Below are positions 1 to 64,000 of a DNA stretch of 64,000 nucleotides, one piece after another. The DNA comes from Patescibacteria group bacterium (GTDB taxonomy: Bacteria > Patescibacteriota > Minisyncoccia > Moranbacterales > GWC2-37-73). Numbering within the stretch: the first letter of the stretch is position 1; each line of letters opens with the position of its first letter. The stretch spans positions 73,927 through 137,926 of the forward strand of contig JAKLIO010000001.1 in the NCBI GenBank assembly GCA_022709565.1, given 5' to 3'. The position numbers and the translations under genes are program-made. Under the pieces are notes generated by a model that did no database searches, was not told where the DNA came from, and worked only from the letters and a program-made list of their open reading frames with translations.

Positions 1-1786
1 ATTTCTTTCTATTCGCCCTGATTCTGTCCAATTCTGAAAGAAATTGTTTTCGAAGGCGCACGCTTTTCGGCGTCACTTCCAAAAACTCATCCTCATTCAT
101 AATTTCGAGTCCTCTTTCGATGGAAATTTCCCAATGTGGAGTCAGGCAGATTGCTTCATCAGCTCCAGATGAACGCATATTTGAAAGTTGTTTGCCCTTG
201 ATCGGATTGACCGACATATCTTCACCTTTAGCCACATTGCCAATAACCATGCCTTCATAAACCTCAGTTGCTGGTCCGATATAAAGCACGCCGCGCGTCT
301 GCAAATTGGCCAATGAAAATCCCAAGGCCTTTCCACCTATCATAGAAACCATTGATCCAACTTCTTTTCTTTTTATTTCTCCAACATATGGTTTAAATCC
401 AACCACGCGCGAAGAAAGAATACCAACCCCCCTGGTATCAACTACAAATTGTCCGCGATAACCCAAAAGACCGCGGGTTGGTGCTTCAAACAAAAGTCTA
501 GTTTGCGAACCATGCACTTGCATATCAGTCATAATACCTTTTCTTTTGCCCATATTTTCAATGACTGTTCCTGAAAGTTCGCTCGGCACATCCACCGTCA
601 CTTCTTCGAACGGTTCCGATTTAACACCGTCTATGTCTTTGATAATAACTTGCGGCTGGGAAACTTGAATTTCATATCCTTCCCTGCGCATATTTTCCAG
701 AAGGATTGCAACATGCAATTCTCCCCGTCCAAAAACCGTGCAATATTCTGCCGAAGATGAAAAATCTATTTTGAGTCCGACATTGACTTCCAGTTCTTTA
801 TGTAATCTTTCCAAAATTTGCTTGTTGGTTACAAATTTTCCTTCACGGCCGGCAAATGGAGAATCATTTACCATAAATCGCAAGGATATGGTCGGTTCAT
901 CAATCGTAATGGCTGGCAAAGATTCTTGTTTTTCGTTTTCACAAATTGTTTCCCCGATATCGATTTTCGGAAAACCCGCCACCATCACAATGTCACCGGC
1001 ATAAGCTTCCGGCACTTCATCTCGCGCTACGCCCTTGAAACTATAAAGTTTTGTCACGCGTGATTTTTCAATCGTGCCATCATTCTTTTTGAGAACATAA
1101 GTTGAACCAGCTTTAATTGTTCCTTCATGGATGCGTCCAATGGCCAAGCGTCCCAAAAAATTATCGTAGGCCAGATTGAAAGGTTGCATTCGAAGCTCAG
1201 CATCTTTGTCAGCTTTAGCTGGTTTTACTTTCAGCAAAATCATATCGAGCAAAGGTTCAATAGTTGTCGATTCATCAGCCATATGTTCTTTGGCAATTCC
1301 GGCGCGACCATTGGCATATATCGTTGTGAAATCAAGCTGCTCATCACTCGCACCCAGATCCATAAATAATTCGTACACCTGTTCCTGCGCCAAATCAGGA
1401 TTGGCGGCTGGTTTGTCAATTTTATTAATAACTACAATAGGTCTCAAGCCCAGTTCCAAAGATTTTTTCAGCACGAATCTGGTTTGTGGCATCGGTCCTT
1501 CTTGCGCATCCACCACTAAAAGCACGCTGTCAATTGATCGCAAAACCCGTTCTACTTCCGATCCAAAATCTGCGTGTCCGGGCGTGTCCACAATATTTAT
1601 TTTCGTTCCGCGATAAAAAACCGAAGTATTTTTGGAATAAATCGTTATGCCGCGTTCCTGTTCCAGCGCGTTGTTGTCCATGCTCACGCCTTCTTCGACC
1701 ATGCCGGTTTGGCGCATGATAACATCGGTCAAGGTAGTCTTGCCGTGATCCACATGAGCGATAATTGCTATATTTCGAATTTCCAT
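1..1786 (-). CDS. typA: Translational GTPase TypA/BipA. The gene starts at 1786 and continues past the window start, so the 3' end is missing here.
   Basis: The minus-strand reading frame begins MEIRNIAIIAHVDHGKTTL (the classic BipA N-terminus and G1 motif), continues ...DTPGHADF..., and has an EF-G-like domain order. It is open all the way to base 2 and ends ...RLRKQFLSELDRIRANRKK at the window edge. The ORF track did not list it because there is no stop codon inside the window. Confidence 0.9.
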   Translation of the reverse strand, partial: MEIRNIAIIAHVDHGKTTLTDVIMRQTGMVEEGVSMDNNALEQERGITIYSKNTSVFYRGTKINIVDTPGHADFGSEVERVLRSIDSVLLVVDAQEGPMPQTRFVLKKSLELGLRPIVVINKIDKPAANPDLAQEQVYELFMDLGASDEQLDFTTIYANGRAGIAKEHMADESTTIEPLLDMILLKVKPAKADKDAELRMQPFNLAYDNFLGRLAIGRIHEGTIKAGSTYVLKKNDGTIEKSRVTKLYSFKGVARDEVPEAYAGDIVMVAGFPKIDIGETICENEKQESLPAITIDEPTISLRFMVNDSPFAGREGKFVTNKQILERLHKELEVNVGLKIDFSSSAEYCTVFGRGELHVAILLENMRREGYEIQVSQPQVIIKDIDGVKSEPFEEVTVDVPSELSGTVIENMGKRKGIMTDMQVHGSQTRLLFEAPTRGLLGYRGQFVVDTRGVGILSSRVVGFKPYVGEIKRKEVGSMVSMIGGKALGFSLANLQTRGVLYIGPATEVYEGMVIGNVAKGEDMSVNPIKGKQLSNMRSSGADEAICLTPHWEISIERGLEIMNEDEFLEVTPKSVRLRKQFLSELDRIRANRKK

Positions 1787-1907
1787 GATGTTCTCTACGA
1801 ATTACGAATTTTTTACGAATATACGAATTGCAAACAAAACGCTGCCATTCAGGCAGCTAATGAGTTCCCTTAAACTTTATATAAATATAACAGAAATCGA
1901 AGAGAGT

Positions 1908-1953
1908 GTCAATAAAAATAAAACGGCGGGAAAATTAACTTCATTTTCCCGCC
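1908..1953 (-). terminator. Rho-independent terminator
   Basis: Perfect hairpin GGCGGGAAAA-ttaacttca-TTTTCCCGCC at 1925-1953. On the minus strand it is followed by GTTTTATTTTTATT. It lies 17 nt downstream of the 1970..2224 ORF. Confidence 0.6.
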
Positions 1954-1969
1954 ATATAAAGGCCTTTTT

Positions 1970-2224
1970 TTAATAAAACCATCTTTTGGCGGTATTTGAA
2001 TAAAACCATCTTTTAGTAACAACGCCCTGATCCATTGCTTGCCCCGCCGCTTTTTTTTGTGAAATCTGTTTTTCGGGCATAGGCACCCCAATACAGTCCA
2101 AACCTACGATTTTTTCAGCAAATTTGGAAGAACCATCTGCTGCTTTCTTGGTAGGTAAAACCTTTCTACAAAACCTTTGCCTACCGACCATCTCAAGATC
2201 ACTAAAGAAAGTATATTCGACCAT
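1970..2224 (-). CDS. Small hypothetical protein (84 aa)
   Basis: A strong Shine-Dalgarno sequence (AGAGGAGGGCGT, then ATG) precedes the start codon. The stop is 17 nt before the terminator hairpin. The C-terminus contains a duplicated KRWFY motif encoded by a direct nucleotide repeat (aaaaccatctttt, twice). Confidence 0.45.
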   Translation of the reverse strand: MVEYTFFSDLEMVGRQRFCRKVLPTKKAADGSSKFAEKIVGLDCIGVPMPEKQISQKKAAGQAMDQGVVTKRWFYSNTAKRWFY

Positions 2225-2318
2225 ACGCCCTCCTCTATTTTTAATATACTGTTTATTAATATCAAATTAAGACAATATAACACACCAACATATGCTAGTC
2301 AACACTAAAAACATTTTG

Positions 2319-2885
2319 CTATAAAATCTTTTCCAACAATTCATCTTTTCCCTTTTTCGTCTTTGAAGAGAAATAGATGATGTTTTCCGTATCCAATTTT
2401 TGAGTAATCTCCTTCTTTTTGCGGTCCAGTTCGCTTTTTTTGATTTTGTCCATCTTATTCGCCACCACGATCACATCATAGGCATTTTCTTGCAGCAGTT
2501 CTATCATCTCCAAATCGAATTTTGTCGGTCCGACATTGCCGTCAATGATCAGCACGACTTTCTGCGGACGGTTTTCATTCTGTTCCAAATACCACATAAT
2601 CATCTTGCGCATTTTTTCCGCGAATTTGAGTGACTGTTTAGAATAGCCATAGCCAGGCAAATCGACAAAATATAAATTTTCATTGATAAGAAAAAAATTG
2701 AGCTGCAGCGTCCGACCAGGAGTTGAACTCGAAATCGCCAAGTCTTTCATGCCGACCAGTGTGTTGATGACACTGGATTTGCCCACGTTCGAACGTCCGA
2801 CAAATGCGATTTGCGGAAAATTTTCTATCGGCAAACCTTCCCCGCCGATTGCCCCCTTCAAAAATTGTGCTGATTTGATTTCCAT
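2319..2885 (-). CDS. engB: Ribosome biogenesis GTP-binding protein EngB/YsxC/YihA
   Basis: G1 motif GRSNVGKSS, plus DLPGYG and NKMDK motifs. The 188 aa length fits the family. Confidence 0.85.
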   Translation of the reverse strand: MEIKSAQFLKGAIGGEGLPIENFPQIAFVGRSNVGKSSVINTLVGMKDLAISSSTPGRTLQLNFFLINENLYFVDLPGYGYSKQSLKFAEKMRKMIMWYLEQNENRPQKVVLIIDGNVGPTKFDLEMIELLQENAYDVIVVANKMDKIKKSELDRKKKEITQKLDTENIIYFSSKTKKGKDELLEKIL

Positions 2886-2924
2886 AATTTAAATTTTAAA
2901 AAATAATATTAATAGTTATTAATA

Positions 2925-5432
2925 TTAAAGATTAACTACGTCATTATTATCAAGTTTAAGAGTTCCATCATTATTGAGTTTTGAATTAACAAATTTATAT
3001 CTTTCAACACTTCCGGAAATCTTCAAGGCAACGCTTTTCCATTTTTCTGCCTCAGTTGCGTCATTATCATTTTCACACATTTCTACCATGGCAAATGCGT
3101 AAGCTGAAGATTTACTTCGCGTCTCATCGGTTACATATTTTGCGTTAAATATTTCATTTTCCAATTCGTCTTGACCTATTATTAATCCTTTATTATTTCC
3201 ATATTCTATAGAACCAAACAGCGGTCTGAAATTAGTTTGCATATCCAATCTATGATCAAAGTTTCGCCTAACTTTTTCGTTATTATCTAATTCCATTTCT
3301 TCTTCGACACTACTACCGTAAGCAGTTTTTCTTCGTTCATTACCATCCCTGTCTATTGATTTAGAAATAATATTCGTTTGTTCAGATGATTGCTGAAAAA
3401 TTTTTCCGCTAGGAAATTTTACTACATAAAGATGGCGCCTAATTTCAGTTTGGAAATTTGACAATTCACCTATACCAACAATATTATCGGCAACCGCTGG
3501 TGGTTCAACAATCGTCTCTACATAATCCCAATATTCAGTTATTACTTCTTTTGTTTCTACTTTTGCATCATCTGGTATTGGATCAAAGCCTACATATTCC
3601 TCCCCATTTACATAAGTATATTCGTTTTTTTCGGTCCAGTATTTTCCGAGTTGATTATTTTTATTGAAATATTCAGTTAGGCGCTTAGTCAATTGACCTT
3701 CTGTTTCTAACTCTTTTGCTAACATTTGTTCATGATCTGCATTTTTTTTAATTTCTTTATCTAAAATATAAGCGTTTTTTGTTTTAACTGTAGATTCAAG
3801 TTCAGCTGCCCAATCAAAGTGTGGTTTTAATTCGTAATTCTCAACATATTTATCAAATCTCTGCTTTTCATTGTCCTTCAATTCATCATCTTCCATAGTT
3901 GAAATAGACTTACGAATATCCTCGCGTGATACCTCTCGCGAATCAAATAAATATTCATCAACACTTACAGCATTTGATTCACTATCTTGTGATAATTTTT
4001 CGAGCTCCTCTCTCGGTATTTGATAAAATCGCCCCTTGCGTTCAAACAAAAGCGGATACCCAAATTGTTCATTTTCCTGCAGGAGCTTATTTAAACATTC
4101 TTTTTCAACTGGTTTATCAGTGGTAGCAAACAAAGCTCCTATCCTTGGCTCAGAAACAATAAATTCATTATAGCCACTTTGGGAATATTTTCTTTCTTCT
4201 GAGGAAAGCATTTTATTGATACCTTCTACCGTAGCAACTTCTCCCCACCCTTTTCTACTTTTGGGAGATGCGGATCTAGAATTTGCATCATCCGTTGATA
4301 TTTCCGTGCATTCACCATCTCGAAGAATAACTCCTATTGGCTGACCAGCATCTCTGCACCATGTACTGTCGAAATTGTGTGAATCTGCAAAGACAGAAGT
4401 AGAAATCGAAGGACTAAGCCCAGCAAGGGTGTTCAGCTGCTTAAGGGCTTCTTTGGATCTTTTTGAAAATGTATCACCGCTTGACACTTCAATGCCTGAG
4501 GTGCCAGTCTTATTGTTTGCATTTGAAAATCCAGTTAAAAAATGGACACATAAAGCTTTTTTGTCTTTAACTATTGAAGAGATAGAGTTAAAAGGCTTCT
4601 CCTTTTCTGATCTGCTATCGACACGTTCACTGTTGTTTTTATCGATTATACCTTTCAGTCTCTTCGCTTGATGATATGCGGGAATTGCATAATCATTTTC
4701 GTATTTTTCAGCCATTTCAACACTAGGTGTTCCCCTTTTTAATGTCTCAAAAAAATCACCTGCTCTTTTTTCAAAACCTTCAAGAACAACACCCTCTTGA
4801 ATTTCTTTTCTAGCAAAGTCAATGTCTCTTTCTTGTAACAAAGTATTCTCGTATTTTTCAAGGACTCCTGTTTTTCCAAGCTCGACAAAATCTGATTCAT
4901 GAAGCTGATATACAGGACCAATGGAACCATCCTTCATATATCCTATTCTATTCCCCTCTAAATCCCCCTGACTATTTTTTCTAATAGCATACCCGCTAAT
5001 CCTGTCTTCTGCATCTTTAGTTTTAATAATTATCGAACCTTCGAAATTATCATCTTTTGCAATTCCTACAATATTAGCTTTTTCAAAAACTTCTGATTGA
5101 TCTTTTACAGGAATTTTTTCTTTCGATTCATCTTTATTACTAATTCCCGCAACCAATTTATCTTTTGCTCCATCCGCTTCTTGATCTAATCCTTTCAGTT
5201 CTGTTTTATCATTTTCATCAATAGCCAAACCATCTTTTAAAGTTTTTTCAATGTTTACAATTCCTTCTTTCCCCGCGGCCTGAAAATCAGTCACTTCCTT
5301 TTGGGATTGAACTGTCATTTGCTCCGCCATTTTCCGTGCTAATTCTTCGGGAGATTCTTTAGTGGCAGAATCTTCTTTACTTCCCAGCGGCGCTTCAATT
5401 TCTTTTTCATTTTTTATTGTCTCATGGCTCAT
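2925..5432 (-). CDS. Large acidic hypothetical protein (835 aa). I recognise no domain.
   Basis: Long uninterrupted ORF, rich in Lys/Glu/Asp, with no signal peptide or transmembrane segment. Its start codon overlaps the stop of the upstream micro-ORF (ATGA overlap). Confidence 0.6.
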   Translation of the reverse strand: MSHETIKNEKEIEAPLGSKEDSATKESPEELARKMAEQMTVQSQKEVTDFQAAGKEGIVNIEKTLKDGLAIDENDKTELKGLDQEADGAKDKLVAGISNKDESKEKIPVKDQSEVFEKANIVGIAKDDNFEGSIIIKTKDAEDRISGYAIRKNSQGDLEGNRIGYMKDGSIGPVYQLHESDFVELGKTGVLEKYENTLLQERDIDFARKEIQEGVVLEGFEKRAGDFFETLKRGTPSVEMAEKYENDYAIPAYHQAKRLKGIIDKNNSERVDSRSEKEKPFNSISSIVKDKKALCVHFLTGFSNANNKTGTSGIEVSSGDTFSKRSKEALKQLNTLAGLSPSISTSVFADSHNFDSTWCRDAGQPIGVILRDGECTEISTDDANSRSASPKSRKGWGEVATVEGINKMLSSEERKYSQSGYNEFIVSEPRIGALFATTDKPVEKECLNKLLQENEQFGYPLLFERKGRFYQIPREELEKLSQDSESNAVSVDEYLFDSREVSREDIRKSISTMEDDELKDNEKQRFDKYVENYELKPHFDWAAELESTVKTKNAYILDKEIKKNADHEQMLAKELETEGQLTKRLTEYFNKNNQLGKYWTEKNEYTYVNGEEYVGFDPIPDDAKVETKEVITEYWDYVETIVEPPAVADNIVGIGELSNFQTEIRRHLYVVKFPSGKIFQQSSEQTNIISKSIDRDGNERRKTAYGSSVEEEMELDNNEKVRRNFDHRLDMQTNFRPLFGSIEYGNNKGLIIGQDELENEIFNAKYVTDETRSKSSAYAFAMVEMCENDNDATEAEKWKSVALKISGSVERYKFVNSKLNNDGTLKLDNNDVVNL

Positions 5433-5593
5433 TGGTTTTTTAATTTATCCCGCAACTTATCTATTTTCTGCTTATCTAATTTTTCAACAATGCTCGCCAA
5501 AATCTCCCGCTGTTCTTTTCTTAAAGAGGCCATTTTTGTTTCAAACTTTTCCCAAGCTTTCTTATATTTTTCTATTATTTCTGAATCTGGCAT
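5429..5593 (-). CDS. Small hypothetical coiled-coil protein (54 aa), translationally coupled to the 835 aa gene. It is below the ORF-track size cutoff.
   Basis: Encodes MPDSEIIEKYKKAWEKFETKMASLRKEQREILASIVEKLDKQKIDKLRDKLKNQ. Its TGA stop overlaps the ATG of the downstream gene (ccaATGAgccatgag). Confidence 0.45.
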   Translation of the reverse strand: MPDSEIIEKYKKAWEKFETKMASLRKEQREILASIVEKLDKQKIDKLRDKLKNQ

Positions 5594-5707
5594 ATTTTTA
5601 TTTCTTTAGCTCTTACGCTTTTAGCTTTAGTATATCGGTCATCAGGAAAAATATCAATAAAAAAACAACCCTATTTAGTCTGGATTGTTTTTAAGATTTT
5701 CAAATAA

Positions 5708-6214
5708 TTAATGTCTGGTTCCGGCGACTCCTGCCAGTCCAAGATTACTGCCACCTCTTTTAAAAAATTGCTGATTAAATTGGGACGTTGTCATAGCCGC
5801 ACCTGGCTGGCCAAGACGCGGCGGCGCAGACGGCGCACTTGAAGAAAGTCTGCCAGAGGCAGAAGGAAATTGTCCAGCAGGATTACCATTCGGCGTTCTC
5901 CTTTTAGCCATAATTTCCTGCATGACTTTATTCATATCAACTTTCGGTTTTGCATCACTAATTTTTCCTGCAATGCTAACATTACCCTTGCTAAATTCTT
6001 TCACAATATTTCTGGCCTTAAAATCACTAAGGCCAGATTTTTTAGCAGCTGCCATTAAATCTTCTCTCTTAACAAAGCTCTTTGAGCCAAGTTCTTTCAC
6101 TAGATTATTAACCACTTCTCTGCCCTTATATGCACCAACACCACCAACTCCTGCTAATTTACCAGACATGGCTTTTCTATTTATCGCTTCACTTCTTTTA
6201 ATTAAAATACCCAT
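5708..6214 (-). CDS. Hypothetical Lys-rich protein with a Gly/Pro/Ser-rich C-terminus. The start is uncertain: the ORF is open up to 6307.
   Basis: ORF-track frame 5708..6307. The first 31 codons read like AT-rich promoter sequence, so I prefer the internal start MGILIKRS at 6214. Confidence 0.45.
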   Translation of the reverse strand: MGILIKRSEAINRKAMSGKLAGVGGVGAYKGREVVNNLVKELGSKSFVKREDLMAAAKKSGLSDFKARNIVKEFSKGNVSIAGKISDAKPKVDMNKVMQEIMAKRRTPNGNPAGQFPSASGRLSSSAPSAPPRLGQPGAAMTTSQFNQQFFKRGGSNLGLAGVAGTRH

Positions 6215-6361
6215 AATTTTTTTATTGCTTTTTAAAAAGAAATTTTGGCTTAAATAAAGAAAAAACGGGGTTTCCACACCCGCCTTCACTTCGTTTCTGC
6301 GAGGCATAGCCCGCTTCTATTACACTACTCTTTAATTATAGCACAAAATTTTAATTTTGTC

Positions 6362-6389
6362 CAACAAAAAACCCCGACCTAAATCGGGG
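6362..6389 (-). terminator. Rho-independent terminator
   Basis: On the minus strand: CCCCGAtttagGTCGGGG followed by TTTTTTGTT, immediately downstream of the RRM gene stop. Confidence 0.7.
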
Positions 6390-6405
6390 TTTCTGTTGAT
6401 TCAGC

Positions 6406-6717
6406 TTAGTAGCTGTTTCTGTTGCCGTAACCGCCTTGTCCGTTGAAATCACGTCTTGGAGGACGAGCTTCCATTGGGCGAGCTTCGTTTACAGTCAAAG
6501 TACGTCCTTCGTACTCCTTTTTGTCAAGCAGTTCGATTGCTTTAGATGCTTCTTCATCAGAAGACATTTCAACAAATCCGAAACCTTTTGAACGACCGGT
6601 CATTTTATCCATGATGATCGTTGCTGAGGTAACGCTTCCAGCTTGAGCAAACAGGTCTCGTAGTGCATCTTCCGTAGTTGCATATGGAAGTCCACCAACA
6701 TAGAGCTTTGTTGCCAT
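6406..6717 (-). CDS. RNA-binding protein with a single RRM domain and a glycine-rich tail
   Basis: RNP-2 motif LYVGGL and RNP-1 motif KGFGFVEM. The C-terminus ends RDFNGQGGYGNRNSY. Confidence 0.9.
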   Translation of the reverse strand: MATKLYVGGLPYATTEDALRDLFAQAGSVTSATIIMDKMTGRSKGFGFVEMSSDEEASKAIELLDKKEYEGRTLTVNEARPMEARPPRRDFNGQGGYGNRNSY

Positions 6718-6985
6718 AGTTTTCGCTTTTTGTGAACTAATTACTTTGTAAGGCGACCTCTTCTCTTAATTTTTGCCACAAAGGCGAAACCAAGTAAGAC
6801 ACTTACAATTAGATTCAGTATACATTATTAGGAGCCAATTGTCAAGTTTACGCTGAAATAGGCAAAAATATTTGTTATTCTCTAATTTTTCTAAATTTTT
6901 AATTTTTAAGAAATTAAAATATTAGAATTTGATTAAACTTTGTTGCCACCATGCAAGCAAAGTGTCAGCTATTGAGGAAAAATAA

Positions 6986-7016
6986 AAGGGGCATGTTGCA
7001 AGTTGCAATCATGCTC
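6986..7016 (-). terminator. Probable terminator hairpin
   Basis: GGGGCATG-ttgcaagttgcaat-CATGCTCC, followed on the minus strand by TTTTTATTTTTCC. It is downstream of the 7042..7833 gene. Confidence 0.4.
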
Positions 7017-7041
7017 CTCTCAAAGAAGACCCTGCGTGAAT

Positions 7042-7833
7042 TTATTTGAATCTCATACACGTAAATTGGCAAATGCTGTAATCATTTCCGATAGGCGCCC
7101 CATATTCCCATTTTCCGCTCTTAAGCCTAATTTGACATTGAAGAACATTGTCACCATAGGCAGCGCAAACTTGGGCCTGGCTTTGTGGTAGGTTTTGTTC
7201 GTGGTCCTTTCCACTCAGTGCACAGAAACTCTCCGTTCCTAGTTGTGTGCCTGTCCCATTCCACTTAACCTGATACCAGGTACAATCAATATTTTGCCCT
7301 CCGCCTCCATGATCGCTTCCTGATGCCCGAAATGTGTAAAATTCCATCTGCGGTACGCTTGCCGCCACCGCTACCTGCACAGCTCTTACTGTGTCTTTAT
7401 ATGTTCCGACTGATTTTATACTCTGTATCTGATCTATCGTTGCGCTACAGCCAATCGGCGTGTTTCCCTCTTCATCGGAAAAAAAAGAAAGTTTGTAATC
7501 CGCACCAGCAAATATGCTTCCATCTGCAGAATTGGGATCTACGCAATTGGCGAACACGGAACCAATAGAAGTGCTAGAACTGTTGCCTGTTGATATTATT
7601 CTATTGATTTCTTTAATTGCCATCTGCACCCCGCTGTCGGCAGTTTGGTAGGCTTGGACCGATGCGTCTGTGGAAACAGCCCCTTTCTTTTCTATAACCG
7701 TGACAACTGAGATTGAAGTCGCAATAACAATCATGACCGAAACGACTATGAGAGAATAGGCCAAGATTGAAGCTTTCTTGTTTTTTAAAAAATAACTCTT
7801 GATGGATTTAATTTTGTTTTTCATTTTTGACAT
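7042..7833 (-). CDS. Membrane-anchored extracytoplasmic Cys-rich hypothetical protein
   Basis: Basic N-terminus, then one hydrophobic helix (ASILAYSLIVVSVMIVIATSI). The mature part has 8 Cys and is rich in Ser/Thr/Gly. There is no type IV pilin G-F-T-L-I-E motif, so I do not call it a pilin. Confidence 0.55.
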   Translation of the reverse strand: MSKMKNKIKSIKSYFLKNKKASILAYSLIVVSVMIVIATSISVVTVIEKKGAVSTDASVQAYQTADSGVQMAIKEINRIISTGNSSSTSIGSVFANCVDPNSADGSIFAGADYKLSFFSDEEGNTPIGCSATIDQIQSIKSVGTYKDTVRAVQVAVAASVPQMEFYTFRASGSDHGGGGQNIDCTWYQVKWNGTGTQLGTESFCALSGKDHEQNLPQSQAQVCAAYGDNVLQCQIRLKSGKWEYGAPIGNDYSICQFTCMRFK

Positions 7834-7882
7834 AGATTAATTTGTTATTTGGTTACGGTTGAATTATAGCACAAATTTATTA

Positions 7883-7912
7883 TAAAAAAAATAGGCTTCC
7901 CGGAAGGAGCCT
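7883..7912 (-). terminator. Rho-independent terminator. It belongs to a related hairpin family (see findings).
   Basis: AGGCTTCCcggaaGGAGCCT, with an A-run before it and a T-run after it. Downstream of rplY. Confidence 0.6.
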
Positions 7913-7935
7913 ACTTTTTTATTATTTCAAGTTTT

Positions 7936-8598
7936 TTACTTTTTCTCTTCTGTTTCCGGAGCCGGAGTTTCTTTGACTACGCCTTCGACTTTTGTCACAT
8001 CTTCCTCAACTTTCTGCTCGAGATTTTCCAATTCTTCCTGCGAACGCGGTTCCTGAACGGAAGCGATAATTGTTTCTCCGTCAATTAATATTTCAATCTT
8101 ATCGGAAACTATCAAATCTTTGACCGCAATCACGTCTTCAAAAGTTGCCAGTTTACTGATATCGATTTCATATTTTTCCGGCAAATCAGCTGGCAAACAT
8201 TTAACCGAAATTTCATCCAAGCTTTTAATCAAAACTCCTCCCAATTCTTTGACAGCTGGAGCTTCGCCCACGAATTCCAAAGGAATTTCAGTTTCAACTT
8301 CTTCTTTCATGTTAACTTGGAAAAAATCGATATGTGAAAATCGGCCGCTCATCGGCTCATGTTGCAGATCATGCACCAAAACATTAGCTTTTTTTCCTGC
8401 TACTTCCAGTTCAATCAGAGCGCTTTCCCCAGCTTTTTCATACACGCGGCTGAAATCCAAATAATTCACGGCCAAATTCTGCGGTTTGACATCATGGCCA
8501 TACATAATAGCCGGAATCAAATCTTCCTTGCGCAATTGATCCACTTTTTTACCCGTAATTTCGCGTATTTTGGCTTTCAAAACAATTGTTTTGTTCAT
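7936..8598 (-). CDS. rplY: 50S ribosomal protein L25 / general stress protein Ctc (bL25)
   Basis: MNKTIVLKAKIREITGKK...LIPAIMYG...NVLVHDLQHEP fits the L25/Ctc N-domain, and there is an acidic C-terminal extension. The ORF-track start at 8634 is probably 12 codons too long. Confidence 0.85.
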   Translation of the reverse strand: MNKTIVLKAKIREITGKKVDQLRKEDLIPAIMYGHDVKPQNLAVNYLDFSRVYEKAGESALIELEVAGKKANVLVHDLQHEPMSGRFSHIDFFQVNMKEEVETEIPLEFVGEAPAVKELGGVLIKSLDEISVKCLPADLPEKYEIDISKLATFEDVIAVKDLIVSDKIEILIDGETIIASVQEPRSQEELENLEQKVEEDVTKVEGVVKETPAPETEEKK

Positions 8599-8772
8599 AT
8601 ATTCATGGAACACGAAACATGGAACATATAGCATGAAATTGCCTTCTATTCTATGCTTTTTGAAATTTGTTCTAAGTTTTATGCTTTATGTTTTATGATT
8701 ATTGACTTTGGTTAGAATAGCATTATTAAACTAAAATGTAAAGAGCCTCTCGGAAGTTCACCGAAAGGCCCT

Positions 8773-9096
8773 TCAAAATGATGCGAGGATGCAGCGCAGA
8801 CCGTTTTTAATCTCATGGACATCGTCAAAAAGAATCCACTGTTTGCGCTTAATCTCTGAACGCGTGCTTTCAATTTCCAGCAGTATGCACTTTTCGCCAT
8901 CTTCATCGTCTACAAATGGCATCCCGTGCCCTTCTTTTTTGGCGAAATTAATGATTTCCGAAATTGCGTCATTAATCTCTTTTTCATCGCCAGTTGTTAA
9001 AATTTTTTTGATATTTTTGATATCAATTTCTTCCAGTTTAACAGCAGCCATAAACTGTTCTTCTTGATACTTTTGCTCCGCACTGACAATTTGCAT
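8773..9096 (-). CDS. Small hypothetical protein, paralogue A (107 aa)
   Basis: Strong Shine-Dalgarno AGAGGGGG upstream. Shares the motif ...KKEGHGMPFVDDEDGEK... with the neighbouring ORF (KKGKGEPFIDGGK). Followed by a hairpin at 8745-8769. Confidence 0.55.
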   Translation of the reverse strand: MQIVSAEQKYQEEQFMAAVKLEEIDIKNIKKILTTGDEKEINDAISEIINFAKKEGHGMPFVDDEDGEKCILLEIESTRSEIKRKQWILFDDVHEIKNGLRCILASF

Positions 9097-9278
9097 AGCT
9101 GCCCCCTCTCTTTTTTTATCGTTATTGTTAAATTTTCATAATATTATTAAGCCAAAGAACCGTATAAACCCTAGCATTTTATGGATAAATGTCAATGGAT
9201 ATCTGTATTTAATATAAAAAATAGGCTTCCGGAAAATTCCCGAAAGCCTCTGTTAAATTGCTGCGTATAGAACGCTAT

Positions 9279-9554
9279 CTATAAAATTCTATCTAGCGCC
9301 TTACGCAAATTTGCGACTGGAAGTGAATATTGTAAATTTTCACTGTCTCCAGTTTGGATAAAGATAATTTTACCGCCATCTATAAATGGCTCTCCCTTTC
9401 CTTTTTTGTGAGCCCATGCAACGATGTCCGCAATTGGTTTAGAGTCGCCATAATATATGGCTTCTCCGAGTTTCTCAATATCAGCATCGTCTAGTATAAC
9501 AACGCTGCTACCGCCCATTTTTTTAGTTTCCTCGTTTGCACGACCAATAACCAT
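9279..9554 (-). CDS. Small hypothetical protein, paralogue B (91 aa)
   Basis: Shine-Dalgarno GAAGGGGG upstream. Similar to 8773..9096. Followed by hairpin AGGCTTCCGGaaaattCCCGAAAGCCT at 9223-9249 with a T-run. Confidence 0.55.
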   Translation of the reverse strand: MVIGRANEETKKMGGSSVVILDDADIEKLGEAIYYGDSKPIADIVAWAHKKGKGEPFIDGGKIIFIQTGDSENLQYSLPVANLRKALDRIL

Positions 9555-9617
9555 GGTAACCCCCTTCTTTTTTTAGTTTATTCCAAAGAACTTCAAAAAA
9601 ATATAGCATTTTTTGAG

Positions 9618-10511
9618 TTAAACGTCAATAGCCTCTTTTTTTCTGTTTACAGCACGTAGCAAGCGGGTGACCGGCGCGAAGCTTTGGCGATGAATCTCGC
9701 AAGGTCCATATTTGGAAAGCGCGTCCATATGCATTTTAGTTCCATAACCTTTATGTTTGTCAAAACCATACTGCGGATATTTAGCATGCATTTCCATCAT
9801 TATTCGGTCCCGCGTCACTTTAGCAATGATGGAAGCCGCGGAAATTGATTTCACGATTTTGTCACCGCCCACCACCGCCTTTTGTTCCATGGAAAAATTT
9901 GGAATTATCTTGTTTCCATCAACTAGAATTATGTATCTCGTATCTTGTATTTGGTATTTAGTATTTTTAAATTCTTTGTCATTTTGATTTTGGAATTTAT
10001 TTGTCATTGGCAATTTGTCATTTGTCATTTCTCTTTTTAGGGAGACTACCGCTTTTTTCATCGCCAAGAAACTTGCTTCCAGAATATTGATTCGATCGAC
10101 TGTTTCATGATTGCAGAGTCCCACTCCGACATGAAAATTTTCATGAATAAAATCAAAAACCTTTTCCCGCTGTTTTTCGGAAAGTTTTTTGGAGTCTCGG
10201 ACCAACTCCCACATATTAGTATCTGGTATTTGGTATCTAGTGTTTGGTGTATTTTCTTCGGTTTGATTATTTGAACCTTGGTCATTGGTTATTGTTTGTA
10301 TCTTGTTGCTTGGTGATTGGTTATTGCGAAGGAGCACTGCTGCTGCCACTACTGGTCCGCAAAGCGGTCCGCGCCCGGCTTCATCCACTCCGATCACAGC
10401 ATCGAAGCCCTGTTCCAAGAGCTCTTTTTCTAAGTTAAATGTCGACCCCGCACTAACTTTGCGGTTTTTTGGCTTGTTTTCTTTATTGGTTGTTATTTCT
10501 TGTTTCTGCAT
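9618..10511 (-). CDS. rnhB: Ribonuclease HII, with two low-complexity insertions
   Basis: VIGVDEAGRGPLCGPVVAAAV and GGDKIVKSISAASIIAKVTRDRIM are the RNase HII hallmarks. There are Asn/Gln/Thr-rich insertions encoded by tandem nucleotide repeats at about 9975-10030 and 10205-10325. Confidence 0.85.
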   Translation of the reverse strand: MQKQEITTNKENKPKNRKVSAGSTFNLEKELLEQGFDAVIGVDEAGRGPLCGPVVAAAVLLRNNQSPSNKIQTITNDQGSNNQTEENTPNTRYQIPDTNMWELVRDSKKLSEKQREKVFDFIHENFHVGVGLCNHETVDRINILEASFLAMKKAVVSLKREMTNDKLPMTNKFQNQNDKEFKNTKYQIQDTRYIILVDGNKIIPNFSMEQKAVVGGDKIVKSISAASIIAKVTRDRIMMEMHAKYPQYGFDKHKGYGTKMHMDALSKYGPCEIHRQSFAPVTRLLRAVNRKKEAIDV

Positions 10512-10709
10512 CTTAATTTTATTAAATTTGTTAAAAATTTTGGCTCATAGGGCCTCCACAAAGTTAGTGCGGGGTAAATTTTTCCATATGTTTACAGTAT
10601 ATAGCAGATAACCTTTTATACACAACATAAAAAACCACCGCCTGTAAAAGGCAGCGATTTTAAAAAATTCTAAGATTTTTTAGTTTGTGAATTTGAAAGA
10701 GAAAAAATT

Positions 10710-11837
10710 TTATTTTTTGCCATATATTTCCGGCTTAGTAATTGTAATTGAGGAAATAATATCTTTTAATTCTTGCTCATAATCTTCGCTTTTAACATAA
10801 GAAAACCACACCAAAATTCCATTACCCGAAGTTGCTGAATATTTAGAGTCATACATGTTGCCCGAGGGACCATATAAATGACCAATTTCAAATTCTATAT
10901 AAGTTTTGTCATCTTTGGTATGTGTATCGCCTTCACCAAGATAAGGAATCACTTTTCTGTTTTTAATTACAATCTTTCCCTTTTCAATTTCCGTATCATA
11001 AAGTATATCAGCAGGACCAAAAGGACCCCTCCCATCCGGTACCACAAATTCAATCGTTGGGTTTCCTGGTCTAGCTGTATCAAATAATTTCAGCGTTCTT
11101 ATTGTACCTGCTTTAAGATTGCTTACTGGATCCATTGTATATGTTTTAGGATATTTAAAAGATAATCCGTAAGAATCATTTACATATGTCTTCCAATCCG
11201 CAGTTTCGTCTGTTACTGTGTTAGTGAATTTGAAAGTGGAAAGGATTTTATTGAATTCACTAAGCCGAGGTGATTCATTCGCAATAGAAAAAATATAAGT
11301 AAAACTATCTTTTTCTATAAATACCTTATATTGTGGCACTGGAGCGTTTTCAATAATTTGTAAACCCTTTATTCCACTTACTAAATATTCACTTGGCTCA
11401 CTCAAGGCAAGCCCATCTTTTTTTATTTGCTGAATTAGAGAATTTATAGAAGGTAGTTCTGATGCTTTGTACTGATTAAGAGCTATCTGATCATTTTTCA
11501 TTCCATTTTTATCGGAAAAAGAAACACCGAAAACAGTACCTGATAAATCCTCTTTTGTTATGAGATCAGCAGGATATTTAAATTCAAATCCATATTTTGT
11601 GTTAGTATATGTCTTCCAATCCGCATTTTCATCCGCTGGTTGGGCCAATGGAGTTTGTGTAACTGGCTGAGTAACAGCTGGCGCAGTTGCTGGCGCTTGG
11701 GTTTTTTTAGCAAGCAGAAAACCGATGACTCCCGCTGTGATAGCCACAATTGCAACAATAATCACAATCAGCACTATATTATTTTTCTTCGGCTCCAAAA
11801 TCGGTTGTTCATTTGGAGTAAAATTTTCTTCATTCAT
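10710..11837 (-). CDS. Membrane-anchored hypothetical protein with an internal duplicated module
   Basis: N-terminal transmembrane helix (IVLIVIIVAIVAITAGVIGFLLA). The module ADWKTYTNTKYGFEFKYPADL is repeated as ADWKTYVNDSYGLSFKYPKTY. Confidence 0.55.
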   Translation of the reverse strand: MNEENFTPNEQPILEPKKNNIVLIVIIVAIVAITAGVIGFLLAKKTQAPATAPAVTQPVTQTPLAQPADENADWKTYTNTKYGFEFKYPADLITKEDLSGTVFGVSFSDKNGMKNDQIALNQYKASELPSINSLIQQIKKDGLALSEPSEYLVSGIKGLQIIENAPVPQYKVFIEKDSFTYIFSIANESPRLSEFNKILSTFKFTNTVTDETADWKTYVNDSYGLSFKYPKTYTMDPVSNLKAGTIRTLKLFDTARPGNPTIEFVVPDGRGPFGPADILYDTEIEKGKIVIKNRKVIPYLGEGDTHTKDDKTYIEFEIGHLYGPSGNMYDSKYSATSGNGILVWFSYVKSEDYEQELKDIISSITITKPEIYGKK

Positions 11838-11924
11838 ATTTTCTTGTCCTGTTAAATTCTGAAAGACAATTTAATCAGGATGTTTTTAAAAATTAAATCA
11901 AAATCATTAATATCATACCACAAA

Positions 11925-12689
11925 TTACTTATGTATAACCACTGGTGTGCCGATTTCCGCCCAATCATAAACTTCCTTGGCTGAACCTATCCCCAGTCTT
12001 ATGCATCCATGCGAAGCCGGCGTGCCCAAATGATTAGCGCCCTCTTTATATCCGCCGGGCCATTCTGGGAGTTCATGAATGCCCATTTCTCCCGACGGCA
12101 AAAATGCCATCCAATACGGCATCCACAGGCCATAATTTTTTGACCAGGCTCGCGGATGCTTGTTTTCAATCTTAAATGTTCCTATTGGGGTATATAAACC
12201 TTTTATGCCGGAAGAAACCAGAAAAGCTTTCAGAGGTTTTCCATCTTGAAAAATAACAATATTTTGATAGGTCAGGCTGACATCAATATATTTTCCTGTC
12301 AAAATTTGCGGTGTTGCATATAGCATCGCTTCGTTGAGGCGGGTTTCGGGATTTTTGTTGCGTTCTCTGGCCGGCAACGGCACCTCGACTTTTTCTACAA
12401 TTTTTTCCTCAGTTTTTTCCTGGACTTTTTCCTCCTGATTTATTGGTGATGCTGGAACAATAGCAGCTGGAACATCCGTTTTTTCCGCTTCACTCGCTTG
12501 TCCTTCCTGATCCAAAGACTCGCGTTCTTTTGTTATCTGCCGGACATTCTCTTTTGCATCAATTTCCAACACCAGCAACTTTTTTTGAGCCAAATAGGCT
12601 ATGCCCAGAGAAATCAAGATTACCAATAAAAAAAGCAGCTTAATCCGCCAGCTATGTTGTTTTTGTTTAGTAAAAATATTGGAGGTCAT
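11925..12689 (-). CDS. L,D-transpeptidase (YkuD family) with an N-terminal membrane anchor
   Basis: C-terminal catalytic signature HGCIRL, preceded by ...SGIKGLYTPIGTFKI... An N-terminal transmembrane segment is present. Confidence 0.8.
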   Translation of the reverse strand: MTSNIFTKQKQHSWRIKLLFLLVILISLGIAYLAQKKLLVLEIDAKENVRQITKERESLDQEGQASEAEKTDVPAAIVPASPINQEEKVQEKTEEKIVEKVEVPLPARERNKNPETRLNEAMLYATPQILTGKYIDVSLTYQNIVIFQDGKPLKAFLVSSGIKGLYTPIGTFKIENKHPRAWSKNYGLWMPYWMAFLPSGEMGIHELPEWPGGYKEGANHLGTPASHGCIRLGIGSAKEVYDWAEIGTPVVIHK

Positions 12690-12698
12690 TTTTTTAAT

Positions 12699-13895
12699 TT
12701 ATTTTTTCGTAATATTATAAGGAAACGCATCAACAAGTTCCCCTGAATAATAAAACTCGTATGCCAGCGAACCGAAAGTATATTCTGACCCATAAATATT
12801 GATTTTGCTTCCACCAACTTTTGGATTTGGATTCGGCTTTGATTGGGGAAATCCTACATTAAAAAGCGTGCCGGCTATTTCTGGACGATATTTGATATCA
12901 TAGTCAGCCTTTTTCCATTGTGTTTCAAATTGTTTCAAATAAAGCGCGCCATACAGATAGGAATAGTAATGGCTATCTTCAGTCAGCCGGGCATATCTTT
13001 TGTCGCCATCGCTCCCGTCCGTATAATCCAAAACTTTTTCCAGCTCCGGCCCTAAATAATAGGGAGAACTCTGGTCTTTCAAATTATTTTCTATCTGAAT
13101 AGCCGTGTTTTCCTTGACGCCCATAATGCCCAATGAAATTTTGTTGGCATTGCCAAGAATTTTGAGCGGCTGGAAAAATTGCTTGAAAAGTTCACGGCTT
13201 GAATTAAAAAGCCGGACCTGTTCAACAATCGCGCAGGACACCAAAAGGCGCGGTTCAATTCCGGCAGTAGCAGCAGCTTTTTCAATCAGGTCTTTGTCTT
13301 TCATAATTGCTTGCCTGATTGTTTCCCATTCTTCATTATCCATCCAGGGAAACAAAGTTTTTCCCTGCGCTTCGGCATATTTTTTATTAATCTCAGCATC
13401 ATTTGTTTGAGCATTCTCATAATCGCAGTTTGCAAATACACTGCTACCTCCATTTTTTTCTTCAATTCTGATTCTCGCCGCTAAAATCATCTTGGAGATA
13501 AGCGCGTCAGAATCGGTCTGATTATATATTTCAATTATTTTTGCTGAAGTTTGGGGGGAATACTGCCCAATCACATCAATTAAGCAATAATTTTTGGATT
13601 TTAATTCTTTCTTTTCGGAAAGTTTTTTAATTTGAAAATTCAATTCGTCCAAGGATGTCGAACTCTCGGAATTATCTTGAGTTTCGACTCCTAAAACCTT
13701 TTCGCCAGCGTTTGCATTTTTGTCGGTCAATGATTCTTGAAAACGATTATTATTGACGTCGATAGATCCTTGCGCATCCGTCCAGTGCCAACGCACAGCA
13801 AAAAATCCGCCTACCAAAACAAAACCAACTAGGGCAAAGACATGCAGACCTATTTTATAGGCTAAATATAAAAATAATCGCGTACGTTCATTCAT
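12699..13895 (-). CDS. Membrane-anchored hypothetical protein, probably in the same operon as the L,D-transpeptidase
   Basis: One N-terminal transmembrane helix. There is a 9 nt gap to the downstream gene. I recognise no catalytic motif. Confidence 0.5.
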   Translation of the reverse strand: MNERTRLFLYLAYKIGLHVFALVGFVLVGGFFAVRWHWTDAQGSIDVNNNRFQESLTDKNANAGEKVLGVETQDNSESSTSLDELNFQIKKLSEKKELKSKNYCLIDVIGQYSPQTSAKIIEIYNQTDSDALISKMILAARIRIEEKNGGSSVFANCDYENAQTNDAEINKKYAEAQGKTLFPWMDNEEWETIRQAIMKDKDLIEKAAATAGIEPRLLVSCAIVEQVRLFNSSRELFKQFFQPLKILGNANKISLGIMGVKENTAIQIENNLKDQSSPYYLGPELEKVLDYTDGSDGDKRYARLTEDSHYYSYLYGALYLKQFETQWKKADYDIKYRPEIAGTLFNVGFPQSKPNPNPKVGGSKINIYGSEYTFGSLAYEFYYSGELVDAFPYNITKK

Positions 13896-14233
13896 ATTGA
13901 TTTATTATACCACAAAAACTGGCTCTTTTATTTTTTTCCAAACCATGCTAGCATTGAGTATAATAACTTATCTTGCAAAACCCAGCGGCCAGTCCCCGGG
14001 AGATGAAGATAACACAAGAATATGCAAAAAATTTATTCCTATAATTATATTTTCTGAACTACTTTGACAGTGGTTTTTATTTTTGTTTAAAATGTCAAAA
14101 TCCCAATTTCCAATAACAAATAAATTTCAAAATCCAAAGTTCAAATTTTTGATATTTAGTCATTTGGTTTTGATTGGAAATTTGTCATTTGATATTTGTC
14201 ATTAAAACCAATATTTATTTCCCAAAACTTTCT

Positions 14234-17200
14234 ATGTCATCAAAATACACTCACTTGCATGTTCATAGCCACTACAGCTTATTGGATGGTCTCGGCAAGA
14301 TCGATGACCTGCTTAATCGCGCCAAGGAACTGGGCATGGATTCAATCGCGCTTACCGATCACGGCGTAATGTACGGCGCAGTGGAACTTTTCATCAAAGC
14401 CAAGGAAAAAGGAATCAAGCCCATCATTGGCTGCGAAATGTATGTTGCCAGCGGAGACTATAAATCGAAAGATCCGACAGCCGAAAACCGCAAACGCTAC
14501 CACCTGATATTGCTGGTCAAGAATGATGCGGGCTACCACAATCTTATGAAGCTGGTTTCCATCGCCCATCTCGACGGATTCTATTACAAGCCGCGCATCA
14601 ACCGCGAACTGCTCCGGCAATATTCAAAAGGTCTCATCGGACTTTCAGCTTGCGCTGAAGGAGAAATTCCGGCGCACATAATTATGGGAAAATATGACAA
14701 AGCCAAAGAACTGGCCTTGGATTATAAAGATATTTTTGAACCCGATTCTTTTTTTTTGGAAGTGCAAAATCACCCCAGATTTGAAAGTCAAAGAATAGCT
14801 AATGACGGAATCTTCAAATTATCCAAGGAACTTGGCATTCCCGTTGTCGCCACTTGCGATGTGCACTATGTCAACAAGGCTGACGCGGATGCGCAAGACA
14901 TTCTGCTGTGCGTACAGACCAACCGTAAAGTGCAGGAAAAGGATCGCATGAATCTTTTGGATTTTGATTTATCACTTCGTTCGCCGGAAGAAGTGGCCGC
15001 GGCTTTTCCGGAAAATCCGGAAGTTGTTTCCAACACTCAATTGGTAGTTGACCAGTGCAACTTTCAACTGAAGCTTGGGGAAACGCAATTGCCGCACTTT
15101 GATGTGCCGGAAGGTTACACGGACATGAGCTATCTTCGCCACCTTTGCGAAGAAGGACTCAAAAAAAGACTTGGTGAAAATATCGAGCCAAAACATCGCG
15201 AACGCATGGAATATGAACTTTCTGTTATTGAAAAAACGGGCTATGCTTCGTACTTTTTGATTGTGCAAGATTTCGTCAATTGGGCCAAAGAAAACGGCAT
15301 AGTGGTCGGCCCCGGCAGAGGCAGCGCCGCCGGCAGTTTCGTTTCCTATCTGACCGGCATAACCAATATTGATCCGATCGAATACAATTTGCTTTTCGAA
15401 AGATTTCTAAATCCAGACCGCATTTCCATGCCCGATGTCGACATGGATTTTGCCGATGACAAACGCGACAAAGTTCTGGATTATGTCCGCCAGAAATATG
15501 GCGACGATCATGTTTCCCAAATCATAACTTTCGGAACAATGGCTGCGCGCGCTGCTATCCGCGACACCGGACGCGCGCTGGGTTTTCCTTATGAATTTTG
15601 CGACAAAACTTCCAAAATGATTCCCATGTTCACTTCTATCAAAAAAGCTTTGGAAGATGTGCCGGAATTTAAGGAGCATTACGCTTCCGGCGCAGACGCC
15701 AAGAAATTGATTGATAACGCCATGCGCTTGGAAGGCGTGGTGCGGCATGCCGGCATGCATGCTTGCGGAGTCGTTATCACTAAAAAACCGGTCACTGAAT
15801 ATTCTCCGATCCAAAATGTTACTGGTACGCATGCAGGAACAGTGACCCAATATTCATCCTCGACCAAATCCAGCTATGTGGAAAAAATCGGACTTTTGAA
15901 AATGGACTTTTTGGGACTCAAAAACCTCACTATTATCCAAAACACTTTGCGCATCGTCCGCAAAACCAGAAAATTGGAAATTGATATAGACAAGATTCCG
16001 CTGGATGATAGGGAAACTTTTGAACTTTTGCAGCAAGCCCGCACAACCGGTGTTTTTCAATTGGAAAGCAGCGGCATGAAAAGATATTTGAAAATGTTGA
16101 AGCCCACGGTTTTGGAAGACATCATCGCCATGGTCGCGCTCTATCGTCCGGGACCGATGGACTGGATTCCGGATTTTATTTCCGGCAAACACGGCCGAAA
16201 AATCAGTTACGTCCATCCGAAACTGGAACCGATTCTCAAAAATACCTACGGCGTCGCCGTCTATCAGGAACAAGTTATGCAGATTGCCAGAGATTTGGCC
16301 GGTTTTTCCATGGGTGAAGCCGATGTGCTCAGAAAAGCCATGGGCAAAAAAATATTTGAACTTATTAAGGAGCAAAAAATAAAATTTATTGAAGGTTGCG
16401 TTGCTAATAATATCAGCAGCGAAATTGGCGAAAGAGTTTTTTCTTTTATTGAACCGTTTGCGGGATACGGATTTAATCGTTCGCATGCCGCTTGTTATGC
16501 GCTTATTGGCTATCAGACTGCCTATCTCAAAGCGCATTTTCCGGCCGAATTCATGGCCGCTCTTCTAACCTCGGACCAAGACAACATTGACCGCATTGCC
16601 ATTGAAGCCGGCGAATGCCGTGACATGGGCATTGAAGTTTTAGCGCCGAATGTCAATGAAAGTTTTGAAGATTTTGCCGTGATCATTGGCGAAGATGATG
16701 TTGAGAGAATTCGCTTCGGATTTAATGCAATCAAAAATGTCGGCCATGTTGTTGCCCATGAAATCGTAGAAGAGAGAAAAAAGAACGGCAAATTCAAAAC
16801 GCTTGGCGAATTTTTAGAACGCGTTGAAACTAAGGATCTTAACAAAAAATCAATTGATGCCTTGGCTAAAGTCGGCGCGCTGGATGAACTGGGCGAAAGA
16901 AATCAGATTTTAGAAAGCATGGAAAACATTCTAACCTTCACAAAAAATATTCAGAAGAATAAAAATTCCAATCAGGTCAGTTTGTTCAGCGAAACAATTA
17001 TGGAAGCGCCTGAAGTTTCATTGGCTGAAGCAGCTCCTGCCAGCAAAAAACAAAAATTAAAATGGGAAAAAGAACTTCTCGGACTCTATGTCAGCGGTCA
17101 TCCCGCTCTCGAATATCAATCCTACATCGACAAAGTCGCTGTTTCTTTAGACAAACTTTCGTCTGATTTGGTCGGACAAAAAATAACTGTCGGCGGCGTG

Positions 17201-17701
17201 ATTCAAAAAGTCCAAAAAATTCTGACCAAGAATCAACAGACTATGTATTTCGTCGTCATTGAAGATTTGAAAGGCAAGATTGAACTTCTGGTTTTTCCAA
17301 AAGTTTTGGAACGCATTGCCAGCCTCTGGGAAGAAGAAAAAGCAATTTTAGCGGACGGACGCCTTTCGGATAAAGATGGGGTTTATAAAATCATCGTGGA
17401 TAACGCCAAAGAAATCAATCAGGCCGAAATCGAAAATCATCTGCGAATTGAAGCGACAAAAAAAATTCGCGGAAATCAGCAAAATGGAAATAAATTAATT
17501 ATCACACTGCCATCAGACGCTAAGCCAGAAATAATCCAGAAGTTGTCTGAGCTTTTCAAATCTTGTCCAAGCGGAGAATGCAAGATTTTTCTTCATCATC
17601 AGGCCAATAAGCTGGAAACTCCTTTTTCTGTCGAAAATGATTCCGGATTATTGGAAAAAATAAAAGAAATTATTCAAGATGGAAAAGTAGACCTATATTA
17701 A
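14234..17701 (+). CDS. dnaE: DNA polymerase III alpha subunit
   Basis: PHP domain HLHVHSHYSLLDG, then the polymerase core and an OB-fold region, about 1155 aa. I prefer the start MSSKYTH at 14234 over the ORF-track start at 14174. Confidence 0.9.
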   Translation: MSSKYTHLHVHSHYSLLDGLGKIDDLLNRAKELGMDSIALTDHGVMYGAVELFIKAKEKGIKPIIGCEMYVASGDYKSKDPTAENRKRYHLILLVKNDAGYHNLMKLVSIAHLDGFYYKPRINRELLRQYSKGLIGLSACAEGEIPAHIIMGKYDKAKELALDYKDIFEPDSFFLEVQNHPRFESQRIANDGIFKLSKELGIPVVATCDVHYVNKADADAQDILLCVQTNRKVQEKDRMNLLDFDLSLRSPEEVAAAFPENPEVVSNTQLVVDQCNFQLKLGETQLPHFDVPEGYTDMSYLRHLCEEGLKKRLGENIEPKHRERMEYELSVIEKTGYASYFLIVQDFVNWAKENGIVVGPGRGSAAGSFVSYLTGITNIDPIEYNLLFERFLNPDRISMPDVDMDFADDKRDKVLDYVRQKYGDDHVSQIITFGTMAARAAIRDTGRALGFPYEFCDKTSKMIPMFTSIKKALEDVPEFKEHYASGADAKKLIDNAMRLEGVVRHAGMHACGVVITKKPVTEYSPIQNVTGTHAGTVTQYSSSTKSSYVEKIGLLKMDFLGLKNLTIIQNTLRIVRKTRKLEIDIDKIPLDDRETFELLQQARTTGVFQLESSGMKRYLKMLKPTVLEDIIAMVALYRPGPMDWIPDFISGKHGRKISYVHPKLEPILKNTYGVAVYQEQVMQIARDLAGFSMGEADVLRKAMGKKIFELIKEQKIKFIEGCVANNISSEIGERVFSFIEPFAGYGFNRSHAACYALIGYQTAYLKAHFPAEFMAALLTSDQDNIDRIAIEAGECRDMGIEVLAPNVNESFEDFAVIIGEDDVERIRFGFNAIKNVGHVVAHEIVEERKKNGKFKTLGEFLERVETKDLNKKSIDALAKVGALDELGERNQILESMENILTFTKNIQKNKNSNQVSLFSETIMEAPEVSLAEAAPASKKQKLKWEKELLGLYVSGHPALEYQSYIDKVAVSLDKLSSDLVGQKITVGGVIQKVQKILTKNQQTMYFVVIEDLKGKIELLVFPKVLERIASLWEEEKAILADGRLSDKDGVYKIIVDNAKEINQAEIENHLRIEATKKIRGNQQNGNKLIITLPSDAKPEIIQKLSELFKSCPSGECKIFLHHQANKLETPFSVENDSGLLEKIKEIIQDGKVDLY

Positions 17702-17847
17702 CGCCACCAAAGACTTTAACGATTAATTTGGAATATTTTGTGTTCATTTTAAGTATCAATATTTTCAGGAAACATATAATTATTTGCCAGGCTACTCCTT
17801 CTTGCATATACTGAGAGTACCCTCATGCCTTTGATTATAGCAAATAT

Positions 17848-19350
17848 ATGACCCAACAATTATCTCTAAAAGACATTTTAAAAGAGCTCAAAACTCCCAC
17901 TAGCGAGCGGGCCAAATTAATTACCGAGGCGTATAATTTTGCAGTGAAAGCCCACGCCGGACAAAAACGCGACAGTGGAGATGATTATGTCCAGCATCCT
18001 ATCGCGGTAGCCAAGATACTTGCTCAAATGGGCATGCGCTCAAAAACCATTTCCGCCGGACTGCTTCATGATGTGGCAGAAGACACGCCGACATCCTTGG
18101 AAGAAATTGAAAAAAAATTCGGCAAAGAAATTGCCTGCATGGTTGATGGCGTGACTAAATTGGGAAGAATCAAGCTGCGCGGGTCGCATGAAGAATATTT
18201 TTTGGAAAATTTGCGTAAAATGTTCATGGCTATGGCCGCTGACATCCGCGTCATAATAATCAAATTGGCCGATCGTTTGCACAACATGCAGACATTGGAA
18301 TATAAGCCGCCAGAAAAACAAATCCGAATAGCCCGCGAGGCCATGGAAATTTTTGCCCCTATCGCCAATCGACTTGGAATGGGAGAAATCAAAAGCCAGC
18401 TGCAAGATATCGCCTTTAAATATTTAGATAAAGAAAATTTTGATAAAGTAAAAGAACTGGAAGAAATAAATTATAAAAATAAAGAAGTCTACGTAAAACA
18501 AGCAATAAAAGAACTCAGCGAAGAAATAAAAAAGGAAGGCATATCCGTAATTCAAATCGATGGCCGGGCTAAGAGCCTCTACAGCCTTTATCTGAAACTC
18601 AAGGAATACGATATGAATATCAGCAGAATTCATGACTTGGCGGCCGTCCGCATCATTGTTCCAGAAGTAGCCGACTGTTATGAAGTCCTGGGCATTGTTC
18701 ATAAAAAATACCGCCCCATGATCGGTAGAATCAAAGATTATATTTCCCTGCCTAAACCTAACGGATACCAGTCAATTCACACCACCGTTTTCGGTCCGGA
18801 TGGAAAAATAATTGAAATTCAGGTTCGCACCCAAAAAATGCATAACGAAGCCGAGTTCGGAATAGCTGCTCATTGGATATACAGCGAAAACAAAAGCAAA
18901 AAAAATTGGAAGGATTATATTTTTAAGAAAAAACAAACCATCCCAGAAAACGACATTGTTTGGGTCAAACAGCTGCGCCAATGGCAAAGCGAAATTGGAT
19001 TAGACAATGAAGAGTTTATTCAAGGTCTCAAGATTGATTTTTTCAAAAATCATATTTTTGCTTTTACGCCCATGGGTGATATTATCGACTTGCCGGAAGA
19101 TGCGACTCCAGTTGATTTTGCTTATGCTATTCACGGAGAAATTGGCAACCATGCGACTGGAGCCAAAGTCGGCGGCAACATGGTTCCTCTGGATTATCGC
19201 ATTAAAAATGGAGACGTTTTGGAAATTCTGACATCCAAAGATAGAAAAGGTCCAAATCCGGATTGGCTGAAATTTGTCAAAACTTCCATTGCTAAATCGC
19301 ATATCCGCAGAGAAACACGAAAAGATAATGAAAGTATCGGCACAAAATAA
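17848..19350 (+). CDS. rel: (p)ppGpp synthetase/hydrolase of the RelA/SpoT family (short form: HD + synthetase + TGS)
   Basis: HD motif HDVAEDT, synthetase region GYQSIHTTV...EIQVRT, and a TGS-like C-terminus (GDVLEILTS). At 500 aa it lacks the long C-terminal regulatory region of full-length Rel. Confidence 0.8.
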   Translation: MTQQLSLKDILKELKTPTSERAKLITEAYNFAVKAHAGQKRDSGDDYVQHPIAVAKILAQMGMRSKTISAGLLHDVAEDTPTSLEEIEKKFGKEIACMVDGVTKLGRIKLRGSHEEYFLENLRKMFMAMAADIRVIIIKLADRLHNMQTLEYKPPEKQIRIAREAMEIFAPIANRLGMGEIKSQLQDIAFKYLDKENFDKVKELEEINYKNKEVYVKQAIKELSEEIKKEGISVIQIDGRAKSLYSLYLKLKEYDMNISRIHDLAAVRIIVPEVADCYEVLGIVHKKYRPMIGRIKDYISLPKPNGYQSIHTTVFGPDGKIIEIQVRTQKMHNEAEFGIAAHWIYSENKSKKNWKDYIFKKKQTIPENDIVWVKQLRQWQSEIGLDNEEFIQGLKIDFFKNHIFAFTPMGDIIDLPEDATPVDFAYAIHGEIGNHATGAKVGGNMVPLDYRIKNGDVLEILTSKDRKGPNPDWLKFVKTSIAKSHIRRETRKDNESIGTK

Positions 19351-19372
19351 ATTATTTTCCGTCTTGGCAAAT

Positions 19373-19405
19373 AAAAAAACAATCTGCAAAAGATTGTTTT
19401 TCTTG
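19373..19405. terminator. Bidirectional Rho-independent terminator between rel (+) and parB (-)
   Basis: AAACAATCTgcaaaAGATTGTTT, flanked by A-runs and T-runs on both sides. Confidence 0.65.
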
Positions 19406-19430
19406 TTAAACAAGCTATAAGATTTATTAT

Positions 19431-20333
19431 CTATTTTCCTTGAGCCAGCTTTTCAAGCAGCGCTTCCAGATCTTCTTTGGAATAATATTCAATCACGATT
19501 TTGCCGCCATCACCGGCTTTAGAAATTTTTACTTTGGTACCCAGAATTTCAACAAGAGCATTCTCCAACGCTTTCATTTGCGGATCAACAGTAACCTGAC
19601 GCTGATGCGACCTGACAGAAACTTCCTTAGTCTTATCTTCAATCTGCCTGACTGTCAGGTTGCTTTTTAAAATTAATTCATAAAGCGCTCTTTGTTTTTC
19701 CGGATTATCAACAGAAAGAATGGCCTTGGCATGGCCTTCGGTAATTTTTCCGCCAATAAGTCCGCTTTGAATTTCAACCGGTAAGCTTAGCAGGCGGATC
19801 TTGTTGGCAACCAGACTTCGACTCTTTCCCATTTTTAAAGCGATTTCTTCTTGGTTCATTTGAAATTCATCGGTGAGTTTCTGATAGGCTTTGCCCTCTT
19901 CGATTGGATTAAGATCATGCCTTTGCACATTTTCCACAATCGCCAATTCCAGTTTTTGCAGTTCATCCGCTTCACGCACAATAGCGGGAACCTTCTTGAG
20001 CCCTGCGCGCTTGGCTGCTTGAAAACGGCGTTCGCCAGCTATCAATTCATATTGATTTCCATTTTTGCTGACAATCAGAGGCTGGATTATGCCATGCATC
20101 TTTATGGACTGCGCCAGGCTTTCCAATCTTTCATCATCAAATTGCGTTCGCGGCTGATGCGGATTGGCTATAATCTGATTCACGTCAACTTCAATGACAT
20201 ATTTATCACCGCGAATTGCTTCGTCAGCGCCGCCTACCACGCGCTTGGAAAATTCGTCCGCACTTTTTTGTGCCGGCTGTTTATTAGGAATAAGAGATGA
20301 CAGTCCCCTGCCAAGACCGAATTGTTGCGCCAT
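19431..20333 (-). CDS. parB: Chromosome partitioning protein ParB/Spo0J
   Basis: GLGRGLSSLI..., the ParB box IIQPLIVSKNGNQYELIAGERRFQAAKRAGL, and an HTH region. Confidence 0.9.
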   Translation of the reverse strand: MAQQFGLGRGLSSLIPNKQPAQKSADEFSKRVVGGADEAIRGDKYVIEVDVNQIIANPHQPRTQFDDERLESLAQSIKMHGIIQPLIVSKNGNQYELIAGERRFQAAKRAGLKKVPAIVREADELQKLELAIVENVQRHDLNPIEEGKAYQKLTDEFQMNQEEIALKMGKSRSLVANKIRLLSLPVEIQSGLIGGKITEGHAKAILSVDNPEKQRALYELILKSNLTVRQIEDKTKEVSVRSHQRQVTVDPQMKALENALVEILGTKVKISKAGDGGKIVIEYYSKEDLEALLEKLAQGK

Positions 20334-20450
20334 ATTTTTATATTTATCTAAAAAAGTAAATTAATTCCCTACAAATGTGCAAATCTGTTACAAATATACA
20401 AATAAAATTCCCATTTGTGGATTTGTAGTTTATTTGTAGATTTGTGGGGT

Positions 20451-21236
20451 TTACACACTAAATTTTTTCTTTTCACTTTCATGCTTTTCCAAAATCTCCC
20501 TGACTAAGTTTTTGTATGCCCGGGCACCTTTGGAAAGACTGTCGAAATTTAAAATTGATTTTCCAAAACTCGGCGCTTCCGCCAGCCTGACACTTCTCGG
20601 AATCACGCTTTCAAAAACATGCCCCGGAAAATGATTGCGCATTTCCCTGACAACCTGCCTGGCCAGACGATTACGCTTGTCATACATGGTCAGAACCGCA
20701 CCCATAATTTTCAGGTTTGGTTGCAGATGCTTTTGCACCAATTCAATTGTTTGGAGCAGTTGGCTGAGTCCTTCCAGAGCATAATATTCAGTCTGCACAG
20801 GAATCAAAACCTCATCACTTGCCACCAAACCATTGATTGTCAGAAGGCCTAAGCTTGGAGGACTATCAATTATAATATAGTCATAATCGGTCCTGATTTG
20901 CCGAAGCACGTCGTATAATTTGAATTCCCGATTATCAAAATGCACCATTTCCACGCCTGCGCCCGCCAAATCCTGCGAAGAAGGCAAAAGATCATGCCCT
21001 GAATCTTCCATGCGCATAATCACATTGCGCGGATGTTCGCTGCCAATCAGCGCGTGATATATCCCTTTTTCCAGATTGCGGACATCAATGCCCAGCCCGG
21101 AAGAAGCGTTACCCTGAGGATCCAAATCAACCAACAGCACCAGCTTTCCGGCATCAGCCAAATATGTCGCGATGTTTATTGCGGTTGTAGTCTTGCCGAC
21201 TCCTCCTTTTTGGTTTATAAGCGAAATTATTTTAGC
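20451..21236 (-). CDS. parA: Chromosome partitioning ATPase ParA/Soj
   Basis: The deviant Walker A motif KGGVGKTTT follows MAKIISLINQ. I prefer the start at 21236 over the ORF-track start at 21293. Confidence 0.9.
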   Translation of the reverse strand, partial: AKIISLINQKGGVGKTTTAINIATYLADAGKLVLLVDLDPQGNASSGLGIDVRNLEKGIYHALIGSEHPRNVIMRMEDSGHDLLPSSQDLAGAGVEMVHFDNREFKLYDVLRQIRTDYDYIIIDSPPSLGLLTINGLVASDEVLIPVQTEYYALEGLSQLLQTIELVQKHLQPNLKIMGAVLTMYDKRNRLARQVVREMRNHFPGHVFESVIPRSVRLAEAPSFGKSILNFDSLSKGARAYKNLVREILEKHESEKKKFSV

Positions 21237-21338
21237 CATATAATCTTTTAATGTTTTAATCTTAGCACATTGACAAACTAGTTTCAAATACATATTATAA
21301 AGAAGTTACCATGCCTTAAATAAGCCAACAGACACAAG

Positions 21339-21420
21339 CCCGAGTGGTGAAATTGGTATACACGCACGACTCAAAATCGTGTGGCGCAAGCCATGAGAGT
21401 TCGAGTCTCTCTTCGGGCAC
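21339..21420 (+). tRNA. tRNA-Leu (anticodon CAA), type II with a long variable arm
   Basis: GCCCGAG...CTCGGGC acceptor stem, anticodon arm CACGA-CUCAAAA-UCGUG, variable hairpin TGGCgcaaGCCA, and T-arm GAGAG-TTCGAGT-CTCTC. Confidence 0.8.
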
Positions 21421-21440
21421 AAAGTTAAGCACGCTTGTCC

Positions 21441-21500
21441 GCCTTGGGCGGAACTCAAAATCGTGTGACGCAAGTCTTGTGGGTTTTTATCCCGCACCGA
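21441..21500 (+). other. Partial tRNA-Leu-like duplicate (anticodon loop and variable arm segment only). Possible remnant or small RNA.
   Basis: aactcaaaatcgtgtgacgcaagtc matches 25 of 27 nt from the middle of the adjacent tRNA-Leu. It is not foldable into a cloverleaf, having neither a T-loop nor an acceptor stem. It is preceded by the hairpin TCCGCCttgGGCGGA. Confidence 0.4.
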
Positions 21501-21564
21501 GCTTCTTGTCCCGTAGTCAACTTGCTGTACTACTGGGATGCTCTGGTGCCGGGACAACTCCCAC

Positions 21565-21597
21565 CATCGGCACACAAAAAATCCCGCCATTATTAGC
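21565..21597. terminator. Bidirectional Rho-independent terminator
   Basis: AATCCCGCcattattaGCGGGATT, with AAAAAA before it and TTTTTT after it. Confidence 0.7.
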
Positions 21598-21618
21598 GGG
21601 ATTTTTTAATTCAAGTTG

Positions 21619-22128
21619 CTATTTTCTTTTTGCTTTCTTTATCGCTCTTGGCCTGATTTTTACAGCCTGCTTTACTACATGGACAGAGGGCTTATTTTTT
21701 TTATTGCGCAAATTTTTGATTACCCTTTTGACAATGACAAACAGGATGGCCAGTAAAGTTATCAAGAAAATCGATTTGATTGCTAAAATTAGCCAAATAT
21801 TATCCCGCAAGTCCTGTCCGCCATAACTATTTGTGCTGAAAATATTTCCGAACCTGAAAAATCTTTTTCCATCTTTTTTATGATTAGTGGTGGCTGCAGC
21901 TCCCGAGGCAGAAACTTCATTCGAATTAGGCCGATTTAGATTCTGTCCACTGCCGCACGCAGTTATGTTCGTATTTGCATAAATAACTCTTTCCATTTTT
22001 TCTATCTTCCAATACGCCACTAAAATCCCGATTGCTAATATTGCAATTAAAACAACGGCCGTGCCGATTGCAATTGCCATTTTATTGCTAATTTTTCCGG
22101 CAAGAAAATTTATTTTTGTTTTTAACAT
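21619..22128 (-). CDS. Hypothetical membrane protein (2 transmembrane helices) with a basic C-terminus
   Basis: Hydrophobic segments AIAIGTAVVLIAILAIGILVAY and IWLILAIKSIFLITLLAILFVIV. Confidence 0.5.
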   Translation of the reverse strand: MLKTKINFLAGKISNKMAIAIGTAVVLIAILAIGILVAYWKIEKMERVIYANTNITACGSGQNLNRPNSNEVSASGAAATTNHKKDGKRFFRFGNIFSTNSYGGQDLRDNIWLILAIKSIFLITLLAILFVIVKRVIKNLRNKKNKPSVHVVKQAVKIRPRAIKKAKRK

Positions 22129-22276
22129 TTTTTCTTTTAGCTAAGCTTGAACCTCTTGCGAAGAAACAAACCTGCTCTTTTTATTTTTTATATTTAAAAT
22201 TATAACACACTTTGCAAAAAAAGAAAAAACATCCCGCCAATTTGGAGATGCTTTTCTGGCAATAAATTGCAAAAAA

Positions 22277-22720
22277 TTAGACAATTCGGACAAAATTAAT
22301 ATCATTCTGATCGTTTTCCAACTTTGCGTAAACTAAAATAATTTCTTTATCCGGATACTTGGCTGATAATTTTTCTTTGGCTTTTTGAAGTTCTTCCGTA
22401 TGAAATTTTTGTTCAGCCTCGCCATCACCACTCCATTTTGCTGATCCGCCATAAGCGCCGCAGTCCTGATGATTTACAATGACAATTTTTTTGGCATGAT
22501 GCAGATTGACAGGAACGTCTATGCAGCCAAAAACAAATGTTTCATCTTGACTTTCGTTGATAGCCTTAGCGGCACCGGGCAGTGACGGAAAATCAAAACT
22601 TTTTATCACCAATTCTTTTTCCACAAATTCCACAGTTTCTTTCCAAAAACGGAAATCGATGCAAGCGAGAACTACAGCCTCACAAGCATGCATATTTTTA
22701 AATTTGAATGACGTTTTCAT
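22277..22720 (-). CDS. Minimal beta-class carbonic anhydrase-like protein
   Basis: The zinc-ligand motifs sit at the expected spacing: CxDxR (VLACIDFRF) and HxxCG (VNHQDCGAYGG). At 147 aa it would be at the short extreme for this family. Confidence 0.5.
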   Translation of the reverse strand: MKTSFKFKNMHACEAVVLACIDFRFWKETVEFVEKELVIKSFDFPSLPGAAKAINESQDETFVFGCIDVPVNLHHAKKIVIVNHQDCGAYGGSAKWSGDGEAEQKFHTEELQKAKEKLSAKYPDKEIILVYAKLENDQNDINFVRIV

Positions 22721-22726
22721 ATTTTT

Positions 22727-23167
22727 TTAATCAATTTTTATTCCATGTTTGTTGTGATGCTTCTTGGCCACTCTGACACGCGCCCATTCTTTTTCAATTG
22801 CGGCGGCTACTTTTGCATATTCCATTTCACTCATAGTAACTTTTTCATTTTTTAGTTCTTCTGCCCTTCTTCTGGCTGTTTCTTCAGCACGTTTTACGTC
22901 AATTTCTGAAGCATGTTCCGCCGTGTCCGCCAGCACAATAAGAATGTCGTCCTTGAATTCGATAAAACCCCCTGATGTTACCATTAGTATCTCTTTTCCG
23001 TCATTCTTCAGGATTATTTCTCCCGGCTTAAGGGCTGCAATATAGTTGTAGTGTTTAGGAAGTATCGTAACATATCCATTAGCAACCGGCAGCGTCGCTT
23101 GGTCAACCTCCGCATCATATGCAGTGCGTTCAGGAGTAACGATCTTGAAACTAATTTTTTGAGACAT
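22727..23167 (-). CDS. atpC: F1 ATP synthase epsilon subunit
   Basis: IVTPERTAYDAEV...PGEIIL...GGFIEF fits the epsilon N-domain. It is the last gene of the atp operon. Confidence 0.85.
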   Translation of the reverse strand: MSQKISFKIVTPERTAYDAEVDQATLPVANGYVTILPKHYNYIAALKPGEIILKNDGKEILMVTSGGFIEFKDDILIVLADTAEHASEIDVKRAEETARRRAEELKNEKVTMSEMEYAKVAAAIEKEWARVRVAKKHHNKHGIKID

Positions 23168-23320
23168 AAACTATTCCTAATTTTCAATTTTCAATTTTCA
23201 ATTTTCAAACAATTATTTAATTTTTCAATTTATAAATTGCTTAAAAAATTTAGTCATTTAATCATTGGAAATTTTTTAGAAATTAGAAATTACGACTTAG
23301 AAATTACGAAATTAAAAAAT

Positions 23321-24724
<1,404 letters not shown>

Positions 24725-24746
24725 TTAAATTATTTACAATAAAAAA

Positions 24747-25706
24747 TTATTCCAGAGCAGCGCGGCCTGCGCTGATCTCTGCGATTTCCTGCGTAATCTT
24801 TCCCTGCCTGATCTGATTATATGCCAATGTCAAATCGTCCGACATTTCTCCCGCCGCGTCTGTCGCATTTCTCATTGCCATCATGCGCGCGCTCTGCTCC
24901 GATGCCTGCGATTCCAGAATCGCGTGAAAAAGTTGCATCTTAATGATACGCGGCACAATAAAATCCAAAACTTCCCGAGGACTTGGCTCTACTTTATATT
25001 CTACTTTTGTCTCTTCCAAACCATATTCTTTGGCAATTACATCCATTTCCGCAATTTGTTTTTCCATATCAATCTTAGAAATCGGCAGGATCTGGCGGAT
25101 TCGCGTCTGTTGGACAACCGTTGAAATATAATCCGTATACACCACCACCACTTTGTCATATTTTTTCGCCAAATAATCATCAATAACAATTTTAGACAGC
25201 GGTCTAACATCAACAGATGAAATAAACTGCCCGCCATCCGCGAAAGAAGCTATAATTTCTTTCTCTAATCTGCGCACTATATTCTCACCCTTTTTTCCGA
25301 TTGTTATAAAATCTATCTTCAAATCCTCATTTTTTACTTTTGAATCAATCTTTTTTCCGGCAATCCTGTTGATTTTCAATTTTTCCGGATGCGCGATTTC
25401 ATCTCTTAGTTTTTTGGAAATTTGAGTGTTGAACGATCCACAAAGACCACGATTAGAGGAAACAACCACGACTAGTACGCTTTTCACTTCTCTTATCTCC
25501 AAAAGTCCGTTTTCTTGATATTTTTCAAAAGCCCTGGCCATATTAGTCAGCACGCTCCAGGCTGCATGCGCGTATGGACGGATGCTAAGCACGCTAGACA
25601 CAGCGCGGCGCATTTTGGCAGCGCTAACCATCTCCATGGCCTTGGTGATTTTTTTGGTGCTATTGATAGATTTTATTCGACGTCTGATGTCTTTGCTTGA
25701 TGCCAT
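24747..25706 (-). CDS. atpG: F1 ATP synthase gamma subunit
   Basis: MASSKDIRRRIKSINSTKKITKAMEMVSAAKMRRA. Operon position. Confidence 0.9.
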   Translation of the reverse strand: MASSKDIRRRIKSINSTKKITKAMEMVSAAKMRRAVSSVLSIRPYAHAAWSVLTNMARAFEKYQENGLLEIREVKSVLVVVVSSNRGLCGSFNTQISKKLRDEIAHPEKLKINRIAGKKIDSKVKNEDLKIDFITIGKKGENIVRRLEKEIIASFADGGQFISSVDVRPLSKIVIDDYLAKKYDKVVVVYTDYISTVVQQTRIRQILPISKIDMEKQIAEMDVIAKEYGLEETKVEYKVEPSPREVLDFIVPRIIKMQLFHAILESQASEQSARMMAMRNATDAAGEMSDDLTLAYNQIRQGKITQEIAEISAGRAALE

Positions 25707-25718
25707 AAGCTTTACTTA

Positions 25719-27230
25719 TTATTGATATGTTTCTTTAAACTCTTTAATTGCTTTTTCTAAAACTTTTATCACATCGTCGCTCAATTCTTTCTTTTCACTG
25801 ATCAATTTGACAACATCTTTTGCCTGCGCATCTAAAAATTTATGAAAATCATTTTCCCATTGTTTGATTTCTTCCACTGGCACATCATCCACAAAACCAT
25901 TTGCCAAAGCATAGAGAATTGCGACTTGATGTTCCACTGTCATCGGTTCGTATTGCCCTTGTTTCAAAATTTCTACCGTTCGGCGCCCGCGTTCAATTTG
26001 AGCCTTGGTTTTTTCATCCAAATCTGATCCGAATTGAGCAAATGCTTCGAGTTCTCTAAACTGCGCCAAATCCAATTTCAGTTTGCCGGCTACTTTTTTC
26101 ATGGCTTTAATCTGCGCGCTGGATCCCACTCGGGAAACTGAAATTCCCACATTCAATGCCGGTCTGACTCCTTTGTAGAATAAATCTGATTCCAAAAATA
26201 TCTGTCCGTCAGTGATAGAAATAACATTAGTCGGAATGTAGGCCGAAACATCTCCGGCTTGCGTTTCAATAATTGGAAGTGCTGTCATCGAGCCACCACC
26301 AAAATCTTCATTCAGTTTCGCACTCCTCTCCAGAAGGCGTGAGTGCAGATAGAAAACATCTCCAGGATAAGCTTCGCGTCCAGGTGGACGTTTCAAAATT
26401 AAAGAAATTTGTCGGTACGCCCAAGCATGACGAGAAAGATCATCAAAAACAATCAGCACGTCTTCACCTTTGTCCATGAAATATTCTCCCAACGCGCAAC
26501 CAGAATAGGGCGCAATATATGAGAGCGCCGCACTGTCTGATGCGCCGGCAATGATGATGGTTGTATATTCCATAGCGCCAGCTTTTTCCAATTCACCCAA
26601 GATGCGCGCAATTTTTGATTCTTTCTGTCCGACAGCCACATAGATGCATTTCATATTCTGTCCTTTCTGATTGATAATTGTGTCAATCGCAATCGCAGTT
26701 TTACCGGTTTGGCGGTCACCGATTATGAGTTCTCTTTGTCCGCGCCCGATTGGAATCAAAGCATCAATGGCCTTAATACCTGTTTGTACTGGCTGATTCA
26801 CGGATTTTCTAGTAATGACCCCCGGCGCAATTTTTTCCACTGGATAATATTTGTCCGTTTTAATATCTCCTTTAGCATCAACTGGAATTCCCAACGGATT
26901 AATAACTCGCCCCATCATTGCTTCAGAAACAGGAATAGAAAGAATTTTCCCGGTCGCTTTCACTTCGTCGCCTTCTTTGATGCCGATAAAATTTCCCAGC
27001 ACCATCACGCCGACTCGATCTTCTTCGAGATTAAGCGCTACTCCGATTTCGCCACCGGGAAATTCCACCATTTCCGAAGCCATGATGTCAGAAAGTCCGC
27101 TGATGCGAGCCACGCCATCACCCACTTCCACAACCTTGCCGACTTTTTCCGTCGTCACTTCGGTTTTGAAGTTTTCAATCTGTTTTTTAAGCTGTTCGAC
27201 AATAAAATCTTTGTTCATAATTTTCAGCAT
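25719..27230 (-). CDS. atpA: F1 ATP synthase alpha subunit
   Basis: [20 protein letters not shown] Walker A. 503 aa. Confidence 0.95.
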
Positions 27231-27322
27231 TCAGTATTCAGAATTCAGTATTCAGCATTTCGCTGCATATTGTACACTGTATACTGTTTCTATAAAATAA
27301 ACTTATAAAAAATTTAAACTTT

Positions 27323-27724
27323 TTAGCTTACTAAATTTTTTCTCAATCTTTTCAATTGACCCCCTACTGATCCATCCAAAACTTCATCCCCGACTTTAAT
27401 GATTATTCCGCCTTTGATTTTTTCATCCACAATATTTTTCACTATAACTTCCTTGGCAGAATATTTCTCCTTAATAAAATTTTCAACTTGCTGAATCTTG
27501 TCACGTGATAGCTCACGTGAGGAAATTACGTTCGCTTCCACAATTCCATGCTTCGCATTATAAATTTCGGAAAATTTTTCCATGATTTTTCCGGCATTCT
27601 TGATCTGCCCGTCTTTTTTGAGAACTTCAGCAAATTTTTTCACCACATCAGAAACAGCCTGTTCAGTTTTCCTGTCAGTTAGCTCTAGAAGTGTTTTTGC
27701 GTATTGCTGAACTGTAATTTTCAT
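27323..27724 (-). CDS. atpH: F1 ATP synthase delta (OSCP) subunit
   Basis: Delta-like sequence ...YAKTLLEL...GGIIIKVGDEVLDGSV... Operon position. Confidence 0.8.
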   Translation of the reverse strand: MKITVQQYAKTLLELTDRKTEQAVSDVVKKFAEVLKKDGQIKNAGKIMEKFSEIYNAKHGIVEANVISSRELSRDKIQQVENFIKEKYSAKEVIVKNIVDEKIKGGIIIKVGDEVLDGSVGGQLKRLRKNLVS

Positions 27725-28213
27725 CTATTTTATGGCTTTTTCAATAATTTCCTTATCTTTTTGATTGTCCATTTTTTCATCAATAACTTTTCCGGTGGCT
27801 GCGATAACCAATTCCGCCACTTGCGTTTTCACTTCGGCAAACATTTTGTTTTTTTCAATTTCAATCGTTTTTCCCGCATCGGCTAGAATTTTCTCTGATT
27901 GCTGCTTAGCTGAAACAACAATTTCTTCTTTGCTTTTAACAGCAACTTCTTCCGCTCTGGCAATAATTTCTTGTGCTTGTTTTCTGGCTCTTACTAGAAT
28001 AACTTTTTCTTTTTCTGTGATTTCAATTATCTTTTTATGCGCGCTTTCCGCGTCCTTGATGCCTTTTTCAATTTTCTCCGATCTGTCTGACATGAGTTTT
28101 ATCATCGGACCATAGGCGAATTTTTTCAGCACGAAAAAAATAATCGCAAAATTCACCAGCTGCGCCAGAATAAGTTTCCAATCAATATGAAATGTTTTTA
28201 TGATTTCTTCCAT
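27725..28213 (-). CDS. atpF: Fo ATP synthase subunit b
   Basis: Single N-terminal transmembrane helix followed by a long charged helix. Abuts atpH. Confidence 0.8.
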   Translation of the reverse strand: MEEIIKTFHIDWKLILAQLVNFAIIFFVLKKFAYGPMIKLMSDRSEKIEKGIKDAESAHKKIIEITEKEKVILVRARKQAQEIIARAEEVAVKSKEEIVVSAKQQSEKILADAGKTIEIEKNKMFAEVKTQVAELVIAATGKVIDEKMDNQKDKEIIEKAIK

Positions 28214-28354
28214 GTGTCAGTAATCAGTAACCAGTAATCAGTAACCAGTAAAAACTGTACGCTGAATGCTGTATACTGCATGTTTATGTTTTATATTAAA
28301 ATATTTTCTTTTTGGCACCCCACTTAATAAAAATGAGGAGCCATAACAAAACAT

Positions 28355-28594
<240 letters not shown>

Positions 28595-28764
28595 TCAGCT
28601 ATATTTTCTCCTCTTTGGGGAAGATAGATGATGCATGCATTAAATTAATAATAATTTCTAATTTTCAATTTCTAATTTCTAAACAATTTCTAATGATTCA
28701 ATTTGTAAATTTGAAAATTTAAAGCATTGTTTGAAAATTGAAAATTGAGAATTGAAAATTATTT

Positions 28765-29628
28765 CTAATGCTCTTCGGCAGTAGTAGCTATACTCATAAA
28801 CACCAACGCCAGAATCGCAAAAACCAAGGCCTGAACTATTCCAACAATAATTTCCAAAAACATAAACGGCAGTGGCAACATAAAAGCGAAAATAGCCATC
28901 ATTGATCCCAGCAAAACTTCTCCGGCAAAAATATTGCCGAAAAGCCGAAGACTAAGCGATGCCACCTTGGCAATTTCCCCAATAAATTCAATAACGCTGA
29001 CAAAAGCCTTGATTGGATTAACTATCAAAACCATCGGATCTTTACGAACATGACCAGCTATCTGCAAAAATGCTTTAAAATTGATAAATTTATTCAAATG
29101 ATTCCAAACTCCGATCCAGACAACCCCCAAAATATGCGACAATATGACGGCGAACAATGAGAGAGCCAGTGTTGTGTTGAGATCAGCTGTTCCGCCTCTA
29201 AGGTATGGCACGAAAGCGCTGTGGCCATTGGCTGTTTCCACAAATCCGATTGTGCCCACTCCCGGCAATAGCCCCAGCCAATTATTGACTAAAATGAAAA
29301 GGAACAACGCCAGCACTACCGGCAAAAATTTTACGGTTTTCTTGCGATCCCCTGTTGCACTGTCAGCCATGTCCAAAGCTTGCTCCAAAATAATTTCAAA
29401 AAAATTCTGAATGCCTTTGGGCGCCTTTCTGACTTTTCCTTTTTTGACTATTTTTTTTCCAACCAATATGAAAAATGTCACCAAAATAATCACTGTCAGC
29501 CAACTCATGATCAGGGAGTTTGTAATAGTAAAATTTCCAATATGTGCAATTGGTTCAGAAAACAGAGTAATCTCATGACTTACTTCCTGCGGGACTTGCG
29601 TATTTTCTTGTACATTTTCTGCAGACAT
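28765..29628 (-). CDS. atpB: Fo ATP synthase subunit a
   Basis: Conserved LSLRLFGNIFAGEVLL helix with the essential Arg. Polytopic membrane protein. Confidence 0.9.
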   Translation of the reverse strand: MSAENVQENTQVPQEVSHEITLFSEPIAHIGNFTITNSLIMSWLTVIILVTFFILVGKKIVKKGKVRKAPKGIQNFFEIILEQALDMADSATGDRKKTVKFLPVVLALFLFILVNNWLGLLPGVGTIGFVETANGHSAFVPYLRGGTADLNTTLALSLFAVILSHILGVVWIGVWNHLNKFINFKAFLQIAGHVRKDPMVLIVNPIKAFVSVIEFIGEIAKVASLSLRLFGNIFAGEVLLGSMMAIFAFMLPLPFMFLEIIVGIVQALVFAILALVFMSIATTAEEH

Positions 29629-29793
29629 ATTTTTGATAGCTAAAGCACAAGAAAAAAATTACCGGTTTTATGAGAGACAAGCAATTTTCAACAATCGAGT
29701 TTGAAAATTCAAACTTTTGTTTATTGGCTATTGCATTTTTCGCTAACCGGCGAATTTTTATATTTATGCAAGCTTGTTTTTAGCCCTTCTTTA

Positions 29794-30027
29794 CTAGAGA
29801 TTTTCCATTTCTTTCATCCCGATTATAATGATCTCAACTATCGATAATACGAATGAAAAACCGATACAAAATAAGAACAACCATGGCTCAGAGTGAAATT
29901 TTCTATCTAAAAATTTTCCGATAAAAGCTCCAGCAACCGCCGGAAAACAGATCCAGCAACTCATCTTGAAAAAGAGAGCCAGCTCTCGATGCCATCCGGG
30001 AACATTTTTTTTCTGTTGCTCTTCCAT
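29794..30027 (-). CDS. Small membrane protein, AtpI/AtpZ-like, upstream of atpB
   Basis: 77 aa with 2 transmembrane helices. It occupies the position held by atpI/atpZ in many operons. The assignment is by synteny only. Confidence 0.4.
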   Translation of the reverse strand: MEEQQKKNVPGWHRELALFFKMSCWICFPAVAGAFIGKFLDRKFHSEPWLFLFCIGFSFVLSIVEIIIIGMKEMENL

Positions 30028-30201
30028 CTCGAATAAATTTTAAATATCAATGGTTCCCATTATCTCTCAAAATTCGAGTTAAGTCAAGAGTCGATTTTTC
30101 AAAAAACTATCATTTCCAGACCAAAATAGCGATATGAATATCAAGGCGAGCAACAAGGAAAAAAGCCAGCTATTGGCTCTTTGGCTGGCATATTTTCAAT
30201 T

Positions 30202-31116
30202 TTATAAAATATCTAGCGATAATTTGGCATTCTGTGTTGTTTTTTCAGCCACTTCTGCCAGGGGAATATTTTTCACCGTCGCGATTTTTTCCGCCACCAG
30301 TTTCACGAAAATCGGTTCATTGCGCTCGCCTTTATGCGGGACGGGTGTCAAATATGGGCAGTCAGTTTCAATAACGATATTTGCAAGATCAATTTCCTTG
30401 ATCAAGCGATCATAACTTTCACTATAAGTAATGATGCCATTAATCCCAATTTTGTAGCCCATTTCAATGAATTTATTGGCAGTTTTATGACTCCCGACGA
30501 AGCTATGCACAATTCCTTTCCTTGCAACTGAATATTTCTGCAAAATTTCCAAAAGATCGTCATACGCATCCGTTCGGGTGTGAACGAGCTCCTTGCGAGA
30601 CTTTACGCCCCAGCAGTGCAATACTATCGGCTTGTTCACTTCATTAGCCATTTTAATAAATTTTATCAAAACTTCTTTTTGCTGTTTTTTTAACTCTTCA
30701 ATGTTATCGCCTTCATCAAAGTGATGGTAGTCCAACCCAACCTCCCCAATCGCCACCACTTTTTCATCCCGAGCCAGTTCCAGATATTTTTCATATTCAA
30801 ATTCTTCGCCTTTGGTTTTTATTTCCCCGCCTCGCGTCGACAAGCGGTCTCCGCGAGTCGAGGCGGGCACTTCATCCAACTCTCCCGGATCATTATATTT
30901 AAAAGCTCCCGCTTTGAGATGCACTGGATGAATTCCGATTGCAGCAAAAATGCCAGTTTCAAATTTGTGCGCATATTCAACCGCCCGCTGGCTGGTCGAA
31001 TATTGCGAACCGACATTCACAACAAAAACGCCCTCGGCGAGGCATTTTTTGAGAACTTCTTCTCCGTCTTCCTTGAAAGCGGAAAAATTCACGTGAGCAT
31101 GAGAATCGAAAAACAT
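30202..31116 (-). CDS. tatD: TatD-family metal-dependent hydrolase/DNase carrying an in-frame insertion
   Basis: MFFDSHAHVNF start, ...IGIHPVH... and AIGEVGLDYHH motifs. The insertion of about 25-30 aa (PASTRGDRLSTRGGEIKTKGEEFEYEKY) is partly encoded by a GC-rich palindrome at 30826-30872. Confidence 0.85.
   Translation of the reverse strand: MFFDSHAHVNFSAFKEDGEEVLKKCLAEGVFVVNVGSQYSTSQRAVEYAHKFETGIFAAIGIHPVHLKAGAFKYNDPGELDEVPASTRGDRLSTRGGEIKTKGEEFEYEKYLELARDEKVVAIGEVGLDYHHFDEGDNIEELKKQQKEVLIKFIKMANEVNKPIVLHCWGVKSRKELVHTRTDAYDDLLEILQKYSVARKGIVHSFVGSHKTANKFIEMGYKIGINGIITYSESYDRLIKEIDLANIVIETDCPYLTPVPHKGERNEPIFVKLVAEKIATVKNIPLAEVAEKTTQNAKLSLDIL
30826..30872. repeat. GC-rich palindromic element, copy 1. 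It lies inside the tatD coding sequence, in frame.
   Basis: CCCGCCTCGcgtcgacaagcggtctccgcgagtCGAGGCGGG. It is about 90% identical to the copy at 55918-55965, and its GC content is far above the local about 35%. Confidence 0.6.
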
Positions 31117-31129
31117 TTTTATTTAAAAA

Positions 31130-31516
31130 CTATTTAATTTTATTAAGATTACCGCTAAGAATAACGGGTTTCATCGCCAAAATTTCATCCTTAAAGGAAA
31201 CTTCTGGAACTCCCTGCAAGATAAACAATTTTTTGCCTAAAGCGTGAGCAAATCCCATTTCCAGAAAAGAGCTTCCGCTGATGTAGTTTTTCCGACCATC
31301 TTTTTCATAGGTATTAACTATAAGCAAGGCATCGCTTTTTTTAAGCTTTTCAAAAAAAGACAGTCTGTATTTTTCTTTCTTTTTTTCATTTTTCTCCTCC
31401 AGCTGATCAAGATACTTAAAAACCGGAGTTACCTCGTGTTCCTGGGCTTCTAATTTCTCTTGAACCTCCATAATGTCCGGGAGTATATAAGCGTTGCCGC
31501 TAACTACAATTTTCAT
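31130..31516 (-). CDS. Nucleoside 2-deoxyribosyltransferase-like (Rossmann-like) protein
   Basis: LLIVN...ISGSSFLEMGFAHALGKKLFIL resembles the N-deoxyribosyltransferase family motif D-x-G-T-x-F-E-x-G. The assignment is weak. Confidence 0.3.
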   Translation of the reverse strand: MKIVVSGNAYILPDIMEVQEKLEAQEHEVTPVFKYLDQLEEKNEKKKEKYRLSFFEKLKKSDALLIVNTYEKDGRKNYISGSSFLEMGFAHALGKKLFILQGVPEVSFKDEILAMKPVILSGNLNKIK

Positions 31517-31583
31517 AAATCTGTAAAATTATTGTTTATTATGCATTCTACAGTTATATACAAACAAAAATAGGATTTATTCT

Positions 31584-33005
31584 CTATTTTATCCGCTGGA
31601 AAAGCGGCTCGACTTGCTTTGTTTCCAGAGCTTTTTTGATCTTTTCAGAAGTATCAGGCAAAAACGGCAGCAGCAACTGAGAAATTAGGTCTAAATCATC
31701 CAGTAATTTTTGCATTACTTCTTTAAATTTCTTTTCATTTGATTTAGCAAGTTCCCAGGGTTTATTATCTTCTATATATTTATTATCTTCCTTAATAATA
31801 TTCCATATATATTCTAATGCCTTATCTATTTGAAATTTATCCAAAAATTTTGAAATTTGGTCATTGGTCATTGAAAATTCATTGGAAATTGGAAATTGGT
31901 CATTGGTCATTGAACTTAATTTCACGGTACGTGAAATTAAGTTGCCTATTCCATTTGCCAGATCCGCATTGTATTTCTCTGTCATCCACTCCCAGCTAAT
32001 ATCCGCATCATCTCCAAAACTGTTAAGACTTAGCAAAATGTAGCGCGTTCCATCAATGCCAAATTTTTCTACCATTTCATAGGGCGAAATTACATTACCC
32101 AAAGACTTCGACATCTTTTGCCCATTGCTAGTCAAAAAACTATTGATAAAAATTTGTTTTGAAGCTGGCAAATTGACTGCCATAAGCATAGCCTGCCACA
32201 TTGCCGATTGCGGACGCAAGTTGTCCTTGCCGGCCACTTGAATCCCTGGCCACCAAGAATTAAATTTTTTCATATCATCCGGCCATCCGATTGCTGAAAT
32301 ATAATTGACCAAAGCATCAAACCAGACATACATTACTTGTTCTTCGTCGTCAGGAACCGGCACGCCCCAGGGCATTTTTTCTTTCACGCGTGAAATTGAA
32401 AAATCTTCTAAGCCCATACTAACAAAACTTTTTATTTCATTAAATCGATGCGCTGGAACGACAAAGTTAGGATTTTTTTCATATAATTCTAGCAATTTTT
32501 GCTGGAAAGCGGAAAATTTAAAAAAATAATTTTCTTCTTCCCTGATTTCAATTTCTCTGTTGGGATGCAAAGGACAGCAATTGTCAACCAATTCCGAATC
32601 TGTTTTTTCCATTTCGCAACCGACGCAATATTTTGTTTTATAATTTTTCTTATAAATATAGCCGTTATTTTTGGTTTGTCGCCAAAATTCCTGCGCTGCC
32701 TTCACGTGATGTTCATCAGTCGTGCGAATAAAATTATCAAAACTTAAATTCAGAACATTTTTCAGTTCCCTGAATTTTTCTACTTGTTGATCACAATAGA
32801 CTTGCGTATCCAATCCAAGTTCATTGGCTCGTTCAAATATTTTTGATCCGTGTTCATCCGTGCCAATATTAAAAAAAATATCGTTACCGGATAGTCTTTG
32901 AAATCTCGCCCAAGCATCTGCCCTGACGACTTCCCATGCATAACCAACATGCGGATCAGCGTTTATGTATGGCAGTGTTGTTGTAATGTAAAATTTATTT
33001 TGCAT
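31584..33005 (-). CDS. metG: Methionyl-tRNA synthetase with a low-complexity in-frame insertion
   Basis: KMSKSLGNVISP (the KMSKS motif), a Zn-knuckle CVGCEME, and an N-terminus TTTLPYINADPHVGYAWE. The tandem-repeat-encoded insertion SSMTNDQFPISNEFSMTNDQISKF is at about 31845-31915. Confidence 0.9.
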   Translation of the reverse strand: MQNKFYITTTLPYINADPHVGYAWEVVRADAWARFQRLSGNDIFFNIGTDEHGSKIFERANELGLDTQVYCDQQVEKFRELKNVLNLSFDNFIRTTDEHHVKAAQEFWRQTKNNGYIYKKNYKTKYCVGCEMEKTDSELVDNCCPLHPNREIEIREEENYFFKFSAFQQKLLELYEKNPNFVVPAHRFNEIKSFVSMGLEDFSISRVKEKMPWGVPVPDDEEQVMYVWFDALVNYISAIGWPDDMKKFNSWWPGIQVAGKDNLRPQSAMWQAMLMAVNLPASKQIFINSFLTSNGQKMSKSLGNVISPYEMVEKFGIDGTRYILLSLNSFGDDADISWEWMTEKYNADLANGIGNLISRTVKLSSMTNDQFPISNEFSMTNDQISKFLDKFQIDKALEYIWNIIKEDNKYIEDNKPWELAKSNEKKFKEVMQKLLDDLDLISQLLLPFLPDTSEKIKKALETKQVEPLFQRIK

Positions 33006-33046
33006 AATTTAAAGTGTAATCTAAAAAATATCATGACAGAGACATG

Positions 33047-33349
33047 TTAAACCTTGAAGATAGAAGGAAATAGCCATACCAGCAGAATCGGAATAAAAAT
33101 TAAACATAGCGTCATGACTGCATATATAAAATAGGCCAACCATTTTTTATACCATTCTTTTTTAAAACCGACAACAATAAAAAGTAAGCCTAAAAAAAGA
33201 GCAAAAAAAGAACTAGTGAGTCTTGAAATATTGAGATAATCTGACAGTCCGCATGTGCACCGGTATGTCTCTGCAATATTAATTAGGTGTGGTAATGTCC
33301 AAAATAAACCGAAAACAAAAAAGGTGATTTTGATAATATTTCTCTTCAT
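33047..33349 (-). CDS. Small hypothetical membrane protein (3 transmembrane helices)
   Basis: 100 aa, hydrophobic, with an LLVWLFPSIF C-terminus. Confidence 0.45.
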   Translation of the reverse strand: MKRNIIKITFFVFGLFWTLPHLINIAETYRCTCGLSDYLNISRLTSSFFALFLGLLFIVVGFKKEWYKKWLAYFIYAVMTLCLIFIPILLVWLFPSIFKV

Positions 33350-33370
33350 ATTTTATATATTAAAAACGAA

Positions 33371-34657
33371 TCAATCAAACAATCTCTTGTAATTCTTCGA
33401 CCAATAAACAATTCCATTATAATAATTAGCATAGAAAGTTCCCAAATAATTTATAGAAGCTTTTTTGATGGCCGAAGCGCTGTCGGAAGTGGCGCCGGCT
33501 TTTTTCAATTTGAGCGCCATCGCCATCACGCCGTCGGTCAAATCCCATGGATCAGGCGTCTTGTGTCCGGTATTGGCGGCTATGCTTGATTTATATCCTT
33601 GCCATGTGTCAGACATGAATTGCGGCACGCCCATAGCTCCTCCTTGACCGACATACCCACTCGGAGAACAGGAAACTTTTTTATTTTTGCTGTATCCCAA
33701 ATCATCCACCAAATCATAGAAAAGTTCCTGTCTTTTATAAAGCAGCGCAATTGAAGCTTTATATTTCGAACCATATTTTTTATATCTTGCCACTGCCACT
33801 TTTTCAACTTCTTTATAGGTACACTGGCCGGTATTAGCGCCCAGATTTGTTTCCATTTTCAAAAATCCATATAAAACTCCCTTGGGAACTCCGGTTTTAT
33901 CGCTAGCATATTCTACTGCTTCCTTAATATCCTTAGCATTGAATGATTTTCCGGTCAAAACATTCAAGTCGCTTTCGAGTTCGGCCAGTTTATCGCGCAG
34001 TTCTTCAATAGTAGCTTCTTTTTCAGCCACCACGCTGGCTGCTTCAGCTTTATCAACCAAGAGATCCTGTTTTTCATCTATTTTTTTCTCCAAAACATCT
34101 TCGTGCTGCTCTTTAATATCAGCCAATTCGGCTTTATCCTGTTCAATCTGAGTTTTTGTTCTGGCCAGTTCTTTTAAAATATTCATCATCTTCTCCTCCA
34201 ACGTCAGCAAATGATCAACGCTTGAGAACATATCAGTGAAATTGCTTTCAGAAAGAACCACGCTCACTGTTGACTGGCTTTTGATATAATATATTTCCCG
34301 CAAAAAATTCTTAAGCATTTCTTCTTTTAGTCTTATTTGATCTTCCAAATTGACTATTTCAAGTTCTTTACGAGTAATAGTTTGTTTAACTTCATTTAAG
34401 GTTGATTGGGTTTTGTTTATTTCAGATTGCGTCGAATATACAGCTGAATTGATTTGAGTCAGTTCTTGTACTGATTTTACATACCCTTTTTCTGCTTTTT
34501 TTAGTTCATCTTTCGTTTCTTCAACCTCATCCTCTATTTCAGAAATGTTTTCAGCCGCATAGGCTGATTTATAAAAATTCAGTTGCGACCACACAAAAAC
34601 AGGCACAGCCAGCGCCCATACAACAAACCATACGATTTTTTTTCTTTTCGTACTCAT
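33371..34657 (-). CDS. Membrane-anchored coiled-coil protein with a C-terminal lytic transglycosylase (MltB-like) domain
   Basis: N-terminal transmembrane helix, then a long coiled coil. The C-terminal GGAMGVPQFMSDTW matches the MltB/SLT_2 signature G-x-M-G-x-x-Q-F-x-P-S-T-W. Confidence 0.65.
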   Translation of the reverse strand: MSTKRKKIVWFVVWALAVPVFVWSQLNFYKSAYAAENISEIEDEVEETKDELKKAEKGYVKSVQELTQINSAVYSTQSEINKTQSTLNEVKQTITRKELEIVNLEDQIRLKEEMLKNFLREIYYIKSQSTVSVVLSESNFTDMFSSVDHLLTLEEKMMNILKELARTKTQIEQDKAELADIKEQHEDVLEKKIDEKQDLLVDKAEAASVVAEKEATIEELRDKLAELESDLNVLTGKSFNAKDIKEAVEYASDKTGVPKGVLYGFLKMETNLGANTGQCTYKEVEKVAVARYKKYGSKYKASIALLYKRQELFYDLVDDLGYSKNKKVSCSPSGYVGQGGAMGVPQFMSDTWQGYKSSIAANTGHKTPDPWDLTDGVMAMALKLKKAGATSDSASAIKKASINYLGTFYANYYNGIVYWSKNYKRLFD

Positions 34658-34912
34658 CAGCTATATTTTATCATGGCTAGCAATAAAAACAACTGCGACA
34701 ATTTTAATCCTTTACATTCCCTTTGTTTTATATTATAATCATTCAGTTATCTTTATTACTGGCTTATTATGGGAAACTTATGCCCAGTAGTGAAAATTCG
34801 AAAAAATATTTTCGCTTTTTCTATGGTTTAAACTAAACACAAATAAATCGCTATAATTAAAATTTACTAAACTTCTTTTGGCCAAGGGCCATTCGAATTT
34901 CTACTACTGGGT

Positions 34913-35875
34913 ATGTTAATCGATGATGTTAAAATTGAAATAACAGCCGGACATGGCGGCAAAGGCTGCGCGAGTTTCAACAAGAACCTCATGAGTCTTG
35001 GCCCGGCTGGAGGCAGTGGCGGACATGGCGGCAATATCATTTTTCAAGGCGTCTCCGATCTGAATGCTCTGGGGCAATTCCGCTACAAGAAACAAATATC
35101 CGCTCCCAATGGCCGCGATGGCAAAGGCCAGTTTTGCGATGGACCGGACGGAAAGGATTTACTAGTAAAAATTCCTGTCGGCACTGTCATTCACAATCTC
35201 GATACCGAAAAAGACTCAGAAATCACCAAGGTTGGACAAGAAATTGTTATTGCTAAAGGCGGACAAGGTGGTCGGGGTAATTTCCATTTCCGTTCAGCCA
35301 AAAACACGTCTCCAACTGAATTTGAAGAAGGCAAAGCAGGCGAGTATTTTAATTTACGCTTGGAACTCAAGCTGATCGCCGATGTCGGTTTTGTTGGTCT
35401 TCCCAATGTCGGCAAATCCAGCTTGCTCAATGAAATTACCAACGCCAGCGCCAAAGTGGCCAACTATCAATTCACTACGCTGGAACCCAATCTGGGTGTT
35501 CACTATGGCTTGATCTTAGCTGACATTCCGGGACTGATTGAAGGCGCATCCACTGGCAAAGGCTTGGGCATAAAATTTTTGAAACACGTGGAACGCACAA
35601 AAATTTTTTTTCATTTTCTTTCCGTCGAATCGGAAGATCTCGTGAAAGATTATGATATTATCAGAAAAGAACTTCAAGCTTATAATCCGATTCTGCTTGA
35701 AAAACCGGAATATATTTTCATCAGCAAAACTGACATGGTGTCCCCTGCCGAACTCGAGAAAAAAATCAAATCGCTCAAAAAACTTTCTTCTCACATAATC
35801 CCAATTTCCATCCACGACTGGGACAGTCTGCAAAAAGTTAAAGATTTGCTGAATGAAATTGAAAAGGAAAAATAA
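34913..35875 (+). CDS. obg: GTPase Obg/CgtA
   Basis: Obg-fold Gly-rich N-domain (GHGGKGCASF...GGSGGHGGNIIF), then G-domain motifs GLPNVGKSS, DIPGLIEGA and SKTD. Confidence 0.9.
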   Translation: MLIDDVKIEITAGHGGKGCASFNKNLMSLGPAGGSGGHGGNIIFQGVSDLNALGQFRYKKQISAPNGRDGKGQFCDGPDGKDLLVKIPVGTVIHNLDTEKDSEITKVGQEIVIAKGGQGGRGNFHFRSAKNTSPTEFEEGKAGEYFNLRLELKLIADVGFVGLPNVGKSSLLNEITNASAKVANYQFTTLEPNLGVHYGLILADIPGLIEGASTGKGLGIKFLKHVERTKIFFHFLSVESEDLVKDYDIIRKELQAYNPILLEKPEYIFISKTDMVSPAELEKKIKSLKKLSSHIIPISIHDWDSLQKVKDLLNEIEKEK

Positions 35876-35908
35876 AAAAGCACTCTTTTCAAAAGGTGCT
35901 TTTTATTA

Positions 35909-36718
35909 TTATTTTTCCATTTTCTCTTTCATCAGTTTCCTAATCTCCGGTAAAATTTTTCGCGCGGCTTCTTCGCCGGCTAAAATTGATTTTTTTCCAT
36001 TCATGAATTTATTCCAATATACCCGTCCGGTTTGAGGATTAATCACAATATCAGCATTTTTTATATTCCAAGCTGAAAGATGATGGCGAAGTAGCCAAAT
36101 GGATCTTTGGACGGCTTTGAAAAATACTACTCCCATTTTCCTAATATCAGTGCTCTGATAACTGTCCAAATTGACTGCGATAACAATATCCGCCCCCATT
36201 TCCCTGACAACATCAACCGGCACCGGCATTGAGAAGCCGCCATCGCCCAAGGATCTTGATTCTATTTCCACGGGTCGAAAAACCGGAGGACACGCAATGC
36301 TAGCATGAATAGCATGAGATAATTTGCCTTTTCTTATGACAACAGACTCGCCATTATTAAGGTCTGTCGCCACTGCCAAAAATGGAATCCGGCAATCTTT
36401 AATTTCTATTCCGTTAACAAATTGCTCAAAAAATTTTTTGATCTTTTCTCCGCGTACCAAACCGCCCCGCCGTAAAGCCGGGTCGATAAAAGAGAACATC
36501 TGACGCGAATTAGTTTTGAGCGCTATTTTTTCAATTTCATTAATATCCCTGAGCGCCGCGTAGCATCCACCAATTATGGCGCCGACGCTTGATCCGGCGA
36601 TAAAATCTATCGGAATATTGTTTTCTTCCAGAACTTTGATAATGCCGATATGCGCCAAGCCCTTGGCTCCCCCGCTGCCTAATGCTAATCCGATTTTCGG
36701 TCTTTTTTCCTGCTGCAT
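35909..36718 (-). CDS. Patatin-like phospholipase
   Basis: The oxyanion-hole motif GSGGAKG, the GxSxG nucleophile motif GSSVG, and a catalytic DGG. Confidence 0.85.
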   Translation of the reverse strand: MQQEKRPKIGLALGSGGAKGLAHIGIIKVLEENNIPIDFIAGSSVGAIIGGCYAALRDINEIEKIALKTNSRQMFSFIDPALRRGGLVRGEKIKKFFEQFVNGIEIKDCRIPFLAVATDLNNGESVVIRKGKLSHAIHASIACPPVFRPVEIESRSLGDGGFSMPVPVDVVREMGADIVIAVNLDSYQSTDIRKMGVVFFKAVQRSIWLLRHHLSAWNIKNADIVINPQTGRVYWNKFMNGKKSILAGEEAARKILPEIRKLMKEKMEK

Positions 36719-36914
36719 AAAATAAAATTTTTTATATTATAGGATTTATATGTTTATTTTTTTGCGGAACTCTTCGCAGGCGCTAGCAAAAGACAAGGTT
36801 AATAAAAAGTTTGCTAGATTGCCGTTATAATATATAAGTGAAAGCTTACAGCGCCGAGCAGTGAAGCAAAAAAATAAATATATAAGTCCTTCTGATTTAT
36901 ATAATTTATACCCG

Positions 36915-37283
36915 CTATTCTGTTCCGTGATGATGTTTTTTGCTGGGTTCAAATAAATGCAAAACTCCGCTAATTAGCGAAAGCACCAAACTGAAAACGA
37001 GCGCCCACCAAAAACTTTTCACATGAAAACCCGCCACAATATTGCTGGTCAAAAGCACTAGGCCCGCGTTAATCACGAAAGTGAAAAGTCCCAATGTCAT
37101 AATTTCCAGCGGCAGAGTCAAAATAATCAAGATCGGCCTAATGACAGAATTGAGCAGCCCTAAAACAACCGCCACCACCAATGCCACAAAAAAACTTTTA
37201 ACATAAATAGCTTCCGTAGGCAACAAATAAGCCGTAATTATAATGGCTAGCGCTGACAAAAACCAATGAATGATAATACGCAT
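36915..37283 (-). CDS. Membrane protein of the phage_holin_4 / YvlD (DUF360)-like family
   Basis: 4 transmembrane helices. LGLLNSVIRPILIILTLPLEIMTLGLFTFVINAGLVLL matches the conserved core of that family. Confidence 0.5.
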   Translation of the reverse strand: MRIIIHWFLSALAIIITAYLLPTEAIYVKSFFVALVVAVVLGLLNSVIRPILIILTLPLEIMTLGLFTFVINAGLVLLTSNIVAGFHVKSFWWALVFSLVLSLISGVLHLFEPSKKHHHGTE

Positions 37284-37338
37284 ATAAGTAGTTTGTAAAG
37301 TTATTAAAGTTTATAAAGCAAGCAAATTGCTAATGTAA

Positions 37339-38313
37339 TTATACCATTTTCTTTAGAAAATCTCGAACAATTTTTTCCGCCTCTTTTGTGCTCCTGGCTT
37401 CCATAAGTTTTGCCCTAAGTTCCTTAGCTCCGTCAAATCCTCTGGCATAAGTAGCGTAGTGTTTTTTAATCACATCGCGGTGCTTTACGCCTTTTAATTC
37501 CTTGGAAAATATTTTGGCATGTTCGAGCATGGCTTCCAATCTGTCTTGGAGCGGAACTTTTTCAATTTTTATTTTGCGATTGAAAAACCAGGGATTTCCC
37601 AAGACTCCGCGTCCAACCATGATGCCCTGAACTTTGGCTTTTCTGGCTTTTAAAATTCCATCTTTGATATTTTTAACATCACCATTGCCAATAATAACTA
37701 CGCCGCTGCCTTTGGCAATTTCCGCGGCTCTTGCAATCGCATCCCAATCAGCAGTGCCGACAAAGGCTTGCTTTTTAGTGCGTCCATGAATTGTGATTGC
37801 CGCCGGTTTTTCGGCTAAAATTTCCGGGAGCCATGTTTCGATTTCATTTTGGCTAAAACCGATGCGCGTTTTGATTGAAACCGGCAAATCGCCAGCGCCC
37901 TCTTTGGTCGCTCGGATAATTTCTCTGGCCCGTTTCGGATTTTTAATGAGCGCCGCTCCGGCACCCTGATCAACAACGCTTTTGTCCGGACAACCCATAT
38001 TGATGTCAATTCCGTCAAAACCCAAATCATTTGCGATTTTGGCGCATTCCCGAAAATTTTCCGGCTTAGCCCCGAAAAACTGGGCCACAATCGGATGTTC
38101 GTTTTCAAAAAAACGCAAAGTTTTCAGAAGAACTTGCCGGCCTTTCTTGTCCATGAGGCCATCTGCAGCCACAAACTCGGTAAACAAAACATCCGGCCGG
38201 CCATATTTAACCAGCATCTGCCGAGTAGCAATGTCGGTGACGTCGTGCATCGGCGCCAAAACAAAAAAAGGCTTTTTCTTCTTGGCTAATTCTCGCCAGA
38301 AATTTTTATCCAT
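37339..38313 (-). CDS. dus: tRNA-dihydrouridine synthase
   Basis: VLAPMHDVTD start, the FMN-binding TIM-barrel, and DINMGCP (catalytic Cys). Confidence 0.85.
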   Translation of the reverse strand: MDKNFWRELAKKKKPFFVLAPMHDVTDIATRQMLVKYGRPDVLFTEFVAADGLMDKKGRQVLLKTLRFFENEHPIVAQFFGAKPENFRECAKIANDLGFDGIDINMGCPDKSVVDQGAGAALIKNPKRAREIIRATKEGAGDLPVSIKTRIGFSQNEIETWLPEILAEKPAAITIHGRTKKQAFVGTADWDAIARAAEIAKGSGVVIIGNGDVKNIKDGILKARKAKVQGIMVGRGVLGNPWFFNRKIKIEKVPLQDRLEAMLEHAKIFSKELKGVKHRDVIKKHYATYARGFDGAKELRAKLMEARSTKEAEKIVRDFLKKMV

Positions 38314-38460
38314 ACCTGAATATTGTAGGCTTAATGCGTACTTTTTTCAAGAGTAATATATATTGTTAACTTTTCTTTCTAGAAAATAGCTTCTCTATTA
38401 ATTTTTCTTTCCACAATTTCAAGCATTAACTTTTCTTTCTAGGATAAGAAAAGTTAAAAA

Positions 38461-38910
38461 CCCCAGAAGCAGAGCAAAGCTCGCTACGGGGCGAGGAAAG
38501 TCGCGCCGGATGAAGATACTGATGGCAAGCGCTTCGTTCTTCACTAAAATTTGCACTTCGCTACGCTCCGTTTTAAAATTTTTTAACGCTCATCACTCGC
38601 GCTTTGCCTACGTACTTCATATAGCGCCTAAGGAATTCAAAATGCATTTCGCATTTCCCGCACCCTATGAATTTCGTAAGAAAATTCAAGCGAGTGAGCG
38701 TTAAAAATTTTCTCTGAGCCCAAAATAGAAAATTTAGCGAGCGAGCTTAGAATTTGCCACAGAAATTCATCTGGGTGCAAGTTTCTTTTCTGTCCGCTTT
38801 TCTTTTGAAAGAAAAGCGGGCGAAGATCTAAATGCGTGCACCGAAAAACATAATTTTGAATTATTTGAAATTATAAAGCAAAAAACTGCCTAAAAGGCAG
38901 CTTTTCGTAT
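38461..38910 (+). ncRNA. Candidate structured non-coding RNA in a GC-enriched intergenic island. Possibly a divergent RNase P RNA. The class is unconfirmed.
   Basis: About 450 nt with no credible ORF, clearly higher GC than the flanks, and many compensatory inverted repeats (for example AACGCTCATCACTCGCGC pairing with GCGAGTGAGCGTT). It contains GAGGAAAGUC (like RNase P CR-I) at 38493 and ACAGAAA (like CR-V) at 38759. Adjacent to these, the strands CCGGAUGAA and UUCAUCUGG could form P4. It ends in the hairpin CTGCCTAAAAGGCAG followed by TTTT. Confidence 0.3.
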
Positions 38911-38945
38911 TTTAATCCATGATACATTATACAAAATACATAATA

Positions 38946-39320
38946 TTACTCTCCTGTCGTCTGTTCCAAATTAGTCTTTTTGAAATTAACTTTCCAAATT
39001 GGTTCATAGGCATTGTCAAATTCATCTTTAACCATAACCGTTTCGCCTTTCATAAGAGTTGAAATCGCCACATCATTCATCATTTCCCTGTGCGTTTCCA
39101 CTTCCAGTTTTAAATCCTCCAGTTTTTCCCAGCTGCGTCCCAACTGCGCCTGGATGCGAGCTTCGATTTCTTTTTTCTTTTCCCGCAAGACTTTGATTTC
39201 TTCCACGATTTCTTCATATTTATCCGCCTGCACCAAAGCGTCTTTATACATATCCCTCAAATCCTTCTGCTCTTTTTTCATTTCTCTAATTTTGTTGAAA
39301 ACCTCTTGTACATTTTGCAT
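38946..39320 (-). CDS. Hypothetical coiled-coil protein
   Basis: 124 aa, highly charged with heptad character. I recognise no motif. Confidence 0.45.
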   Translation of the reverse strand: MQNVQEVFNKIREMKKEQKDLRDMYKDALVQADKYEEIVEEIKVLREKKKEIEARIQAQLGRSWEKLEDLKLEVETHREMMNDVAISTLMKGETVMVKDEFDNAYEPIWKVNFKKTNLEQTTGE

Positions 39321-39513
39321 ACTTTTTTGGGTAAATTAATTTTTTATAAAACAACGTTTTCAATCATAGCATATCATGACAAACTAAAAAAGGACGCCAG
39401 GTCCTTTTTTGTTTTTTGTTTTTGTTTTTGGGGAACTTATCTCAAAATATTTCCTGCCGCTTCTGCGACAAGGCCTGCTAAAAATTGCAAGCTAATATAT
39501 TTTTAAGATTTAT

Positions 39514-40335
39514 TTATAAATATCTCTCTACTTCATTGTAATAGTAGCCCACATCCTTAATCCACTTGAGCTCACTTTTATCTTTTTCTGCATCCTGGCA
39601 GCCATAACCGCATTTCCAAACCACCATTTCGTTTGGAGAGTTTATTTTTTCTTCTTGAATAAGTTCGTCCAATCTGTTAGCTACTGCATCGACTGCTTCC
39701 TTTGGAGAATCAAAACAAGTGTGCCCGCCACTGCCCATCCTTTCAGCTTTTAAACGGAAACCCCAATAATTATAGCAATCTTCGCCATTAAGTACCGGCC
39801 TTCTTTTGCCCCAATTGCTTTCCTTTTTGGCAATCGCCACCAAAAAAGCGGCTGTTTGTGGGTCCTTTTTGGCAATATAAGGAGCCATTTTTTCAATCGG
39901 ATAGCCTTTAACCATTTTTTTGATTCCTTTTTCAAGTTTGCTTTCTATTTTCACTTCAGTCGATGCTCCGGCTACCTTGCCTGATTGATCATTAATTATA
40001 TTGAAAACGCTTGTAAAAACCATTCCAGTTGTCATGAAAATAATAGAAATAATGAGCGCCAAAATTCTTCCGCGGGACGGCTGGATATTCCCAAGACTCA
40101 GGATTGTCACGCGCTTCTTTTTGGATTTTATTTTTTTGCGCCGCTTGATTTTCACTTTAACCTTCTTTTTCTGTTTGACTGATATTTTTTTTCCGCCAAG
40201 GGCAGATCCGCCTCTAGCAGAAATTTTTAAAACAACACTTTTGTGTTTTTTATTTTTCGCCTTTCTTTTCAGAACTTTTTTTTGGATCTTTTTGGCGTGT
40301 TTTGTTTTTTTGTTTTTATGTTTATTTTTGACCAT
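39514..40335 (-). CDS. Membrane-anchored peptidoglycan hydrolase with a glucosaminidase-like (FlgJ-type) domain
   Basis: Extremely Lys-rich N-terminus, one transmembrane helix, then FLVAIAKKESNWGKRRP, which resembles the muramidase/glucosaminidase signature E-S-G-W-G. Confidence 0.5.
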   Translation of the reverse strand: MVKNKHKNKKTKHAKKIQKKVLKRKAKNKKHKSVVLKISARGGSALGGKKISVKQKKKVKVKIKRRKKIKSKKKRVTILSLGNIQPSRGRILALIISIIFMTTGMVFTSVFNIINDQSGKVAGASTEVKIESKLEKGIKKMVKGYPIEKMAPYIAKKDPQTAAFLVAIAKKESNWGKRRPVLNGEDCYNYWGFRLKAERMGSGGHTCFDSPKEAVDAVANRLDELIQEEKINSPNEMVVWKCGYGCQDAEKDKSELKWIKDVGYYYNEVERYL

Positions 40336-40591
40336 ATTGGAAGATGTTATTACCTAAATAAAGCAAAAACGGGCGTTCACCCGTTTCAACTCTATCTATT
40401 GTAATATATCCATTATACACCCATTTAAAGGAAAAAGCAAGACCTGTCGCTCGCGAGCGACAGGTCGAGACCTCTCCCTATTATTTTTACACAAGCGCGA
40501 AGCGCTAATCGGCAAAGCCAGTGTAAAGTTAGTGCGAAGCAATACCTGCCATTAGTAAGTGTTGGTCCATACCACAATTAAATGTATTTTT

Positions 40592-41464
40592 TTATTTAGC
40601 CTGAGGAAAATAACGAAAAACTTTATAGTAATTTGAAACATGCTCTTCAGTAATCACAATATCTTTTGGCTGATTAATCAGTCTCCCCTCAATCTGAACA
40701 AGTTTTGTACCATCTTTTATTGATTCTGATATGTCTACTTTTTTTATTTGATTCTGCCATGTATTGCTGTACCCTTTTTTATCAACTATAAAGAATGCGT
40801 TGGGTCCTAATTCTGGCAGTAAAGAGATTATCTCCGGATATTCTTTTTCGGCAAAAACAAATACGCTGGGATTATTAGAAATAAACTCCTTTAACCTCGG
40901 GGTGTAGTCCGGATCACTTGATGTCGCAGTTACGTATGCAACTCCCAGATCTTTTGGCGCTTTTAAAAACCAAAAGTCCTGACCCAAGCGAATATTCTTA
41001 AAGTCTTTTTTTGTGATAAGCAAAACTAATTGCTCCTTTTTAAAAGAAATTTTATTGTTCTTATTTCCTAATTCAATATTTATATCAAATGTCTGAGGAA
41101 GTTTGCTGAGATCAATTTCTATATCTTTGTTTACTGAACCAACACTCATCGGACACGTTGTCCCGCTACATTTGCCACAATCTTTATGACCCAAAATCTC
41201 AATGTCTATGGAATCCTTTTTTAATTTATCCTTAGTGAATAAATTTTTATCTGAACAATGGATACCTGAATGAGACTCAATAGACAGAATCATTTTGGGT
41301 AAAATTTGTTCTGATAATGTTTTGTTTGTTTCTAAAAGAGATACTCCAACATTAACCTCTTCTGGCATTACTAATTTTTCAAAAAATATTAAATAGGTTC
41401 CTACACCAAAAAGCATTAGAATTAAAAAAATTAAGACCATCTTTATAAAGATACTTTTATTCAT
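40592..41464 (-). CDS. Membrane-anchored hypothetical protein with a CGKCSGTTC cysteine cluster
   Basis: N-terminal transmembrane helix. The extracytoplasmic domain has a CxxC pair. I cannot assign a fold. Confidence 0.45.
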   Translation of the reverse strand: MNKSIFIKMVLIFLILMLFGVGTYLIFFEKLVMPEEVNVGVSLLETNKTLSEQILPKMILSIESHSGIHCSDKNLFTKDKLKKDSIDIEILGHKDCGKCSGTTCPMSVGSVNKDIEIDLSKLPQTFDINIELGNKNNKISFKKEQLVLLITKKDFKNIRLGQDFWFLKAPKDLGVAYVTATSSDPDYTPRLKEFISNNPSVFVFAEKEYPEIISLLPELGPNAFFIVDKKGYSNTWQNQIKKVDISESIKDGTKLVQIEGRLINQPKDIVITEEHVSNYYKVFRYFPQAK

Positions 41465-41559
41465 ATATAATAATTTAAAAAAATATAAACATTATCTATA
41501 TTTTAGCATGTTTTTAGCATAAAGAAAAAATGTACTTTTACAATGTTGCTTTTAAAAAA

Positions 41560-42801
41560 TTAGATATATTTTTTGTTTTTTAATTCATCCGGTAAATATT
41601 GTTGCCCAGTGCTATCTTCCAGCGGCGTGTATTTGTAGCCTTTACCATAGCCCAGTTTTTCCATCAGCTTTGTTGGCGCATTTCTGATGTGCATCGGCAC
41701 CGGCAAGTTGCCAAATTCTTCAACGTCTTTCTTGGCTTTGCCATAAGCCAGATAGGCGCTGACGCTTTTTGGCGCTTTGGAAAGATAAACTACCAACTGA
41801 GAAAGATGCACGCTGCATTCCGGCATGCCCAATTTGTGGCAAGCGTCAAAAACACTATTGGCGAGAACTAGCGCAAAATTGTCCGCCAGCCCAACATCCT
41901 CCGAAGCAAAGCGCAAAAGCCTCCTGGCGACATATCTGGGCTCCTCACCGCCTTCCAGCATCCTCGCCAGCCAATACAGGGCGGCATTGGCATCACCGCC
42001 ACGCATGGATTTATGGAGAGCTGAAATAATATTGTAGTGCTCCTCCCCGGATTTATCATAATAGAGATGGGATTTCTGCAAAACTTTTTTGATGAGCTCT
42101 GGTGTTATGCTCGTGCTTTGCTCCGCCGTCGCTGTGCTTTGGCGTGACAAGTGCGTCGCCGCTTCCAAAGTATTTAGCGCCATACGCGCGTCGCCGTTGG
42201 CCAGTTTGGCAATGAGTGCGATCATTTCTGGAGATATTTTTATTTTCTGATTGCCAAGTCCAGTTTCTTTATCATTAAGTGCGTGCTCCAGAATTTTTTC
42301 AATATCTTTCGGTTCCAGTTTGTTCAAGACAAAAACCCGCGAGCGCGAAATGAGCGCCGAGATTATTTCAAAACTTGGGTTTTCCGTCGTCGCGCCGATT
42401 AGCGTCACCGTGCCATGCTCAACATAAGGCAAAAGCGCGTCTTGCTGCGCTTTGTTCCAACGATGGATTTCGTCGATGAATAAAATAGTTTTAATTCCTT
42501 TTTCTTTTTTTTCTTTGGCGTTTTTAACGACTGCCATCAAATCTTTTTTGCCGCTAGCCACGCCGCTCAGAACTACAAACTCCGAATGTGTTTCGTTGGC
42601 AATAATTGACGCTAATGTTGTCTTGCCGCTGCCCGGCGGTCCCCAAAAAATGAGCGAGGGCACATTGTCTTTTTCAATAGCTTGGCGCAAAAATGAATTT
42701 TGGCCGACCAATTCTTCCTGCCCGAAAAAATCGGCCAGTTTCTGAGGCCGCATCCTGTCTGCCAATGGCGCATATTGAAGATTATTTGATTCATTAATCA
42801 T
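41560..42801 (-). CDS. rarA: Replication-associated recombination protein A (AAA+ ATPase)
   Basis: Walker A GPPGSGKTTLA, Walker B ILFIDEIHR, and the MgsA C-terminal domain. Confidence 0.9.
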   Translation of the reverse strand: MINESNNLQYAPLADRMRPQKLADFFGQEELVGQNSFLRQAIEKDNVPSLIFWGPPGSGKTTLASIIANETHSEFVVLSGVASGKKDLMAVVKNAKEKKEKGIKTILFIDEIHRWNKAQQDALLPYVEHGTVTLIGATTENPSFEIISALISRSRVFVLNKLEPKDIEKILEHALNDKETGLGNQKIKISPEMIALIAKLANGDARMALNTLEAATHLSRQSTATAEQSTSITPELIKKVLQKSHLYYDKSGEEHYNIISALHKSMRGGDANAALYWLARMLEGGEEPRYVARRLLRFASEDVGLADNFALVLANSVFDACHKLGMPECSVHLSQLVVYLSKAPKSVSAYLAYGKAKKDVEEFGNLPVPMHIRNAPTKLMEKLGYGKGYKYTPLEDSTGQQYLPDELKNKKYI

Positions 42802-42852
42802 AGGAAGTCCTTATACATTATAATACTCCCCGCAAAAGTCAAAGTTTTTCAG

Positions 42853-44070
42853 TTATTCATATCTTAATGCCTCAATTGGACTGAGATTGGCCGCACGGCG
42901 AGCCGGATAGAAACCAAAAACGATTCCGACTCCGGCTGAAACGCCGAAAGCCAGAAAAATTGAAGATAAAGAGATGCTGGTTGTCAGACTGCTGATAAAA
43001 CGAGTAACTAAAAGAGACATTATCCACCCCAAGACAATCCCCAACGCGCCGCCCAAAAAAGTCAAAATCACGGCTTCAGCTAAAAATTGTAGGTTGATAT
43101 ACAGTTTTCTTATGCCAACAGCTTTGCGAAGACCGATTTCCCGCGTTCTTTCCGTGACTGTTGTCAGCATCATATTCATAATTCCGATTCCCCCAACTAA
43201 AAGTGAGATGCCGGCAATAGAGGAAAGAAGGATTGTGAATGTGCCGGTTATGCTCGTGGCCGTGGCAATGATATCATTTTGATTCATCATGCTAAAATCA
43301 GCGTCTGCCGGATCTGAAATTTTATGACGAGCTAAGAGCAAAGTGGAAATTTGTTCCTGCACTGCCGTCATGGAATTTTGGTCAGATGCTGCCACGCTAA
43401 TGCTATTCACGTATTCATCTCCGGATAAATAGTGTTGAGCTGTGGTCAAAGGAACATAAACCACATCATCTTGATTATTAAAACCGCTGCCACCCTTGGT
43501 TATAGTCATGCCAATCACGGTAAAGTCCATTTTATTGATACGAATTATTTTTCCTACTGGATCAATCTCCGCCCCAAAAAGATCATCCCTTGTTGTCGGA
43601 CCGATCACCGCCACTTTGGCTGAACCTTTCATCTGTTGCTGGCTGAAAAATGAGCCTGAATCTATTGCAACATTGCGTACAATCAAATAGTCTTCGGTTG
43701 TTCCTATAACTTGAGTATTGGTATTGTTGCCCTTGGCTGTAATTTGGCTTCTTTTTGTTACCGTTGGCGCTACCGCTTTGACATTTTCAATTTCGTTTTT
43801 TATTGCCTCCGCATCTTCTACGGTTAGGGACTGTGCGCTGCCTCCGCCCTGATTTATCCCTCCGATCCTTTGCGCGCCGGGACTGATCATTATCAGATTA
43901 GAACCGATGGCTTCAATATTTTTTTCGATTGAATTCTGCGCGCCTTGACCAATCGCAACAAGCGCAATCACTGAAGCAATGCCGATGACAATACCCAAAA
44001 TTGTCAGACCGGATCTGACCTTGTTAGCGGAAAGCGACCAAATTGTTTCTTTTAATAAATCTTTCAACAT
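42853..44070 (-). CDS. ABC transporter permease (FtsX/MacB-like)
   Basis: N-terminal transmembrane helix, a large periplasmic domain, then 3 C-terminal transmembrane helices (the FtsX fold). MacB-type. Confidence 0.85.
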   Translation of the reverse strand: MLKDLLKETIWSLSANKVRSGLTILGIVIGIASVIALVAIGQGAQNSIEKNIEAIGSNLIMISPGAQRIGGINQGGGSAQSLTVEDAEAIKNEIENVKAVAPTVTKRSQITAKGNNTNTQVIGTTEDYLIVRNVAIDSGSFFSQQQMKGSAKVAVIGPTTRDDLFGAEIDPVGKIIRINKMDFTVIGMTITKGGSGFNNQDDVVYVPLTTAQHYLSGDEYVNSISVAASDQNSMTAVQEQISTLLLARHKISDPADADFSMMNQNDIIATATSITGTFTILLSSIAGISLLVGGIGIMNMMLTTVTERTREIGLRKAVGIRKLYINLQFLAEAVILTFLGGALGIVLGWIMSLLVTRFISSLTTSISLSSIFLAFGVSAGVGIVFGFYPARRAANLSPIEALRYE

Positions 44071-44081
44071 AATATTTTTAT

Positions 44082-44780
44082 TTATATCTTGTGGTCGTTA
44101 GGAATATTTATTTCATCCTTCTCAATCATTCCGTCTCGGATATGAATTATCCTGTTGGCATAATCAGCCACATCCATTTCGTGGGTAATCAAAATTATCG
44201 TATGGCCTTTTTTATTCAGTTCCTGCAGCGCGCTCATGACCAAATGGCTGGTTTTCGTATCCAGATTGCCCGTTGGTTCATCGGCCAGAATAATCGCCGG
44301 ATTGTTAATCAGCGCTCTGGCAATGGCCACCCGCTGCATTTGTCCACCGGAAAGCTGATTAGAAAGATTCATAAATTTATCTTTTTCCATTCCAGCGTAT
44401 TGCAACGACTGCTCGGCTCTCTCTTCCCGTTCTTTTTTGGTTGTATTTGTATATAAAAGCGGCAACATTACGTTTCTAAGCACTGTTGTCCTAGGTAGCA
44501 GGTTGAAAGACTGAAAAACGAAACCGATTTTATCCCGACGCAAATCTGAAAGCTCATCATCACTGAGTTTGGAAACTTCTTTGCCATCTAAAGAATATTC
44601 CCCGCTGGTTGGAGTATCCAGCGCGCCAATAATATGCATAAGGGTTGATTTCCCCGATCCAGATGGCCCGATAATAGAAACGAATTCGCCTTTTTCAATG
44701 CTAAAAGAAACATTCGCCAAAGCGTTTGTTGTCACGTCTCCGTTTATATAAGTTTTTGTCAGATTTTTACAAACAATCAT
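44082..44780 (-). CDS. ABC transporter ATP-binding protein (MacB/LolD-like)
   Basis: Walker [10 protein letters not shown], signature [15 protein letters not shown], and Walker [12 protein letters not shown]. Confidence 0.9.
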
Positions 44781-44786
44781 AAAAGT

Positions 44787-45956
44787 TTAGTCAATGTGCC
44801 CTCCACCCATGCCAGGAATTCTCACGCTGTTTTTTGAATTTGATGTCGAAGAAGCAGTTGAAGCGCTGGAAGAATTTATGGTTTGAGTGACAACACTATC
44901 ACCAACCTTAATACCGCTAACAATTTCTGTCTGCGTGTCATTTGATAAGCCAACTTCCACCGTTATATTTTCCGGAGTTTGACCCTTAAGAATTTGCACG
45001 TAGGATTTGCCATTCTGCGACTTCACTGCGCTATTAGGAACAATAATCGCATCCTGCTTTGTTCCGATAATTATAGCTGCTGAAACGCTCATTTCCGGCC
45101 TAACTCTAGAATCAAGTGAATCAAAACCAATCGTCACATTATAGGTCACAACACCCGAAGTCAGCGTTCCGAGTGAATCCATTTTTTCCACTTTTCCGGT
45201 TACTATCAGACCATCAATTGCGCTGAAAGTGAGCGAAACTTTTTGCCCAATGTTAACATTGGCAATGTCAACTTCATTGACTTCCACTTGCGCCTTGAGC
45301 GTGCTAAGATCACCGATAATAATCGGAGCAGATGAATTGCTATTGGAAGAAAGCCGGCTTAAGTCATCTCCGTTTTTTATATTTACGGCATTAACCGTCC
45401 CATCAATCGGAGAAACCACTTTTCTTTTAGAAGCATCTGACAAAGAATTTTGGTATGAACTCCAACTGGTTTCCACATTTTTTTCTGCCGCTTCTAAAGA
45501 AATTTCCGCCGCTTCCAATTTTTTCTTCATCGCATATTCTTCGCTGTCATTGGCATCTTCATAATTATTTTTGGCTTCATTTTTGTTAGCTTTGGCTGTT
45601 TCCAGAGAAGCTTTGGATTGAAGATAAGATGAATAAGCTTTATTGGCATCAATTCCCAACTGATTGTTTTCAATCAAAAAAAGCAGCTGGCCCTTTTTTA
45701 CCTTGTCGCCAACACTCACTGCCAAGCCATAGACGGTTCCGGTTATTGTCGGATCAACAGTGGCGTCATCGTCCACAATAACATTCCCGCTGGCAGAAAT
45801 TGACGACATCAATGTTCCTTTTTCCGCCACTGCTGTTTTATATTGAACAGCTGTTGAAGTTAATTTTGATTGGCTGTACCAATAATATCCCCCGATTATC
45901 AGCACAGCAATAACAGCTCCGAAGATATACTTCTTCTTTTTGATTAATTGCAGCAT
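44787..45956 (-). CDS. Efflux transporter periplasmic adaptor subunit (HlyD/MacA family)
   Basis: Membrane anchor, a coiled-coil hairpin, a biotinyl-like domain (GQLLFLIEN) and beta-barrel domains. It lies immediately upstream of the ABC pair. Confidence 0.8.
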   Translation of the reverse strand: MLQLIKKKKYIFGAVIAVLIIGGYYWYSQSKLTSTAVQYKTAVAEKGTLMSSISASGNVIVDDDATVDPTITGTVYGLAVSVGDKVKKGQLLFLIENNQLGIDANKAYSSYLQSKASLETAKANKNEAKNNYEDANDSEEYAMKKKLEAAEISLEAAEKNVETSWSSYQNSLSDASKRKVVSPIDGTVNAVNIKNGDDLSRLSSNSNSSAPIIIGDLSTLKAQVEVNEVDIANVNIGQKVSLTFSAIDGLIVTGKVEKMDSLGTLTSGVVTYNVTIGFDSLDSRVRPEMSVSAAIIIGTKQDAIIVPNSAVKSQNGKSYVQILKGQTPENITVEVGLSNDTQTEIVSGIKVGDSVVTQTINSSSASTASSTSNSKNSVRIPGMGGGHID

Positions 45957-46094
45957 CTTATTTTGTGATTATATTTTATATATAAGTGATGACTTATAAC
46001 GTTTTCATTATATGCCTTGTTCCGCTATTGCACTAATACGCATGGATTTATAGATTACTTTCAGTATTTTTTAGGACTTACGCGTTCGTAAGCC

Positions 46095-47291
46095 CTATTT
46101 CAATTTGCCCATTATTTTATTGATGACATCTTCGTCCTGGCAGGAATACTCGTTGCCGGGAGAATAGAATTTCTTTTTCGGACCGCGACATCCTTCGTTA
46201 TCATTAGCCAAAACTCCCATAAAAGGCATTAGAAATCCCATATTTTGAGAAGTAAACTTGGTGTAAAGATTTTTGAGAGTTTCAGCTCTTTTTTCTTTAC
46301 TCATCCGCGCAAAAATATCCAGATCGTCGTCCGGAATTCCAGACCAGTCCAGATGCAGAAAAACATTTTTAGCTTTGCCGGCAAAATTTTCATGCCACAG
46401 CAGTGCCCAGCAGCTGCCTCTGCTTGAAAGACATGGTCCGTTTTCCACATTGCCCGCACTGTTAATTCCGACTCCGCCTTCAATATAGTCGAAAAGCGCC
46501 AAATATTCAGGATCAGTTATGCTGCCGGTTTGCGCCCCAACAACCACATCCACGCCTTCTTTTTTAGCATAATCACGAATATCATTAACAATTCTCGGCG
46601 CATAATCTTTCTGCGCGCTTTCCTGCATATAGATCTGGCCGAAAGTGAAGCTTTGCACGCCCAAATCAATCGCTTTGCGGGTTATGTATTTTATGTAATC
46701 GCGATATTCGCTGCTGGCAAAATTCGGTTTGCAAGAATGCTCGCCCCAGACATTTTCACTGCCATCCCGGCACATTTTTTTGAAATCAAATTTTTCATAA
46801 GTATCTACATTGTAATAATCAGCTCTAGTGTCAATTGCTTCCGCAATAAACATTCCGTACATGATGTCTTTTTTGCTGACTTGCTCCATGACAAAATTCA
46901 TCGTTGCGAAATCCGGAGGCATCAGCCAGGTTTCGGAAGCCCGGTGCAGATAATAACAATTAGAACGATTGATTAGCGCGATGAAACTATCATTTTCCGG
47001 ATTATATTCCGAAAGCAGACCATCTGCCACACAGCCATGCGTTTTCATTTTTTGCATAGAAACCGGAGCCGGCTTGGGGCGCGGAATGATCCGCGGAATT
47101 TCCGGCATTTTGTTTTCTTCCGCCAACCTTTTTTGCTCAGCCAGTGCCTCTTGCCTGGCCTTTTCCGCTTCTATTCTTTCCCGCTCCAAAGTTTGTTTAT
47201 TTTCATAAACGCGATAAACCAAGCCCGCGAAAATAATCGCCAGCATTAAAAGCAACCCGAACGTTAAAATGAATTTTGTCCTTTTTTGCAA
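46095..47291 (-). CDS. Membrane-anchored hypothetical protein
   Basis: N-terminal transmembrane helix, then a charged coiled segment and a 300 aa Cys-containing domain. Function unknown. Confidence 0.5.
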   Translation of the reverse strand: MQKRTKFILTFGLLLMLAIIFAGLVYRVYENKQTLERERIEAEKARQEALAEQKRLAEENKMPEIPRIIPRPKPAPVSMQKMKTHGCVADGLLSEYNPENDSFIALINRSNCYYLHRASETWLMPPDFATMNFVMEQVSKKDIMYGMFIAEAIDTRADYYNVDTYEKFDFKKMCRDGSENVWGEHSCKPNFASSEYRDYIKYITRKAIDLGVQSFTFGQIYMQESAQKDYAPRIVNDIRDYAKKEGVDVVVGAQTGSITDPEYLALFDYIEGGVGINSAGNVENGPCLSSRGSCWALLWHENFAGKAKNVFLHLDWSGIPDDDLDIFARMSKEKRAETLKNLYTKFTSQNMGFLMPFMGVLANDNEGCRGPKKKFYSPGNEYSCQDEDVINKIMGKLK

Positions 47292-47481
47292 AATATTTTT
47301 ATAAAAGCTTCTTTAATATTATTACGCTTCAACTCCCATTATATTACTAAAAAGGATATTAAAAAAGAGAGGCACCCACACCCTCTCTGTTTTTATGATG
47401 TAACAACAAAAATTCGAACTATTGTTTTTTATTTAAGAGAATTATAAGTTTGTATATGCTAAAAATTTAAAGAGCAACAAG

Positions 47482-48033
47482 TTATTTTTTCTTACTTAGG
47501 TATTTTTGAATAATTTTTCCGTATTTTTCCGGGGGATAATAGCAATGTGCATTTGGAGTCTCATCAAGATCAAGACAGCATTCGGCATCAATATGTCCTT
47601 TTTTATTATTTTTACTTTTGCTTGGATCGTCTTTTTTCATGTCCTTGCAAGTCCTTTTTCCATTTCTTATTTCAGTCTTGGCCGCAATTGGACCAGGCTT
47701 GCCTATTGTTATAATAACAGGAGCTTTCTTCGCAATCGGCTGCTGTGCGGGTTTTTCTGGAGCATTTTTAACAGTATTTTCTAAAGTCTCAGCCCCCAAA
47801 ATATTCCCCGGGAGTGCTTCATCGGCTTGAGTCTTGTTATCAGCAATATTAAAATCATCCAATTTTTGCCTAGGAATAAGGTTATCAAAAGTGTTTTGAT
47901 AAAAAATATTCTTTTGATAGAAAGTTTCTTCTGCTGAAGCCTCAGCTGATTTACCTAGCCCAGCGACAATAAACACGACAAAAAACGGGATTTGGAATGC
48001 AAAAAAGGCATGTTTTAATGTTAATTTTTGCAT
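47482..48033 (-). CDS. Secreted hypothetical protein
   Basis: Signal-peptide-like N-terminus. The C-terminus is Lys-rich with Cys pairs (AECCLD...AHCYYPP). Confidence 0.45.
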   Translation of the reverse strand: MQKLTLKHAFFAFQIPFFVVFIVAGLGKSAEASAEETFYQKNIFYQNTFDNLIPRQKLDDFNIADNKTQADEALPGNILGAETLENTVKNAPEKPAQQPIAKKAPVIITIGKPGPIAAKTEIRNGKRTCKDMKKDDPSKSKNNKKGHIDAECCLDLDETPNAHCYYPPEKYGKIIQKYLSKKK

Positions 48034-48206
48034 AAACTTTAGGTCTTAATTTTTTAAATACTAACCATTATTATTACAACTCACCAAGAAAAACTTTTCA
48101 GACTTTAGCATGATTCTCAAAAGACCGCCAGTAGGTGCATTTCGAGACCACTTTTGGATACGCAAAAAAACCTGGGTAAGGTTTTCGCATAATAAGCCTG
48201 GCCGGT

Positions 48207-48235
48207 CCTAGTTGATATCAAACTGATATCAACTA
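48207..48235. promoter_or_regulatory. 13 bp perfect inverted repeat (candidate operator), 110 nt upstream of the alternative sigma-factor gene
   Basis: CTAGTTGATATCA-aac-TGATATCAACTAG. Confidence 0.4.
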
Positions 48236-48346
48236 GAGTTGCCATTGACTAAGTCTGGCTTTTATGGTAGGGTTGTCTCATTCCAACTGAATTTGGATAT
48301 TTAAGCTACTTAAAAATAAAATAGCCCAAAAGAAAGGAGAAAGGCC

Positions 48347-49477
48347 GTGAAAAATGACAACTTAGCATACTCAACACACAATCTGCTTAATTTGCTCCCT
48401 GAACCCACCAAAGAAGATCTCGCATCAGAAGAAGATCAAGATTTTGAACCAGAAAAAGAACCGACAGATGTATCAGCCAATCAAAAATTAGATAATGATC
48501 ACATTACCGACCCTTTTCTCCTTTACATCAGAAGCATAAATAGATATCCGCGTTTAACAAAGGAGAAAGAACAAGAATTGTTAAGATTTGGCGAGCTCGG
48601 CCGTAAAAAGGTACTCGTTCATAACTTGCACCTTGTGGTCAAAATAGCCAAAAAATACGCCACAGGGAATGATTTGCTTCTGGATTTGATTCAGGATGGA
48701 AATATCGGGCTTCTTCACGCAATGGACAAGTTTGATCGCAAGAGAGGCTTCAGATTTTCGACCTATGCAACTTGGTGGATTCGTCAGGCTTGCGCAATTA
48801 CATTGTCAAAGCAATTAAGGACAATTAGAGTCCCTTCAAATGTCTTGGAAGAAATGCGCAAAATGAAAAGGGCTGAAACAAAGCTGAGAAGCGAGCTGGG
48901 AAGAAAAGCTAGCAGCATTGAAGTGGCTAAGCAAATGGGCCTAAAAGCGAAAGCTATCGATAACATAAAAAAAACAGGGACCCAAAAAACCATTTCACTG
49001 TCTCTGCCGGTAGGAGAAAACGACGATAGTCAACTTCAAGACTTTATTGCTGATGATTATTATGATTCGCCGGAAGATCTAGCTTTGAAAAAGGAATACC
49101 ACGAGTTTCAGGATAAAATAATCTTGAAAGCTGTCGGCAATTGTGACAGCGGGAAAGTCTTCGAAATAATACGAAGACAAAATATTTTATCTAACCCCTT
49201 CCCCACTGAAAGGCAGAAAAAGAAACGCCCAAGAAAGCTGGCTAATGTCCTCAAAAATATGGGTATTTCCAAGCTAAATGAAAACGAAAGACGTTTCTAT
49301 ATCTTGACCTTGAGAAGAAAAGATTTTTCTCTTGAATACATTGGAAAAGAACTTGGCGTTACGCGTGAAAGGATAAGAAAAATCGAGGAGAACACCATTA
49401 AAAAAATTGCCATGGTGTTTAGATCAGAAACAATGAATGAAGCAATCAGAAAAGAGGCCTTGCTGTTAGGAAGTTAA
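48347..49477 (+). CDS. Sigma-70-family RNA polymerase sigma factor (alternative; GTG start)
   Basis: Region 2 ([36 protein letters not shown]), region 3, and region 4 ([20 protein letters not shown]). The Shine-Dalgarno AAAGGAG is 8 nt before the GTG. This is distinct from the housekeeping rpoD at 55979. Confidence 0.8.
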   Translation: MKNDNLAYSTHNLLNLLPEPTKEDLASEEDQDFEPEKEPTDVSANQKLDNDHITDPFLLYIRSINRYPRLTKEKEQELLRFGELGRKKVLVHNLHLVVKIAKKYATGNDLLLDLIQDGNIGLLHAMDKFDRKRGFRFSTYATWWIRQACAITLSKQLRTIRVPSNVLEEMRKMKRAETKLRSELGRKASSIEVAKQMGLKAKAIDNIKKTGTQKTISLSLPVGENDDSQLQDFIADDYYDSPEDLALKKEYHEFQDKIILKAVGNCDSGKVFEIIRRQNILSNPFPTERQKKKRPRKLANVLKNMGISKLNENERRFYILTLRRKDFSLEYIGKELGVTRERIRKIEENTIKKIAMVFRSETMNEAIRKEALLLGS

Positions 49478-49482
49478 CAGCC

Positions 49483-49521
49483 AGCTAGTAGCTATCTAAC
49501 GATAGCTACTAGCTTTTTTTA
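49483..49521 (+). terminator. Rho-independent terminator
   Basis: AGCTAGTAGCTATCtaacGATAGCTACTAGCT followed by TTTTTTT. Confidence 0.8.
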
Positions 49522-49543
49522 TAATTTATATTTGCAAGAAAAA

Positions 49544-49568
49544 AGCATCCGCAAGCGGATGCTTTTAA
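49544..49568 (+). terminator. Second tandem terminator
   Basis: AGCATCCGCaaGCGGATGCT followed by TTTT. Confidence 0.6.
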
Positions 49569-49710
49569 AAAATTTAAGACTATGAATTATTGCAATCGAG
49601 GGCTAAACTCTTAAAAATCTAGAAAAATTGCCAAAAGTTGCAGGATGAATTACATTAGATGCATCAAAAATGTCCTTTCAAAACTTGAAAAATAAGGAGG
49701 TAAACATAGC

Positions 49711-51279
49711 ATGAATAATGAAGACCTGGAAAGAATATGGAGCAAGCTAAATTTTCACGGCTTTAAGCAAGAAGAATACGCCAAAAAATATCCTTCATGG
49801 AAAGCCGGAGCAAAAAAACTGGTGGAATTCTTGGAACAATGGAGAAGTGTGGGCTTAATCGCGGATACGGCGGCCGGCAAAACGATTATCACAATCTTGG
49901 CTGTATTCGCATTGGGCAAGCGGACTCTTTTTTTAACTCCTCAACGCCTATTAACTGGTCAACATAGCGATCTGGTAGCATTGATGGATACAAACAAAGA
50001 ATATCTGCATTCTCGGTTCATCAATGGAGAGGTCAGCAAGCAGAAAAGAATCTGGAATGATCCTGCTGATCAGATAGTTTTTGCCACGCCGCATGTAGTT
50101 ATGGCAGAAATTAAAAATGGATCTTTTAACATGAATGATTTCAATCTGGTAATATTCGACGAAATGCACAAAGCTACTGGTAATTATCCCTATGTGCCAT
50201 TGGCAAAAATTGCCTACACTAGCGGACTTTTGTCAGTTGGGCTTAGCGCTTCTCCTGGCGGAACAATTGAAAAAATTTCCATTGTTAAGGAAAATTTATT
50301 CTTGAAAGATTTGTTCCGGGTAAAAGTTGAAACGCCTAAGAAAAATGAGGACATTGTGGTTGTAGAGTTTGATGAAAATATTATCCAAATTGAAAGTCTT
50401 TTCACAGAGTTGTTGCTGCGTGTTGCTGGCAATATTGCTGATTTGGGAATTGAAATGGATCGAAATATAATCACCAATATGCGAGTCTTTGAAGATATCG
50501 CAAAAGAGCTGTTGACTAAATATAAATATCAGGGGGGAGGTCTTCTTGCAGCTAAATATAGGAAGATTTATCATGCCTATTTCATTGCCATTACTGAAAG
50601 CTACGGAACACTGCTCGAATATTTAGACAGAATGGAGCAAAAAGACGGATCAAAAAGCGGACGGCAAATTGTCTTGAGTGAAAACACTCAAAAAATTACC
50701 AATATTGCCAGGACAAGTTCGCATCCGAAAGTCGAGAAGTTTTTTGAATTGCTTTCGTCCTTGAAGCAAGCTGGCAAGAACGCACTGGTGTTTTTTTCCC
50801 AAAAAAGTACTGCTCTAGCTTTGAAAAAATATTTTTCAAATGGTGATTTCAACATTGAAATCCTTTTTGGAGGCGCTGACAAAAACATCAAGCATCAGAC
50901 AGAGGTTCTCCAAAAAATGGCCGCGCGTGAAGTTGATTTTATTTTTGCCACATCAGTAGCCGAGGAAGGTTTGTCCGTACCGGAAATAGACACGGTAATT
51001 CATTATTCAATGCCTCAGACCGAAACTGCATTGCTTCAAAGAAGCGGCCGAACCGGCAGAATGAAGACTGGCCATGTTGTTTTTTTAACAATCAATCATT
51101 CCCTGGATAAAGTCTTCTACTATGTGGCCAAAGCTAAGACCAAAAAAATGAGAAAAATAATCGGGGAAGAAATGTTCTCAGCAAATGAAGAACCGGCCGA
51201 ACCTCCGTCGCCACCCAGAAAAGGCAAGAGGAAAAAATGGAAAGATGATTCCACCGTTCCCCTATTTCCCGACCTTTAA
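49711..51279 (+). CDS. SF2 helicase of the Hef/FANCM/MPH1-like (DExH) type, without a nuclease domain
   Basis: Motif I ADTAAGKT, motif II FDEMHKATGNYPY (compare the DEAH-RA-x-GNYAY of Hef/FANCM), motif VI QRSGRTGR. Strong Shine-Dalgarno AAGGAGG. The family assignment is inference from motif II. Confidence 0.6.
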   Translation: MNNEDLERIWSKLNFHGFKQEEYAKKYPSWKAGAKKLVEFLEQWRSVGLIADTAAGKTIITILAVFALGKRTLFLTPQRLLTGQHSDLVALMDTNKEYLHSRFINGEVSKQKRIWNDPADQIVFATPHVVMAEIKNGSFNMNDFNLVIFDEMHKATGNYPYVPLAKIAYTSGLLSVGLSASPGGTIEKISIVKENLFLKDLFRVKVETPKKNEDIVVVEFDENIIQIESLFTELLLRVAGNIADLGIEMDRNIITNMRVFEDIAKELLTKYKYQGGGLLAAKYRKIYHAYFIAITESYGTLLEYLDRMEQKDGSKSGRQIVLSENTQKITNIARTSSHPKVEKFFELLSSLKQAGKNALVFFSQKSTALALKKYFSNGDFNIEILFGGADKNIKHQTEVLQKMAAREVDFIFATSVAEEGLSVPEIDTVIHYSMPQTETALLQRSGRTGRMKTGHVVFLTINHSLDKVFYYVAKAKTKKMRKIIGEEMFSANEEPAEPPSPPRKGKRKKWKDDSTVPLFPDL

Positions 51280-51286
51280 AGAATGG

Positions 51287-51316
51287 CCCTGCATAAAAAA
51301 TGCAGGGTTTCTTTTT
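51287..51316 (+). terminator. Rho-independent terminator
   Basis: CCCTGCATaaaaaATGCAGGG followed by TTTCTTTTT. Confidence 0.7.
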
Positions 51317-51356
51317 GTCTTAAGAGCCTTTTTAAATTCATGATTGAAAAAGTTTT

Positions 51357-51527
51357 TTATTTTTTGCTGCGGAAATCTTGAATGAAAATTCCGCCCTTGG
51401 CTCTTTTGACAATAAGCTTCTGGCGTTCTCTCCAGTCCAAGTCTTTGATAAATTCCTTGGGCAAAATCACATACAGACTGCCTCGCCCAGATTTGGAAAG
51501 TTTTCTGATAAATTTTTCTGCTGCCAT
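51357..51527 (-). CDS. AbrB/MazE (SpoVT-AbrB)-like small DNA-binding protein (56 aa), below the ORF-track cutoff
   Basis: MAAEKFIRKLSKSGRGSLYVILPKEFIKDLDWRERQKLIVKRAKGGIFIQDFRSKK resembles the swapped-hairpin motif (...k.g.s..vtiPkel...l....gd.l.v...). There is no obvious Shine-Dalgarno sequence. Confidence 0.4.
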   Translation of the reverse strand: MAAEKFIRKLSKSGRGSLYVILPKEFIKDLDWRERQKLIVKRAKGGIFIQDFRSKK

Positions 51528-51589
51528 ATTTTTTATTTTAATTCTATATATTTTAATTACAGCATCAAATAAATATTTTTTCTTGAATA

Positions 51590-51982
51590 TTATTCCTTAG
51601 TGATTATGAGCTTTACCTTGCCTTGGCTGGAACCTGGCAAAACAGAAGGGTTATAAGCTTTTTCCACCGCCTCAACTTCCACATTGTAGCCGTTTACTTC
51701 AAATTTATCGCCAGCGATGACTTTTTTCATACTGGAGACATCGGTTCCGTCTGAATTAAAATATAGATTGGCAGTGTTATTTTGAATATCGCCTAAGCCC
51801 ACTGACAAATTTTCAAAGCGCCCTTGTGTTCCCGTGCTAATTGTAATTAAATTCGGATCATTTGAGTCAATATCAGGACTGGGGGAATTATAATAAAAAT
51901 TCTGCCAAATCAAAAAGACGGCTATTAAAATCAAGATAATTGCCACCGAAATTCCAATAATTATTTTTAGAGAATTTTTCAT
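51590..51982 (-). CDS. Membrane-anchored hypothetical protein
   Basis: N-terminal transmembrane helix (IIIGISVAIILILIAVFLI). 130 aa. Confidence 0.5.
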   Translation of the reverse strand: MKNSLKIIIGISVAIILILIAVFLIWQNFYYNSPSPDIDSNDPNLITISTGTQGRFENLSVGLGDIQNNTANLYFNSDGTDVSSMKKVIAGDKFEVNGYNVEVEAVEKAYNPSVLPGSSQGKVKLIITKE

Positions 51983-52034
51983 TAACTTAATTTGATTACT
52001 TTTGGCAGCTCAAAAAACAGAAATTTTAATAAAA

Positions 52035-52916
52035 TTATTTAAACCAATTTCTCGCAGCAGGATATTCCTTGGCATCAAACTTTTCGTGCTTAGCATCAAG
52101 GCGATCGTAATAAGGTTGGATTCCGCGATCGATTGAGTAGTATGGAACATCAGAGAGAGAATTTAGATACTTTAGAATATCCTTAGCAGTATCCAAGACA
52201 TATTCAACATGAACATTCTCATGTTTTTCTACAAGTTTATAATAAGCCTTCCATCTATCATCCAGCCCCGCTTCAGCATCTTTTGTCGATTCCCATTTTG
52301 GATAATATAAATCAATTTGAACTCCAACTGTCGCATTTTCAACGCTACAGCCCGATTTGGTAGGACTTGTCTCATAAGCAAAATTAATTTGATATCTGGT
52401 AAAAGCGGCATAAGTATTACCATTTTCGCCCGGGCCACATTTTTGAATTCCTGCTATTATATCACTTTTCGTATTACCATAAATTTTATAGTAATGCGTA
52501 TTGATATCTTTTTTAAGCCCAGGCTTATCAGTATTTATCTTTAATGCGACTGACTTTGGAGGAACAAAATTTCCGTCACAATTAGTCGTTACTCTGGGTG
52601 GAGATTTGACAGTTGGTTGTTTTGTTTTTGCTGAAGGTTGAGCAGTTGATTGTTTTTTTTCTGTTGCAGATTGGGTATGGATAGGTTCAGAGGCAGTATC
52701 CTTTTTACTGGAATTAGGTTCAGATGGACTGGCGAATATCCATACAAAAAAAGCTATAGTCAACATCAGCGGGATACCACAACCAATTGAAAAACAAGTA
52801 GCATATTTTTTCTTTTGATTGACTTTTTTATCTATTTGACCATCTTTTCCATCCACAGAAACTTTTGAGGATAATAATTCGGTTGTTTCGGTCTCATTTT
52901 TTTTAGAAGATTTCAT
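52035..52916 (-). CDS. Membrane-anchored extracytoplasmic protein with an HExxH motif (putative Zn-metallopeptidase-like)
   Basis: Transmembrane helix (ATCFSIGCGIPLMLTIAFFVWIF), a Ser/Thr/Lys-rich linker, and a C-terminal VEKHENVHVEY (HExxH). Confidence 0.4.
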   Translation of the reverse strand: MKSSKKNETETTELLSSKVSVDGKDGQIDKKVNQKKKYATCFSIGCGIPLMLTIAFFVWIFASPSEPNSSKKDTASEPIHTQSATEKKQSTAQPSAKTKQPTVKSPPRVTTNCDGNFVPPKSVALKINTDKPGLKKDINTHYYKIYGNTKSDIIAGIQKCGPGENGNTYAAFTRYQINFAYETSPTKSGCSVENATVGVQIDLYYPKWESTKDAEAGLDDRWKAYYKLVEKHENVHVEYVLDTAKDILKYLNSLSDVPYYSIDRGIQPYYDRLDAKHEKFDAKEYPAARNWFK

Positions 52917-53042
52917 AGAATATTCTTTTTGAAAATTTTTATAATCTAAAATAATTATATCATAAAAATATTAGCGATCATGTTTGACTTCACTAATACT
53001 AGCAAATCAATGCGGCTGAAACTGAACTGTATAATTTGTTTT

Positions 53043-53084
53043 ATTAGCTATTCACGTGACCCATCACGTGAGGCCTCACGTTAC
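53043..53084. promoter_or_regulatory. 42 nt repeat, copy 1, with three TCACGTGA-type palindromes. It lies upstream of gene 52035..52916.
   Basis: attagctatTCACGTGAcccaTCACGTGAggccTCACGTtac. It is nearly identical to 54963-55004. Confidence 0.5.
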
Positions 53085-53108
53085 TTTAAAAATATTAAGA
53101 AATGGCCA

Positions 53109-54950
53109 TTAATAACGAGGCATAATGAACACAATCCAGAGAATAACGCTAATAATATTTAAAGTTATCATAGAAGCAGACAAGATTTTTTCTGACATTT
53201 TCGCTTCTAATATCCCTAGCATTAATCCCGCGAGACCAAAAATAGGAAAGACCGGAGAAATAATAATATCCACTATCGACTGCTGGAGAGACTTGGGATT
53301 TAAATAAAAAATTAACATTAAGAGCATAGTGCCTGCTCCAATAATTAACGAAAAGACAGCCCTTATTTTGTGCTCTGTTGCGTCTACTCTTTTTTCTTCT
53401 TCTGTTATAATTTTTCTTTTCCAAAACTTTTTTGTTATAGCTATTATCAGAAAAATAAGAGCAATAATACCTAGCATTACCAGCGTGGACTTGTCATCTT
53501 CCTCATCGCTTAGCTCAACTTCTTCTTTCCACCAGCGATTAAGCTGATCTGGTTCAAAAGACTGGGGTTCTTCCAATAAGCTTCCGTCTTTCAGGAAAGC
53601 AAACTGTCCCTCATTAATTTCAATTTCTTTCTTGTTTTTCGCGTCAGACACCAGCACTGTTCCCTCAATAACCGCAATGCTTGTGCCAGAGCTATCGTTT
53701 TCCACCGCGAATTCCGTTCCTTTTATTCTGATAGTTCCGTTGGGAGTATTGACTTGGCGGCACGACTCAGAAAGAAGAGCTCCGAAAGCGCAAAAGCTGT
53801 TAGGACCGAGGAATTTCTCATAATTAAATTTAAACTTACCAATATTAGTCGTTAGCTCAAACTCAGAATTAGGAGTTAATGAAGAATATTGATCCATTTC
53901 TACAGTTGAACCGTCTTTCATTAGAATTGTAATCCTATCAAGGATTTTGGATTTTATCTGTCCCTTCTCTCCATATATCAAATCCTGATAATTTATTTCT
54001 GTGGATTTAGCAGGTGCAAAAGCAGATTTAATAGAATCTATTAGGCCAAGTTCCGGCTTATCCGATTTATTTTTTTCCAATTTAATATTAATCACTTTGC
54101 AAACTTTTCTTCCGGAACCGTTTTTTACGCAAGCTTCAAAATGGTCGTCTTTGCCCACCGGCGTACCTTTCAAAACTCCATTTGGCCATAGTGTAAGTCC
54201 CATTGGAGGAAATCCGCCCATTGTGTTATAAGAAAAAGTATAAGGTCCTGATTGATCTCTTGGGTCTAGCAATTGAATCAATTCGAAGGAAAAATCGCGT
54301 TCATAGGGTTCGCCTTTTTTTATTATTATAGGCTCGGGCAAATCAGCTTCCTCTGACCAGCCACCTGAAGAAGGGATGGTTCCCATTTTTGTTAGGTCCC
54401 CTTCCCAGTAAGGAAAACATAAAGGATTAGGATCATCAGTATTTGGTGACTCCCATACTTTCTGGCAAATTTCTTTTTCGTCACCGATATATTTAAAGTA
54501 ATGTTCGGTATAGAAGATTCCGGTCACCTTCCAACCCTTGTAATTTCCGTAATTGTCGTAATGTGGAATTGAGTTAACCTTTTTTAACAAACAGCGATCT
54601 TCCGTGTCGACTTCAATAAAATATTCTTCCTTGTAGTCGGTTCGTATAAAATCTTTTTTTTCTTTGGCATATTGCTCACATTCTCCTCTGGGTGACATAT
54701 CTTTTAACTGCTCTTCTAACATATTTTGCGTACCACTTAGAGCTTCTTTTGCCTGCTTTTCTAGGTCCGCAGGGTTTGTTGCACTATTATTAGCATTTTT
54801 AATTAGATCATAAGCTTGATCTATTTGCTTTTTGACTTGATCTTCAGTGTCCTTGGAAGTGCCTTGGGCATTATAATAATTAGGCAGCAACAAAAAGGCG
54901 GCGCAAACTGCAAAAGCGAAAATAAGTAGCGATGATTTTTTTGTAGGCAT
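53109..54950 (-). CDS. Secreted/membrane hypothetical protein (613 aa) with HeP-Ig-like and FecR-like segments and C-terminal transmembrane helices
   Basis: Signal peptide MPTKKSSLLIFAFAVCAAFLLL. YTFSYNTMGGFPPMGLTLWPNGVLKGTP resembles the putative-Ig (He_PIG) motif. GTIRIKGTEFAVEN...IEGTVLV is FecR-like. There are 3 C-terminal transmembrane helices. Confidence 0.55.
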   Translation of the reverse strand: MPTKKSSLLIFAFAVCAAFLLLPNYYNAQGTSKDTEDQVKKQIDQAYDLIKNANNSATNPADLEKQAKEALSGTQNMLEEQLKDMSPRGECEQYAKEKKDFIRTDYKEEYFIEVDTEDRCLLKKVNSIPHYDNYGNYKGWKVTGIFYTEHYFKYIGDEKEICQKVWESPNTDDPNPLCFPYWEGDLTKMGTIPSSGGWSEEADLPEPIIIKKGEPYERDFSFELIQLLDPRDQSGPYTFSYNTMGGFPPMGLTLWPNGVLKGTPVGKDDHFEACVKNGSGRKVCKVINIKLEKNKSDKPELGLIDSIKSAFAPAKSTEINYQDLIYGEKGQIKSKILDRITILMKDGSTVEMDQYSSLTPNSEFELTTNIGKFKFNYEKFLGPNSFCAFGALLSESCRQVNTPNGTIRIKGTEFAVENDSSGTSIAVIEGTVLVSDAKNKKEIEINEGQFAFLKDGSLLEEPQSFEPDQLNRWWKEEVELSDEEDDKSTLVMLGIIALIFLIIAITKKFWKRKIITEEEKRVDATEHKIRAVFSLIIGAGTMLLMLIFYLNPKSLQQSIVDIIISPVFPIFGLAGLMLGILEAKMSEKILSASMITLNIISVILWIVFIMPRY

Positions 54951-54962
54951 ATTTTTTATTTT

Positions 54963-55004
54963 ATTAGTTATTCACGTGACCCCTCACGTGAGGCCTCACG
55001 TTAC
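54963..55004. promoter_or_regulatory. 42 nt repeat, copy 2 (TCACGTGA palindromes), ending 13 nt upstream of the start codon of gene 53109..54950
   Basis: attagttatTCACGTGAccccTCACGTGAggccTCACGTtac. Confidence 0.5.
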
Positions 55005-55056
55005 CTTGATTATACGCCAAATCCAGAAACATCTCCAGGTGTTTCCTAATTTTAAA

Positions 55057-55087
55057 AAATAACAAAAAAGCACCCAAGAATGGATGC
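55057..55087 (-). terminator. Probable terminator after the tRNA-Asn 3' exon
   Basis: On the minus strand: AAAAGCATCCattcttGGGTGCTTTTTTGTTATTTTTT. Confidence 0.45.
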
Positions 55088-55137
55088 TTTTGATTTATGC
55101 TCCGCGACCAGGACTCGAACCTGGAACCAATTGATTA

Positions 55138-55741
55138 CACATTATCTCTTTGTTTCCAAAAAGGGTGGACTATATCATTCCCACTCTTTTATAAAAGGGC
55201 GGGATGAGGCGCTTCCTGGGATTAAAAATCCAAGTACTCTCTTGCGAGATAGTCTCTGAACCTTCCCTAAAAGGGTTTGGCTGCTGATTACCATAATTTC
55301 TGCTGAGAAATTTTAGGCTTCCAGTCCCGATATTATCAATTTTGTAATTGAATAAAACCGAGATCCCATTTTATTGGGACAATTCACCTCATTCTTCACT
55401 TCCAAATTTCTTTGGAAGGCTGCGAATATTGTTGTGCAATTCCCTATGGCAATTCGCGCACACAAGAATACATTTGTCAATTTCATTTTTTATTCTTTCC
55501 CAACTGCGAGTTAAACCATCTTGGGAAATTGCAAAATCCTTTTTTGAAGAATCATTATGATGAAATTCTAATGCATCACTGCAACGATCATAACCACAAA
55601 GTGCACATCTACCACCTCCGTATTGAACTGCCATTTCTCGAAGTTTTCTTCGTCTTTTCGAAACAGCTTTGATCATATACTCTCGGCGGTCAGCATATTT
55701 TCGGGTTTCCTTCATATTTTTTTAAATAAAGGATGTGTACC
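55138..55741 (-). mobile_element. Group I self-splicing intron carrying an HNH homing endonuclease gene
   Basis: The intron 3' region carries the catalytic-core consensus elements R (GGTTCAGAGACTATC) and S (AATGATATAGTCC), giving P7 pairing GACUA/UAGUC, and a Q-like AATCAGCAGCCAAACCC. The intron ends in G and the 5' exon ends in U. The first 330 nt hold an HNH ORF. Confidence 0.7.
55389..55715 (-). CDS. HNH homing endonuclease (intron-encoded)
   Basis: CALCGY...LEFHHNDSSKK...N...CILVCANCHRELHN is the HNH/His-Me finger with two CxxC zinc knuckles. 108 aa. Confidence 0.85.
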   Translation of the reverse strand: MKETRKYADRREYMIKAVSKRRRKLREMAVQYGGGRCALCGYDRCSDALEFHHNDSSKKDFAISQDGLTRSWERIKNEIDKCILVCANCHRELHNNIRSLPKKFGSEE

Positions 55742-55815
55742 ACAGTCAACTGCTCTACCATTGAGCTATCGCGGAATATTAAGTTGTAAAAAATTGCTTT
55801 TTAAGGCAACAAGGG

Positions 55816-55844
55816 CATTATAACAGGACATTTTTCATCTGGCA
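55816..55844 (-). promoter_or_regulatory. Sigma-70-type promoter for tRNA-Asn
   Basis: On the minus strand: TTGCCA, a 17 nt spacer, then TATAAT, about 40 nt upstream of tRNA position 1. Confidence 0.5.
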
Positions 55845-55861
55845 AGAGTAGCGAGTAAGCA

Positions 55862-55885
55862 TATATAAAAGCGCCCCGGGAGGGG
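55862..55885 (-). terminator. Rho-independent terminator downstream of rpoD
   Basis: On the minus strand: GCGCCCCTCCCGGGGCGC followed by TTTTATATAT. Confidence 0.6.
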
Positions 55886-55917
55886 CGCATTATTGGAAAT
55901 TAGAAATTTGTCATTGC

Positions 55918-55965
55918 CCGCCTCGCATCGACGAGCAATCGTCTCTGCGAGTCGAGGCGGGGAAA
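55918..55965. repeat. GC-rich palindromic element, copy 2 (intergenic, just downstream of the rpoD stop)
   Basis: CCCGCCTCGcatcgacgagcaatcgtctctgcgagtCGAGGCGGGG. It is a paralogue of the copy at 30826-30872 and is preceded by a TTTGTCATT-family repeat. Confidence 0.6.
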
Positions 55966-55978
55966 TTGCGCGAAGCGC

Positions 55979-57421
55979 TTAGTAGTCTTTCAGCTTGCCA
56001 ATTGTCCTGTTCTGTCTGATCTTTTCCAAGGCCTTGGCTTCAATTTGGCGGATACGTTCGCGGGTAACGCCGAATTCTTTGCCCACCTCTTCCAAAGTAT
56101 GCGTGACGCCGTCTTCCAAACCGAAACGGATCTTGAGAATTTTCTGTTCACGCGGAGTCAGCTCCCGCAAAACTTCACCAACATGATTTTTAAGCAATTT
56201 CCTGGAAGCCACTTGATGCGGCATAACTGTTTCCGTATCTTCAATAAAATCTCCCAACACGCTGTCATCATCGCTATCGCCGACAGAAGTTTCAAGCGAT
56301 ACTGTCTCCTGCGAAATTTTTTGGATGTGTCTTATCTTATCGACATCCAAATCCATTTCAGAAGCTATTTCTTCCGCTAGCGGTTCGCGTCCCAATTCCT
56401 GCACTAATCTTCTGGTTATCTGCGTATACTTGTTGATTGTTTCCACCATGTGCACTGGAATCCTGATCGTTCTGGATTGATCCGCCAAGGCGCGCGTAAT
56501 GGCCTGGCGAATCCACCAAGTCGCATAAGTTGAAAATTTGAAACCTTTTCGGTAATCGAATTTTTCCACGGCGCGAAAAAGTCCTATGTTGCCTTCCTGA
56601 ATCAAATCCAAAAGCGAGAGATTATGGGAACGGCCCACATATTTCTTGGCAATGCTGACAACCAGACGAAGATTGGCTTCAGTTAATTTCTGTTTTGCCA
56701 TGAGATCTCCTTTTTCGCTGGCTTTGGCCAGTTTGACTTCTTCTTCAGTTTTAAGCAGCGCCACCCGTCCAATTTCCCGAAAATACATCTGAACCAAATC
56801 GGAAGAACTGTCTTCTATTCCTTCGCCCAAAAGCGCATCGGCAGTCTTGTCTTTTTTGCTCTTTTCATATATTTCAACTTCTTTGTCCGTGTCAATTTTG
56901 AGCATATCGTCAGAAACGACAATTTTCACTCCGGCAGTTTCCAGCTGTTCATACAGATTTTCCAGTTCAGCAATCTCTTCTTCAACATCAGGAATAAGAT
57001 TAATTATTTCATCCTCCGTCACAAAGCCGCGCTGCTTGCCACGCGCAATGAGTTCCGCGATTATATCAATCTTTTCCGGAAATTCTCCCTGGATTTCTTT
57101 GGCTATTTTTTTCTTGCGGACAACTGGTTGTTTTTTAGAAGATACTTTTTTAGGTGCTGTTTTTTTCTTCACGCTGGCAGTTTTCTTCTTGGCGATTTTT
57201 TTAGCTTTCTTAGGGAAAGGCTTTCTTGCTTTTGTCGGTTTAGCGATCTTCTTTTTTTTCATTTTTTTCACAAGGTTATTTTTTTTATGATTTTTATTTT
57301 TTCCTGCGCCAACGGAAAACTTTCGGACAGCTTTCTTTCCGACTTTTTTAAGCGGCTTCTTTTGCTTTTTTTTCATTTTTTTAGAATAAAGAGTGAAGAT
57401 TTTATTATAAACAAACACCAA
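55979..57421 (-). CDS. rpoD: RNA polymerase primary sigma factor (sigma-70) with a Lys-rich N-terminal extension
   Basis: Region 1.2/2 ([60 protein letters not shown]), region 4 ([26 protein letters not shown]), and the classic dnaG-rpoD gene order. Confidence 0.9.
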
Positions 57422-57442
57422 AAACCGGGCTTCCGGCTTTTG

Positions 57443-59257
57443 TTAGTCTCTTGTTTCTTGGGAAAGCTTTGTGAACTCGCTCATCAGGTTGGCGAGGGTT
57501 TCTTTATCCCCTTTTTGTTCAGCTTTCTCGATTTCTCTTATGATACTATGAAGTCTTTCTTTTTGCAATTCTTTCACGTATTGGGCTTTATAGCTGCCCG
57601 CCATCTTTCGCAAATCATCTTGCGACTGCTCTGTAATTTCTTCGGCGGTAAAACGATACTTTGTATCAAAATAAATCTTCCTTAATTTTTCTATTGCGCG
57701 TTCATCGTCAATTTTTAACATTAATCCGTCAAAGGAAAAATTAGCTGCTGGTCCACTTTCCAGAACAAAAGATATCAATGAATCATTTTTTACCCATTCG
57801 CTTTCTTTTTCTTTGTCAAAAGTTTCTTTCCAGATATTTCCATCACTCATAATGACCCCTAGCAGACAATCCCGGATAACATCTGCGCGTTTCTGAAAGG
57901 CTGCCGGCTGGTCTTCCGCCTGGTCCTGCTTTTTCACCGAAGAAACAACGGAAGATTCAACAGTTTTTAATACGCTATTTATTACGTTTTCTTCCACATC
58001 CAACTCATGGGCTATTTTTTTAATCCAAGATGATTTCTCAATCTTATTTTCAATATGCGCGACATGTTCCAAAATATCCTTGGCAATATTGTTTTTCCCC
58101 TCTGCCGACTTGCTGTCATACTTTCCCAAAATATTTTTGAAGAAATATTCCATCGCGCTGGTTGATTCTTTCACGGATTTTATCAATAAAGATGGATCTT
58201 TTTGCACCACATCTGCTGCGTCCTTGCCATCGCTCAGCGCCACGACTTTGACATTCATTTCTTTTTCAAAACAAAGATTGGCGCTTTTCTCGGCTGCTTG
58301 CTGTCCGGCACTGTCCATATCAAAAAGCATCGCAATATTATCCGTATATCTTTTGAGCATTAATATCTGATCCGGAGTCAGCGCCGTTCCCGAAACTGCC
58401 ACCACATTGCCAAGTCCGGCTTGCGAAGAAGCGATCACGTCCATATTGCCCTCCACTAAGAGAACATAATTTTTATTTTTTATATCCTGTTTGGCGTGGT
58501 TAAGGCCATAGAGCACTTTGCTTTTGTGATAGACAACTGTTTCCGGCGTGTTAACATATTTTGCCTGCGATTCATCGCCGCCGGGTGCCACTCGCGCGCT
58601 ATAGCCGATCACATTGCCCATATTATCGGAAATGGGAAACATTATGCGATCCCGAAATCTGTCATAAAAATTTTTGTTACTGTTTGCTGTATTTTGATTA
58701 CTGTCTGCTGTCTTTTCCACTAATAGTCCTGTTTGCGCAATTTCTTGGATAGTGAATCCGCGCCCAGTCAGAAATTTTATAATATTATCCCAGCCGTTGG
58801 GCGCATAGCCTAAGCGGAATTTTTGGATGCTTTTATCCGTCAGTCCACGCTCGTGCAGATATTGCATTATTTTATCTTTGCCCATTCCTTTCCAAAGTTG
58901 TGTTTCATAAAATTTGGTCGCCAATTCCAGCGCGGCCAGAATTCTTTTCTTGTTGCCCGTATCTTCGGATTTATATTGTTCAAGCTGTACTCCAGCTTTG
59001 TCCGCCAGCATTTTTAGAACTTCCCGAAATTCCAAACTTTCCATTTCCTGAACAAAAGTAAAAACATCCCCACCTTTAGCGCAGCCGAAACAATGAAAAA
59101 TCTGCTTGTCTTCGTTGACCATAAAAGACGGACTTTTTTCATGATGAAAAGGACACAAACCTTTCCAGTTTGCCCCAGCTTTGGTCAGCCGCACATATTC
59201 GCTGACAATATCCACGATATTGAGCCGCGCTTTTACTTCTTCGACGTTATTATTCAT
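57443..59257 (-). CDS. dnaG: DNA primase
   Basis: Zinc finger CPFHHEKSPSFMV...FHCFGCAKGGDVFTFV, and the TOPRIM domain LVEGNMDVIA...DMDSAGQ. Confidence 0.9.
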   Translation of the reverse strand: MNNNVEEVKARLNIVDIVSEYVRLTKAGANWKGLCPFHHEKSPSFMVNEDKQIFHCFGCAKGGDVFTFVQEMESLEFREVLKMLADKAGVQLEQYKSEDTGNKKRILAALELATKFYETQLWKGMGKDKIMQYLHERGLTDKSIQKFRLGYAPNGWDNIIKFLTGRGFTIQEIAQTGLLVEKTADSNQNTANSNKNFYDRFRDRIMFPISDNMGNVIGYSARVAPGGDESQAKYVNTPETVVYHKSKVLYGLNHAKQDIKNKNYVLLVEGNMDVIASSQAGLGNVVAVSGTALTPDQILMLKRYTDNIAMLFDMDSAGQQAAEKSANLCFEKEMNVKVVALSDGKDAADVVQKDPSLLIKSVKESTSAMEYFFKNILGKYDSKSAEGKNNIAKDILEHVAHIENKIEKSSWIKKIAHELDVEENVINSVLKTVESSVVSSVKKQDQAEDQPAAFQKRADVIRDCLLGVIMSDGNIWKETFDKEKESEWVKNDSLISFVLESGPAANFSFDGLMLKIDDERAIEKLRKIYFDTKYRFTAEEITEQSQDDLRKMAGSYKAQYVKELQKERLHSIIREIEKAEQKGDKETLANLMSEFTKLSQETRD

Positions 59258-59371
59258 AACTAAAGTCCTTTTATATTCAGATTAGATAACTTTAGCAAAA
59301 AAGGCAAATTGCTTATATCTTTAGATAAAAAACGCCCCCACGAGGAGGCGCCATGATTTATTTTTTATCAT

Positions 59372-59647
59372 TTAAGCGGCTAGTTTTTGATCATCGTTTT
59401 CTGAATACATTTTTCCAATTTTTTTACTAGCCCTCTCTAATTCTGATTCTACGGCCATTTTGGCAGTTTCTCTAGTAATTTTCACGTTTTGATTTTCCGG
59501 CCGTTTTAAGAAATCATCTATCTTTTTTTCCATTTCAGTCTCCGAAAGTTTAATTTTAGAAACATTATAATCAATTCCGGATTTATCTGTTCCCATTTCA
59601 GGCTTCCCCCCTCCTTCTTTATTTCCGCTTTCAAAAAATTCAAACAT
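59372..59647 (-). CDS. Small hypothetical acidic protein
   Basis: 91 aa, open frame between hairpins. No motif. Confidence 0.4.
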   Translation of the reverse strand: MFEFFESGNKEGGGKPEMGTDKSGIDYNVSKIKLSETEMEKKIDDFLKRPENQNVKITRETAKMAVESELERASKKIGKMYSENDDQKLAA

Positions 59648-59759
59648 ATTTTTTTTCTTAAATTATTACACTTACATTATACACCTTTTCTGGCTTTTGC
59701 CACTTATGAATTTTGTGTAAAGGAATAAGGGCCTTTGCGCTAAGCGCAAAGGCCCTATG

Positions 59760-59948
59760 TTAAAACAGACCAAAGGTCTGTTTTAACCCCTTAAACCCCT
59801 CATTAATCGCCCAGCCACAAGCAATGAGCGAAGAAAATCCGGCCAATCCAAACAAAAAGACAAGAGGCCATTTAAAGAACGATTTCCTTATTTTTGCCAC
59901 CATATTTGCCGCCCCTTTTTCCATTTCTCCTACTTCTAACATAACCAT
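59760..59948 (-). CDS. Small hydrophobic hypothetical protein (62 aa)
   Basis: One transmembrane-like helix (WPLVFLFGLAGFSSLIACGWAI). The stop codon abuts a palindrome. Low confidence. Confidence 0.3.
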   Translation of the reverse strand: MVMLEVGEMEKGAANMVAKIRKSFFKWPLVFLFGLAGFSSLIACGWAINEGFKGLKQTFGLF

Positions 59949-60010
59949 CCCTCCTTTTTCTTTTTTATGATTTGATTTGTTTTTATTTATAAAAAAGAAC
60001 TGTTATTTCT

Positions 60011-60031
60011 CCCGCCCAAAGCGGAAAGGGG
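60011..60031 (-). other. Duplicate of the 3' terminal about 20 nt of tRNA-Ser (att-like direct repeat), 217 bp from the intact gene
   Basis: gcggaaagggggagattcg at 60012-60030 is identical to 60229-60247 (the tRNA-Ser T-stem and acceptor 3' strand). The intervening 200 bp are GC-rich with three tandem palindromes. Confidence 0.5.
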
Positions 60032-60228
60032 GAGATTCGGCTTCGACTAAGTTTTTGCCGTCGCAAAAACTTGTCTAGCCACCGCCTCGCGGTTTTGTCT
60101 ACTGACAAAACATCGCTCCGGCGTTCTCATCCCCACGCGACGCAAGCAGTTGCGTCGCTCTTTTCCTAATTTCATTTTGTTTTGTTAAGAACTAACTGTG
60201 TCATTCAAACATCTGCTCCTGCTCAGGG

Positions 60229-60315
60229 CGGAAAGGGGGAGATTCGAACTCCCGATACCGTTTCCAGTATGCCACCTTTCCAAGGTGGTGCACTCGACCA
60301 CTATGCGACCTTTCC
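60229..60315 (-). tRNA. tRNA-Ser (anticodon GGA), type II
   Basis: GGAAAGG...CCTTTCC acceptor stem, U8, anticodon arm CCACC-UUGGAAA-GGUGG, variable hairpin ATACtggaaacgGTAT, T-arm GGGAG-TTCGAAT-CTCCC, and G73. Confidence 0.8.
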
Positions 60316-60368
60316 GCCTTGAGCAGGATATTTTGGAACTTATGCTTAAGTCCTAGTTGTTCCTAATA

Positions 60369-61832
60369 CTAAATTTTCTTTGTTTTTGCCGAATGCGTTT
60401 TCTCTTCCGCGCCTTCTTTTCCAAGTACTATAGCCACCAAATCGCCGGCAATTAATTGCCCTGCAGCTTTCTGATTTTCTATCATTTCATTGGCCACTTT
60501 TGCCAGTTCTTTTTCCTGAAAAAAGAACCCTTCCGCTCCCCAGATTAAGGACATTTGATTATACGTCTTTTCTTTATTTGTTGCAACCAGCAAGGGTTTC
60601 TCCATGCGAAAATGAGAAACCAGCCGCGCTGTAAATCCGGAAGCGCTGGCTACCGCAATAGCTTTGACATTTTTGTCTTTGGCCAGTTCGTAGGCGCTCT
60701 TAACAAAATTTTTGAAATCTTCATCATCTTTTAATTTGAGCAAATGGGTTACGTTATCATAAGGCGAGCTTTCTGTGTTCTCAATAATATCTTTCATAAT
60801 GCGCACACTTTCAACCGGATATTTTCCATTAGCCGCTTCACCGCTAAGCATGACGGCATCGACATGATCGATAACTGCGTTGGTCACATCACTGACCTCG
60901 GCGCGTGTCGGACGCGGATTTTTAATCATCGAATCTAGCATTTGCGTTGCCATGATTACTGGCTTCATTTTTTGGAGACTTTTTTCCACGATTTCTTTTT
61001 GAAAAACTCCCACCTTGCTTTCATCCATTTCAATTCCCAGATCTCCGCGCGCCACCATAACCACATCAGTGTGCTCAACAATATCATCCAGATTTTTGAT
61101 CGCTTCTTTGCGTTCGATTTTCGCCACAATTTGGGGCAAATCATTCTCGCGCTTTAGAATTTTCTTAATTTTGTCTCGTAGATTTTCAATATTCTCGCCA
61201 CTGGACACAAACGACATGGCCACAAAATCAACTTCATTTTGGAGGGAAAATTCCAAATCTTTTTCATCCTTTTCTGTAATCGGATCAATACTAAGTTTTG
61301 CATCCGGAATATTAATGCCTTTGTGATTTTTAATTGTTCCGCCGTCAATAACTTCGGCTAACAATACGCCGTCATTTTTTTCCCTGACTACAACCTTCAT
61401 TAATCCATCTTCGATCAAGATTTCATTGCCAACTTCAATGTCATCAACAATTTTATTTACATCCAGACTAAATTTTTTATCATTTGAAATTTGATCATTG
61501 GAAATTGTTTGGAAATTGGAAATTGGAAATTGGAAATTGGGGGCATAAAATATATCACTGACCAACACAAAATCGCCGGACTTAATTTCCACCTCTGACT
61601 GCACTAAAGTTCGTATCCTAGGTCCTTGCAAGTCCGCCATAATACCAATCGGCTTTTTCATTTCAGCGGAAAGTTCGCGGATGATTTTAATCACGTTGCC
61701 ATGCCATTCATAAGAGCCATGGGAAAAATTAAGCCGAGCCACGTTCATGCCCGCCTCAATCATTTCGCGGATAACCTCCCTGCTGTCCGAAACCAATCCT
61801 AGTGTTGCTACAATTTTTGTATGTTTCGCCAT
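60369..61832 (-). CDS. pyk: Pyruvate kinase with a low-complexity in-frame insertion
   Basis: MAKHTKIVATLGLVS...NVARLNFSHGS...IMADLQGPRIRT, and MVARGDLGIE. The tandem-repeat-encoded insert FQFPISNFQTISNDQISNDKKFS is at about 61478-61543. Confidence 0.9.
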   Translation of the reverse strand: MAKHTKIVATLGLVSDSREVIREMIEAGMNVARLNFSHGSYEWHGNVIKIIRELSAEMKKPIGIMADLQGPRIRTLVQSEVEIKSGDFVLVSDIFYAPNFQFPISNFQTISNDQISNDKKFSLDVNKIVDDIEVGNEILIEDGLMKVVVREKNDGVLLAEVIDGGTIKNHKGINIPDAKLSIDPITEKDEKDLEFSLQNEVDFVAMSFVSSGENIENLRDKIKKILKRENDLPQIVAKIERKEAIKNLDDIVEHTDVVMVARGDLGIEMDESKVGVFQKEIVEKSLQKMKPVIMATQMLDSMIKNPRPTRAEVSDVTNAVIDHVDAVMLSGEAANGKYPVESVRIMKDIIENTESSPYDNVTHLLKLKDDEDFKNFVKSAYELAKDKNVKAIAVASASGFTARLVSHFRMEKPLLVATNKEKTYNQMSLIWGAEGFFFQEKELAKVANEMIENQKAAGQLIAGDLVAIVLGKEGAEEKTHSAKTKKI

Positions 61833-61936
61833 AATTTTATGTTATTTATGAATTATAAAATAAAGATAACCTTATTCCCATATTATAACAAAACAAGCAA
61901 CCCGCAAAGGCTGCTTGTTGTTTAAAAACAAGACAC

Positions 61937-62464
61937 TTAGTTCTTATACAAATCCTTTACTTGGAATAAAATGTACCAGCCAATGATTGCTCCAATAATA
62001 CCGCTTACTATTCCATTAATAGAAATAATGCTGCTAATCAGACTAACTATTGTTGCATAAAAAACTAATCTCCAAGCACCCTTTGTGCGCTTGAATAATC
62101 CCGGCAATGCGATAACATACATAACAATCACGATAATAGAAACGACTAGTGAAATGATTGCCCCAAATCCCCATCCATGTCCATACATGTAACCGTATCC
62201 GCCCATCATTGCAAATGGAGTTAAAAAAGCAGAAAGACCAAGCAATGTAAAAATAGTAGATAACGCCAAGAGAGCCATAATTATAACTAGGTAGGGCGAC
62301 ACTTTGACAATAAATTCTTTGGCTCCAGTCGGCAATGCAAATGGAGCTTTTTTTACCATGTACTCATAAAGAAAAGCTTCAAGCTGAGATAAGGCGCCCT
62401 TTGTGTCTTTTTGCTCAACTTTCGGCTCTTCTTGCGGACCTTGTTGATTAATGTTTTCTTCCAT
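61937..62464 (-). CDS. Hypothetical integral membrane protein (4 transmembrane helices)
   Basis: Hydrophobic helices, with MGGYGYMYGHGWGFG in a loop. Confidence 0.5.
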   Translation of the reverse strand: MEENINQQGPQEEPKVEQKDTKGALSQLEAFLYEYMVKKAPFALPTGAKEFIVKVSPYLVIIMALLALSTIFTLLGLSAFLTPFAMMGGYGYMYGHGWGFGAIISLVVSIIVIVMYVIALPGLFKRTKGAWRLVFYATIVSLISSIISINGIVSGIIGAIIGWYILFQVKDLYKN

Positions 62465-62620
62465 AGATTTAATATTCTTTGATCTGGTTGCAAAATTTAT
62501 TGCAGGCCAAAATCAATTTAAGTAATTTAATTTTTTATTCATTAGCTTTATATACTACAACTAAAATACACATATATTATATCACATAATTCAATATTCA
62601 GCCACAGCACCAGATAATGC

Positions 62621-63130
62621 CTATTTTAAGCCAATTTCCTCAATTTCCCTTAATATTTCTGTTGGAATTGGATTATTTTTCGGGCTGACTCCTGGATACC
62701 GCCAAGCCGAAATTATTGTTATTTTTTTATTTAAATTTATTTTATCTTGCAGATCTTTTAATTTTAAATTTTGCGTGGTTACTTTGTTTTTTGATTTTTG
62801 ATTTTTTGTTTGATACATCACCCAAATTTCCTGCGACCATTTTTCTTGCTCGCCGTCATCATTAAAAGAACGATTCCACATTGAAGGTTTTTTGTTTTTC
62901 TTAATATTCCCAACAGGAATCATAACCGCCACGGTGTTTTCCGCAATGCCGGTTTCAATTCTTTGCGGACGGCGAATCACGCCCAAGACTTTCTGCTCGG
63001 AAAGACCGTAATAATGCATCTTTTCAGCTACATGCGCCGTCCAATAATATTTACTCGTGTTTTTTGGATTTTTCCAATTCACCCTGTTAAATAATTTTGC
63101 CCTGCAAAATTCCTGCGAAGCAGGATTCAA
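62621..63130 (-). CDS. Hypothetical protein
   Basis: 169 aa, basic, no motif. An inverted-repeat terminator lies upstream at about 63095-63140. Confidence 0.45.
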   Translation of the reverse strand: MNPASQEFCRAKLFNRVNWKNPKNTSKYYWTAHVAEKMHYYGLSEQKVLGVIRRPQRIETGIAENTVAVMIPVGNIKKNKKPSMWNRSFNDDGEQEKWSQEIWVMYQTKNQKSKNKVTTQNLKLKDLQDKINLNKKITIISAWRYPGVSPKNNPIPTEILREIEEIGLK

Positions 63131-63144
63131 CAGGGTAAATAAAG

Positions 63145-64000
63145 TTAAATAGACATTCCCCTGAGAGCTTTCACTCTATCTTCCATCGGTGGGTGGGTCA
63201 TAAACAATTTAGAAACTTTTTTTCCCTTGAAAGGATTAGCGATATAAAGATGCGCCGTGGCGCGGTTGGCTGCTTCGAGCGGTTCTTGGTCAGCTGAAAT
63301 TTTTTCAAGCGCCCTGGCTAAGGCCTCCGGATGACGAGTCAGAAGCGCTCCGTCGGCATCCGCCAAAAACTCTCGCTTGCGGGAAATTGCCAGTTGCATC
63401 AGCAAGGCTGCGATCGGCGCTAAAATTGAAAGAACAATCGCCACAATCATTAAGATAATTCCCAATTGCCCCCTGTCTCTGTCATCGCTTTTGCCTCCCC
63501 AAAAAGCCCAGTGCCGAAACCAATCTGTCAAGAGTGTCACAAAACCCACCAAAACAACGACAACTGTGGAAAGCAAAATATCGCGATTGCCAATATGTGA
63601 AAGCTCATGAGCAATCACGCCTTCCAACTCCGCTTTTTCCAGTTTTTGAATAATACCGGTAGTGAGACAAATGACTCCGTGCTTAGCATCGCGACCGGTC
63701 GCAAAAGCATTAGGCGCGCTGTCTTCAATGATATATATTTTCGGCATTGGCAGTCCGGCGGTGATGCAGAGATTTTCGACAATATGATAAATTTCCCGTC
63801 CTTGATCATGCGTAATTTCCTTGGCTTTGCTCATCGCCAAAACAATCTTGTCGCTCCACCAATAAGAACCAAAACTCATGATAATAGAAAAAATCACACA
63901 GCCATAAAGAATCGCGCTGTTTTGCATCGCGCCGGCAAAGACATAGCCGACCCCGATTACAAAAACCAAAAAGCCGGTGATGTACACCCAGGTTAAGCGG
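63145..64000 (-). CDS. htpX: Zinc metalloprotease HtpX (M48). The N-terminus probably lies beyond the window end.
   Basis: HELSHIGNRD (HExxH), the downstream E...FLADA, and transmembrane helices. The frame is still open at base 64000. Confidence 0.85.
   Translation of the reverse strand, partial: RLTWVYITGFLVFVIGVGYVFAGAMQNSAILYGCVIFSIIMSFGSYWWSDKIVLAMSKAKEITHDQGREIYHIVENLCITAGLPMPKIYIIEDSAPNAFATGRDAKHGVICLTTGIIQKLEKAELEGVIAHELSHIGNRDILLSTVVVVLVGFVTLLTDWFRHWAFWGGKSDDRDRGQLGIILMIVAIVLSILAPIAALLMQLAISRKREFLADADGALLTRHPEALARALEKISADQEPLEAANRATAHLYIANPFKGKKVSKLFMTHPPMEDRVKALRGMSI

What the first reader, a model, noticed from the sequence alone, without database searches (positions are those of the whole stretch)
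30826..30872. GC-rich 45 nt palindromic element occurs in frame inside tatD and again downstream of rpoD
Two near-identical (about 90%) palindromes, CCCGCCTCG...CGAGGCGGG with a second internal stem, occur at 30826-30872 and 55918-55965. They are strongly GC-rich in an about 35% GC genome. The first copy sits within the TatD coding sequence and is read through as ...PASTRGDRLSTRGG... without breaking the frame. It extends a loop that is about 25-30 aa shorter in canonical TatD/YcfH proteins. The second copy is intergenic, next to the rpoD terminator, and is preceded by a TTTGTCATT-family repeat. This looks like a small mobile palindromic element (REP/MITE-like) that can insert into coding sequence and be tolerated as a peptide insertion. 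Alternatively it may be an RNA-level structure.
Basis: seen in the sequence. Interest (0 to 1): 0.65.

Follow-up and report, generated by a model that had tools for sequence, protein, structure and literature searches.

The report
Mobile hairpin repeat of CPR bacteria
The two GC-rich palindromes are copies of a roughly 40-base mobile hairpin element found across the ultra-small 'candidate phyla radiation' bacteria; it drops precisely into genes, adding 12-15 tolerated amino acids, and it also sits directly in front of many small GIY-YIG nuclease genes parked at tRNA genes.

Summary
There are two oriented, imperfect palindromes: 30826-30867 (42 nt, in frame in tatD) and 55917-55961 (45 nt, between the rpoD stop and its terminator). 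The pattern gives 2 hits against 0 in shuffles.

Both are recent, precise insertions. The closest relatives (TatD 86-87% identical, RpoD 97%) lack exactly the 42 and 45 nt, and there is no target-site duplication.

A truncated scan found the element in at least 77 low-GC assemblies of Patescibacteria (Moranbacteria, Parcubacteria, Saccharibacteria, Gottesmanbacteria and others). About 60% of copies lie inside long ORFs, in all six frames. Of these, 85% have lengths that are multiples of three.

The main new result concerns 80 metagenome loci chosen only for encoding a small (about 80 aa) single-domain GIY-YIG protein. In 34 of them the element lies 10-53 nt upstream of that gene and nowhere else. 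It interrupts a duplicated tRNA 5' end, and an intact tRNA follows the gene.

The closest known system is the Ssn nuclease / hairpin-repeat (NTS/SRM) pair described in 2025. The element fails the published SRM motif and, unlike NTS, is mostly intragenic.

Verdict: a new variant of a known kind. Whether the GIY-YIG nuclease moves the element is inferred, not shown.

The parts
30826..30867 (+). Copy 1 of the hairpin element (42 nt). The F orientation is on the + strand. The tatD mRNA strand carries the R orientation, read in frame 0 as PASTRGDRLSTRGG (TatD residues 84-97).
   Evidence: A precise 42-nt insertion relative to L117 and L118. It lies in a low-confidence loop (residues 75-96) of the AlphaFold model.
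55917..55961 (+). Copy 2 of the hairpin element (45 nt, F orientation on the + strand). It is intergenic, 17 nt downstream of the rpoD stop on the minus strand.
   Evidence: A precise 45-nt insertion relative to L201 and L203.
30202..31116 (-). tatD-family hydrolase gene, host of copy 1.
   Evidence: Pfam PF01026, 9.9e-70. Alignment A2 of 34 homologues.
55979..57421 (-). rpoD (primary sigma factor). Copy 2 lies in its 3' untranslated region.
   Evidence: Pfam Sigma70 r1.1, r1.2, r2, r3 and r4.
55866..55888 (-). Intrinsic-terminator-like hairpin (GCGCCCC TCCC GGGGCGC plus TTTT) separate from the element. It is also present in relatives that lack the element.
55907..55915 (+). TTTGTCATT unit abutting copy 2. 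It is absent from the empty allele, which reads TTGGTAATTA at this position. One flank is therefore locally diverged next to the insertion.
26663..26664 (.). Empty site in the window. The orthologous gene in L005 carries a 45-nt copy exactly here (CTG|45 nt|TCC).

Best explanation
The two palindromes are solo copies of a 36-45 nt, GC-rich, oriented hairpin element (here called PAL) that is mobile at the DNA level and shared across Patescibacteria (CPR). Shown: it inserts precisely, without target-site duplication, and preferentially at G^T(A) junctions. These junctions lie in genes, in intergenic short-repeat arrays and in the loops of other hairpins. Shown: inside genes, the copies that persist have lengths that keep the reading frame; the one case modelled here, TatD, sits in a low-confidence loop. 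Such copies are translated as 12-15 aa inserts. Shown: PAL is also the 5' module of a gene cassette. The cassette reads: tRNA 5' fragment interrupted by PAL, then an approximately 80-aa single-domain GIY-YIG nuclease ORF, then an intact tRNA. Inferred: this GIY-YIG protein is an Ssn-like nuclease specific for single-stranded DNA hairpins. It would recognise PAL folded as ssDNA and would be responsible in trans for spreading or maintaining solo copies such as the two in this window. Inferred: the copies in tatD and behind rpoD have no host function. They are passengers tolerated in a surface loop and in a 3' UTR.
For: - **Reality and precision.** The pattern gives 2 hits against 0 expected. The filled-versus-empty comparison is exact for copy 1 and copy 2. 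About a dozen other orthologous pairs also show clean gaps of the core with no duplication. The window itself is the empty allele at 26664 and in atpG.
- **Family.** Identical 42-mers sit in unrelated genes of different genomes.
- **Translation filter.** 75 of 127 copies lie in stop-free ORFs of at least 150 aa, in all six frames. 64 of these 75 have lengths that are multiples of three, against 28 of 52 elsewhere (Fisher p 2e-4). The TatD insert falls in a low-pLDDT loop.
- **Target.** The junction is G|T or its complement A|C in 56 of 128 copies.
- **Oriented hairpin.** The slipped pairing register shows covariation at 11-16' (G-C 64, A-T 7, C-G 2) and at 16-21' (C-G 51, T-A 5).
- **GIY-YIG link.** The link was first seen in loci picked for PAL: 10 copies lie 4-75 nt upstream of GIY-YIG ORFs. 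It was then tested on 80 metagenome loci picked only by GIY-YIG similarity. 34 carry PAL, all 10-53 nt upstream of the ORF and none elsewhere. 64 of the 80 have a tRNA at the ORF end.
- **The proteins.** All 8 ORFs tested are PF01541 GIY-YIG. The nearest solved relatives are UPF0213, then SLX1.
- **Nuclease and palindrome go together.** Nucleases next to the same palindrome family are more alike than those next to different families (55% against 49% identity, permutation p<0.0005).
- **Precedent.** Ssn nucleases bind and cut their own flanking hairpin repeats as ssDNA (PMC11893778).
Against: - No GIY-YIG gene lies in the 64-kb window. I could not examine the rest of this genome.
- The Moranbacteria assembly with most solo copies (PCRW01, 10 loci) showed no GIY-YIG gene in the loci retrieved.
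- The association could arise from target preference alone, because the duplicated tRNA D-loop contains a G^TA site.
- PAL fails the published SRM motif (0 of 154) and lacks the conserved GTCWY 5' flank that Ssn needs for cutting.
- PAL occurs in both orientations relative to the GIY-YIG gene.
- No GIY-YIG enzyme is known to catalyse insertion, and Ssn has only been shown to cut.
- The correlation between nuclease and palindrome family is confounded by phylogeny and by tRNA type.
Confidence: 0.6

Rival explanations
1. PAL is an independent selfish palindrome mobilised by some other, unidentified machinery, for example repair-templated copying as proposed for mitochondrial GC clusters. Its presence in front of GIY-YIG genes would only reflect its preference for G^TA sites in hairpin loops, such as the D-loop of the dead tRNA fragment that every such cassette carries.
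For: The G^T(A) junction bias holds for solo copies too. Several unrelated palindrome families occupy the same position in the cassettes. PAL lies in either orientation relative to the ORF. One flank is locally diverged next to the insertions, as expected for co-conversion from a donor.
Against: In the 34 PAL-positive loci, of about 2.5 kb on average, PAL is never anywhere except directly upstream of the ORF (chance about 1e-55). At least 54 of the 80 cassettes carry one of three recognisable GC-rich palindrome families at that spot, and some of the other 26 carry other palindromes. Nuclease similarity tracks palindrome family. The Ssn precedent is a direct protein-hairpin interaction (PMC11893778).
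Confidence: 0.25
2. PAL plus the GIY-YIG nuclease is a host-domesticated system, like NTS/SsnA in Neisseria. The nuclease would cut incoming or replicating single-stranded DNA at PAL hairpins to modulate natural transformation or recombination. On this view the copies matter to the cell and are not pure passengers.
For: SsnA/NTS modulates transformation in N. meningitidis (PMC11893778). From general knowledge, CPR bacteria carry competence machinery and depend on DNA uptake. The PAL ends are nearly invariant across CPR phyla.
Against: Copy positions are not conserved between close relatives. Density is low, 2 per 64 kb here. Most copies sit inside housekeeping genes in any frame, whereas NTS is 2% intragenic. 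No experiment bears on this.
Confidence: 0.1
3. PAL acts at the RNA level, as an mRNA stabiliser, processing site or terminator-like hairpin, for example protecting the 3' end of the rpoD message.
For: The predicted RNA hairpin is stable. Copy 2 lies in the rpoD 3' UTR just before the terminator.
Against: The orientation relative to transcription is mixed (R 40, F 35). No T-run follows the element, and the real terminator is present in relatives without PAL. No Rfam family matches. The length filter for multiples of three shows that coding copies are read through.
Confidence: 0.04
4. The sequence is ancestral TatD coding sequence, or a chance palindrome or assembly artefact.
For: None beyond the fact that the insert is in frame.
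Against: The nearest homologues lack it exactly. The same sequence occurs in 77 independent assemblies and in unrelated genes. Shuffles give 0 hits.
Confidence: 0.01

Closest known systems
Ssn nucleases with their NTS/SRM hairpin repeats (Chenal et al. 2025, Nat Commun, PMC11893778)
   Same: Both have a small (about 80-96 aa here, 94 aa for SsnA) single-domain GIY-YIG protein whose gene is directly flanked by a 20-50 nt hairpin-forming repeat. The same repeat is dispersed through the genome. The repeat is asymmetric and therefore oriented. Different nuclease clades go with different hairpin families (paper read).
   Different: PAL does not fit the published SRM degenerate motif (0 of 154). It has no conserved GTCWY 5' flank. 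It lies only on the 5' side of the gene. It is about 60% intragenic, against 2% for NTS. The cassette is welded to a tRNA gene with a duplicated tRNA 5' end, which the paper does not mention ('tRNA' occurs 0 times in its text). The hosts are CPR bacteria. Assignment of the proteins to cd10448 could not be tested, and the nearest solved relatives are UPF0213.
Rickettsia palindromic elements (RPE; Ogata et al. 2000, Science; cited from memory)
   Same: Palindromic repeats that insert in frame into protein-coding genes of a reduced, AT-rich genome and are tolerated as extra peptide segments, also in RNA genes.
   Different: RPEs are about 100-150 bp and restricted to Rickettsia. PAL is 36-45 nt, is shared across several CPR phyla and has a linked nuclease gene. 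There is no sequence similarity.
Yeast mitochondrial GC clusters, e.g. GC42 (Wu and Hao 2015, PMC4478555)
   Same: A 42-nt GC-rich palindrome proliferating in an AT-rich genome. Structure is conserved through loop-biased substitutions. Distribution between strains is sporadic, and co-conversion-like flank tracts occur.
   Different: GC42 has an AG target duplication and is mostly intergenic. PAL has no duplication and is mostly intragenic. No dedicated nuclease gene is known for GC42.
REP elements with RAYT (Y1/HUH) transposases
   Same: Short imperfect palindromes, dispersed through the genome and recognised as hairpins by a dedicated single-strand-specific nuclease whose gene they flank.
   Different: No Y1 transposase is linked to PAL. 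There is one decayed IS200 copy in 0.9 Mb, 2.5 kb from a PAL and with its own unrelated hairpin. REPs are extragenic and, from memory, start with GTAG. PAL starts with CCCG and is mostly genic.
MITEs such as Correia elements
   Same: Non-autonomous, with terminal inverted repeats and occasional in-frame or regulatory insertions.
   Different: MITEs make target-site duplications and derive from DDE transposons. PAL makes none and is far shorter.

Membership tests
Ssn/SRM system | A small single-domain GIY-YIG protein of about 94 aa | tested here: met
   The 8 ORFs next to PAL are 79-96 aa and all hit PF01541 (best E 1.2e-19) with no other domain. The Y5/Y16/E62 spacing in the L071 protein (my residue count on the sequence) resembles SsnA Y6/Y17/E64.
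Ssn/SRM system | The protein belongs to the CDD clade cd10448 (GIY-YIG_unchar_3) | not testable with these tools
   No CDD library or bona fide SsnA sequence was available. The best solved relatives are UPF0213 proteins 1ywl (1e-9) and 1zg2 (6e-9), then SLX1.
Ssn/SRM system | A hairpin repeat lies in the flank of the nuclease gene | tested here: met
   34 of 80 loci chosen only by protein similarity carry PAL 10-53 nt upstream of the ORF. Many of the rest carry another GC-rich palindrome at that position. None has PAL on the 3' side.
Ssn/SRM system | The repeat matches the SRM search motif HGTCWY N0-2 YYVSBRH N0-5 WNVSBRG N0-2 RNCYNB | tested here: not met
   0 of 154 PAL copies with 15-nt flanks match, and there are 0 matches in the window.
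Ssn/SRM system | A conserved non-palindromic 5' flank gives orientation and is needed for cutting | tested here: not met
   GTC[AT][CT] occurs within 12 nt upstream in 4 of 146 copies (F side) and 3 of 146 (R side). Orientation is instead encoded inside the core, by the extra TCGAG in the 3' arm.
Ssn/SRM system | ssDNA-specific, strand-specific cleavage next to the hairpin | not testable with these tools
   This needs purified protein and oligonucleotides.
REP/RAYT | A Y1 (HUH) transposase gene flanked by the repeats | tested here: not met
   tblastn with an IS608 TnpA sequence (recalled from memory, checked as PF01797 at 1e-42) against 0.9 Mb of PAL loci plus the window gave one frameshifted hit in L101, not adjacent to PAL.
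REP/RAYT | Extragenic location | tested here: not met
   75 of 127 copies lie inside ORFs of at least 150 aa.
MITE | Target-site duplication flanking terminal inverted repeats | tested here: not met
   No duplication in any filled/empty pair.
Rickettsia palindromic elements | In-frame insertion into protein-coding genes | tested here: met
Rickettsia palindromic elements | Element length of about 100-150 bp with RPE consensus sequences | tested here: not met
   PAL is 36-45 nt (57 nt at most). The RPE lengths are from memory.
Intrinsic terminator | A GC-rich hairpin immediately followed by a T-run | tested here: not met
   No T-run follows either copy. A separate terminator lies 28 nt downstream of copy 2 and is also present in PAL-free relatives.
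CRISPR or other regularly spaced arrays | Regularly spaced direct repeats | tested here: not met
   The window has two copies 25 kb apart. Loci carry single or irregularly spaced copies.

The most novel reading that the evidence does not exclude
PAL and its neighbouring approximately 80-aa GIY-YIG nuclease form a previously unrecognised kind of mobile element. In it, an Ssn-like ssDNA hairpin nuclease, rather than a transposase or recombinase, drives duplication-free copy-in of a 40-nt hairpin. The autonomous form homes into tRNA genes by carrying a replacement tRNA 5' end and borrowing the tRNA's own U8-A9-G10 as its stop codon. The non-autonomous form seeds in-frame peptide insertions into housekeeping proteins across the whole candidate phyla radiation.
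Probability: 0.3. Interest if true: 0.85.

Novelty: new variant of a known kind. Interest (0 to 1): 0.68.

Why it matters
- **An open question in the Ssn work.** The Ssn paper (2025) left open what Ssn nucleases and their hairpin repeats do outside Neisseria, and whether the repeats are mobile. Here a hairpin repeat tied to an Ssn-like gene shows dozens of clean presence/absence polymorphisms with exact boundaries. That makes the question of whether the small GIY-YIG nuclease moves its hairpin directly testable.
- **Annotation of CPR proteins.** The result explains one source of the short, odd, GC-rich peptide inserts in CPR proteins (PASTRGD..STRGG, PPRVDE..PRVEAG, RLASTS..ESRR). This matters for annotation, alignment and structure prediction of these proteins.
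- **A new gene architecture.** It exposes a recurrent arrangement that I did not find described in six literature searches on CPR, palindromic elements and GIY-YIG/Ssn: tRNA 5' fragment plus palindrome, GIY-YIG ORF, intact tRNA.
- **A lineage marker.** A sequence conserved across CPR phyla yet absent from 2.9 million viral contigs is a useful marker. Several assemblies labelled Gammaproteobacteria or Bdellovibrionales carry it. At least one of them, CAZFCX01, is clearly Moranbacteria-like.

Tried and rejected
- **A D-loop intron in tRNA genes.** I first thought copies flanked by tRNA-like sequence were insertions into live tRNA genes. Excising the core in silico and running ARAGORN restored a tRNA spanning the junction in only 2 of 129 cases. 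Rfam showed intact tRNAs 170-310 nt away instead. The flanks turned out to be duplicated tRNA 5' fragments of GIY-YIG cassettes.
- **REP/RAYT or IS200/IS605.** There was one decayed, unlinked TnpA hit.
- **A transposase between paired copies.** The ORFs between copies in L062 and L030 are ordinary genes such as a response regulator, CorA and YidD.
- **A phage vector.** The pattern gave 0 hits in IMG/VR.
- **Rfam.** Nothing at either site, at gathering or E<=1 thresholds.
- **Replication-strand bias.** Orientation against local GC skew split 66 to 48, which is not significant.
- **SRM motif and GTCWY flank.** Both tests were negative.
- **A second repeat family in TatD.** The other TatD insertion (GVKSRKELVHTRT) was found only in TatD orthologues.
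- **Literature.** Searches combining CPR or Patescibacteria with palindromic or RPE terms, a search for the 9-mers themselves, and a search for GIY-YIG with tRNA gene and palindromic terms found no description of this element.
- **Technical failure.** The search for related loci with the 8-protein alignment failed because no stretch was conserved enough. A single protein was used instead.
Full report
**Observation**

The window holds two copies of one element. Copy 1 is CCCGCCTCGCGTCGACAAGCGGTCTCCGCGAGTCGAGGCGGG at 30826-30867. Copy 2 is CCCGCCTCGCATCGACGAGCAATCGTCTCTGCGAGTCGAGGCGGG at 55917-55961.

- The terminal 9-mers with a 20-40 nt spacer occur twice, against zero times in 100 dinucleotide shuffles.
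- A profile HMM built from 99 distinct copies from other genomes finds only these two sites (E about 1e-12) and no decayed copies.
- By my count the copies are 76% and 69% G+C, in a window that runs at 35-44%.
- They fold to about -27 kcal/mol, z -3 to -4.
- Copy 1 lies in a minus-strand ORF that is a TatD-family hydrolase (Pfam 1e-69) and is read as PASTRGDRLSTRGG.
- On the minus strand, copy 2 lies 17 nt after the rpoD stop codon and 28 nt before a separate GC hairpin with a T-run.

**Both copies are recent, exact insertions**

In an alignment of 34 TatD homologues, the two closest (87% and 86% identical) lack exactly the 14 residues. Their DNA shows a clean 42-nt gap. The window reads GAAGTG|42 nt|GAAATAAAA, against GAAGTA|GAAATAAAA and GAAATG|GAAATAAAA, with no duplicated target. 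A more distant TatD (P0012/L120) carries an independent 39-nt copy three codons upstream in the same loop.

An AlphaFold model of the window's TatD (mean pLDDT 84.9) places residues 84-97 in a low-confidence loop, 75-96, between two strands.

For copy 2, the loci of the closest RpoD relatives (97% and 90% identical) lack exactly the 45 nt. The window reads CAATTTC|45 nt|CAATGACAAATTTCT, against CAATTTC|TAATTACCAATTTCC. The terminator is present in both forms.

The window itself is the empty allele at two places where relatives are filled: position 26664 (against L005) and atpG (against L117).

**The family**

The query was CCCGCCTCGNNTCG-N8-30-CGANNCGAGGCGGG. It returned 116 loci, of which 4-5 are chance matches in high-GC genomes. 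The rest are 127 copies in 77 low-GC assemblies.

These assemblies are Moranbacteria, Parcubacteria, Saccharibacteria, Gottesmanbacteria, Woesebacteria, Kaiserbacteria, Zambryskibacteria, Buchananbacteria and Paceibacterota. Some carry labels such as 'Gammaproteobacteria' or 'Bdellovibrionales'. At least one of those, CAZFCX01, encodes TatD and RpoD that are 86-90% identical to the window's, so its label is wrong.

- Identical 42-mers sit in unrelated genes of different genomes.
- About a dozen further orthologous filled/empty pairs show an exact gap of the core with no duplication, in genes and between genes. One example is L089 against L100, which are 89% identical.
- The pattern is absent from 2.9 million viral contigs.

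**Anatomy**

The element is an imperfect palindrome with a fixed internal asymmetry, so it has two orientations. F is CCCGCCTCGCGTCGAC...GCGAGTCGAGGCGGG, and R is its complement. The profile scores the F strand at 43 bits and the R strand at 4. Lengths cluster at 36, 38, 39, 42 and 45 nt.

The 3' arm carries an extra TCGAG (CGAG-T-CGAG). If the arms are paired symmetrically, positions 10, 11, 15 and 16 are almost always mismatched. If the 3' arm is slipped by five, the helix is continuous and covaries. Pair 11-16' is G-C 64, A-T 7, C-G 2 and G-T 12. Pair 16-21' is C-G 51 and T-A 5.

Positions 1-9 and 12-14 were fixed by the search pattern, so they say nothing about conservation.

**Coding context**

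- 75 of 127 copies lie in stop-free ORFs of at least 150 aa.
- All six frames are used. R0 (PASTRG..STRGG) occurs 28 times, F1 (PPRVDE..PRVEAG) 17 times and F2 (RLASTS..ESRR) 12 times.
- Orientation relative to the coding strand is balanced.
- 64 of the 75 have lengths that are multiples of three, against 28 of 52 for the rest (Fisher p 2e-4).

This is what a filter for translatability would produce. It argues against removal of the element at the RNA level.

**Target**

The junction is G|T, or A|C on the other strand, in 56 of 128 copies.

Intergenic copies often split a unit of a genome-specific AT-rich short repeat, for example ATTCG^TA or ATTAG^TA. Others sit in the loop of another inverted repeat, for example ATTCCGGACT|PAL|TGATCCGGAAT. 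The same kind of flank carries the core in either orientation. This suggests that the core can invert in place between its 9-bp ends.

In the closest filled/empty pairs, the 10-15 nt on one side of the insertion are unusually diverged. I leave both points unexplained.

**The GIY-YIG connection**

Some non-coding copies had tRNA-like flanks. Excising the core did not restore tRNAs. Rfam placed intact tRNAs 170-310 nt away.

A tblastn search for transposases found none linked to the element. It drew attention to L101, where a 96-aa ORF starts 8 nt after the element. That ORF and its relatives are single-domain GIY-YIG proteins (8 of 8 hit PF01541). They lie 4-75 nt downstream of the element in 10 cases.

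The common layout, 5' to 3', is:

1. a short upstream flank plus tRNA nucleotides 1 to about 25, interrupted by the palindrome at a G^TA in the D-loop or at position 7/8;
2. the ORF;
3. the same flank and the complete tRNA.

The ORF usually runs into the tRNA and stops at its U8-A9-G10 (TAG) or at a D-loop TAA. Tandem cassettes occur in L105 and L049.

Those loci had been selected for the element. I therefore fetched 80 metagenome loci using only one GIY-YIG protein as bait (43-89% identical).

- 34 of them carry the element. In every case it lies 10-53 nt upstream of the ORF and nowhere else in loci averaging 2.5 kb. The chance of that placement is about 1e-55.
- 64 of the 80 have a tRNA at the ORF end.
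- Many of the remainder carry a different GC-rich palindrome at the same spot. CCTGCCTGCCGGCAGGCAGG occurs in 12 loci, and a CCCGCCTAGACTCGA... family occurs in 8.
- Nucleases that share a palindrome family are more alike than those that do not (55% against 49% identity, p<0.0005). Phylogeny and tRNA type confound this comparison.

The window has no such gene. Two close relatives have an 85-aa GIY-YIG gene inserted just upstream of dnaG, where the window and L201 have none. The gene is therefore itself optional in this lineage.

**Comparison with what is known**

The closest described system is the Ssn family (PMC11893778, read). SsnA of N. meningitidis is a 94-aa single-domain GIY-YIG protein. 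It binds a 28-nt hairpin repeat (NTS) only as single-stranded DNA and only on one strand, and it cuts a few nucleotides upstream. Ssn genes are flanked by such repeats (SRM, 20-50 nt) in 71% of cases. The authors note the resemblance to IS elements and to REP/RAYT, and they leave the role outside Neisseria open.

PAL works like an SRM in its architecture, but it is not an SRM as defined:

- the published degenerate motif matches 0 of 154 copies;
- there is no conserved GTCWY flank;
- PAL lies only 5' of the gene;
- about 60% of copies are intragenic, against 2% for NTS;
- the tRNA-welded cassette is not mentioned in the paper.

Whether the CPR proteins fall in cd10448 could not be tested. Their nearest solved relatives are UPF0213 proteins, then SLX1 and I-TevI. 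The family is very large, with at least 7,709 hits, and is annotated only as 'GIY-YIG nuclease family protein'.

Two functional analogues exist: Rickettsia palindromic elements (in-frame insertions, cited from memory) and the 42-nt yeast mitochondrial GC cluster GC42 (PMC4478555). PAL shares neither sequence nor insertion signature with either.

**Mechanism, shown and inferred**

Shown:
- precise, duplication-free gain of the core;
- a G^T(A) junction bias;
- survival in ORFs of copies that preserve the frame;
- location in a low-confidence loop in TatD;
- tight physical linkage of the element to a small GIY-YIG gene.

Inferred:
- the GIY-YIG protein recognises PAL as a single-stranded hairpin, by analogy with Ssn;
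- it supplies the nicking step for spread;
- the two window copies are passengers without host function.

The main rival is that the linkage only reflects PAL's taste for D-loop-like G^TA sites. A domesticated role in controlling transformation, as in Neisseria, cannot be excluded.

**Verdict**

The finding is a new variant of a known kind, a hairpin repeat with an Ssn-like nuclease. Its unusual features are CPR-wide conservation, frequent in-frame residence in housekeeping genes and a tRNA-fused cassette.

Noticed in passing
window 55100-55775, minus strand: A tRNA gene, probably tRNA-Asn(GUU) by reading of the exons, is split in its anticodon loop. The interruption is a group I intron (Rfam RF00028, 55146-55423, 55.8 bits) carrying a 108-aa HNH-like ORF (55389-55715; Pfam HNH only E 0.03). 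Its own promoter-like sequence and terminator flank it. Neither ARAGORN nor the Rfam tRNA model called the tRNA.
   Followed up: partly
window 9975-10029, 14156-14203, 21733, 55907; also 31857-31911: TTTGTCATT is a short dispersed and tandem repeat (8 exact copies; 76 with at most 1 mismatch against 50 expected). A related TTGGTCATT occurs four times inside the metG ORF, where it encodes repeated MTNDQ. Other CPR genomes have their own equivalents (ATTCGTA, ATTCGCA, TACTAAT), and these are frequent insertion sites of the hairpin element.
   Followed up: partly
window 30571-30609, minus strand (TatD residues 170-182): There is a second lineage-specific 39-nt insertion in tatD (GVKSRKELVHTRT). 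It is weakly palindromic (GGCGT...ACGCC), absent from many homologues and doubled in two. It falls in a second low-pLDDT loop (172-180). No other copies were found in 0.9 Mb of loci, so it is not shown to be a repeat family.
   Followed up: partly
alignment A2 (TatD homologues P0011, P0015, P0017, P0041, P0055, P0112 and others): Other TatD proteins carry different short inserts that look like translated GC-rich palindromes or simple repeats: LEAKPPLGGLASKFS, EPARNATHASASLHSVAGG, ESASSAGT and PLNPLNP runs. TatD loops seem to be a repeated landing place for several element families. The DNA of these homologues was not examined.
   Followed up: no
window 40441-40466: A perfect 26-nt GC-rich palindrome, GACCTGTCGCTCGCGAGCGACAGGTC (predicted -22 kcal/mol), unrelated in sequence to the element studied. 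Its context was not examined.
   Followed up: no
window 60229-60315 and about 60020-60050, minus strand: The 3' end of the tRNA at 60229-60315 (GAATCTCCCCCTTTCCGC) is repeated about 190 nt downstream. This looks like an att-type duplication around a small inserted segment.
   Followed up: no
L165, L166, L176-L179, L183, L187, L190, L191, L193, L200; L131, L133, L145, L148, L149, L152: Other palindrome families occupy the same position in front of GIY-YIG genes: CCTGCCTGCCGGCAGGCAGG, and CCCGCCTAGACTCGA...TCTAGTCGAGGCTGG. They interrupt a duplicated tRNA D-arm, mostly of tRNA-Arg, Asn or Gln.
   Followed up: partly
L202 390-647 and L204 348-605, against window 59258-59330: Close relatives carry an 85-aa GIY-YIG gene inserted between the promoter region and the start of dnaG. 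The window and L201 lack it. This copy has neither a palindrome of family 1 nor a tRNA next to it.
   Followed up: partly
L080 about 885-1160: A Saccharibacteria tRNA-Thr-like sequence carries the element in its D-loop and a different palindrome (CCCTACGGGAGATCACCCGTAGGG) in its T-loop. It is not called as a tRNA and may be a decayed copy.
   Followed up: no
L034 332-677, L049 2191-2377, L114 7582-7755: In some cassettes the space between the palindrome and the tRNA holds a 170-330 nt structured non-coding stretch in place of the GIY-YIG ORF. Its nature is unknown.
   Followed up: no

Follow-up and report, generated by a model that had tools for sequence, protein, structure and literature searches.

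The DNA analysed here, a stretch of 64 kb referred to below as the window, carries an ATP synthase operon in the order atpBEFHAGDC and the genes metG, pyk, and rnhB, whose identity was confirmed by Pfam. MetRS, Pyk, and TrmD have their best relatives in Candidatus Moranbacteria/Patescibacteria. A Nostocales genome, which the STRR-like TTGGTCA unit had suggested, was rejected on the basis of the atp operon order and the taxonomy of the homologues. Our data covered the 64 kb of this genome and short loci from relatives. An initial annotation had described tandem repeats with units of 6-9 nt between genes and, in frame, within metG, pyk, and rnhB. A repeat tract was found at every coordinate that it gave, and both peptides that it quoted were correct, but the period is exactly 7 nt (a heptanucleotide). 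The heptamer units on the + strand are TTGGTCA, TTGGAAA, TTTGTCA, TCAGTAA, TTCAGTA, AATTTTC, TTAGAAA, TTGAAAA, and GTATTTG. The features are as follows:

9933-10037, - strand: second insertion in rnhB (aa 159-193), a TGACAAA-type array followed by an AAATACN-type array (KNTKYQIQDTRY)
10209-10322, - strand: first insertion in rnhB (aa 64-101), degenerate heptamers of the CAAATAC, CCAATGA, and CCAATCA types
14091-14205, unstranded: divergent spacer upstream of dnaE, a degenerate inverted module pair with weak nhmmer matches (E 0.005 and 0.1)
23178-23306, unstranded: atpD-atpC spacer, a palindromic module pair with arms at 23178-23239 (+) and 23247-23306 (-)
27223-27259, - strand: (CTGAATN)5 array extending to the atpA start codon
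28217-28251, - strand: (TTACTGR)5 array ending 3 nt ahead of the atpF start codon
28652-28761, unstranded: atpB-atpE spacer, a palindromic module pair with arms at 28652-28711 (+) and 28699-28761 (-)
31845-31911, - strand: module variant in metG, (AATGACC)2 (AATTTCC)2 AATGAATTTTC (AATGACC)2 AAATTTC, translated as MTNDQFPISNEFSMTNDQISKF
31913-31943, unstranded: perfect 14-bp hairpin in metG, AACTTAATTTCACG gta CGTGAAATTAAGTT, directly adjoining the module
55892-55916, - strand: short mosaic fragment TTGGAAA TTAGAAA TTTGTCA between two GC-rich hairpins (E 0.014)
61473-61538, - strand: pyk module, 66 nt and stop-free, (AATTTCC)4 AAACAATTTCC AATGATC AAATTTC AAATGAT AAAAAA, translated as NFQFPISNFQTISNDQISNDKK

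The window contains 14 period-7 tracts (383 nt in all), whereas 20 dinucleotide shuffles gave 0.45 on average and never more than 2. The repeats far exceed what AT-rich composition alone would give, and the composition check set by the initial annotation did not refute its reading. Periods 14 and 21 were enriched too (10 and 8 tracts), and the remaining periods between 3 and 20 gave 0-4 tracts each. The period-7 bias is also present in the relatives L099, L101, and L102. Single heptamer words are not over-represented by themselves, and thus the signal resides in arrays and modules rather than in words. About half of the tracts lie in non-coding DNA, which makes up about 12% of the window, and the rest lie within genes, which is unusual for STRR-type repeats. 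Rfam gave no match at any tract; its matches were two tRNAs and one group I intron elsewhere.

The module is about 60-66 nt long and consists of four AATNNNC heptamers, an AAACAAT linker, and a TTCCAATGAYCAAAT tail. The coding arms (pyk, metG) and the intergenic arms (atp spacers) have an identical layout, including the irregular AAACAAT junction. Non-circular self-matches (blastn) paired the atpD-atpC and atpB-atpE spacers in opposite orientation, at 90% over 63 nt and 84% over 61 nt. They also joined the metG tract with pyk (79%, 58 nt), an atp spacer with pyk (89%, 36 nt), and rnhB with the region upstream of dnaE (88%, 34 nt; 9982-10015 against 14138-14105, inverted). A module HMM (nhmmer) was trained on six arms, whose own E-values are circular and did not count as evidence; the pyk match at 61482-61539 (E 2.4e-15) is one of them. 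The HMM did not reach the rnhB inserts, which use other heptamer units. The tracts are members of a dispersed module family and not independent microsatellites.

A uniform strand orientation of the units was considered and rejected, as the atpD-atpC and atpB-atpE spacers are inverted copies. In these intergenic palindromes of about 125 nt, two modules face each other as inverted arms. Copies within genes are single, stop-free modules in one reading frame, with the peptide NFQFPISNFQTISNDQISNDKK, and the intergenic arms have TAA where the coding arms carry CAA. Three of the six frames of the module are open, yet one common frame is used in all five coding hosts. The idea that the modules are spliced out and untranslated was also rejected, because in-gene copies are always stop-free with a length that is a multiple of 3 whereas intergenic copies carry TAA.

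A metagenome scan with an exact 30-nt junction identified the same 66-nt module in six pyk genes, a Mur ligase gene, fpg, and trmD, and also in a stretch without a long ORF. The module is present in metG of L006 as well. Identical nucleotide repeats thus give identical peptides in unrelated enzymes (pyk, Mur ligase, fpg, trmD, metG), in line with the initial annotation. The earlier view that the tracts are not a product of ordinary protein evolution is supported as well. The suggestion of a small insertion element also fits the data, since a discrete 66-nt module occurs in five genes and an ORF-less stretch, and trmD has an empty site. The trmD gene of L159 is empty, that of L158 is filled (+66 nt), and that of L112 has 87 nt more, namely the 66 nt and a nested 21 nt. 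The 21-nt insert is a GC-rich hairpin (CCTTGCCTACCGGCAGGCAGG) placed exactly within a single heptamer of the trmD module. A 36-aa insertion in the Mur ligase of L109 is absent from three orthologues. No target-site duplication was visible at the trmD and Mur ligase junctions, where the empty alleles are only 55-81% identical. Pfam identified no transposase, HUH, or reverse-transcriptase domain among the 40 ORFs of the window (about 15 of them without any match), and the lack of a transposase among these ORFs sets the repeats apart from MITEs.

In pyk, the tract adds about 18-22 aa to a loop of the B domain and is a true insertion (compared with 3t05 and 2e28). It is a lower-confidence loop in an otherwise confident predicted model (pLDDT 73/64 at residues 101-120 and at least 90 in the flanks). 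Where the encoded amino acid is the same, the codon is identical in 86-91% of cases within the insert, compared with 51-55% elsewhere in pyk (Fisher p 1e-4 to 3e-3). The insert is kept in distant relatives, and the conservation is at the nucleotide level beyond that of the protein, so that the nucleotide-based interpretation of the initial annotation is not refuted here. Distant relatives, whose pyk flanks are 64-75% identical, have a loop that is 86-94% identical, whereas close relatives with flanks 86-91% identical have a loop that is 62% or 9% identical. The phylogeny of the pyk module contradicts that of the gene, with close relatives carrying other cassettes and distant ones the same cassette.

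In metG, the tract lies in a variable loop of the anticodon-binding domain. Since all relatives and the Aquifex MetRS 2csx already have a loop of about equal length there, metG has no net insertion. The in-frame insertions proposed for rnhB, metG, and pyk were therefore confirmed in pyk and rnhB, while in metG a loop has been replaced. Other CPR lineages have other units in the same loop (CAGTTAT in L044, AAAACGA in L062), and CAGTTAT, which is the reverse of TAACTGA, encodes LSAISYQ in L044. Both rnhB tracts are true insertions, of about 38 aa (insertion 1) and about 35 aa (insertion 2). Over its 3' half, insertion 2 agrees with the pyk loop of L102, a close relative, at 37 of 44 nt, and AAATACN is a second cassette family common to rnhB of the window and pyk of L102.

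The explanation that we prefer, to which we give an even chance, is a lineage-wide family (Moranbacteria, CPR/Patescibacteria) of heptamer mini-repeats that is STRR-like or RPE-like and either selfish or copy-pasted. Its basic unit would be an arm of 60-66 nt, with four AATNNNC heptamers, the AAACAAT linker, and a tail of further heptamers. We infer that arms are copied to new sites by a non-homologous or short-homology process, for which ectopic gene conversion, replication template switching, or a putative mobility enzyme are candidate routes. Slippage would keep the units within an arm uniform, and selection would then determine which copies survive. Between genes, arms would survive as hairpin-forming inverted pairs of about 125 nt with TAA stops. 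Within genes, only single arms would survive, with CAA replacing the intergenic TAA, a length divisible by 3, and one hydrophilic frame in a tolerant surface loop. A loop that once held a cassette would become a hot spot, where cassettes are exchanged faster than the gene diverges. The inserts would be translated passengers and not functional protein domains. In favour of this explanation are the layout common to coding and intergenic arms, the unrelated host genes, the filled and empty sites, the nucleotide-level conservation and discordant phylogeny in pyk, the concerted change of units, the filtering of stops, the second cassette family, and the lower-confidence pyk loop. Against it, no enzyme able to move the element was identified among the 40 scanned ORFs, and no target-site duplication was visible. 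It also sits uneasily with a pyk site at which a supposedly neutral passenger has kept its nucleotide sequence across species, as this would call for ongoing conversion out of a conserved pool of donors or for a constraint on the DNA or RNA itself.

Alternatively, the heptamer arrays and the neighbouring hairpins might be functional cis-elements, that is, candidate binding or structural sites, which we consider unlikely. They might be unstructured AU-rich translation leaders, hairpins for RNA processing or stability, or heptad iterons for a DNA- or RNA-binding protein, and the in-gene copies would be either side effects or sites that act in the mRNA or DNA. The conservation of pyk codons is consistent with such elements. 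Moreover, arrays adjoin the start codons of atpF, atpA, and atpC within a few nt upstream, including (TTGAAAA)4 on the sense strand immediately before atpC, and no Shine-Dalgarno sequence was found for atpF or atpA. The five units of the atpF array are kept in another strain (L087-89), with point changes. A comparable role has been proposed for TAACTGA repeats, whose arrays end a few nt before start codons, often without a Shine-Dalgarno sequence (MacGregor 2015, PMC4679880). RNA of the atpB-atpE spacer is predicted to form a single long hairpin (-42.6 kcal/mol, z = -5.56). However, the copies occur in both orientations relative to transcription, and sense-strand RNA of the atpD-atpC spacer folds no better than shuffled sequence (z = -0.45). 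The units at one spacer also differ between strains with identical neighbouring proteins: strains with an identical AtpE carry other heptamers in the atpB-atpE spacer, where the units are ATTTTCA in some strains and ATTTTAA in others. Furthermore, close relatives replace the cassettes of the same loop by unrelated heptamers, the L101 copy of the module is decaying, and the in-gene copies have no common position relative to any gene feature.

The hairpins next to the module also favour functional cis-elements. The targeting of AT-rich sites that the initial annotation had suggested gained no support here; the feature observed beside the module is a perfect hairpin, in four of seven independent contexts, compared with a background of 0.031. 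The metG hairpin is made from the codons of NLISRTVKLS. Its stem is identical in L001 and is 11 bp long in L003, while L005 and L006 have different 7-bp stems at those codons, with a compensatory change (G..C vs T..A). Compensatory stem changes were also found in the hairpin next to the trmD module. Perfect hairpins and compensatory changes suggest selection on structure, and a purely selfish model predicts none. In addition, the heptamers AATTTCC, AATGACC, and AAATTAG occur in unrelated GC-rich viral contigs, in inverted pairs and directly before ATG, which hints at a factor recognising these sequences. The module junction pattern gave no match in the viral contigs.

The tracts could also be plain simple-sequence repeats generated by local polymerase slippage that favours 7-nt units, as in the model for heptamer long simple-sequence repeats that Mrazek and colleagues reportedly put forward in 2007. 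Loci would then resemble one another through their AT-rich composition and because selection favours units that are stop-free and hydrophilic. Consistent with this, enrichment is confined to period 7 and its multiples, different units occupy one metG loop across CPR lineages, and units within an array change in concert (in pyk, four AATTTCC in the window and AATTTTA, with one AATTTGA, in L113). Heptamers are also the most over-represented long simple-sequence repeats in many bacteria (PMC4679880; Rehm 2015, PMC4692102). Slippage does not account, however, for a composite of 58-66 nt with an irregular junction in five unrelated genes and in intergenic copies, for the discordance between module and gene phylogenies, or for the inverted duplicate spacers of about 125 nt, and the absence of single-word over-representation speaks against it as well. 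Shared composites as assembly chimeras are ruled out by independent assemblies. We regard plain simple-sequence repeats as improbable and already disfavoured.

Short-patch homologous recombination between species, through natural transformation, might move cassettes among orthologues without any spread between loci. The exchanged pyk patch indeed reaches a few codons past the module, reading IFYAP...KKFS as in distant relatives where the close ones read VAKDH...GKFL. Such recombination leaves the occurrence of one module in non-homologous genes and in intergenic spacers unaccounted for, and it is a highly improbable account of the family. Contingency loci, in which changes in tract copy number switch or tune genes, are scarcely credible: a gain or loss of one unit in the perfect 4.6-unit pyk array would shift the frame and short contigs often break within the TTAGAAA array, but the host genes encode essential single-copy enzymes, array length is equal in species with pyk only 66-75% identical, and eight same-species assemblies from different samples show not one indel across 7.4 kb, the metG and atpB-atpE tracts included. 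Anaerobic-digester samples contain this species. The active expansion or contingency behaviour that had been proposed was thus not borne out. Because these eight independent assemblies give identical sequence, the tracts are not assembly artefacts.

A dispersed family of mini-repeats can be compared with several known systems. Heptamer arrays have been recorded in cyanobacteria since 1990 and later in Xanthomonas, Beggiatoaceae, and Bacteroidetes, and to our knowledge their origin is still without explanation. Mazel and colleagues reportedly described the cyanobacterial STRR (short tandemly repeated repetitive) heptanucleotide sequences in 1990, with the STRR2 consensus TT(G/T)GTCA, which presumably corresponds to the window units TTGGTCA and TTTGTCA. 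We know of no mechanism for the STRR. Similar to the STRR, the repeats here are tandem 7-nt units at many loci, mostly intergenic and sometimes in inverted pairs. Unlike the STRR, they belong to a CPR bacterium and not a heterocystous cyanobacterium, form a conserved 60-66-nt module, are often translated within essential enzymes, and are conserved in nucleotide sequence across species. In Nostoc punctiforme, Elhai and colleagues are said to have reported in 2008 very small, apparently mobile small dispersed repeats (SDR, 21-27 nt) that accompany tandem heptamer arrays, sometimes in-frame. The 21-nt hairpin nested in the trmD module resembles them, although the main module here is 66 nt and itself made of heptamers, and the phylum is different. 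Housekeeping proteins of Plasmodium have Asn-rich low-complexity inserts that are locally generated with period 3. The inserts here likewise form surface loops rich in N, Q, S, D, and I, and they belong to essential enzymes encoded by an AT-rich genome, but a discrete nucleotide module is shared between genes.

Rickettsia palindromic elements (RPE; Ogata et al. 2000) are about 100-150 bp long and are inserted as whole palindromes (PMC10969869). As with RPE, a small repeat lies in-frame in many unrelated metabolic or housekeeping genes of a reduced-genome bacterium, and the encoded peptide is conserved and compatible with the fold of the host protein. One and the same element is in-frame in all five host genes, empty sites exist, and the intergenic copies are palindromic. 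By description, RPE differ in that they are whole palindromes not built of heptamers, whereas in-gene copies here are single 66-nt arms and palindromes of about 125 nt are found only among the intergenic copies. TAACTGA direct repeats occur in Beggiatoaceae, Cyanobacteria, and Bacteroidetes, a patchy distribution across phyla, and occasional copies in reverse orientation are translated in ORFs (LSVISYQ) (MacGregor 2015, PMC4679880). The arrays of the window are similar in their position a few nt upstream of the atpF, atpA, and atpC starts and in their patchy distribution across phyla. They differ in the unit, TTACTGA/TTACTGG, which is one mismatch off (the reverse of TAACTGA was found only in L044), and in their location in internal loops of housekeeping enzymes, while in-gene copies are peripheral and rare in Beggiatoa.

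Our literature search found no paper that links CPR/Patescibacteria with such heptamer repeats. This locus adds a new host group (CPR), a 66-nt modular architecture, filled and empty alleles, codon-level conservation, a phylogeny in conflict with that of the host gene, and the link with hairpins. A more far-reaching idea, which we consider doubtful, starts from the recurrence of the heptamer set TT(G/T)GTCA, TTGGAAA, and TTAGAAA (complements AATGACC and AATTTCC) in CPR, cyanobacteria, and GC-rich phage-like contigs. A conserved putative machinery might recognise or write this set beside hairpins, and in Moranbacteria it would time and again replace surface loops of essential enzymes by interchangeable 66-nt cassettes, in a natural and templated process and not as passive junk DNA. 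A dedicated mechanism, should there be one, would amount to a natural means of rewriting protein loops. Alignments of 'universal' markers from CPR genomes are also inflated and distorted by the inserts, which break short-read assemblies as well. Among the short contigs, breaks are frequent within the TTAGAAA array.

The window belongs to a CPR/Patescibacteria genome near Candidatus Moranbacteria, and the best relatives of its MetRS, Pyk and TrmD are from Moranbacteria metagenome-assembled genomes. All repeat tracts listed in the initial annotation are present, the two peptides quoted there are correct, and Pfam identified the host genes of the three coding tracts as metG, pyk and rnhB. The unit had been described as 6-9 nt, but it is a heptanucleotide with a period of exactly 7. 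A periodic-tract scan found 14 period-7 tracts in the window, whereas 20 dinucleotide shuffles averaged 0.45 and never exceeded 2; periods 14 and 21 were likewise enriched and every other period was at background. Because of this excess over the shuffles, the repeats are more frequent than AT-richness alone predicts. Period-7 arrays were also found within FemAB and Mur ligase genes of relatives. In the relative L099, perfect in-frame arrays of other units lie in a FemAB gene ((AAAGTCG)4.7, 3457-3489) and in a Mur ligase gene ((TTCGAAA)4.4, 5138-5168).

Comparison of the window with itself connected widely separated loci. The atpD-atpC and atpB-atpE spacers are copies of each other in opposite orientation, with identities of 90% across 63 nt and 84% across 61 nt. 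The tracts of metG and pyk agree at 79% across 58 nt, and the spacer and the pyk tract at 89% across 36 nt. An rnhB insert aligned, inverted, with the upstream sequence of dnaE (88% across 34 nt). Judged from such alignments, the tracts are probably a family of modules and not independent microsatellites. When the arms, heptamer-built units of ~60-66 nt, were aligned in one orientation, they all had a common layout: four AATNNNC units, AAACAAT, TTCYAATGAT, and more heptamers. Intergenic elements consist of two arms in facing orientation, with TAA where the in-gene arms read CAA, and the RNA of the atpB-atpE spacer folds into a single long hairpin (z = -5.56).

Metagenome contigs were scanned for exact copies of the 30-nt irregular junction. 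Ten loci were recovered: six pyk genes, genes for a Mur ligase, Fpg glycosylase and TrmD (host genes by Pfam), and a stretch without a long ORF. The limits of the module were alike at all ten, with AATTTCC at the start, GACAAAAAA at the end, and 66 nt (22 codons) encoding NFQFPISNFQ(T/S)ISNDQISNDKK. The MetRS gene of locus L006 also carries the 66-nt module. Three of its six frames are open, and all five host genes use one and the same frame. Empty sites were found as well: the 36-residue insertion of the L109 Mur ligase is absent from three orthologues, and the trmD gene of L159 is without precisely the 66 nt that L158 has. In L112, trmD carries 66 + 21 nt, the 21-nt addition (~2250-2275) being a GC-rich hairpin, CCTTGCCTACCGGCAGGCAGG (peptide LPTGRQV or LPAGRQA), nested exactly inside one module heptamer with both reading frame and heptamer register kept. 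Similar peptides occur in a TrmD (P0364), a Pyk (P0086) and other loop cassettes. A second cassette type, with AAATACN units and the peptide KNTKYxIQDT(K/R)Y, occurs both in rnhB of the window and in pyk of the close relative L102 (37/44 nt identical).

In-frame insertions had been proposed for all three enzymes, and those of pyk and rnhB are true insertions. Against solved structures, the B domain of Pyk carries about 18-22 additional residues. The AlphaFold model of Pyk is of good confidence overall (pLDDT 85) but falls to 73 and 64 over residues 101-120, a drop to be expected of an extruded loop. RNase HII has two insertions (residues 64-101 and 159-193), both at loops that vary among CPR homologues and are longest in the window. 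MetRS has no net insertion: a loop of similar length joins two helices in the anticodon-binding domain of every relative and of Aquifex MetRS, and in the window it is encoded by heptamers.

The pyk insert is widespread among Moranbacteria Pyk proteins (59-91% identical to that of the window). Protein-level conservation with different nucleotides had been named as evidence against a repeat process; the insert is indeed conserved in relatives, but at the DNA level. Codons for identical residues were 86-91% identical inside the insert versus 51-55% elsewhere in the gene (p 1e-4 to 3e-3). Moreover, loop similarity contradicts the gene tree: with flanks 86-91% identical, the loop was 62% (L113, AATTTTA-type module) or 9% (L102, AAATACN array) identical, and with flanks just 64-75% identical, it was 86-94% identical. 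The metG loop holds, by lineage, TGACCAA/TTTCCAA mosaics, a pyk-type module, a TTTTCAA module, CAGTTAT, AAAACGA, or a GC-rich palindrome pair, and cassettes turn over likewise in trmD. At the atpB stop codon, ATTTTCA, ATTTTAA, TTAGCTN or AAAGTTN arrays were found among strains with identical AtpE protein. Eight same-species assemblies from different samples had 0 indels over 7.4 kb, and the tracts are stable on short time scales.

The metG loops of L002 and L004 (~4080-4140 in each) have no heptamers and contain a palindromic motif pair, GAAGCTAAGCTTC ... GAAGCTTAGCTTC, translated as EAKLRGESPRSLASG or SEAKLLSQNRSLASD; it represents a second type of mini-element that lies in frame. Short metagenome contigs carrying atpE (L082, L084, L085, L086) start inside a TTAGAAA array, and therefore the module family breaks short-read assemblies.

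A dispersed family of heptamer-built modules is the best-supported reading, and we give it about an even chance. The family would spread by a copy process, slippage would keep its units uniform, and selection would filter the copies, leaving single arms free of stop codons in loops that tolerate them and palindromic pairs in the spacers. The family would work much as do the Rickettsia RPEs, selfish repeats inserted in frame (PMC10969869), and in appearance it resembles two kinds of heptamer array, cyanobacterial STRR and TAACTGA repeats (PMC4679880, PMC4692102). No transposase, HUH or reverse-transcriptase domain was found when 40 window ORFs were searched against Pfam, and in the literature searched we found no paper connecting CPR/Patescibacteria with repeats of the heptamer, palindromic or in-frame kind.

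In metG, a perfect 14-bp hairpin inside the gene directly adjoins the module. Adjoining hairpins, defined as perfect stems of at least 7 bp ending 0-10 nt upstream of the module, were present in four of seven independent contexts (metG, trmD, fpg and the stretch without a long ORF) and absent from pyk, Mur ligase and FemAB. The background chance for an interval of that size is 0.031 (p ~ 3e-5, binomial estimate). The stems are built of host codons and differ from context to context, with compensatory changes in trmD (AACGCCG/CGGCGTT versus AATGCCG/CGGCATT) and metG (GCGAGTG/CACTCGC versus GCGAGTT/AACTCGC); the hairpin is missing from the empty trmD allele. Every explanation considered accounts poorly for these hairpins and their compensatory changes. 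The hairpins, the codon-level conservation and the recurrence of units across phyla support a cis-acting function of hairpin and array, the main rival, which we consider rather unlikely; strain-specific units, the occurrence of both orientations and cassette turnover speak against it. Pure local slippage fits less well than a module family and we doubt it more strongly. Recombination between orthologues only also fits less well and is improbable, and contingency loci, again a poorer fit than the module family, are very improbable.

Among IMG/VR viral contigs, (AATTTCC)3 was found in 10 (GC >50% in 8/10) and (AATGACC)3 in 28, versus 7 for a shuffled control heptamer, mostly in AT-rich giant-virus bins. 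L119, L134, L144 and L121, viral contigs of 66-68% GC, have dense period-7 arrays of AATGACC, AATTTCC, CCCACTC, CCGCCTA and AAATCCC, often as perfect inverted pairs or directly upstream of ATG. One array of L119 extends into the start codon of an ORF, the N-terminus of which we take to resemble a DNA methyltransferase.

Other features of the window are as follows.
55146-55423, minus strand: complete group I catalytic intron (RF00028; Rfam, 55.8 bits, E 1.8e-11)
53035-53084 and 54955-55004, also 27501-27520: 50-nt repeat, 94% identical, with TCACGTGA boxes, flanking a FecR-like gene on both sides
30826-30867 and 55917-55961: GC-rich palindromic element, CCCGCCTCG...CGAGGCGGG, two copies, 84% identical
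48676-48789 and 56502-56615, opposite strands: two sigma-70 family paralogues, 78% over 114 nt (region 2)

The intron overlaps the start of a 108-aa ORF (55389-55715), and ARAGORN found no tRNA at it. TCACGTG is the most over-represented heptamer of the window (9 found versus 1.1 expected), and it looks like an operator motif. Of the two palindromic copies, one is inside the region of the TatD gene; a heptamer fragment adjoins the second. An 835-aa ORF (2925-5432, minus strand) and about 15 other ORFs had no Pfam match at E < 1e-4. In two relatives, pyk is preceded at a distance of a few kb by a gene with a 23S_rRNA_IVP/bAvd-like domain (L100 1694-2071, L102 3459-3830); bAvd is an accessory protein of diversity-generating retroelements.

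Follow-up and report, generated by a model that had tools for sequence, protein, structure and literature searches.

The GC-enriched island upstream of dus in the DNA analysed here, a 64,000-nt stretch of a patescibacterial genome (the window), is a convergent doublet, i.e. two inverted, diverged copies of a ~190-nt hairpin-forming repeat. The copies belong to a structured repeat family that is absent from Rfam 15 and apparently undescribed; our literature search revealed no account of a repeat like it from Patescibacteria or Moranbacteria. The family is confined to a narrow Moranbacteria-like clade of the CPR/Patescibacteria. It is probably a dispersed structured repeat of the ERIC/REPIN/MITE kind, whose mobility and function we infer. 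For practical purposes RNase P RNA, which a preliminary description had proposed for the island, is excluded.

The two inverted units were recognized because a related locus with a single unit, L089, aligned with the window (loci from other contigs are given as L numbers). Units A and B converge, and their tails overlap at 38628-38660; nhmmer matched one unit to the other with E 5.7e-4. Unit A shares 89-96% identity with A-type copies from other loci, and unit B is 89-93% identical to B-type copies in L105, L125, L118 and L136. The conserved pyrimidine-rich internal loops of unit A read TTCGTTCTTCAC and TTAACGCTCATCACTC. Unit A also carries a ~35-nt hairpin insertion, to which the left end of the island owes most of its GC enrichment. 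The only other carrier of this insertion is another locus, L117; at the identical site, a different insertion is present in L110. When the upstream flanks of 21 copies were compared, an extension of the form (C)TTTCTTTTT..CAAAATTCATAA, similar to the extra H1 arms preceding unit A, was seen on other A-type copies. Likewise, the 5′ extension of unit B is common to the B unit of L125, which lies at an unrelated locus. The doublet folds 13 kcal/mol better than its two halves folded separately, and a spanning transcript would pair A with B. Outside this locus, the H1 motif does not occur above chance in the window. The features of the locus are collected in Table 1.

Table 1. Features of the dus-upstream locus, in window coordinates.
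Feature	Position	Strand	Basis or remark
dus	37339-38313	minus	Pfam Dus, E 3.9e-62
dus promoter-like site TTGAAA, 17 nt, TACAAT	38322-38350	minus	promoter scan, 10/12 matches; outside repeat
Two extra direct copies of H1 5′ arm: TTAACTTTTCTTTCTAG (38366), TTAATTTTTCTTTCCAC (38398)	38366-38414	plus	repeat family D2; upstream of unit A
Repeat unit A, A-type, hairpin-first	38424-38652	plus	R1, 187.4 bits, E 2.4e-35
Unit A helix H1	38426-38457	plus	
~35-nt GC-rich hairpin insertion CCCCAGAAGCAGAGCAAAGCTCGCTACGGGG inside unit A	38459-38494	plus	missing from 55/58 distinct copies
Unit A helix Pa, GCGCC / AGCGC	38503-38507 / 38623-38627	plus	
Unit A helix Pb, ATGAAG.TAC / GTACTTCAT	38510-38519 / 38612-38620	plus	
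Unit A helix Pc, GGCAAGCGC / GCGCTTTGCC	38524-38532 / 38599-38608	plus	
Unit A helix Pd, AAAATTT / AAATTTT	38546-38552 / 38576-38582	plus	
Repeat unit B, B-type, hairpin-first	38637-38822	minus	R1, 133.1 bits, E 2.6e-24
H1-B, CCGCTTTTCTTT/AAAGAAAAGCGG	38794-38819	minus	hairpin of unit B
5′ extension of unit B (...AAATAATTCAAAATTATGTTTTTCGGTGCACGCATTTAGATCTTCG), doublet right edge	38823-38872	minus	alignment of four doublets from four loci
Intrinsic-terminator-like hairpin CTGCCTTTTAGGCAG + T-run, bidirectional	38879-38907	minus	terminator scan; belongs to 124-aa gene, not to repeat
124-aa ORF	38946-39320	minus	other flank of gap

The doublet occupies a 632-nt gap (38314-38945) between dus and a 124-aa ORF. 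Among GTDB species representatives the flanking Dus protein matches Patescibacteria MAGs, at best with 61% identity, and its nearest relatives in a large protein collection are Candidatus Moranbacteria. The preliminary description had stressed the GC content of the island, which indeed exceeds that of its very AT-rich immediate flanks (0.39-0.47 as compared with 0.25-0.31) but is the same as in neighbouring coding DNA. It had also seen no plausible ORF. A 64-aa ORF does exist at 38510-38704, but we rejected it as coding, with no Pfam match and with a frame broken by indels and stops in other copies. The hairpin and T-run said to end the island are likewise present, but they are bidirectional and stronger on the minus strand (a 13-pair stem vs a 6-pair stem on the plus strand), where they terminate the 124-aa gene; moreover, they fall outside the region common to the doublets. 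Every sequence feature quoted in that description was located in the DNA, including GAGGAAAGTC at 38493, CCGGATGAA at 38506, ACAGAAA at 38759 and TTCATCTGG at 38766, and a repeat search confirmed that the mutually complementary segments are real inverted repeats: AAATTTTTTAACGCTCA (38576-38592) is 94% complementary to TGAGCGTTAAAAATTTT (38695-38711), and CCGCTTTTCTTT (38794-38805) is 100% complementary to AAAGAAAAGCGG (38808-38819). The short word TCGCTNCGCTC was not enriched across the window. Folding of the region gave -140.5 kcal/mol on the plus strand (z -5.82) and -152.2 kcal/mol on the minus strand (z -5.70), and none of 100 dinucleotide shuffles was as good in either case; the fold signal of the island is thus equal in strength on both strands.

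To define the family, we scanned metagenomes for an exact pattern conserved between the units, TTTTTAACGCTCA N14-18 TACG NNN TTCAT, and found 49 loci, from sources that included anaerobic digesters and an aquifer. With a profile HMM (nhmmer) we obtained 75 copies, and R1, a covariance model built from 45 of the copies, returned 74, of which 58 were distinct, at ~46 positions in Moranbacteria-like contigs of the related metagenomic DNA. The family contains several subfamilies, with identities of 89-96% within the A-type, 85-93% within the B-type and 73-80% between A and B, and the A-type copies are alike at unrelated loci. Outside the Moranbacteria-like contigs, one weak copy was found in other Patescibacteria (L005, 38.7 bits) in 610 kb around dus from 80 species; it was also the sole homologue of the island among these 80 GTDB Patescibacteria dus loci. 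No match was obtained in viral contigs, phage records or plasmid records. A single genome appears to hold several sites, at least three as judged from coverage-matched contigs of one assembly: units are present on each of NODE_269, NODE_116 and NODE_238 of ERZ795054 (24.6x, 24.7x and 21.9x). As a rule, CPR genomes are small and densely packed with genes, and a structured ~190-nt repeat family is hereby documented in those of the Moranbacteria-like kind.

Units occur singly and as inverted doublets. Convergent doublets were found in the window and in L118, L136, L125, L094/L102, L109, L112, L138 and L139; one divergent pair was found, in L105. The A-B doublets of four different loci show homology over their whole length, central junction included, so that the doublet itself is a repeated entity.

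Read hairpin-first, each unit consists of a 5′ hairpin (H1), a long irregular hairpin of four helices (Pa-Pd) and a heptamer tail. The semi-conserved upstream stretch (C)TTTCTTTTT..CAAAATTCATAA is followed by H1, TTAACTTTTCTT/AAGAAAAGTTA, which is replaced by CCGC.., CCAC.. or TTAC.. versions in other subfamilies, and then by the purine run AAGAAAG. Helix Pa has the consensus GCRCC/GGYGC. Helix Pb reads ATGAAG.TAC/GTACTTCAT, or ATGAATTTC/GAAATTCAT in B-type copies. Helix Pc, GGCAA-NNNN/NNNN-TTTGCC, contains a 4-nt box that varies freely (GCGC, ATTC, AGAC, AAAC, ATGC, ACGC, etc.) and is always matched on the opposite side. Between the helices lie conserved pyrimidine-rich internal-loop strands, TTCGTTCTTCGC and TTAACGCTCATCACTC in the family as a whole. 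Helix Pd, AAAATTT/AAATTTT, covaries to AAATTCCT/AGGAATTT, AAATTTAT/ATAAATTT and AAAAAATCT/AGATTTTT, and the apical hairpin beyond it is variable. The tail is made of 7-nt repeats of the form RRAATRC, e.g. GAAATAC four times.

RNAalifold on a raw MAFFT alignment, in which the subfamilies were out of register, yielded only 14 pairs. We therefore used a hand-derived structure and tested it on the structure-blind MAFFT alignment, where 92.1% of the cells were paired, compared with 41-55% when the partners were slid, and 23 of 41 pairs had changes on both sides. On the R1 model alignment the corresponding values were 94.8%, 39-55% and 29 of 41; none of 500 shuffles reached the covariation score on either alignment. 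The minimum free energy fold of the single unit in L089 is the hand-drawn one, on either strand. Collectively, these results strongly support a secondary structure of the unit that is kept via compensatory changes. In contrast, the pairing betrays no detectable strand preference: wobble counts were 37 for G-U vs 34 for A-C, and the reverse strand folds only somewhat better (alifold -16.3 vs -14.1; mean MFE -55.2 vs -47.5 kcal/mol), a small advantage. Of the original proposal of a structured RNA, the conserved structure with abundant compensatory changes holds, but a single RNA gene is not supported, nor is its assignment to RNase P. Unusually clear compensatory evolution without a strand signal makes the family a useful test case for distinguishing RNA structure from selection on palindromes at the DNA or ssDNA level, and a caution for ncRNA discovery by covariation in metagenomes.

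Exact-protein look-ups provided eight near-identical strains and a graded series of relatives; the organism occurs in anaerobic-digester samples (JGI 3300009838, 3300025902; ENA ERZ795054). In contrast to the window, with two units in the 632-nt gap upstream of dus, L089 (Dus 96%) has one unit in a 304-nt gap, and no unit is present in L090 (Dus 89%; 25-nt gap, different upstream gene), L091 (Dus 83%; 93-nt gap) or L093 (Dus 81%; 258-nt gap of unrelated sequence). The dus-upstream site thus changes fast, copies being gained or lost among close relatives. The sequence of the empty site in L091 is too diverged for the insertion junction to be mapped. The strain L082 is 99.76% identical to the window over 6,975 nt, and every difference lies inside the doublet centre (38623-38742), which in L082 is the junction variant found in L125 and L118. 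This pattern is consistent with exchange between copies.

The reading of the island as a divergent RNase P RNA now has a negligible probability. It could draw on the literal GAGGAAAGUC and ACAGAAA with a 9-bp long-range helix beside them, on the size of the doublet (~400 nt), in which it resembles class A RNase P RNA (RF00010), and on the fact that RNase P RNA adjoins dus in two other Patescibacteria, L003 and L055. The covariance model, however, was silent at every threshold used. With Rfam 15, no RNase P, tmRNA, 6S or SRP RNA was detected at the gathering threshold, at E<=10 on 38250-39000 (where the best match, of 24.8 bits, was terminator-like) or over the whole window at E<=0.05, and ARAGORN found no tmRNA. 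The repeat units matched no Rfam family at three stringencies on the window, nor at six further unit-bearing loci. As a positive control, the identical search recovered the RNase P RNAs of the Patescibacteria L055 (5411-5755, 101.6 bits) and L003 (5054-5507, 61.2 bits, E 9e-17). In both cases the RNA gene follows dus immediately downstream and lies on the other strand. These genuine RNAs retain GAGGAAAGUCCGG, GGUAAC, AGAUAAAUGA and ACAGAAUCCGGCUUA; the island lacks these core elements and has only the bare GAGGAAAGUC and ACAGAAA.

The resemblances themselves proved to be peculiar to this copy or to follow from the doublet. The motif taken for the CR-I core, GAGGAAAGTC, is present in 1 of the 58 distinct homologous copies; the position reads AAAGAAAGTC in 22 copies and other variants elsewhere, and the GAGG within GAGGAAAGTC (38493-38502) is there because the right junction of the ~35-nt insertion creates it. 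ACAGAAA, regarded as CR-V-like, is carried by 4 of the 58 copies. The supposed P4 pseudoknot (CCGGAUGAA/UUCAUCUGG) arises when helix Pb of unit A is set against Pb of the inverted unit B: CCGGATGAA is Pb of unit A, TTCATCTGG is the complement of Pb from unit B, and these segments, like the partners in the other long-range pairings, are complementary because the units form an inverted duplication. The class A CR-I GAGGAAAGUCCGG, whose AAGUCCGG strand forms P4 with the CCGGCUU of CR-V (ACAGAAnCCGGCUUA), is not found in the island, which reads GAGGAAAGUCGCGCCGG and ACAGAAAUUCAUCUGG at the CR-I and CR-V test sites. In the proposed P4 the conserved AAGUC would fall outside the helix and CCGGCUUA is absent, whereas real Patescibacteria RNAs keep both; specificity-domain and core motifs (GGUAA loops, AGAUGAAUG of CR-IV), present in L003, are absent from the island by reading. 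Finally, RF00010 is a single-copy essential gene with conserved core motifs, in contrast to an element with 74 copies at ~46 positions that is unconserved at its locus (L090, L091 and L093 lack it at the orthologous site) and fails every defining feature tested. A false RNase P candidate is thereby removed, which had arisen from a chance 10-mer created by an insertion and from complementarity that is automatic in an inverted duplication.

Other known elements were considered as well. For an integron attC site we looked for R′′ (RYYYAAC) and R′ (GTTRRRY) cores in an imperfect palindrome of 57-141 nt after cassette ORFs; the paired region here ends in GCGCC / GGCGC without AAC/GTT cores, the neighbours are housekeeping genes rather than cassettes, and the candidate was rejected. 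Box C/D or k-turn, T-box, 6S RNA and bridge RNA were dropped, as their defining motifs are missing or their copy number or context does not fit.

The genes next to the units are unrelated housekeeping genes, i.e. dus, atpH/atpA, those for RNase J, uvrB, rpsI and ychF, together with genes for a DHH-family protein and a glycosyltransferase. In two species (L101 and L107) a unit lies between atpH and atpA at the same position. Some units fill whole intercistronic gaps, e.g. 5197-5409 of L120. With mechanically called ORFs, the H1-side gene proved co-directional in 32 of 43 cases (P = 0.002), and its end typically lies 8-120 nt ahead of the unit; about a quarter of the units have no co-directional gene upstream. 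By site type, convergent junctions accounted for 16 unit counts at ~11-13 sites (two of which may rest on spurious ORFs in atp operons), a divergent junction was seen at 1 site, and at co-directional sites the unit was sense in 12 cases and antisense in 9. The 32/43 bias therefore arises largely because units prefer convergent junctions; the real tendency is for units to favour 3′-3′ regions and the inside of operons and to avoid promoter regions, with no bias to one strand. The ~25 neighbouring proteins included no transposase, integrase, reverse transcriptase or RAYT-like protein. Neither a target-site duplication nor an exact boundary was evident, no direct repeat being present at the edges of four doublets, and the unit edges are fuzzy, with the 5′ extension at one end and the heptamer tail at the other. 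A-type copies have a semi-conserved CATAAT-like box just upstream of H1; neither strand showed a consistent -35/-10 pair or a terminator following the unit.

REP, BIME and REPIN elements are mobilized by RAYT tyrosine transposases. ERIC/IRU and the MITE-like Correia/NEMIS, RUP and BOX elements are imperfect intergenic palindromes of 100-200 nt that are usually transcribed and occur in either orientation. By our comparison, REPINs and BIMEs appear closest to the present family in logic, ERIC-like palindromes and MITEs in size and intergenic location. A REPIN consists of two REPs that are inverted relative to each other and separated by a spacer (PMC3337134, PMC3116915), BIMEs contain REPs in alternating orientation (PMC2817692), REPs measure 20-40 bp (PMC3733652), and MITEs and REPs have been surveyed together (PMC3184786). 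Like REPs, BIMEs and REPINs, the units are dispersed extragenic palindromes, found as singlets and as inverted doublets that form a long hairpin, at gene 3′ ends and in operon interiors, and they fall into several subfamilies. Unlike REPs, they are ~190 nt long (5-10 times larger), with four helices and conserved internal loops, and their consensus lacks the GTAG/CGTC tag; unlike in REPINs, the two halves of the doublet come from different subfamilies (~75% identical), and no RAYT gene was found among the ~25 neighbouring proteins. With ERIC- and MITE-like elements the units share the imperfect intergenic palindrome in either orientation, presence or absence that varies between relatives, and size variants that arise via fixed internal sites, here the 35-nt insertion after H1, the variable apical hairpin and an insertion in L101. 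As for MITEs, the family is multi-copy, non-coding (the 64-aa ORF is not conserved) and polymorphic for presence. Differences are that defined terminal inverted repeats and target-site duplications were not identified here, that numerous compensatory changes preserve the pairing from one subfamily to another, that each unit has a heptamer-repeat tail, and that the host is a streamlined CPR bacterium. Comparative genomics has also revealed lineage-specific multi-copy structured motifs, restricted to one clade, with several copies per genome and a covariation-supported fold. The present family agrees with them in these three respects but differs in its lack of a strand signal, its inverted doublets and its insertion polymorphism, and it is not in Rfam 15.

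From these properties, the family probably behaves like non-autonomous selfish DNA of the REPIN/BIME, ERIC or MITE kind. Copies would be propagated or homogenized through a folded single strand, either with the help of a trans-acting enzyme or via recombination among the copies, and pairing would be selected since recognition or propagation acts on the folded single strand, be it DNA or RNA. Copies would be tolerated where they leave promoters undisturbed; when co-transcribed, units would fold into long hairpins with a possible effect on mRNA 3′ ends. A trans-acting partner, if one exists, would reveal how such repeats spread among CPR genomes. Against a purely selfish reading stand the failure to find a mobilizing gene or target-site duplication, the conserved loops and the retention of a unit between atpH and atpA. 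This retention, in L101 and L107, could reflect a host function instead of selfish spread, and the size of the unit and its conserved internal loops recall an RNA or a scaffold for protein binding more than a simple terminal inverted repeat.

A host function could take the form of a cis-acting RNA module, in which a co-transcribed hairpin at gene 3′ ends or between cistrons controls the stability, processing or read-through of mRNA 3′ ends, and the heptamer tail would serve the start region of the next gene. The co-directional H1-side gene ending 8-120 nt before the unit (32/43), the filled intercistronic gap in L120, the atpH-atpA units of two species, the strong selection for pairing and the tail-like heptamer arrays right before start codons elsewhere in the window all speak for such a module. 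We nevertheless hold it to be unlikely: the 32/43 bias comes mostly from the preference for convergent junctions, the balance of 12 sense against 9 antisense units and the parity of G-U and A-C wobbles do not indicate a strand-specific RNA role, the neighbouring genes have no common function, and close relatives do without the element at the site, with no obvious compensation. We give still less credence to a multi-copy family of independently transcribed ~190-nt sRNAs, with conserved internal loops that would bind a protein or pair with targets and with doublets as convergent or divergent sRNA gene pairs. Its RNA-like architecture of conserved unpaired loops between covarying helices, the CATAAT-like box just upstream of H1 in A-type copies and the quarter of units without an upstream co-directional gene would fit; however, neither strand offers a consistent -35/-10 pair or a terminator after the unit, the wobble pairs are without strand asymmetry, and the upstream sequence differs among subfamilies. 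Dozens of paralogous sRNA genes would, moreover, be unusual in a small CPR-type genome. Both alternatives are compatible with a selfish origin.

A bolder and quite improbable reading is that the units are functional folded nucleic acids of CPR bacteria that form a class of their own, new to science. The invariant internal loops UUAACGCUCA and UUCGCUAAAAUUU, placed between freely covarying helices, would then serve as recognition or guide modules for a putative recombinase with structure specificity or a putative protein that binds RNA, in loose analogy to REP-RAYT or transposon-encoded guide RNAs. If true, a streamlined genome would contain a system that propagates itself under the guidance of RNA or ssDNA.

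Two further details concern the surroundings of genes in the window. Heptamer arrays like the unit tails directly precede start codons elsewhere in it, and at the island the promoter-like site of dus ends 8 nt before the dus ATG.

Variation between two strains was concentrated within the convergent pair of repeat units beside dus. The window and the near-identical strain L082 differed only in the doublet centre, 38623-38742, where L082 has about 8-10 substitutions and one 9-nt indel; the other roughly 6.8 kb were identical. The L082 variant matches the junction sequence of doublets elsewhere (L125, L118). This match, together with the restriction of the difference to the centre, suggests gene conversion between copies or, alternatively, a hypervariable palindrome centre.

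Individual units also differ by insertions, deletions and additional modules. Two copies from unrelated loci share an insertion at one point of the unit, a 35-nt GC-rich hairpin (CCCCAGAAGCAGAGCAAAGCTCGCTACGGGG); in L110 (1347-1561), another unit-bearing locus, this point holds a different hairpin. The insertion may represent a nested mini-insertion, or the point itself may be a hotspot. In the L125 doublet, the A unit (3279-3403, plus strand) has cleanly lost about 70 nt of its interior, from one to the other of the direct GCGCTT repeats that make up helix Pc; slippage or recombination within the hairpin would fit such a loss. Some units are followed downstream by an extra conserved motif, CCGCTATGGTC(A/G)GGAGG, and then by a second heptamer run, which together may constitute a further repeat module in one subfamily.

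The heptamer tails of the units (RRAATRC) are the same kind of array as the tandem repeats of period 7 that lie directly 5′ of start codons at several window sites, e.g. GAAATGC TGAATAC TGAATTC TGAATAC TGAATGC TGAAAAT T ATG before atpA. Relatives carry 7-8-mer arrays at the same position (CAATNTAA x4 in L107, AACTTTAT x3 in L121), and such arrays seem to characterise genomes of this lineage as a whole. Candidate roles for the arrays are a promoter, a leader or a protein-binding array.

Upstream of dus, a promoter-like site (38322-38350, minus strand) ends merely 8 nt from the ATG, and no Shine-Dalgarno sequence lies between them; from this spacing and sequence, the dus mRNA would appear to be nearly leaderless. 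Two relatives (L089, L091) have TTTGTAT-type repeats at the corresponding position. In two other Patescibacteria (L055, L003), RNase P RNA is encoded immediately 3′ of dus on the opposite strand. The L003 RNA scored only 61 bits, below the Rfam gathering score of 100; default thresholds can therefore miss some CPR RNase P RNAs.

Coordinates of arrays, RNA genes and repeat-unit modules
Feature	Locus	Position	Strand
Period-7 array	window	27223-27259	
Period-7 array	window	28217-28251	
Period-7 array	window	23179-23208	
Period-7 array	window	23276-23318	
Period-7 array	window	61509-61540	
Period-7 array	window	9932-10030	
Period-7 array	window	10219-10248	
RNase P RNA	L055	5411-5755	-
RNase P RNA	L003	5054-5507	-
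tRNA gene with ~610-nt intervening sequence	window	about 55099-55775	-
5′ half, TCCGCGATAGCTCAATGGTAGAGCAGTTGACT	window	about 55775-55744	-
3′ half, ...AATCAATTGGTTCCAGGTTCGAGTCCTGGTCGCGGAGCA	window	end at about 55099	-
35-nt hairpin insertion	window	38459-38494	
35-nt hairpin insertion	L117	about 3860-3895	-
Extra module downstream of unit	L104	118-208	
Extra module downstream of unit	L116		
Extra module downstream of unit	L099		

The window also holds an interrupted tRNA gene, possibly with anticodon UGU, which was missed by ARAGORN. Its intervening sequence contains a 108-aa ORF (55389-55715) that gave no match in a Pfam search, as well as the core of a group I intron (55146-55423; Rfam RF00028, 55.8 bits, E 1.8e-11). 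rpoD and dnaG lie upstream of this split gene.

Follow-up and report, generated by a model that had tools for sequence, protein, structure and literature searches.

The interrupted tRNA-Asn gene

On its minus strand, the window (the whole 64-kb stretch of DNA that was analysed) carries a tRNA-Asn(GUU) gene split by a group I intron, which itself contains an open reading frame (ORF) for a predicted HNH endonuclease (Table 1). When the exons are joined, ARAGORN folds them into a 72-nt tRNA-Asn(GUU) with a U1-A72 pair, G73 and the anticodon loop CUGUUAA. The gene is flanked by rpoD and dnaG upstream and by a gene for a FecR-domain protein downstream. A promoter-like site precedes the tRNA 5' end by approximately 40 nt and follows the rpoD terminator. 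A sequence-only reading of the same DNA had proposed two tRNA halves 604 nt apart, a 5' exon ending in U and an intron ending in G (55138), a complete 108-aa HNH ORF right at the intron 5' end, rpoD-dnaG and two secreted-protein genes as neighbours, and a sigma-70-like promoter paired with a hairpin terminator. ARAGORN bore out the joined tRNA, a consensus scan recovered both transcription signals, and the exon and intron ends, the ORF and the neighbours all stand.

Standard annotation handles the locus poorly. In its default mode ARAGORN misses the tRNA gene, and in intron mode it assigns the wrong isotype, tRNA-Thr. ARAGORN scans of the 64-kb window returned no second tRNA-Asn gene. Five proteins encoded in the window (DnaG, the FecR-domain protein, pyruvate kinase, a helicase and the HNH ORF) exactly match NCBI entries of ‘Candidatus Moranbacteria bacterium’, which identifies the host as a member of the Patescibacteria; the HNH ORF is named ‘hypothetical protein’ in those records. 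The order rpoD-tRNA-Asn is common to genomes of Moraniibacteriota and Parcubacteria, at 67-77% nucleotide identity. The locus itself is base-for-base the same in independent ENA and JGI assemblies (L001-L003) and is therefore not an assembly artefact.

Table 1. Features of the tRNA-Asn(GUU) locus, in window coordinates. Helix numbers are those of the covariation count.
Feature	Position	Strand	Sequence or length	Remarks
rpoD terminator	55888-55871			Separate from the tRNA unit; consensus scan
Sigma-70-like promoter	55845-55817	minus	TTGCCA-17-TATAAT	TG just before -10; consensus scan, 11/12 matches; putative function
5' exon, tRNA positions 1-35	55775-55742	minus	34 nt, ...CUGU	Last base U35
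P1 5' strand	55745-55740	minus	exon CUGU + intron GG	U35 forms a U-G wobble at the 5' splice site
Group I intron, subgroup IA type	55741-55138	minus	604 nt, GGUACA... to ...AAUGUG	Omega-G is 55138
HNH endonuclease ORF	55715-55389	minus	108 aa	In P1 loop; stop UGA 55391-55389
P1 3' strand (internal guide sequence)	55425-55420	minus	UCGCAG	GCAG (55423-55420) pairs with exon CUGU
P2 hairpin	55418-55399	minus	CUUCCAAA GAAA UUUGGAAG	Helix 1; both-side changes in 8/8 pairs
P3 5' strand	55390-55385	minus	GAGGUG	Pairs with 55211-55206 (CGCCUC)
Lineage-specific two-hairpin insertion	55379-55325	minus	55 nt, UCCCA..UGGGA and UCUCG..CGGGA	
P4-P6 domain	55324-55260	minus		Helices 3-7
P4 5' strand	55324-55321	minus	CUGG	
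P5/P5a	55317-55291	minus		
P4 3' strand	55287-55282	minus	UCAGCA	
P6/P6a	55281-55260	minus		
P7 5' strand	55254-55250	minus	GACUA, within R element GGUUCAGAGACUA	Pairs with UAGUC 55172-55168; fits Rfam consensus
P7.1	55249-55238	minus	UCUC GCAA GAGA	Helix 9; 3 pairs with both-side changes
P7.2	55234-55215	minus		Helix 10; 4 pairs with both-side changes
P3 3' strand	55211-55206	minus		Helix 2
P8	55204-55179	minus		Helix 11
P7 3' strand	55172-55168	minus	UAGUC	Helix 8
P9	55163-55146	minus		Helix 12
3' exon, tRNA positions 36-73	55137-55100	minus	38 nt, UAAUCAAU...GCGGAG	CCA not encoded
Terminator-like hairpin, then T run	55091-55066	minus		Consensus scan; conserved in sister locus L130

The splice junction and P1

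The intron sits between anticodon positions 35 and 36 of tRNA-Asn(GUU), with the junction CUGU/UAA (the slash marks the splice site). This placement follows from uninterrupted alleles, from the availability of the same junction in related loci and from the U-G wobble at the end of P1. Metagenomes were scanned with a degenerate 3'-exon pattern to find uninterrupted alleles, and the same 34 + 38 nt exons were found without interruption in 25 contigs, where they read ...GACTGTTAATC.... For the related loci, an HNH alignment was used to fetch the 80 best loci from species-representative genomes; 73 of these 80 display the tRNA-Asn architecture CTGT/intron...G/TAA, and the HNH gene lies inside the intron in 68 of the 73.

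The GCAG of the internal guide sequence is invariant in 37 related introns. One step beyond, the first intron base and the base 5' of GCAG form G-C in 55, A-U in six, G-U in four and C-G in one of 72 introns, and are unpaired in the remaining six. The two strands of P1 are about 320 nt apart, and the HNH ORF occupies the loop between them. The final ~35 nt of the ORF take in the 3' strand of P1 and the whole of P2 and J2/3, with the stop codon reaching 2 nt into P3, an overlap that accounts for the conserved S/Q-L-P residues near the C-terminus of the HNH protein. We infer that full translation of the ORF and folding of the ribozyme would be mutually exclusive on one RNA molecule. No Shine-Dalgarno-like sequence was found before the ATG of the ORF.

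The group I ribozyme core

The Rfam model for group I introns (RF00028, Intron_gpI), which the sequence-only reading had named as a check, matches the minus strand at 55423-55146 over its full length (1-253) with 55.8 bits (E 1.8e-11), above its gathering score of 50 bits; no second group I match occurs in the 64 kb. Also present are the P7 pairing GACUA/UAGUC and the R and S elements claimed in that reading. A covariance model (R1) trained on 37 tRNA-Asn introns, all from genomes other than that of the window, gives a single hit in the window, at 55424-55139 on the minus strand (154.8 bits, E 5e-43).

The fold was also assessed by covariation. The 37 ribozymes were aligned without the window, and P2-P9 were drawn by group I conventions. 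Across the twelve helices, 89.8% of cells are paired versus 69.5% in shuffles, and 436 cells display changes on both sides versus 138 in shuffles; slid controls reach at most 47%. Both-side changes occur in 40 of the 55 pairs, and the window sequence maps onto all twelve helices. P3 (helix 2) is paired in 96.8% of cells, with both-side changes in three pairs. P7 is invariant and fully paired in the 37 relatives, leaving covariation uninformative for this helix. The presence of P7.1 and P7.2 between P7 and the 3' strand of P3 marks the intron as a member of subgroup IA. The window ribozyme is 78-79% identical to the introns of GCA_016700035.1 and GCA_016699245.1; for the former, the value is 79% over aligned positions once the 55-nt insertion is removed.

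This insertion, at the junction of P3 and P4, splits the 5' strand of P4, leaving UG (55381-55380) on one side and CUGG on the other. The R1 alignment puts the 55 nt in the loop of P5 and thereby breaks three P4 pairs. A manual placement between UG and CUGG was preferred because nine relatives carry two-hairpin insertions, of different sequence, at exactly that point (L007, L008, L010, L023, L027, L030, L068, L072 and L073). In the stem of the first hairpin, the fourth pair is C-G, U-A or G-C across relatives, a compensatory pattern.

The HNH protein

The ORF matches HNH families of PHROG (phrog_2255, E 6.9e-28). The Pfam HNH model (PF01844) scores 14.9 bits on it, below the threshold of 21.4, and some homologues carry a precomputed PF01844 annotation; no NCBIfam family was assigned to the ORF at threshold. 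A search returned 966 homologues, of which the named ones come mainly from Patescibacteria. In 23 aligned homologues, C37, C40, H52, H53, C86, N88, C89, H90 and H94 are invariant, so that the whole motif (CxxC, HH, N, CxxCH, H), comprising the HNH residues and a zinc site, is conserved. Searched by sequence against the PDB, the protein has no close relative of solved structure; it comes nearest to McrA and to a group II intron maturase, which it matches in the C-terminal part that contains the HNH (6ME0, E 3e-4). Measured against relatives, the ORF has a dN/dS of 0.09-0.18, which indicates that the protein is maintained by purifying selection. The 108-aa ORF is thus a predicted HNH nuclease under purifying selection, short and with no recognisable separate DNA-binding domain. 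Relatives of the nuclease are encoded in at least 551 species genomes, including those of other phyla.

Allelic states of the tRNA-Asn gene

Besides the 25 uninterrupted copies, the identical tRNA occurs with introns that lack the ORF (215 and 241 nt) or carry it (551-614 nt). In a near-identical allele, which differs at two positions in the exons, the introns measure 325 and 616 nt. In a sister lineage (L130), whose rpoD is 94% identical over 1543 nt, the same position is occupied by an intron-less tRNA-Asn gene, with the same terminator further downstream. Such a mixture of intron-less, ORF-less and ORF-bearing alleles is what a cycle of invasion, ORF decay and loss should produce. It fits poorly with the limited mobility of tRNA introns inferred in a survey of Patescibacteria, an inference drawn from complete genomes only, as its authors point out (Nakagawa et al., mSystems 2026; PMC13011429; bioRxiv preprint July 2025).

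One contig (L004) fuses the 5' exon and intron of the window to the 3' exon of a different tRNA-Asn. It may be a real recombinant or a chimeric assembly.

Phage relatives of the nuclease

A scan of viral contigs yielded at least 560 relatives of the nuclease with 46-65% identity. Among the 80 best, 79 are located in phage tRNA arrays, and 50 have an intron-less tRNA-Asn(GUU) as their nearest tRNA, usually 0-15 nt downstream. Of all tRNAs in these loci, only 14% are tRNA-Asn; many of the viral loci are near-duplicates, and these counts are not independent. The RefSeq genome of Yersinia phage fHe-Yen9-04 displays the same HNH/tRNA-Asn arrangement in its own annotation. A ribozyme of the type described here was found in only three viral loci. 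These observations suggest that in phages, too, the nuclease family has a link to tRNA-Asn DNA.

A tentative reading, attractive but in our estimation rather less than an even bet, is that the HNH clade constitutes a lineage of tRNA-Asn-specific homing endonucleases with free-standing and intron-borne forms. The free-standing form may neighbour intron-less tRNA-Asn genes in phage arrays and, in some bacteria, ORF-less tRNA-Asn introns; the intron-borne form may occupy the P1 loop of the intron that Patescibacteria and Omnitrophota have in tRNA-Asn. Were this so, the intron would still be actively homing in Moranbacteria populations, possibly carried by phages, and the published picture of largely immobile tRNA introns in Patescibacteria would be contradicted. 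The Bonocora-Shub model, by which the gene of a free-standing endonuclease relocates to an intron that sits at the endonuclease's own target site, would also find a natural series in this clade.

Proposed mechanism and alternative explanations

Taken together, the locus is very probably a Moranbacteria tRNA-Asn(GUU) gene with a subgroup IA group I intron that splices, and it is likely, with less assurance, that the HNH protein drives homing of the intron. From homology and comparative patterns we infer the splicing of the window's copy, the activity and target of the nuclease, and the mode of expression of the ORF. Transcription from the gene's own promoter would give a precursor approximately 750 nt long. 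In it, the CUGU that closes the 5' exon, together with one or two bases from the start of the intron, would pair with UCGCAG, some 320 nt downstream, to form P1 around a large loop holding the ORF, and the P3-P9 core would fold with P7.1 and P7.2 included. A guanosine would then attack after U35, and the terminal G (55138) would direct exon ligation to yield the anticodon loop CUGUUAA within the ligated sequence ...GACUGUUAAUC.... Either the precursor or the excised intron may serve as the message for the 108-aa HNH protein, which would most likely nick or cut intron-less tRNA-Asn genes, so that repair copies the intron into them.

The intron could instead splice while the HNH protein no longer acts as a homing enzyme, being inactive, repurposed or an aid to splicing, so that inheritance is vertical only. 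The very small size of the protein and its want of a separate DNA-binding module would fit such a role, as would the limited mobility of tRNA introns inferred in the published survey (PMC13011429), and purifying selection by itself is silent on function. We nevertheless consider this unlikely, given that the intron is present in some and missing from other alleles with identical exons, the 94%-identical sister lineage included, and that the same tRNA harbors ORF-less derivatives of 215-325 nt, as a cycle of invasion, decay and loss would produce. The catalytic and zinc-binding residues are invariant in 23/23 homologues, the spread of relatives over at least 551 species genomes and other phyla points the same way, and the position of free-standing phage relatives next to tRNA-Asn in 50 of the 80 best loci argues for a family-wide link to this tRNA.

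That the locus is a decaying pseudogene, with an intron that no longer splices and another tRNA-Asn gene serving the cell, is very improbable. The window covers 64 kb of the genome, so a second copy could lie elsewhere, and the core of this intron does contain an extra 55 nt. Against decay, the exons match intact tRNA-Asn genes base for base, no core helix is disrupted and the helices follow the covariation of the family, the promoter and terminator are preserved, and the ORF is uninterrupted and under purifying selection; the insertion itself is structured and common to several lineages. Moreover, genomes rarely hold copies of the same tRNA both with and without an intron (PMC13011429).

The call of a tRNA-Thr(UGU) gene split at 33/34, which ARAGORN -i returns as tRNA-Thr(tgt) i(33,604) and which would likewise place a U before the 5' splice site and a G at the intron end two bases upstream, is in practice refuted. 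The 25 contigs with identical exons have the Asn junction. That junction is possible in 73/73 related loci, and the Thr junction is lost in those whose intron ends in ATG, TTG or CG and not in GTG. The Asn site alone gives P1 (CUGU against GCAG) a terminal U-G wobble. The identical miscall by ARAGORN and tFind has been documented and overturned by a sequenced spliced product (PMC13011429).

The locus is of little importance in itself, because its kind has been published and a relative has been shown to self-splice. Its interest lies partly in the failure of standard annotation, which misses or miscalls the tRNA and leaves the nuclease a ‘hypothetical protein’; such errors distort completeness estimates for the small genomes of Patescibacteria. 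The locus is also a good experimental substrate: its ORF is intact, a sister lineage supplies a defined empty site, and the same tRNA also occurs with ORF-less derivatives.

Comparison with known systems

The closest known systems are tRNA introns of the same phylum. In a survey of 95 complete Patescibacteria genomes, Nakagawa et al. (PMC13011429) described 15 group I introns at 35/36 of tRNA-Asn(GUU), nearly all of subgroup IA, four of which carry HNH (PF01844) genes (GCA_016699425.1, GCA_023898525.1, GCA_000503835.1 and GCA_001029735.1). The sequence-only reading had regarded a tRNA-Asn intron with an HNH ORF as unusual, a view that these four published cases do not sustain. The intron family was thus already published in 2025-2026, and the window locus is a further example rather than a discovery. 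Both share the phylum, the tRNA, the 35/36 site, the IA core with P7.1 and P7.2, and even the ARAGORN miscall as Thr(UGU). The published HNH-bearing introns (their Table S3) have the same HNH family at the intron 5' end and follow the same order as the window, with the HNH ORF first, then ...GCAGC, P2 and the core, with ...GGUGAAUUG likewise following P2. The window differs from this HNH-bearing subset in its Moranbacteria host and in the 55-nt two-hairpin insertion between P3 and P4.

The ORF-less tRNA-Asn intron of GCA_016700035.1 self-spliced precisely in vitro at 35/36, as confirmed by sequencing of the junction (PMC13011429). That intron lacks the insertion of the window, and splicing in vitro was reported there for ORF-less relatives only. 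Site-specific cleavage by the HNH clade of the window is not reported in that paper (PMC13011429), nor does it mention that the ORF lies within P1's loop and overlaps the guide sequence, P2 and P3. What is added here is the placement of the ORF in the P1 loop, the P3/P4 insertion, the 25 intron-less alleles (that of the sister lineage among them), the occurrence in at least 551 species genomes and the link to phage tRNA-Asn. The counts from draft genomes suggest that nuclease-bearing tRNA-Asn introns are much commoner there than the four in complete genomes.

Other bacterial tRNA genes offer further parallels. Like the window intron, those of Anabaena tRNA-Leu(UAA) and Azoarcus tRNA-Ile are group I introns that interrupt anticodon loops; they self-splice, with the exons aligned partly by the anticodon stem, and differ in belonging to subgroup IC3, in having no ORF and in their positions, 34/35 or 36/37. 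The group I intron in tRNA-fMet of Synechocystis PCC 6803 encodes the endonuclease I-Ssp6803I, whose target is the tRNA gene. Like the window intron, it interrupts a bacterial tRNA anticodon loop and brings its own homing endonuclease. I-Ssp6803I, however, belongs to the PD-(D/E)XK family and not to the HNH enzymes, and its intron lies at 33/34 of tRNA-fMet in a cyanobacterial host. This intron class is likewise listed by Nakagawa et al. (PMC13011429).

Phages supply relatives of both the ribozyme and the nuclease. Part of the window's core matches, with 78% identity over 77 nt, sequence inside the DNA polymerase genes of Felix-O1-like phages. We take these matches to be probable introns of those genes. 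Phage introns of subgroup IA with HNH enzymes include those of I-HmuI (in the SPO1 DNA polymerase gene) and of I-TwoI and I-BasI, and their ribozyme core is related to that of the window. Their enzymes are larger and possess extra DNA-binding modules, the ORFs are placed in other loops, and the host genes encode proteins. Free-standing homing endonucleases are known from phage tRNA arrays as well, among them the HNH enzymes of T5. Such enzymes, T4 SegB included (PMC2330249), resemble the phage relatives described here in lying within the arrays; they differ from the window HNH in not being intron-borne and, in the case of SegB, in being a GIY-YIG enzyme.

Free-standing relatives of the intron-encoded HNH endonuclease

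In phages, the relatives of the intron HNH are free-standing genes within tRNA gene arrays (IMG/VR contigs L160-L239). For 50 of these 80 loci, which are the best of at least 560 relatives and include many near-duplicates, so that counts are not independent, the tRNA gene closest to the HNH gene is a tRNA-Asn(GUU) without an intron, which in most cases follows directly downstream. The same arrangement of HNH and tRNA-Asn appears in the own annotation of Yersinia phage fHe-Yen9-04. One viral contig, L185 (IMGVR_UViG_3300012979_000043), carries two ribozymes of the tRNA-Asn intron type, one on each side of its HNH gene, within 1.5 kb and scoring 70-71 bits each.

Free-standing HNH genes are also found in bacteria. 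At five loci (L018, L033, L040, L053, and L064), the tRNA-Asn intron is 230-266 nt long and lacks an ORF, while an HNH gene adjoins the tRNA; at L064, this gene ends 47 nt upstream of tRNA-Asn. These arrangements could represent stages before or after residence of the ORF in the intron.

Possible hybrid alleles and a second insertion at tRNA-Asn

The Logan contig L004 (SRR8925812_202267) has the 5' exon of the window and an intron 99.7% identical to the window's over 600 nt. From P9 on, it switches: both the intron tail and the tRNA-Asn 3' exon (TAACCAATTGGTCGGGGG...) differ from the window's, and the switched exon results in an anticodon-stem mismatch, A31-C39. Its downstream genes, including a Y1 transposase, are unlike those of the window, and another comparison locus, L005, stops at the point where L004 switches. 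L004 is a recombinant allele or else an assembly chimera. At L072 (JAUSEV010000013.1), the anticodon-stem strands GTGA (5' exon) and TCCC (3' exon) pair incompletely; this could be another hybrid allele, a remnant of co-conversion.

In the sister lineage (L130, Ga0116154_10009486), an insertion of ~496 nt lies 3' of the intron-less tRNA-Asn. Within it, a 29-nt repeat occurs five times in tandem, and a 93-aa ORF, judged by eye, resembles a small GIY-YIG nuclease. The insertion is delimited by a repeated copy of the tRNA 3' end (CCTGGTCGCGGAGC), and beyond this the original terminator picks up. The same tRNA-Asn gene is thus used by a second kind of mobile insertion, which is probably nuclease-bearing.

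Neighboring genes

Three (C)ACGTGA(GG) copies, ~11 nt apart, between a promoter-like site and the start of the FecR-domain gene could be an operator. The RpoD ORF opens with a very lysine-rich extension of ~110 aa ahead of region 1.1; in other assemblies the gene is annotated with 465 or 479 aa, so its true start is uncertain.

Coordinates of the features discussed
Sequence	Feature	Position	Strand
Window	(C)ACGTGA(GG) x3, between promoter-like site and FecR-domain gene start	54972-55002	-
Window	Promoter-like site ahead of FecR-domain gene	55037-55009	
Window	FecR-domain gene start	54950	
Window	RpoD N-terminal extension	57080-57421	-
L130	Region of the insertion at tRNA-Asn	1674-2254	reverse complement
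L004	Exon and intron shared with window, then switch	1-700	
L072	tRNA-Asn	1433-2120	
NC_042116.1	HNH/tRNA-Asn (fHe-Yen9-04)	309324-309956	
L185	Two ribozymes	766-944; 2041-2213	

Occurrence outside Patescibacteria labels

HNH-bearing tRNA-Asn introns also occur in Omnitrophota-labelled genomes, two of them complete chromosomes, as well as in a 2.9-Mb chromosome labelled 'delta proteobacterium' (loci for both labels: L074, CP070684.1; L077, CP070807.1; L082, OY970063.1; L023, L037, L038, L041, L044, L052, L070, and L079). Some 'TPA_asm uncultured ...' taxon labels look unreliable, such as that of L009: it reads Bdellovibrionales, yet the locus has rpoD and tRNA-Asn in the same order as the window, at 77% identity. 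The published survey reports nuclease-bearing subgroup-IA introns at 35/36 in Patescibacteria only (Nakagawa et al., PMC13011429).
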